Positions 1 through 20,000 of a stretch of DNA of 20,000 bases are shown in pieces. The DNA is from an uncultured virus (IMG/VR IMGVR_UViG_2061766007_000502). Taxonomy: Duplodnaviria; Heunggongvirae; Uroviricota; Caudoviricetes. The stretch lies in the IMG/VR virus record IMGVR_UViG_2061766007_000502; one strand, given 5' to 3'. A program made the position numbers and the translations under genes. Below the pieces are notes generated by a model, which was not told where the DNA came from, did not search any database, and was given only the letters and a program-made list of their open reading frames with translations. Every line of letters begins with the position of its first letter. Position 1 is the stretch's first letter.

Positions 1-17
1 AATATATTCTAAAAAGT

Positions 18-2744
18 ATGTCAACAAAAACGTATGATTATCTTGATGATTGGTCTGATGTCAAGAAAAAAGCATCGGAGATTGCTGAAGCTGTACAGAA
101 AGATGCAGACAATAAATCTGTAACCAAAGATTTTGTAAATGAGAAGATTTCTGAGTACGAAGTGAAAGACAAGGAAGAGTCTGAAGCAGCATATGATGAA
201 ATCAATGACAGAATCACTCAAATCGTTGCAGGTGATGGTGAGTATTACACCAAGCAAGAGTCTGATGCTAAGTATGCCGATGTGAATAATGTTTATACTA
301 AAGCATAGGCTGACGAGAAGTTCCAGTTGAAAGGTGAAGGTGGTGGCGGTGACGCACCGGACCTTAGTGAGTATGCTAAGATTGCTGATGTTTCGGCAAA
401 CTTCCAGCCAAAGGGTGACTATCTCACAGATAGTGATATTGCTGGTAAGGCTAATGTAGATGATGTTTACACAAAGACTGTCGCTGATGATAAATTTTTA
501 ACAAAGGATTATACACCGGACCTTAGTGAGTATGCTAAGATTGATGATGTTTCTGCTAATTATCAGAAGAAAGGTGACTACCTGACTTCAAATGATGTTT
601 CTACTAAGGCAGATGCAGATGCAGTTTATACTAAGGATGAAGCAAATGCAAACTTCCAACCAAAGGGTGACTATCTTGTAGAGAGTGACATTGCAGACAA
701 GGCAGATGCTTCCACTGTATATACAAAGAGTGAAGCAGATGCAAAGTATCTTACATCAAATGATGTCTCTACAAAGGTAGAGAATGAAGACTTTAATGCA
801 TTGAAGAACAATATCTGGATTGGTGATTTGTCAACAGGTCTTTTCAAGACTGTATATGAGTCTGAGAATCACAGTGAGTCTATGATTTGGAATGAGACAA
901 CCGGCGGTGGTATTATGTATACAAACAAAGAGACTAATGTAAAGAGTTTTACTGGTGTAAATGATGCTAATGACCCTAATCATGTATCTGTTCAGTTGTA
1001 TGCAATTGACACAACTAATAATGTAAACAGAGGTCCTCGTATCAGTCTGACTAAGGATGGTGCATACTATTCTACAGATATGACAAGAGTCACAGAAGAA
1101 TACGAGATTGTTACTAAGATTGGTTTGAGTGACTATGCTAAGACTTCAGAAGTTGCTGATACATACCAGCCAAAGGGTGATTATCTGACAGAGCATCAGT
1201 CTCTTGAAGAGTATGCTAAGACAACGGATGTTTCTTCTGCACTTGACGAGAAAGCAGACGCAAACGAGACTATTAATGCTCTTGAGTCAAAGGCAAATAA
1301 CTCTGATTTGCTCATTGCTAAGTCTGAATGTGACATGTTGAAAGCAAGGATAGAGTACCTTGAAGAACTTATTGCTGAATATCTTCCAAGTGCTAAGTCC
1401 GAGATGATTAACGACGGCAAGATTGACGATTTGGATTCAAACAACACAGCAGTTGAAATCTTAGAGCCTATGAAGAGTGTACATATTCCTGAGGCAACTG
1501 TTGCATATACAGTCAATGTTCCTCTTGACGATGATTCTACTGTTGAGTTCACAAGTAACAAGTTGGCTTATATCAACAACACAAGTGAAGAACCGGTAAG
1601 TGTAACATTCACTCGTGATGTTCCCGAGTCTGAAAGTGCATCATCATCTAATGCTACTGTTTTTACAACCGGTCAGTTTGATACAATTACATTGGAGAAC
1701 CTTTCTGTTTCACAGAAGGATACAGAAACCAATACGGTCAAGAATGTTGTCATTACAGAGAATAACCAGAAGACAGTTTCATTGACATTGAGTTTTGCAG
1801 ACGGTGCTAAAATCACTAACGATTCTTCTTGTCCTGTGACTATTACGAATAAGACTGCTGTACCTGAGGATGCAGAGCCAATTAGTTCAACTATCGTTGC
1901 TCCATACAGCACAGTGACAGTTTCTGGTGGTCAGTTCAATGTTCTTGAGTCAACTGTAAGTGATGATACACTTGTCATCAACAAGGCTGTACATATCAAG
2001 AAACTTGTAGTGAACAAGGGTAATGTAGTTGTCAAAGACTATACATTGGATGGTCATATTGATGAAATCGAATATGCTGATGCAGAAGCAGCATCAACTT
2101 ATAGTGTTGAACCTTATACTGTCGATGTTTATACTAAGTCTGACTGGTCTAAGGCATCAAGCACACCGGGTGTCTATAATGTTAAGAATGATATTGTAAC
2201 TACTAATAGAATTGCTCCAGGTCTCTTTGGAAGTTCAGCAAGAATCAAGCTCAACGGTAATACGGTTTCTTGTTCTGACTCAAACGGTGCATTCTTGCTC
2301 CGCGGTGATAGCCATTATATAATCGAGGATGGTACAATTGATGCAAGTGCTTACGGTATATGGCTCTCTGGTCCTGGTATAGTAGAACTCAAGAATGTGA
2401 CAATTATCGCAAGTGCTCATGCTCTTTACATTGAAAAGCCAAACGGTCAGATCACAACTACCGGTAACTGCTACTTCAAGGTTTATGATGACGATAAGCG
2501 CTTTGTTGCTAACTATCTTGATGCTACATATACTGGAGGTTGGACGAACGGATTCCACTTCGGTGTCGGAACCAAGTTCGAGGACTTCGACCCTATGAAT
2601 TCTATAGGTGAGCCTGGTGGTCCGGTTAATCTGCTTGACCCAGGTTACAAGACAGTTAAGACTATCGAGGAAATCGACGGTGAGACACATGACATCTACA
2701 CAGTTGTCCTTGATGAGACTATCGACCCAAACGAAGGTGAATGA
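18..2744 (+). CDS. 908-aa repeat-rich virion fibre/surface protein (code 15; one in-frame TAG at 306-308): N-terminal stalk repeats, short coiled coil, C-terminal beta-rich domain
   Basis: ORFs 18..308 and 327..2744 are in the same frame and are separated only by TAG plus 6 sense codons (YTKA-Q-ADEKFQLKG). This matches sibling repeats such as YTKTVADDKF and YTKSEADAKY. Repeated motifs DLSEYAK, FQPKGDYL and YLTEHQSL resemble fibre stalks of Bacteroidota phages. Ends TGA-TAA. Confidence 0.8.
355..676 (+). repeat. Intragenic direct repeats encoding the DLSEYAK / ANFQPKGDYL stalk units
   Basis: The 30-bp sequence CACCGGACCTTAGTGAGTATGCTAAGATTG is identical at 355-384 and 514-543. GCAAACTTCCARCCAAAGGGTGACTATCT occurs at about 396-424 and 648-676, with a further partial copy near 1166. 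Confidence 0.85.
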
Positions 2745-2759
2745 TAATCTATATTCTAT

Positions 2760-2818
2760 GGTAATGATATACTATTCTACAAAACGGATATGTATATCAT
2801 TACCTGTTTAAAAAACAG
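2760..2818 (+). terminator. Intergenic stem-loop (possible terminator or processing hairpin)
   Basis: Perfect 13-bp inverted repeat GGTAATGATATAC (2760-2772) / GTATATCATTACC (2792-2804) with a 19-nt loop. It is followed by TGTTT and a small CTGTTT-AAA-AAACAG hairpin, just downstream of the gene 1 stop. Confidence 0.5.
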
Positions 2819-2832
2819 AAAGATTAAAGAAA

Positions 2833-3540
2833 ATGAAACAAGCAGATATTTCACAGCAACTCGGTTCTTTAATAAACCAGACAAGCGGAATATACAATAC
2901 CGTAGCAGCAGATGAAGAAATTCCATCTGAGCTTCAAGAACCAGATCCGCTGTTTGTTGTCAAACATGACGATATAATGTCTTCATCAAGATCCGAAGCA
3001 CTCGCAAGCATATAGTACATAGCAAAGTCGATAATACCGGTAGAATATATCAATGATGATATGATTCAGAACAAGATGAAAATCGATGCAGTTTAGTTGG
3101 GCAATCTATACTATCAGCAGAAAATGACCAATATTATGTTACAGGCGGCGATGGATTAGGTAGCAAAGGGTGACACACAGCCGAGAATGTATGAAGTGGT
3201 GGATAAGTATCTGAAACGTGCTTAGGATATGTCTCAGCAAATCACTGATTTGCAGAATCAGTTCCGCAAATACTACATAGACTCTTATCTTGATATTGAA
3301 TCAAAGAGAAATATGGATATGGAAGATACCAAACTTCTCGGCAGTAATGTTGTGCATAAACAACAGGGACAACTCATGCAACAGGAACAAGTCATTGAAA
3401 ATAAGAATACAATGTTGGTTACTGATGACGGTTCTGTCAGAGTAGCCAGCAGCAAGCAGTCTGTACAGGAACTGAATAAACTGAAGATACAGAAAGCAAA
3501 GAAGATAAAAGAAGCAGAGTTTAAAGAAGTTGTGGAATAA
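2833..3540 (+). CDS. 235-aa putative terminase small subunit, T4 gp16-like (code 15; four in-frame TAG)
   Basis: Single frame with TAGs at 3013, 3094, 3157 and 3223, ending TAA. Read-through exposes QPRMYEVVDKYLKRAQDMSQQITDLQ, which resembles the PRxYEV...DLQ helix motif of T4-like gp16. Confidence 0.65.
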
Positions 3541-3563
3541 ATATAAAAAATATTTTTACAAAA

Positions 3564-4599
3564 ATGGCATTTAATATTGAATTACCTGAAAATCGAATAA
3601 AGAACGTTATATGTAGTGCAAATATTTCTGCTATGTATAAAGCGCTTGAGCCATATCTTACTGATACATTCAGTGACAAAACTGGTAAATTGTCTGATTA
3701 TGATATGTTTATGAAACATAATATAGATCGTAACCAAGTATATTTGCCAAAAAATATAGCAAATGACGGTGGTTGTGTTGCCGCACCTTATCTGGTATCA
3801 TATGGTTCGTTACAAGAAATCAAATTGACTGGCACAGGGCAGAGCGGCGTGACTGACATCCGTCTTGGCTCTCTCNNNNNNNNNNNNNNNNNNNNNNNNN
3901 NNNNNNNNNNNNNNNNNNNNNNNNNNNNNNNNNNNNNNNNNNNNNNNNNNNNNNNNNNNNNNNNNNNNNNNNNNNNNNNNNNNNNNNNNNNNNNNNNNNN
4001 NNNNNNNNNNNNNNNNNNNNNNNNNNNNNNNNNNNNNNNNNNNNNNNNNNNNNNNNNNNNNNNNNNNNNNNNNNNNNNNNNNNNNNNNNNNNNNNNNNNN
4101 NNNNNNNNNNNNNNNNNNNNNNNNNNNNNNNNNNNNNNNNNNNNNNNNNNNNNNNNNNNNNNNNNNNNNNNNNNNNNNNNNNNNNNNNNNNNNNNNNNNN
4201 NNNNNNNNNNNNNNNNNNNNNNNNNNNNNNNNNNNNNNNNNNNNNNNNNNNNNNNNNNNNNNNNNNNNNNNNNNNNNNNNNNNNNNNNNNNNNNNNNNNN
4301 NNNNNNNNNNNNNNNNNNNNNNNNNNNNNNNNNNNNNNNNNNNNNNNNNNNNNNNNNNNNNNNNNNNNNNNNNNNNNNNNNNNNNNNNNNNNNNNNNNNN
4401 NNNNNNNNNNNNNNNNNNNNNNNNNNNNNNNNNNNNNNNNNNNNNNNNNNNNNNNNNNNNNNNNNNNNNNNNNNNNNNNNNNNNNNNNNNNNNNNNNNNN
4501 NNNNNNNNNGTTAAGAATGGAATTTGCTCAGTAGTTACATATTATATTAATACTAATAGCGGTGATGATGGCGGTGATGAGGAAGGCGGTGGTTTATAA
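3564..4599 (+). CDS. Hypothetical protein resembling a Prevotella/Bacteroidales hypothetical family; middle lost in assembly gap
   Basis: The N-terminal 104 aa (AMYKAL..SDYDMFMKHN..VYLPK..GGCVAAPYLVSYGSL..VTDIRLGSL) recall a Prevotella protein family. The post-gap segment ends GDDGGDEEGGGL-TAA just before a terminator. Continuity across the gap is inferred. Confidence 0.55.
3876..4509. other. Assembly/scaffold gap (634 N)
   Basis: Run of N characters. Confidence 1.
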
Positions 4600-4613
4600 T
4601 CAATCACAAATAC

Positions 4614-4651
4614 AAAAAGAGAGAAGATTTTTAACTCTTCTCTCTTTTTTT
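4614..4651. terminator. Bidirectional rho-independent terminator between convergent genes
   Basis: AAAAAGAGAGAAGA-TTTTTAAC-TCTTCTCTCTTTTTTT: perfect stem with an A-run before and a T-run after, lying between the stops at 4599 (+) and 4653 (-). Confidence 0.9.
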
Positions 4652-4652
4652 A

Positions 4653-7600
4653 TCATTCAGTTATAAAAATGTTTCCGCCTCCAGTATTCTTTATCACATT
4701 GCCGTACTTATCCATACAATACAGTTCTATTGATTGAGAACCAAGTGTATTAGGTCTTACTGTTAGAATCTTATTCTTAGACTCGAACAGAAGCAATTTC
4801 TCATAATTGCTTTGTCTTTCTTTCCAGTTAGTATTATCTTCTATCCCGTAAGTTTTCCATTTCCACAGAGTCTTATATACATTATCTTCTATGAGAGTCT
4901 TCCCTGTATCTTTATCATAACCGTCCGGATAAGGAATATTAGGCACTACAATCACACATCTGTTCTATCCTATCGTAACCGGATAGTCTGTGTACTTCCA
5001 AAGAGAAGCATCAATAGATTGTATATCTTCCCAAATATCTTTCAGAGAAACCGGATCAAACTTGGCAATAGTTGCAGAATAAGTATCATCGAAATATGAA
5101 TTGAACATGAGTTGTCTCTGGTTGTAATTGACAGTAGTGTTCATTGTATAGTATTCATAATTTCCATAGATGAATATATTCTCTGCTGCATCGCTGTTCA
5201 CTCTTAGTGTGTATTTGACAGGATCAGTATGTACTGGTGTTATGTACATACTCAAATCAGGATGAACGTACATACTTGAGTCTTGTGCATCAGAATCGGC
5301 ATATTTATATACATTGATATTATGAAGTGACTTTATGTATTCTGTGTCTATATTGCCATCAAGTTCATAATAGCATACAAACTGATTGTTATCATTAGTT
5401 GTATTCACATAGTCAAGAACTCTGTATGCAGTCTCATTGTGGAATATTCTCTTATCACCATTATTACCTTCAATGCAAAACTTAATCATACTGTCAGACG
5501 GGAACAACTGATAGTCATTACCCGAACCACCAGTCTTTGATTGCGGATTCAGATATACATAACATCTTCTTTGTACATTGCCGGATGAATTGATAGATAT
5601 ATCATTTACAATAGTTGTACTGCTGTCTATCACTTCTCTTGAAGCATTGATAACATACAGCGTGACATTATTTGTAACATCATTTATGATATTCTTATAA
5701 GGTCTCAGTGCAGTCAATGGTGAATCAAGTACTATCTTATGATTGGTTCTGTTATATGACTTTATTTTTATAGGCTCTTCAGTCTCATATAGTATAGACT
5801 GCAGATTATCATCATATAGACATAGACTGACCTATCCGAAATTGACATATATTTCCTGCTTGTTCGGATTATTCACATTCATAGTCAACGTAGTCGTTGT
5901 ATCAAAAGAAATAGTCTCTACTGCTTCTGTCATATTCGTCAATATCATATAGTCATTTGCCTTAGGTGTGTCTATGGCATAACTTATGTTATTGTATGTG
6001 ATTGTATTGTCGTCTATGATATGTTCTGCATTGTATATCTTGTAATTCTAAGGGAATAATGCACTGCTGTCAGTCATAGACAGTATTTCATCAATCTCAT
6101 CAGTACTCATATCATTAATGCTATGATGATCAACATTACCGATGAAGAAATCATCACTGTTTCTTGAATGATCCTGATTCAATATAATGTCTATTGACAC
6201 TCTTTTGGTCTTTACAGGACAGACATCGTCACTCTTGTTAGTGAATATATTATTCCATGCATCATAGGCATTGACTGTGACTGTATAGTTTCCGAGTCTA
6301 TTGACCGGAATGTCAATCTTATCATTTATCGTCACATTAGCATTGACTGCATCAAAGAGTTCCGTAAAATCTCTCTTAGTACCGCTTACTGGAGTATATG
6401 TGTATATTCTCGTTCTCTCTGACTTATATTTGTAATTGACTGAGATTTCCTGTTCACCGTAATCTTCTCTGTTCGGATCATTGAACTCGATTTCTGCTCC
6501 TATACAGTATTTCGGCTGTGAGTTCTGCTCACGGTTCCTGAATTTTATAGTTCCAGATAGTATCTCAAGGACATATTCATCCATAGTATTGAATGATGCT
6601 GTATCTTCATCAGAATTGAGATTAGTCGGCTTGTAACCCTTTATAATGAACAACGGGAGATTCCACTTGTTATTCTGAGAGTATATGAACTGCGGAACAG
6701 AATTTATATAGTCAGGTGAAAGTGTTATATAACTCTTTGCTTTTATCACTTTCTTCTCACCCATGGCATTATCGGGGAAATAGGTGAACTGTACATAACT
6801 GTTACCTTCATACATCTGCTCTTCAAGAGATGTCTGCATAACCGTAATAGGCTTAACAGACCAGACTATGTTTCCGACAGGATTGTTATCAGAACTCCAT
6901 TCACCGTTTATTCGTCTCAGATTTCCCTTCTTGATTTGTATTATAGGAAGTTCGCCGGAGTCTATCTCTGATATTCTGAAAGAGTCGTCCCAGAAGATGA
7001 TTTCACCATCATTTACTACTATCGGATTAATACTTGAATCGACAGAGGCAAACTCATACAGAGAGCCTGTGCTTGCATTATTCAAATCAAGAGTGAACTG
7101 ATACTCATCAGCAACTGTCAGAGCACCGAGCGGAGCAGACTCATAGACAGTGACAGACTCTCCTGATACATTTACATTATGCGAAGAGTCATATCTGATG
7201 AACTGCTCTATTGACATATCTTTATAATCTTCGAATGTCACTGAACAATATTTCTTCAACTGTCTTGGATCAGATTCATCCATTCTGTCGATTTCACTCT
7301 GCGGATATACAGTATGTGCAAATTCATTAAGAGAACATTGAAGAATGGCAGACGAATCCATAAACGGAGTCACCTGCTTGACATTGGGAGTAAACACACC
7401 AGTATTCTGAATATCACGGAACTCGTGTGCAGTTGTATATCCTACTGTCTTTATTCTCTCAAGTACAATACCTTCACCGTTTATGTCTGATATATAGCAA
7501 TTGACACCGAGAATGTATCTCTCAAGCCACTGCTTTACTGAATACAGTTTTGCAATCACCTCGTCAGTACGGTAATCATATACATTATGAACAGAAGGAA

Positions 7601-9650
7601 TGTCATTGGCATCATAGTAACCGCTGCTGCTGTTATTGCTCTATGTCACTTCTCTGCCGTTGTTTTCATATACAAAAGGTAGTTGTTCTTCACTTTCTTC
7701 ACTTATTCTCTGCATATGATATATCATAGACAGTCTGTTCAGTTTCCTGTATCTTTCATACTGCTCATAATCAATACCGTAGTTCTTCAGTGTATTCTTT
7801 ATAGGATTACCGGTAGATGTCTCATAGTTCTGTATCGCTACATACTTGGTATTGTCATTAGTATCTTTGATGCTATACCACTCCTTGAAAATCAAGTCTT
7901 GATAGCCGAGATAACGTATCGCATTGAAGAGTGCCTTGTATGTACCGACATATGGAAATATCTCATCATAGTACAGGAACAGTTCTTTGGATTTCTTGTT
8001 GACGATTCTCCAGTCTATACCCTGTTCGTGAGGATCCTGTGATTTGAATATATTAGGGAATTTAATAGGATCAGGTATTCCGTAATTGCCCAGGACGGTT
8101 CTGAATCTCTCATCTTCTCCCTCTGCTTCGACAAAGAACTGTATAGCACCTATGATGAATTCTTCATCTGTCTCTATGTTCCTGATGAATATACCCATTA
8201 TATTCTCATAGCATCCTTCTTCCTTTGCTTCAAAGCCGATAGTGAAGAACATCGGAGAACCGTCACCATAATCTTCCATCTCATCAGCAGTCATTGTATA
8301 AATACTGCTTTTCTTAGATATGTTGAGTTTATCTTCAGTAGTAATGAACTGCATTTCAGAATTATCCTGAAAATGAAAATGCATTCTGAACGTCTCTTGA
8401 TTATCAGAATCTTGAATATTAGGATATCCATATACAGTCTGACCGGTTTCAGAGTCAGTATTCTCAGAAACAACTATAATGGTCTGTGAAGCAATGAAAT
8501 CGACAGACACTTTGTCCATATAGTAACTGCCGACATATTTGACATAAGGGAACTGCTCTGCTGGAATATTATATTTCATAAGATACAATGGAGCTGTCTG
8601 TATGCGAGCAAATGCATCATCTTCTATTATATCATCAAATGAAGTCTCAGTCACTAATGTCTATGAGAATATATCTGATGTAATACCGTATTGACTGTTG
8701 TTGTTTATATAGTCTTGCTCACTGAGTTCATCAAGGAAGTCTTCCGGCACATTGAACGTATTCTGCTATACAAGACCTTCAAAAGCACTTCTGTCAATAG
8801 ACTGGTTCATCCTGAACAAATCTATGATATCATAGTCCTGTGATACAGTCTCGTAACCGTCAAATACAGTGATGAGCACTTTGTTACTGCTGTAATCAAC
8901 AGTCTCACCCTGATAGTTATCTGCATCTTTCGTGTATTTGTATGAGAAGAATATAATATCATATACATCATCAAGCCTGTAATAATCACTACCTTCTATC
9001 TCTGTATAGACATCATCATTCTCGCCGGTCTTAGTCAAGTCATACAGATAATGATGATCAGCATCCTTCAGATATATCTCATGGAAATATTCATTACTAT
9101 CATTATTGAGATGAATCTGTCCGGGTTCATCGACTACGATGTTCAGTTCATTGGAGATTTCCTTGATTATGCATTTACTATCATTTACATCGGCTGTGAC
9201 AGTAAAGTATGTACAATTAAGGTTATTAGCAAATGAATATGTGAACTCGACAGTATAGTAACCGCCGGTATTGTATTCTACTTTATATCCGTTTGCTTCT
9301 GAAGACTAATCATAGTTATGTATGGTAATTTCGGATGTGGCACCGGCTGTGCGGTAGAATTTGATAGTCTGTTCATTAAGGTTGCTGACACGTACGGAAT
9401 ATATCTTTCCTGTCTGTATCTAAATTCTTGATGTAGTTTTCTTACTACCGCTGGAAGTACCATCATCGAACTTCTCATTAAGGTTATTATCCGGAAACAA
9501 CTCAAAATGACCTCTCGGATTCCGTATGAATGCAGAATACACCTGATCGGCGGGAATGATTTCCCACGTCACAGAATACTGCTTCTTCATCAGAATCTCT
9601 TTTCCATCTCCGGTAAAGAATCTAAGCGAATCAATTCCTAAACTTCTCAT
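4653..9650 (-). CDS. 1665-aa baseplate-associated structural protein with a P2 gpI / T4 gp7-like segment (code 15; eight in-frame TAG)
   Basis: Six listed ORFs share one frame. I read each gap between them and found only TAG (at 9420, 9306, 8766, 8661, 7641, 6048, 5832, 4965), never TAA or TGA, until TGA-TAA at 4655-4650. The motif YVGTYKALFNAIRYLGYQDLIFKEWY resembles gpI-type KGTxxAxxxxxxxLGY..xEWW. It lies downstream of the gp6-like and gp25-like genes. Confidence 0.8.
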
Positions 9651-9653
9651 CAA

Positions 9654-9908
9654 TCAATTAATAAGTTTTGAGTTTTTAGGGAAGACTATAGCATATGTCA
9701 GTTTTATCTGTCTGACAGCATTAATGAGATATTCTATGAGTCTTTCAATCTGTCTGAAACTTGTGTCTGTCCTTGAATTGGCAAACATCTCAGGAGAGAC
9801 TACATTTTGTAAAATATGTCTCTCATAGTCATAGCCTTTACTCTTATAGTCATCATAAAGGTGATCAGTTACTTCAGTCAATGAAGTCTTATTCAATATT
9901 CTCGGCAT
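9654..9908 (-). CDS. 84-aa hypothetical protein in baseplate operon
   Basis: ATG..TGA ORF that fills the space between the gp25-like gene and the 1665-aa gene (3-nt gap to the next ATG). No TAG. Confidence 0.75.
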   Translation of the reverse strand: MPRILNKTSLTEVTDHLYDDYKSKGYDYERHILQNVVSPEMFANSRTDTSFRQIERLIEYLINAVRQIKLTYAIVFPKNSKLIN

Positions 9909-9933
9909 AGTTGTTTCCGTTTCTTCAAAAATT

Positions 9934-10308
9934 TTACTCTTGGTTAACTAAGATACCAAGACATTTCTTCTGGTTTATAACAATGTCAATGACAGCATAC
10001 TCATATGCAGCACTGACATCATGACCGAATGAAATATCCGCATACACAGTCCATTTGTCTGTGTTGAACTTGACATACCTTGCAAGTGCAGTATTGACTG
10101 TATATAACATCTGCTGTTCGGAATACCTTAACTGAAACAGATATTTCTAAAGGTCTATTCCGAAATCATATGATCCAAGCACATTACCCTGTCTTGTTCC
10201 GAGAACCATTTTTATTTGCTGAAGAATTTGCTCTGCTTCGTCTTCAGTTTCCATCTTGTCCTGATAATTAATATCAGAAGGCAATTTGCAGTAAATTTCC
10301 TTAATCAT
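9934..10308 (-). CDS. gp25: 124-aa gp25/gpW-like baseplate (sheath initiator) protein, absent from the ORF track (code 15; TAG at 10147-10149)
   Basis: Translation MIKEIYCKLPSD...EQILQQIKMVLGTRQGNVLGSYDFGIDL-Q-KYLFQ...LGILVNQE-TAA. The size and the LxTxxG....xFGxxLxxxLF motif fit gp25. Its ATG overlaps the upstream stop (TGATG). Confidence 0.8.
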
Positions 10309-12218
10309 CAGTCAATCGGATTGTCAAGTGATAATTTTGTATTCTGTGTGTATGATGTCACGTTCATATTGAATGCTGAGTTGTACTCAGATGACTGTAT
10401 TTCAGAGTACTCGACACCGTCTGGTGATGTGAATCCGCCTCTTATCAAAGGCAGTATGTCACGCACTTTCTTAGTGACACCGCTTGATGACTTGTAGTTT
10501 CTTGTCAGGATAATGTCACCGTACTCATCTATTCCATAGAACCCATTCTGTCCGTATATAGTCTGGTTTTCTACATCAGCATCAAACCATGCCTTTACCG
10601 AATCCACTCCCTCGACTGATTCGAACAGTGCAGTGATATCAGACAAAGGAATCATATCCTTTCTTGTCTGCTCTATGAAGTAAGTCGATAGTTTATGAAG
10701 ACAATCTGTATATACAGACTGCTTGTTATAACCTTCCCATAGTTTCATATTGACATTCACTGAGAAACGTGCAATCTTAGGTGAGAGTAAACGGTTCTCC
10801 ATAGTGATTATCTTCTGACCTGAGTTCTCTATCATATCAAGTATATTGAACTGCTCTTCCTCAGAAAGAGTGAACAGTTTCTCGTCACAGTTGAAATAAT
10901 TGTCTCCGGATGATATTCTCTTTGCAATGTCCGGAATAAGAAGTATATATACCGTATTGTCAGAAAGATCAGTCTCATCTACATTGTTTTTCGCAGTATT
11001 CATATTGTCAATTGCATTGACTACTTTCTGGTACATTTCCTGAGACTCTTGTGCAGACTCGCCGAGTTCGGCAACGAGTTCGGTCCATTTCTGATACACA
11101 TCATTATATACATTCTGAGCACGGTCGTACAACACTCTTGCTGCAACATTCGCATCCTTTGTTGAATAACCCTTTACAATCTCTATTGTAGAGAACATAT
11201 TCATTCTCTTGAAGAAATACTTGTAGTTCATCTCATTCGCAAGCACTGATGCTCTTGAAACATGCGGAGCTATCATCTGTGTCAACGTAACATCTTCAGA
11301 TGGAGCACCGAATATCAGAGACGTGTTCATTTCTATATAGAAATTCTCATTAAGACTAACCGGTTCTCCGTCTGCAAGATAGCCGGTTCCGGTAATTTCC
11401 CATGCATCATCAGTGCTGTTCACGAACGACTTTCCGAGATTGCCTGCAAGTCCGTCTGTTATCACATACTCACAGAGAATAGTCGAACCCTCCGGCGGAA
11501 CATCACCCATGTCATAGTTACCGAAGAAAATATCGATACCGCCGGTAAGACCAGTCTTGACAACTACGCCTTTCTGACAATATCCGAGATCAAGCAACGA
11601 CTTGACAATATCCCATCTCTCACCATTCACATACACATTAATGAAGTATTCCTCTATCTCAGAATAGTTTCTCTCGCTGAAGTTGTATGACTGGAGAACC
11701 TCACCGGTTCCAGTAGCACGCTGGTACTTCATCACACCCTGAATGACATTTGCATCAATATAGTTGCCGGCATTCATTGTGACTTTAGCCGTATCAGCAT
11801 TGAATAGGATGATATATGATGCTCCGTTTATCTTTGAGACAATCTTCACTTTGTTGGGAATATAACAAACCTTGCCATCATAATCCTGATTTCCCTGATT
11901 CTTGAATTTGAGTCTGATAGCGGCACGGGCAGATATAGGTCTTCCTGACTCGTGACCTGTCATCTGTGCAAGTCCCTTGATCTGATCAGGGCGATATGCT
12001 GTCTTTATATTGAGTCCTGTTATGGAATCTTCTATATAATAGAATATCATTCTGCCCATATGAAGCACTACGGACAATATCTGTGCAAACGGAGAAGCCA
12101 TAGTAAACTGCTCTTTGGTCTGATTGTAACTCTAACGGACCCAGTTCAGTGCATCGTCCCATAGTTCCTCATACTTGATTCTATTCAACTTGAATATTTT
12201 TAAGTCATACATCGACAT
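10308..12218 (-). CDS. gp6: 636-aa baseplate wedge subunit, T4 gp6 / P2 gpJ-like (code 15; TAG at 12132-12134)
   Basis: Read-through extends the 597-aa ORF upstream to MSMYDLKIFKLNRIKYEELWDDALNWVR-Q-SYNQ. Features typical of gp6/gpJ: SPFAQILSV..IEDS..NIKTA..IKGLAQMTGH, IFFGN..G.VP, Y..TDG..GN and SVEGVDSV. Alternative ATG at 12212. Confidence 0.85.
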
Positions 12219-12348
12219 AACGTGAAAAATGATAAATCCCGATTTTTTATTATTTATTTTCAGATTAATTCAAAACGGTCATTGACAATATATATTTTTA
12301 ATAATTCTGAAAATAAATACATTATAAAAGAAATACATTCATTTTACT
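12219..12348. promoter_or_regulatory. AT-rich divergent promoter region with an AATAAATA (T4 late-promoter-like) motif facing each gene
   Basis: ATAAATA lies at 12313-12319 (+), 29 nt before the ATG at 12349, and at 12257-12251 (-), 32 nt before the ATG at 12218. Confidence 0.5.
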
Positions 12349-14787
12349 ATGGATATAACATTATCAGAATTATTGACTAAATACAAGAACGGAACATTGA
12401 CGGATGAACATAAAGACATAACCATTAGCGATATATCTAATGTTTCATCTGTTGAGTATTTTCCGCCCATTGTAGAGAAACTGACGTTAAATGAGCTCAA
12501 TATCGATATGTATTTTTTTAATATTCTGACTAATGTCAAAGAACTTGTCTTATTAAACTGCAATACGTCGAAACACTGTATAAATTCATTACCGGAAGTT
12601 ACCAGCATTGAATTGAATGGAGGTCATATAGTATCAGAAAGTATCAGATATGCACCTAAACTCACTAAATTGGTTATATATAGTGAAACTACTGTCGATA
12701 ACAATTCCGTATATATCATCAATAACGGATTCAGGACACTGAAAGAACTGGAGTTGAAAAGACAGGTTTCAGCCGGTTATGTCGAAAGTGATTACACATA
12801 TAGCACAGGTCGCGGAAATTCAGTCAAAGCAGAAACAAGAGTAGGCAGTTTAGCAGTATTATCAGAAAGCGGTGGTATTCTGAAATGCAATAATGTCTAT
12901 AATCTTAATGCCTGGTGGAATGCTAATAAGAAGTATATAAGTGACAAGTGGTTTGTTGTGAATACCGGTATAAACAAACAAAGTTACTATGATACTTCTG
13001 TATTCTTTTGTGATAGCAGTGATTCCAATATCAAACAAATACCGTTCAATAAGGAAACCAACACATATTATGATTACTTTAACGGCAATCTCGTGAAAGT
13101 ATATCCGCATATGATATACACCACGCTGAAGAAATATGCATACTATGATGTTATAGCAAACAATATCAGCATTACATTCGGCAATAAGACATTATATATG
13201 CCAAATACCGGACATCCGAATGCCGATACACTTTGCAATGAAAAAGGAAAATTATTCAATCAGCCATCAACTGACTACATATTCACATTTTCTCTGAGTC
13301 TGACTTATAATGAACCGGAAAAGAGATACGAGAATGTGATATTGGTGCCTATGCTATCAGTACTCCGGAAATATCCGAATCTTTCATACAACTTATATAG
13401 TGAGTCTGATAATAACGGCGTAGTTTCTATTGATATCTCACTGTCAGAAAGCGGAATCTCAACACTCGCAAGAATACTCTCAGAATGTGAACTTGCTGTT
13501 GATAAGTTCAAAAAGAACATATACTCAACAGGAACCAATATAGTCTCATATACAGAAATAAAAATAGACGAAGAATCAAACAACAACAGACAAGTATTAT
13601 ATCAAGCATATGCAAGACTCATAAGCGAAAGTAAAAAACTCATATTCAGTTATGATGAGATTGCTGACAGCAACAAGAATGACAAGAAGTATGTAGTCAG
13701 CAAATATGAAGTCATTCCATATGTATATAATGAAAGTGATGATATTGCAAGCGGAGATGATTATGAACAGAATTGGAGATACAATCTCACTAAGATTGTC
13801 GCATGGAATTATAAAGACGGAAGACAGATTGCAATAACTGAAGCAGAGAATAAGATTTACAGAGGAGATGATGATGAAGATATAGTTGTTGATATAAACA
13901 ATGAATATGCAGAAGACATAAACGCAAGAGTAATTAACTATACAAACATTCCTTGCAGTTTCACTATGCCGGAAATCGTTATCAGGACTTGGCAGGACTA
14001 TAACGGTTATACTTGCAGACACACGAAACACGAAGCACTAATCAATATCTATAAAGACTATTTCATAAGAACAGGTGTCTATAAGCACAGATACTATGTG
14101 TGGAGTTTCATAGGACTTGAGAATTTCACTGACAATACAGTCATCGACAATCCGGACAATGATAGTAATTTCATGCCTTAGATTGAGCCTATTGAGACGT
14201 CTAAGTACACATATCAGTGCAGATACGAATATGTGTTTGAATATGATAATGAAAGTAACCATATTGTTGATTTTCACAGAACCGGTGAATATCAATATAC
14301 TATGATTCCGCCACTTATCTATAATGTTCCGAGTCCTGTAAATCCGGATGGCAGTGATGATAGTGGAGATGATGAACCAGTAATAATTATCGAACAAGAG
14401 CCTAAACTATATTACGGTTATGGTATCACAGATGCAGAATTATTGAGTATATTTAATGATTCCAGCAGAGATGGTGCTGAACTCTTATCTGATTCATATC
14501 TTCATGGCGGAATATATTATCCGGGAGAACAGAACTTATTGTTAAACAGACAGGGAATAAACAAGATAGTATGGTTTGCATATCCGGATGACATAACAAT
14601 TGACATTCCTTTGTATTGTGCTCAAGAACATTCTATTAATAGTTATGACTTTGAGTTATCGGCTTTATCACCTGTGATTGGCGGTTTCATGTACAGCAAA
14701 TCATCTGATGAAACTAAAAAGCACTATAATGTTGTTTATACTTTCCTTGAAGATAACACAATTATTACAAATTTAACTTGGCATTGA
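12349..14787 (+). CDS. 812-aa hypothetical protein with N-terminal leucine-rich-repeat-like segment (code 15; TAG at 14179-14181)
   Basis: ORFs 12349..14181 and 14233..14787 are joined in frame by TAG plus 17 sense codons, and the gene ends TGA. LxxLxL-type repeats: VEKLTLNE, VKELVLLNC, LTKLVIYS, LKELELKR. Confidence 0.75.
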
Positions 14788-14794
14788 ATTAAAA

Positions 14795-15772
14795 ATGGAA
14801 AAACCAACAGCAATTTCTAAATTATCAGCATTGCTTGATACAAGAGGAGCACGTAGCATAGATGGAACACGTTTTCCTAATATTGATGCATTATACGGAC
14901 CTTATATTTCTAAGGATGAAGCTTGGGAAGCCCTCAGTGAACAGACAGCAACTGGAGCATCTGCTCTGGTAATCGGCAAGACTGTCGGCATATTAGATGA
15001 AAACGGTTATATAACAGAATACTGGTTTAAACGCGGATGTACTTATAAAGAAGACTTAGTAGAGAAAGCAGGTTCTTCTGGCGGCGGTTCCGGCGATTTA
15101 GATGACATTACACAGAAAGTAGATATGTTGATGGATGAAGTGTTTCCACTTACTGTTGCTGTTGAAACTACTAATGCCGGTAACTATGAAGTCGGCTCAT
15201 ATGTAAATGGTGTATATAAGGGTTCTGTCAAACCGAACATCAAACTAAAAATCACAAGAAAGGATTCTGATATTGCATCAATTGCTACTGTCACTCCTTC
15301 ATCTGGACAAGTATCTTCTGATAACAAGACTATCACAGACTCTTCAATATACACAGGTTCTAAAACCATTAATGTCGATGTTAGTCAAAACGGACAGACA
15401 AAACGAGTGTCTCAAACATGGAGTTTTATGAACTATGTGTATGGTGGTGAAGTATCTTCTAAACCGGCAAATCCGTCAGCAGTCAAGACACTAATCGAGA
15501 CAACATGGGCAAATGATTCAAGCAAGCGTACATTATCTCAATCAAAAACAAAATCAAGTACACCGTTGTCTGCTAATAAGTACTATGTCTTTGCTGTAAA
15601 TGGTATTGTAAATCTTGTTGTACGTGATAATGCGACTAACGGTATTATAACCGGCTGTGATACTGATACTGTGGAATTAAACCGAGTTAACGGAAGTGGT
15701 TCAGATACATACACATATGTTATTGTAGAAAATTCATCTTCTGCATGGAATTTTAAAATTACTAATAATTAA
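14795..15772 (+). CDS. 325-aa putative tail/virion-associated protein
   Basis: Clean ATG..TAA ORF with no TAG. The N-terminal NIDALYGPY..IGKTVGI..ITEYWFK..DLVEK module resembles ones I recall from Bacteroidota phage tail proteins. It is followed by a Gly/Ser linker, a short helix and a beta-rich C-terminus. Confidence 0.75.
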   Translation: MEKPTAISKLSALLDTRGARSIDGTRFPNIDALYGPYISKDEAWEALSEQTATGASALVIGKTVGILDENGYITEYWFKRGCTYKEDLVEKAGSSGGGSGDLDDITQKVDMLMDEVFPLTVAVETTNAGNYEVGSYVNGVYKGSVKPNIKLKITRKDSDIASIATVTPSSGQVSSDNKTITDSSIYTGSKTINVDVSQNGQTKRVSQTWSFMNYVYGGEVSSKPANPSAVKTLIETTWANDSSKRTLSQSKTKSSTPLSANKYYVFAVNGIVNLVVRDNATNGIITGCDTDTVELNRVNGSGSDTYTYVIVENSSSAWNFKITNN

Positions 15773-15777
15773 TTGAT

Positions 15778-17973
15778 ATGGCAAAGTTGAAATTACCTTT
15801 CGAATTGGAAAAACCGAGTGAAGGTAAATATGTTACACAAGCAAGTGAAATCGGGTATGGTAGTGGCAGTGTCAAAGATGCTCTTGACAACTCAGACACT
15901 ACAGGTGGCAGAATAACACCTTTGCTATTTGGAGCGAAAGGTGATGGTGTGACTGATGATAAACATGCATTTATTGCTGCAATTGATGCACTTGATGAAG
16001 GCGGAACACTGTATATACCAAATGGTGTATATCTATGCGTGGATTTAGACATAACAAAGCCAATCAAAATAGTTGGTGAATCTAAGGAATATACAATAAT
16101 ATACAATAATACATCAGGTAAGCCTTGTTTCAAAAGTAGTATTAATCATCTTGAAATAAGCAATCTGCAATTTAAGGCAATACCATTTAATACTCCGGGT
16201 GTAGATAGAACAACAAATCTATATGAAGAGAATAATGGCAGAAGCGGATTGCTTTATAAGGGTGAATATGGCACATTCCATGATATTATAGGTGATGATG
16301 TAAGAACAATTATATGGCTTGGTGGTGATTTTCTTCCTCTTGGTGTAACAAAGAAAGGAAATACAGTATATAATATTACTTCAAGAAGAACGTGTCAATG
16401 TGTATTAGGTTGTCAACAAGAGAATTGTACTATTAGAAATATCAGCGGTTCATTCTATAATTTTAGAGATTGGAATTCACAATTACCCGATGGTGGTTTA
16501 GCTTATGATGATACAGATTTTGTTACTGGAAATAATCCTGCTCATATTGTATATATTACAGTAAGACCTGTACGTAAAGGCGGTATTTGGGAAGGAAATT
16601 TCTATGAGGATAAAGATGTAGATGAAATACCACACTCTGAAGTATATGATGGTTATTATTCTTGGAGTAAAAACATTAACATACATAATGTACATTCAGT
16701 TAGTGGCACTGAGGCACAAGACCATGCTTCATCAGCAGTGTCTATAAAGGGCATAATTGGAGGTGAATTAACTAATGTCACAGCAATAAATGCAAGTGCT
16801 GTTTGGATGTACTCGTTAAAAAACTATAGTGTGCATAATATTATATGTTTAAACAATACATCATATAGATTTGCTGTACATTGTCAAGATGACTTTCATG
16901 TAATATCTCTTAGTGAAAGAACTGGAGATAGACCAATATATTATAATAATATAATAGACACAGTCATATGTTCTGGTGGATATGCTTCTTTTAGAGCAGC
17001 CGGTGATGTTATATGTAAGATAAAGAATATGATATTAGATACCGATGTTGCTATACCAGGAGTTAGTTATCTATTTGGATTGTTTGGAGCATACTGGGCA
17101 GAGATTGATGGATTAAGAGTAACAAATCCAAATGCTGATTTGCCAAGTACAGGTGATATTGTATCGGGTGGTGTAGGTCTTGGTACTTCTCTTGGGTATT
17201 TAAGGGATGGTGTTTTCAATATAGCAAACGGCTTACCTTATATTGGAGGTTTAAATTCAGATTTTGAAATAAGTAATTGTACTCCAACTCATCCTTCATC
17301 TGTTCCTACTCCTACATCTAATAAAATGTATGAATTAACTCCTGTTGTAGAGAGTGACAGAAACATTCTAAGAGAAAATGATGTTAATGCTGGAGAAACA
17401 TTCTTGACAGCAAAGATAGACAATGATAAGCAAGTAATTATTACTCCATTGTTACTGTATGGACTAAAAGAACAGCATTTCAAATTGCTTATTACCAATA
17501 ATGGTTCTTAGGCTATTCCTGTTAGATGCGGCACTCATGACTTAACTCCTCAAACAAACCCTAACTTTGATTATGTGCAAAGTAATGTACCTATTGATTG
17601 GAGAGTCTTAGATGTTAATGATACATTTGAATATGAAGTATGGAAGAAAGATAGGATTATTACAGTTATATTTAATGGTAATGAATCTCCTTTTACTCAA
17701 TTTAACGGTTCACACCGCGATGAGGTTTGGGATGATAGAGTATATAATATTCACCTTACCGGAAGCAATAACACTCTTACATTTAATACAATACCCAATA
17801 GTCCATATGAAACAACTATATATTTAACAATAGATGCAAATGCTAATTCTGTAATTAATTTACCGTCTTCTTATAAAAGTACTGGACCTATAACTTTTGA
17901 AGATGGTAAAGAGTATGTCATTACAATTCGCAATGGTATCATTAATGTCAATAATATATATAGTCCGGAATAA
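15778..17973 (+). CDS. 731-aa tailspike/depolymerase with pectate-lyase-like right-handed beta-helix (code 15; TAG at 17509-17511)
   Basis: FGAKGDGVTDDKHAFIAAID..GGTLYIPNGVY is the Pectate_lyase_3-type beta-helix cap, followed by beta-helix-like sequence. It joins 17575..17973 in frame through TAG plus 21 sense codons and ends TAA. Confidence 0.85.
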
Positions 17974-18152
17974 ATTCAGCACAGCAGAATGATATAAAAT
18001 ATCAAATAAGTATGGCTCTGTATAATGGAAATTTCAATATACTGCTGAGATATTGTTGACTGGCTCAATAAATTGTGATTTTCCATAATAGCAGTCATCT
18101 TTTATCCATATATTTTGATAAATAATTAAAATGTTTAGTTTTATTTCAAGCA

Positions 18153-20000
18153 ATGATTAAGTTTTTCTACTCTACAACAGGAGAATATGATATTAATACA
18201 CTTCCAGATGTTTCTGAAAGTATTTTGATAGATGCGATGAATAACAAAATGATTGTGAACGGACAGGATGAATACTATTTCTCAAGACTGTCTGATTTAT
18301 GTTCATCGACAAATCAAAATCCATCAATAGGTCTATCACAAAAAGGCGGATATGACATGTTCTCTGTGATACAGTAGGCTATAGATGTTCTAAATTCTTC
18401 TGTGAATGTACTTGATGCATCAGTCATTGACCTTGACTCAAGTGTAAGAGAATTGTATTTGAGAGATATTCCTGTATTCCAAAGAAAAAATGAGAATGGT
18501 TATGTTCTTGGTAAAAATTGGAAGAATAATGCACCCGGACAGTATGCATTTGCTGAAGGATATTAGTCCAGAGCAAAAGGTATGGGTTCTCATGCTGAAG
18601 GTCATGGAACATCAGCAGAAGGTTCTTATTCACATACAGAAGGATCGACTACATATGCAATAGGTAATTTTTCTCATGCTGAAGGAGGACAAACTGCTGC
18701 TGCTGAGGAATATTCTCATGCTGAAGGGTTTAGAACTGTTGCAAATAAATATTCTCATGCTGAAGGGTATGGTCAAACAAGTAGATGTAAACTTACTCGA
18801 TTATATACTTCTGGTGACTATACAATTTATTTAGACACAAATGTATCAATAGGCCGTATACTCCGTTTATAGACAATGGATGAAGAAACAGGAGCAGAAT
18901 ATAAAATATATACAAATATAGGTCCAGTTGTTGATACATCAAATGGAGATTATCAAGTAAGGATATATCCGGCATTTTCTCATGATTTAGATATTGGCGA
19001 AAGGTGTTTTATGGTGACATCCGGTGCAGGAGGAGAATATGCTTCTCACTCAGAAGGTCTTGATACAACTGCTACTGGTGGCTATGGTTCTCATGCTGAA
19101 GGTAGAGAAACAATTGCTTATGGTGGTGAAGGTGCTCATGCAGAAGGTTATCATACTTTTGCAGGTGCTCATTCTTCTCATGCTGAAGGTAAATTTACAC
19201 AAACAACTAATGAAGCAGAGCATGCATCTGGTATATATAATAAATCAACAGAAAATGTAACACAATTCTCAGTCGGTGTCGGTACTTATAATAACCGTAA
19301 AAATGCATTTGAGATTGCTATAGACAGTAGCATATACATCAATGACTTGGGTGGTTATGATGGAACTAATGTAGATTCAAGTGTTGTTCAGTCTATACAG
19401 CAGGTAATCAAGACTGTCAATTCTTCTATTAATTCACTTGATGCATCAGTCATAGTTCTTGACTCAAGTGTAAGAGAATTGTACTTGAGAGATATTCCTG
19501 TATTCCAAAGAGAAGGTGAGAATGGTTATGTACTTGGCAGAGAATGGAATAATCATGCAGCCGGACAGTATGCATTTGCTGAAGGTTATGACACGTCTGC
19601 ATTTAGTAAATATTCTCATGCTGAAGGTTGGAGAACAAAGGCATCTGGTAATAATGCTCATGCGGAAGGTTAGGGAACAAATGCATCTGGTGCAGTCTCT
19701 CATGCGGAAGGTAGTCAAACAACTGCATCTGGTGCGCGCTCTCATGCTGAAGGTTAGCTTACAACTGCATCTGGTGCCAATGCTCATGCTGAAGGTATTC
19801 ATACAATTGCATCTGGTTTATATTCTCATGCTGAAGGTTTTCGTACAATTGCATCTGGTCATAGTGCTCATGCTGAAGGTTAGAATACAACTGCATCTGG
19901 TGATTATTCTCATGCTGAAGGATATGATACATCTGCAATAGGTGATTATTCTCATGCTGAAGGTTAGAATACAACTGCATCTGGTGATTATTCTCATGCT
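18153..20000 (+). CDS. Adhesin-like tail fibre with YadA-head-like SHAEG beta-roll repeats and a duplicated stalk module; 3' end outside window (code 15; seven in-frame TAG)
   Basis: One frame with TAGs at 18375, 18564, 18870, 19671, 19755, 19881 and 19965, and no TAA or TGA. It has 14-aa (S/A)HAEGxxTxAxGxx repeats, an FSVGVG..RKNAFEI connector and LDASVxxLDSSV heptads. Confidence 0.85.
18411..19589 (+). repeat. About 150-bp intragenic duplication (18411-18563 vs 19437-19589, offset 1026 nt)
   Basis: Both copies encode LDASVIxLDSSVRELYLRDIPVFQRxxENGYVLGxxWxNxAxGQYAFAEGY and align without gaps. Confidence 0.95.
19614..20000 (+). repeat. 42-bp coding tandem repeat array (at least 9 units, SHAEG repeats)
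   Basis: KCTCATGCKGAAGG....ACA...GCATCTGGT...... recurs every 42 nt up to the window end. A more degenerate array spans about 18545-19190. Confidence 0.95.

Follow-up and report, generated by a model that had tools for sequence, protein, structure and literature searches.

Gene content and stop codons of the window

The window (the whole 20-kb stretch of DNA analyzed) carries 11 gene frames with 6241 codons (Table 1), and the runs in which it occurs carry the labels bovine gut or gut metagenome. Family matches were obtained for the fibre protein g11 (phrog_25468, E 9e-60; Pfam YadA_head, E 5e-9), the gp6-like g7 (phrog_219, E 8.7e-14), the N-terminal pectate-lyase-type domain of g10 (Pfam PF12708, E 9.5e-11), and the gp25-like g6 (phrog_43, E 1.2e-5), for which the Pfam GPW_gp25 score of 21.6 bits stayed under the cutoff of 27.2. 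The PHROG matches of g1 to tail fibres (phrog_23820, E 1.5e-4) and of g2 to phrog_445 and phrog_735 (E 2e-4 and 2e-3) were weak, and PHROG and Pfam searches with the readable part of g3 returned no family. The baseplate-module protein g4 has 93 homologues of 916 to 2916 aa.

Table 1. Genes of the window with their visible stop codons and the in-frame TAG codons inside them
Gene	Product	Position	Strand	Length (aa)	Stop	In-frame TAG
g1	Tail-fibre-like protein	18..2744	+	908	TGA	1: 306-308
g2	Weakly small-terminase-like ("gp16-like") protein	2833..3540	+	235	TAA	4: 3013, 3094, 3157, 3223
g3	Readable 5' part, runs into N	3564..3875	+	104		0
g4	Baseplate-module protein, no named family	4653..9653	-	1666	TGA	8: 4965-4967, 5832-5834, 6048-6050, 7641-7643, 8661-8663, 8766-8768, 9306-9308, 9420-9422
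g5	Small conserved protein, from ATG 9908	9654..9908	-	84	TGA	0
g6	gp25-like baseplate wedge protein	9934..10308	-	124	TAA	1: 10147-10149 (residue 54)
g7	gp6-like baseplate wedge protein	10308..12218	-	636	TGA	1: 12132-12134 (residue 29)
g8	No family	12349..14787	+	812	TGA	1: 14179-14181 (residue 611)
g9	No family	14795..15772	+	325	TAA	0
g10	Tailspike-like protein	15778..17973	+	731	TAA	1: 17509-17511 (residue 578)
g11	YadA-head-repeat fibre protein, to window end	18153..20000	+	616		7: 18375, 18564, 18870, 19671, 19755, 19881, 19965

Under the standard code (code 11), 35 ORFs of at least 80 aa were found, which merge into the 11 gene frames once TAG is read through. The initial count in these frames was 25 TAG, 0 TAA, and 0 TGA. 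It was lowered to 24 TAG inside genes because the TAG at 9948-9950, codon 4 of a longer form of g5, lies upstream of the probable start. This extension from TTG 9959 is probably not translated as far as its TAG is concerned, given that the alignment begins at residue 18 (ATG 9908) in six of the seven relatives listed. The recount agrees with the initial annotation, which had placed 24 TAGs in eight genes on both strands, and the TAA or TGA breaks that would have spoken against recoding were absent from every frame. Off frame inside the same genes, 165 TAG, 407 TAA, and 599 TGA were counted. The probability that all 24 would be TAG among random nonsense codons is (1/3)^24 = 3.5e-12 or, with the off-frame composition as weights, (165/1171)^24 = 3.8e-21.

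Ten gene ends are visible, five TGA and five TAA, as had been described, although one of the TAA ends was reached through a run of N and its frame is undefined. None of the ten is TAG, which alone is weak evidence, having a probability of about 0.2 by chance at 14% TAG stops, the rate in a standard-coded relative (G001, see below). The suggested comparison of coding density under codes 11 and 15 showed that stop-to-stop ORF cover (at least 100 codons) rises from 0.80 to 0.93 with TAG open, compared to a change of at most 0.03 in standard-coded relatives. TAG makes up 24 of 212 Gln-type codons (11%), or 3.85 per 1000 codons, and is unevenly spread, from 17 per 1000 in g2 and 11 per 1000 in g11 to zero in g9, g5, and g3. 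The earlier statement that the whole window is written in code 15 is not supported as worded: TAG is absent from two genes that are complete and from the 5' part of a third as far as it is readable. Standard annotation would fragment the eight TAG-bearing genes, leaving g4 in nine pieces and g11 in eight, and pipelines meeting this lineage need to apply code 15 or to call genes in a way that takes the code into account.

Homology crosses the TAG codons. The tblastn alignments to relatives enclose 16 of the 24, and the subject stops within all these HSPs were 595 TAG, 1 TAA, and 0 TGA. A single HSP to the metagenome contig L060 covers residues 2-1664 of g4, and the same gene with its eight TAGs is colinear with one uninterrupted 1833-aa code-11 ORF of the standard-coded locus L005. 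In g7, 60% identity to Lak phages extends over residues 2-633, so that the TAG at residue 29 lies inside a conserved protein. The g8 HSP to L004 and L060 (residues 59-667, 26% identity) also crosses the TAG. Relatives of g2 span five clusters, which hold CAG, CAG, CAA, TAG, and TAG at the column of TAG 3094. TAG is translated through in these genes.

Eight of the 24 TAGs are without an outside homologue. None of the fetched relative loci covers g1, and relatives of g10 were sought without a match; the g10 TAG, backed solely by 153 further open codons, could therefore separate two genes in the same frame. For six of the seven TAGs of g11, the support consists solely of the open frame, an internal duplicate, or a repeat motif. 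In the duplicate, TAG 75 pairs with CAG 417 and TAG 138 with GAC 480, and four TAGs occupy the variable first position following "HAEG". The g1 TAG is located within a "VYTK..AD.KF" repeat unit; the initial annotation had also noted TAG inside periodic repeats.

Sequencing or assembly error was checked against the assembly that Logan made separately of run X1, which is probably the source. No letter differed over the compared stretches (644-3855, 4510-17003, 17050-18029, 18006-19379, and 19356-19896), so the TAGs are not the errors of one assembler. This assembly was built from the same reads and is thus not independent of sequencing, and its listed pieces stop short of TAG 306 and of the full TAG 19965 and 19881. 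Among the 40 of 842 strain-level variant places that were listed, none falls within a TAG codon. A strain in run X4 is without the g3 stretch.

That TAG is a true stop here, the genes being broken in a decaying or defective phage or by sequencing or assembly errors, is close to refuted and has next to no probability. Such a reading would be in line with the standard code of the closest complete relative and with the lack of a suppressor tRNA in the window. However, decay or error would also yield TAA, TGA, and frameshifts, of which zero were found, and essential baseplate genes would fall into up to nine pieces; moreover, assembling the source run a second time gave identical sequence, and in the sister contig L060 the frames are likewise interrupted sparsely and by TAG only.

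Relatives of the window

By sequence, the phage is a member of the Lak-like clade. The gp6-like g7 shares 60% identity with 15 Lak records (Lak-A/B/C) across 99% of its length, and the Lak identities of further genes are 47-48% (gp25), 55-60% (g5), 34-35% (g4), and 44% (g2). These five genes are colinear with Lak-A2 and Lak-B1, g2 being inverted. In the gp6 tree against Lak phages, proposed as a check by the initial annotation, the window falls in a clade with all Lak rows (support 100/99); at its base, the window lineage, G001, L007, and the classic-Lak branch have no resolved order. Relatives in the clade are contigs of 331-673 kb. Lak genomes measure approximately 476-660 kb, of which the window covers a 20-kb stretch, and the proposed order "Grandevirales" was delimited from the complete proteomes of 23 genomes (PMC11165621). 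A Bacteroidota host is suggested only by analogy with Lak.

The GC content of the window, counted over 19,366 read bases, is 36.6% compared to 25-27% in the Lak loci and 26-31% reported for Lak genomes (PMC8346664), which upholds the earlier impression of a higher GC and a distinct lineage. Lak-like megaphages are thereby extended to a more GC-rich branch in ruminant-type gut samples.

The Prevotella phages Lak-A1/A2, B1-B9, and C1 (MK250015-MK250029) resemble the window in having TAG in frame, and have TAA or TGA as stops, like the ten visible ends in the window. They differ in degree: in the Lak-A2 and Lak-B1 stretches orthologous to it, TAG accounts for 43-45% of Gln-type codons (18-23 per 1000), against 11% and 3.85 in the window, and the gain in ORF cover from code 11 to code 15 is 0.33-0.52 in Lak against 0.13. 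The sister of the window (support 96/100) is represented by L060, a 17.5-kb metagenome contig, and L004, a 7.2-kb IMG/VR record, with a common gene order and identities of 79% (gp6), 83% (gp25), and 52% (g4). This lineage has a GC content of 33% and is also sparsely recoded, TAG occurring at 2.6 per 1000 codons and making up 7% of the Gln-type codons; five long frames of L060 carry 4, 4, 3, 2, and 4 TAGs. The TAGs of the sister are placed elsewhere, and none stands at the 14 comparable TAG columns of the window.

Reading of TAG as Gln in Lak has already been published (PMC8346664; PMC11165621), so the recoding is not new, as had been noted at the outset. The window shows a sparser form of it in a more GC-rich lineage and leaves knowledge of the mechanism unchanged. 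Other code-15 gut phages, the crAss-like phages and the clades of Borges et al., are unrelated lineages that likewise use TAG for Gln in genes for structural proteins and for lysis, in standard-code hosts, and peptide proof has been reported for crAss-like phages (PMC9523058).

Residue at TAG codons and decoding machinery

The residue preference at TAG columns was examined in homologues, as the initial annotation had advised. In the nearest relative (L060/L004), Gln occupies 5 of the 14 comparable columns (CAG four times, CAA once) against a background of 3.6%, an approximately 10-fold enrichment (binomial P 9e-5); the other nine hold K (three), T (two), E, V, A, and S. In a log-likelihood comparison, Gln ranked first with L060 alone (10.0 nats over Ala, the other residues trailing by at least 10), with the three closest clusters (by 4.9 nats), and with all clusters (2.9 nats over Thr). 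When calibrated on sets of 14 ordinary columns with 300 draws per amino acid, the procedure recovered the true residue in 98-100%. In the reverse direction, 203 TAG cells of the cluster representatives face Gln of the window in 67 cases, followed by K in 18, with a background of 4.2%. In a set of 16 g4 homologues from the database, Gln was the commonest residue at two of eight TAG columns and present at four, although some Gln in these proteins may itself stem from TAG that a gene caller using code 15 had translated. The residues vary at several of the TAG columns.

Gln is thus the best-fitting residue in the alignments, and frames broken only by TAG, homology across the TAGs, and this fit agree with the original assignment of code 15. 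A sense codon read as Lys, Glu, Thr, or another residue, or read ambiguously, is very improbable. It would match the pooled window TAG columns of all loci (K 47, E 37, T 23, R 18 versus Q 9 and TAG 20), the gp25 column, where E prevails in most clusters with CAG in the two nearest, and the published Lak analysis, which left the residue unsettled in three clades (PMC8346664). The pooled counts, however, are dominated by distant and redundant loci, in contrast to the enrichment in the nearest relative, the likelihood ranking, and the reverse comparison; furthermore, TAG and CAG are one transition apart.

The tRNA and Rfam searches of the 20-kb window gave no match. Two fragments of Lak-like phages (G004 and G005) carry genes for tRNA(CUA), whose acceptor stem resembles that of tRNA-Gln(UUG) of G005. 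The nearest complete relative, G001, has five tRNAs and the anticodon CUA is absent from them. A TAG suppressor tRNA is reported for 38 of 51 Lak genomes, and RF2 for some (PMC8346664; 10.1101/2021.08.26.457843).

It is very likely that the window represents a block of late genes, for baseplate and tail fibres, in a Lak-like megaphage of ruminant-type gut samples, with TAG as a minor Gln codon under code 15. In such a phage, TAA and TGA would terminate the genes and TAG would be decoded as Gln, perhaps helped by a phage RF2. By analogy with the Lak literature and the relatives, the TAG-bearing late genes may be made solely after a suppressor tRNA has become available. The most likely origin of the TAGs is C-to-T change in CAG codons, which would be silent in code 15.

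A refinement of this explanation, in which TAG is dual, acting as a stop early in infection or while the suppressor is scarce and being read through at a later stage, is conceivable but rather doubtful. Such stage-dependent regulation has been proposed in print as a model for recoded phages (10.1101/2021.08.26.457843) and would suit the sparse (3.85 per 1000) and uneven TAGs and the late type of all genes in the window, but timing is not readable from a 20-kb block of late genes alone.

TAG share and a possible code change within the clade

The IMG/VR record G001, from which locus L005 derives, is a complete phage of 673,114 bp that has terminal repeats and a GC content of 40.7%. Like the window, it belongs to the Lak-like clade, shares the gene order, and has a gp6 67% identical. 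In contrast to the window, its code is the standard one: opening TAG moves ORF cover from 0.905 (code 11) to 0.918, TAG is the terminator in 65 of the 470 stop-to-stop ORFs with at least 200 codons (14%), and no in-frame TAG is present in the orthologous stretches.

A switch of the genetic code among modestly diverged members of the Lak-like clade, between the window with sparse TAG as Gln and the standard-coded G001, is a tentative possibility that we regard as unlikely on balance. One tree sets G001 beside the window (SH-aLRT 91). If this sister placement is real, TAG recoding arose more than once or was lost in G001. We know of no described route for such a reversion to the standard code. 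In either case, the switch, if true, would have occurred although TAG stops had not first been lost in a low-GC genome, the step expected under the published model.

Across the clade, the TAG share of Gln-type codons increases with AT-richness, from 0% in L005 and L007 (third-position GC, GC3, 0.53-0.54), 7% in L060 (GC3 0.31), and 11% in the window (GC3 0.32) to 28-29% in L009 and L016 (GC3 0.16-0.24) and 43-45% in Lak-A2 and Lak-B1 (GC3 0.12-0.17), a series usable to study the stepwise takeover of a stop codon.

Open frames across in-frame TAG codons and gene content

Read with the standard bacterial code (code 11), the window yielded 35 open reading frames (ORFs) of at least 80 amino acids, including many short ones that abut in one frame. 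With TAG left open, these ORFs merged into eleven gene frames (g1 to g11) that fill the window, and long-ORF cover, the coding-density comparison named in the initial annotation, rose from 0.80 to 0.93. A direct count over the frames gave 25 in-frame TAG, 0 TAA and 0 TGA. One of these TAGs, fourteen codons 5' of the ATG of the small gene g5, probably lies outside any gene, because the alignments of six of the seven listed g5 relatives start at that ATG. After its removal the count equals the 24 TAGs in 8 genes on both strands reported initially. Inside genes, TAG occurred 24 times in frame and 165 times off frame, TAA 0 and 407 times, and TGA 0 and 599 times; for random nonsense hits, the chance of all 24 being TAG is 3.5e-12 with equal odds and 3.8e-21 with the off-frame make-up. 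The gene ends, described earlier as TAA or TGA, were indeed five TGA and five TAA, a pattern that is weak alone and includes one TAA reached through an N run, where the frame is uncertain.

The Logan assembly of the probable source run, built from the same reads, agreed letter for letter in 644-3855 and in almost the whole of 4510-19896, and the TAGs are therefore not slips of one assembler. Among the 40 strain-variant places listed out of 842, none fell in a TAG codon.

Homology continues through the TAGs: alignments to relatives include 16 of the 24. The g4 product, with eight TAGs, aligned as one piece (residues 2-1664) to L060, a locus of the sister lineage, and its counterpart in the standard-coded locus L005 is one uninterrupted ORF of 1833 amino acids. 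The g1 TAG lies within a repeat unit. On the relatives' side, the stops within alignments were 595 TAG, 1 TAA and 0 TGA.

Genes were named by PHROG and Pfam scans; g4 (1666 amino acids) and three other proteins matched no named family in either collection, and scanning of the window for tRNAs and Rfam families found none.

Features of the window and tRNA genes of Lak-like fragments
Feature	Coordinates	Description	Evidence
g1		repeat-rich fibre protein	weak tail-fibre matches
g2		weakly small-terminase-like	E 2e-4
Gene between g2 and g4	from 3564 into N run	part of an insert	
Start codon of g5	ATG 9908		alignment start of listed relatives
TAG 5' of g5	9948-9950	probably outside any gene	
g6		gp25-like baseplate wedge protein	phrog_43, E 1.2e-5; Pfam GPW_gp25 below cut-off
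g7		gp6-like baseplate wedge protein	phrog_219, E 8.7e-14
g10 and g11	15778-20000		
g10		tailspike-like, pectate-lyase-type domain	PF12708, E 9.5e-11
g11		fibre protein of YadA-head-type repeats	phrog_25468, E 9e-60
tRNA, fragment G004	L103:1501-1574	CUA anticodon	ARAGORN
tRNA, fragment G005	L120:1501-1575	CUA anticodon	ARAGORN
tRNA, fragment G006	L122:1500-1573	four-base anticodon 'gctt', no amino acid assigned	ARAGORN

The GC3 values of the distal spike and fibre genes g10 (0.18) and g11 (0.16) were low compared with 0.37-0.44 in the baseplate genes. Neither gene had relatives in IMG/VR, so seven of their TAGs have no outside check; the low GC3 and lack of IMG/VR relatives fit recently exchanged host-recognition modules. 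A GC dip at 3001-6000 (0.24-0.25) was rejected as a feature, the denominator of the profile including the N run. The gene that starts before this run, with what comes next, is a strain-variable insert between g2 and g4, because the close-strain contig of sequencing run X4 jumps from 3613 to 4592; the contig has 95 other letters between these points, and part of the stretch is N in the window. At 19100-20000, joints, skips and back-steps were frequent in the contigs of all four runs among the g11 repeats of YadA type. The repeat number there is uncertain or strain-variable, and the assembly is less trustworthy.

Residue read at TAG

Loci were dereplicated into 28 clusters, and the codon opposite each window TAG was read. 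At the 14 comparable TAG columns of the nearest cluster, CAG was found four times and CAA once, the remaining columns holding AAA/AAG (three), ACT/ACA (two), and GAA, GTT, GCA and TCA (one each). With Gln making up 3.6% of aligned residues in the nearest relative, 5 of 14 corresponds to a binomial P of 9e-5. Gln in this relative stood opposite 54% of the window's own Gln codons and opposite 1.5-4% of other residues. A likelihood test, whose substitution tables were derived from the same alignments, put Gln first in every setting: its lead was 10.0 nats for the nearest relative alone, 4.9 nats for the three closest, and 2.9 nats over Thr when all clusters were used. In calibration with random sets of 14 ordinary columns, the residue actually present was recovered in 98-100% of 300 draws per amino acid. 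In the reverse direction, opposite 203 TAG cells of the cluster representatives, the window had Gln 67, Lys 18 and Ser 16 times, with Gln at 4.2% overall. Among 16 database homologues of g4 (42-52% identical), which may include code-15 gene calls, Gln was the commonest residue at two of eight TAG columns and present at four. In an internal duplicate of g11 (about 85 residues, 60 identical), CAG stood opposite one TAG and GAC opposite a second.

Pooled, undereplicated TAG columns of 59 loci were led by other residues (K 47, E 37, T 23, TAG 20, R 18, Q 9). Since they are dominated by 15 near-identical Lak records and by many distant loci, these counts gave way to those from the nearest relative and from the dereplicated set. 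The gp25 TAG column was mostly Glu, with CAG in the two nearest clusters, and four g11 TAGs occupied a freely varying repeat position. Together with the K- and E-led pooled counts, these columns place the TAGs mostly at weakly constrained polar positions, and the case for Gln rests on close relatives. The assignment of code 15 (TAG read as Gln) in the initial annotation is supported by the homology across TAGs and the first rank of Gln at TAG columns.

Lak-like relatives and a standard-coded neighbour

Against each of the 15 GenBank records of Prevotella phage Lak, the gp6-like protein showed 60% identity across 99% of its length; against those of six other huge uncultured phages, identity was 27-28%. 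Homologues of gp6, gp25, g5, g4 and an inverted g2 were found in the same order in Lak-A2 and Lak-B1, and a megablast search with 4600-20000 as query found no match among 50,697 phage records. IMG/VR contained 56 related loci, the closest being L004, whose 7-kb contig gave 79% identity, followed by L005 and L006 (67% identical, L005 on a 673-kb contig) and L007 (63%). A metagenome scan with g4 found a single relative, L060, on a 17.5-kb contig of the L004 lineage; the contig of the window itself was absent from this result and, by an exact 47-base match, from IMG/VR. Runs with the sequence or close strains were labelled bovine-gut or gut metagenome; two of them are possible sources, and 18 further run rows from 10 other studies carried 0.32-0.44 of the window's words; there was no RNA run among the listed runs holding the sequence. 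One g4 homologue (P0009, 40% identical) comes from a contig with a recorded length of 836,250 bases; if this contig is a phage, it would be longer than any phage genome cited in the papers used here.

In the gp6 tree, a check proposed at the outset, the window joined L060 (96/100) within a clade of all Lak-like rows (100/99), and standard-coded outgroups lay far from it. This clade includes G001, the complete record behind L005 (673,114 bp, terminal repeats, rated complete). G001 had a GC content of 40.7% and near-equal long-ORF cover under code 11 (0.905) and with TAG open (0.918), and 65 of its 470 stop-to-stop ORFs of at least 200 codons ended on TAG (14%), mostly with a short run-on. Its five tRNAs (Met, Leu-CAA, Arg-TCT, Arg-CCT and Pro-CGG) include none with a CUA anticodon. 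All of this indicates the standard code. A published account of the proposed order 'Grandevirales' presents its 23 genomes as alternatively coded throughout and gives coding capacities of 69% (code 11) and 89% (code 15) (PMC11165621); G001 is an exception to the view that all members are alternatively coded, and it exceeds the 660-kb Lak in print. Locus L007, a 15-kb fragment, is mute on coding because its long frames hold no TAG whatever.

Neither the gp6 tree nor a 2061-column tree had a supported branching order at the base of the clade, and in a 751-column tree the window's lineage and G001 were joined with an SH-aLRT of 91. Monophyly of all recoded rows, a group chosen after tree inspection, was not rejected by an AU test (p = 0.066). 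Recoding may reflect one gain above standard-coded basal lineages, two gains, or loss in G001. Deep Lak-related branches without recoding and a group with 'uncertain coding' are described in PMC8346664, and Borges et al. report that close relatives can differ in code (preprint 10.1101/2021.08.26.457843).

Graded TAG share and decoding

TAG made up 24 of 212 Gln-type codons in the window (11%; 3.85 per 1000 codons). In orthologous stretches the share was 43-45% in Lak-A2 and Lak-B1 (18-23 per 1000, GC3 0.12-0.17), 28-29% in the further loci L009 and L016, 7% in L060, and 0% in L005 and L007 (GC3 0.53-0.54). The GC content, earlier judged by eye to lie above that of Lak, was 36.6% compared with 25-27% in Lak loci; published Lak genomes have 26-31% (PMC8346664). 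Classic Lak thus differs from the window in lower GC and denser TAG, whereas the gp6 clade and gene order are common to both, and the distinct Lak-related lineage suggested earlier is borne out as a more GC-rich, sparsely recoded Lak-like megaphage. The reading of TAG as Gln in Lak phages is in print (PMC8346664), where the residue at TAG in some lineages is given as not resolvable (section 14). The phenomenon is already known; the GC-richer, sparsely recoded member appears to be new. Borges et al. outline a path from low GC through stop codon loss and a suppressor tRNA to recoded late genes (10.1101/2021.08.26.457843). The graded TAG share across the Lak-like clade and the neighbouring standard-coded 673-kb genome are worth pursuing.

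We infer the mechanism of TAG decoding in the window's phage by analogy. TAG suppressor tRNAs are reported in 38 of 51 Lak genomes, and RF2 in some (PMC8346664; 10.1101/2021.08.26.457843). As in Lak, a phage suppressor tRNA would read TAG; late genes with recoded stops would then have to wait for the phage to make this tRNA, a delay proposed in the preprint (10.1101/2021.08.26.457843). The CUA-anticodon tRNA of the Lak-like fragment G004 was the sole tRNA match in 111 kb, and orthologous genes of G004 and G005 carried 4-5 in-frame TAG per 1000 codons. The CUA tRNAs of both fragments resemble the G005 tRNA-Gln(UUG) in the 5' acceptor strand and 3' end. A third fragment, G006, had 20 tRNA matches; the one with a four-base anticodon could be of the frameshift type or simply miscalled.
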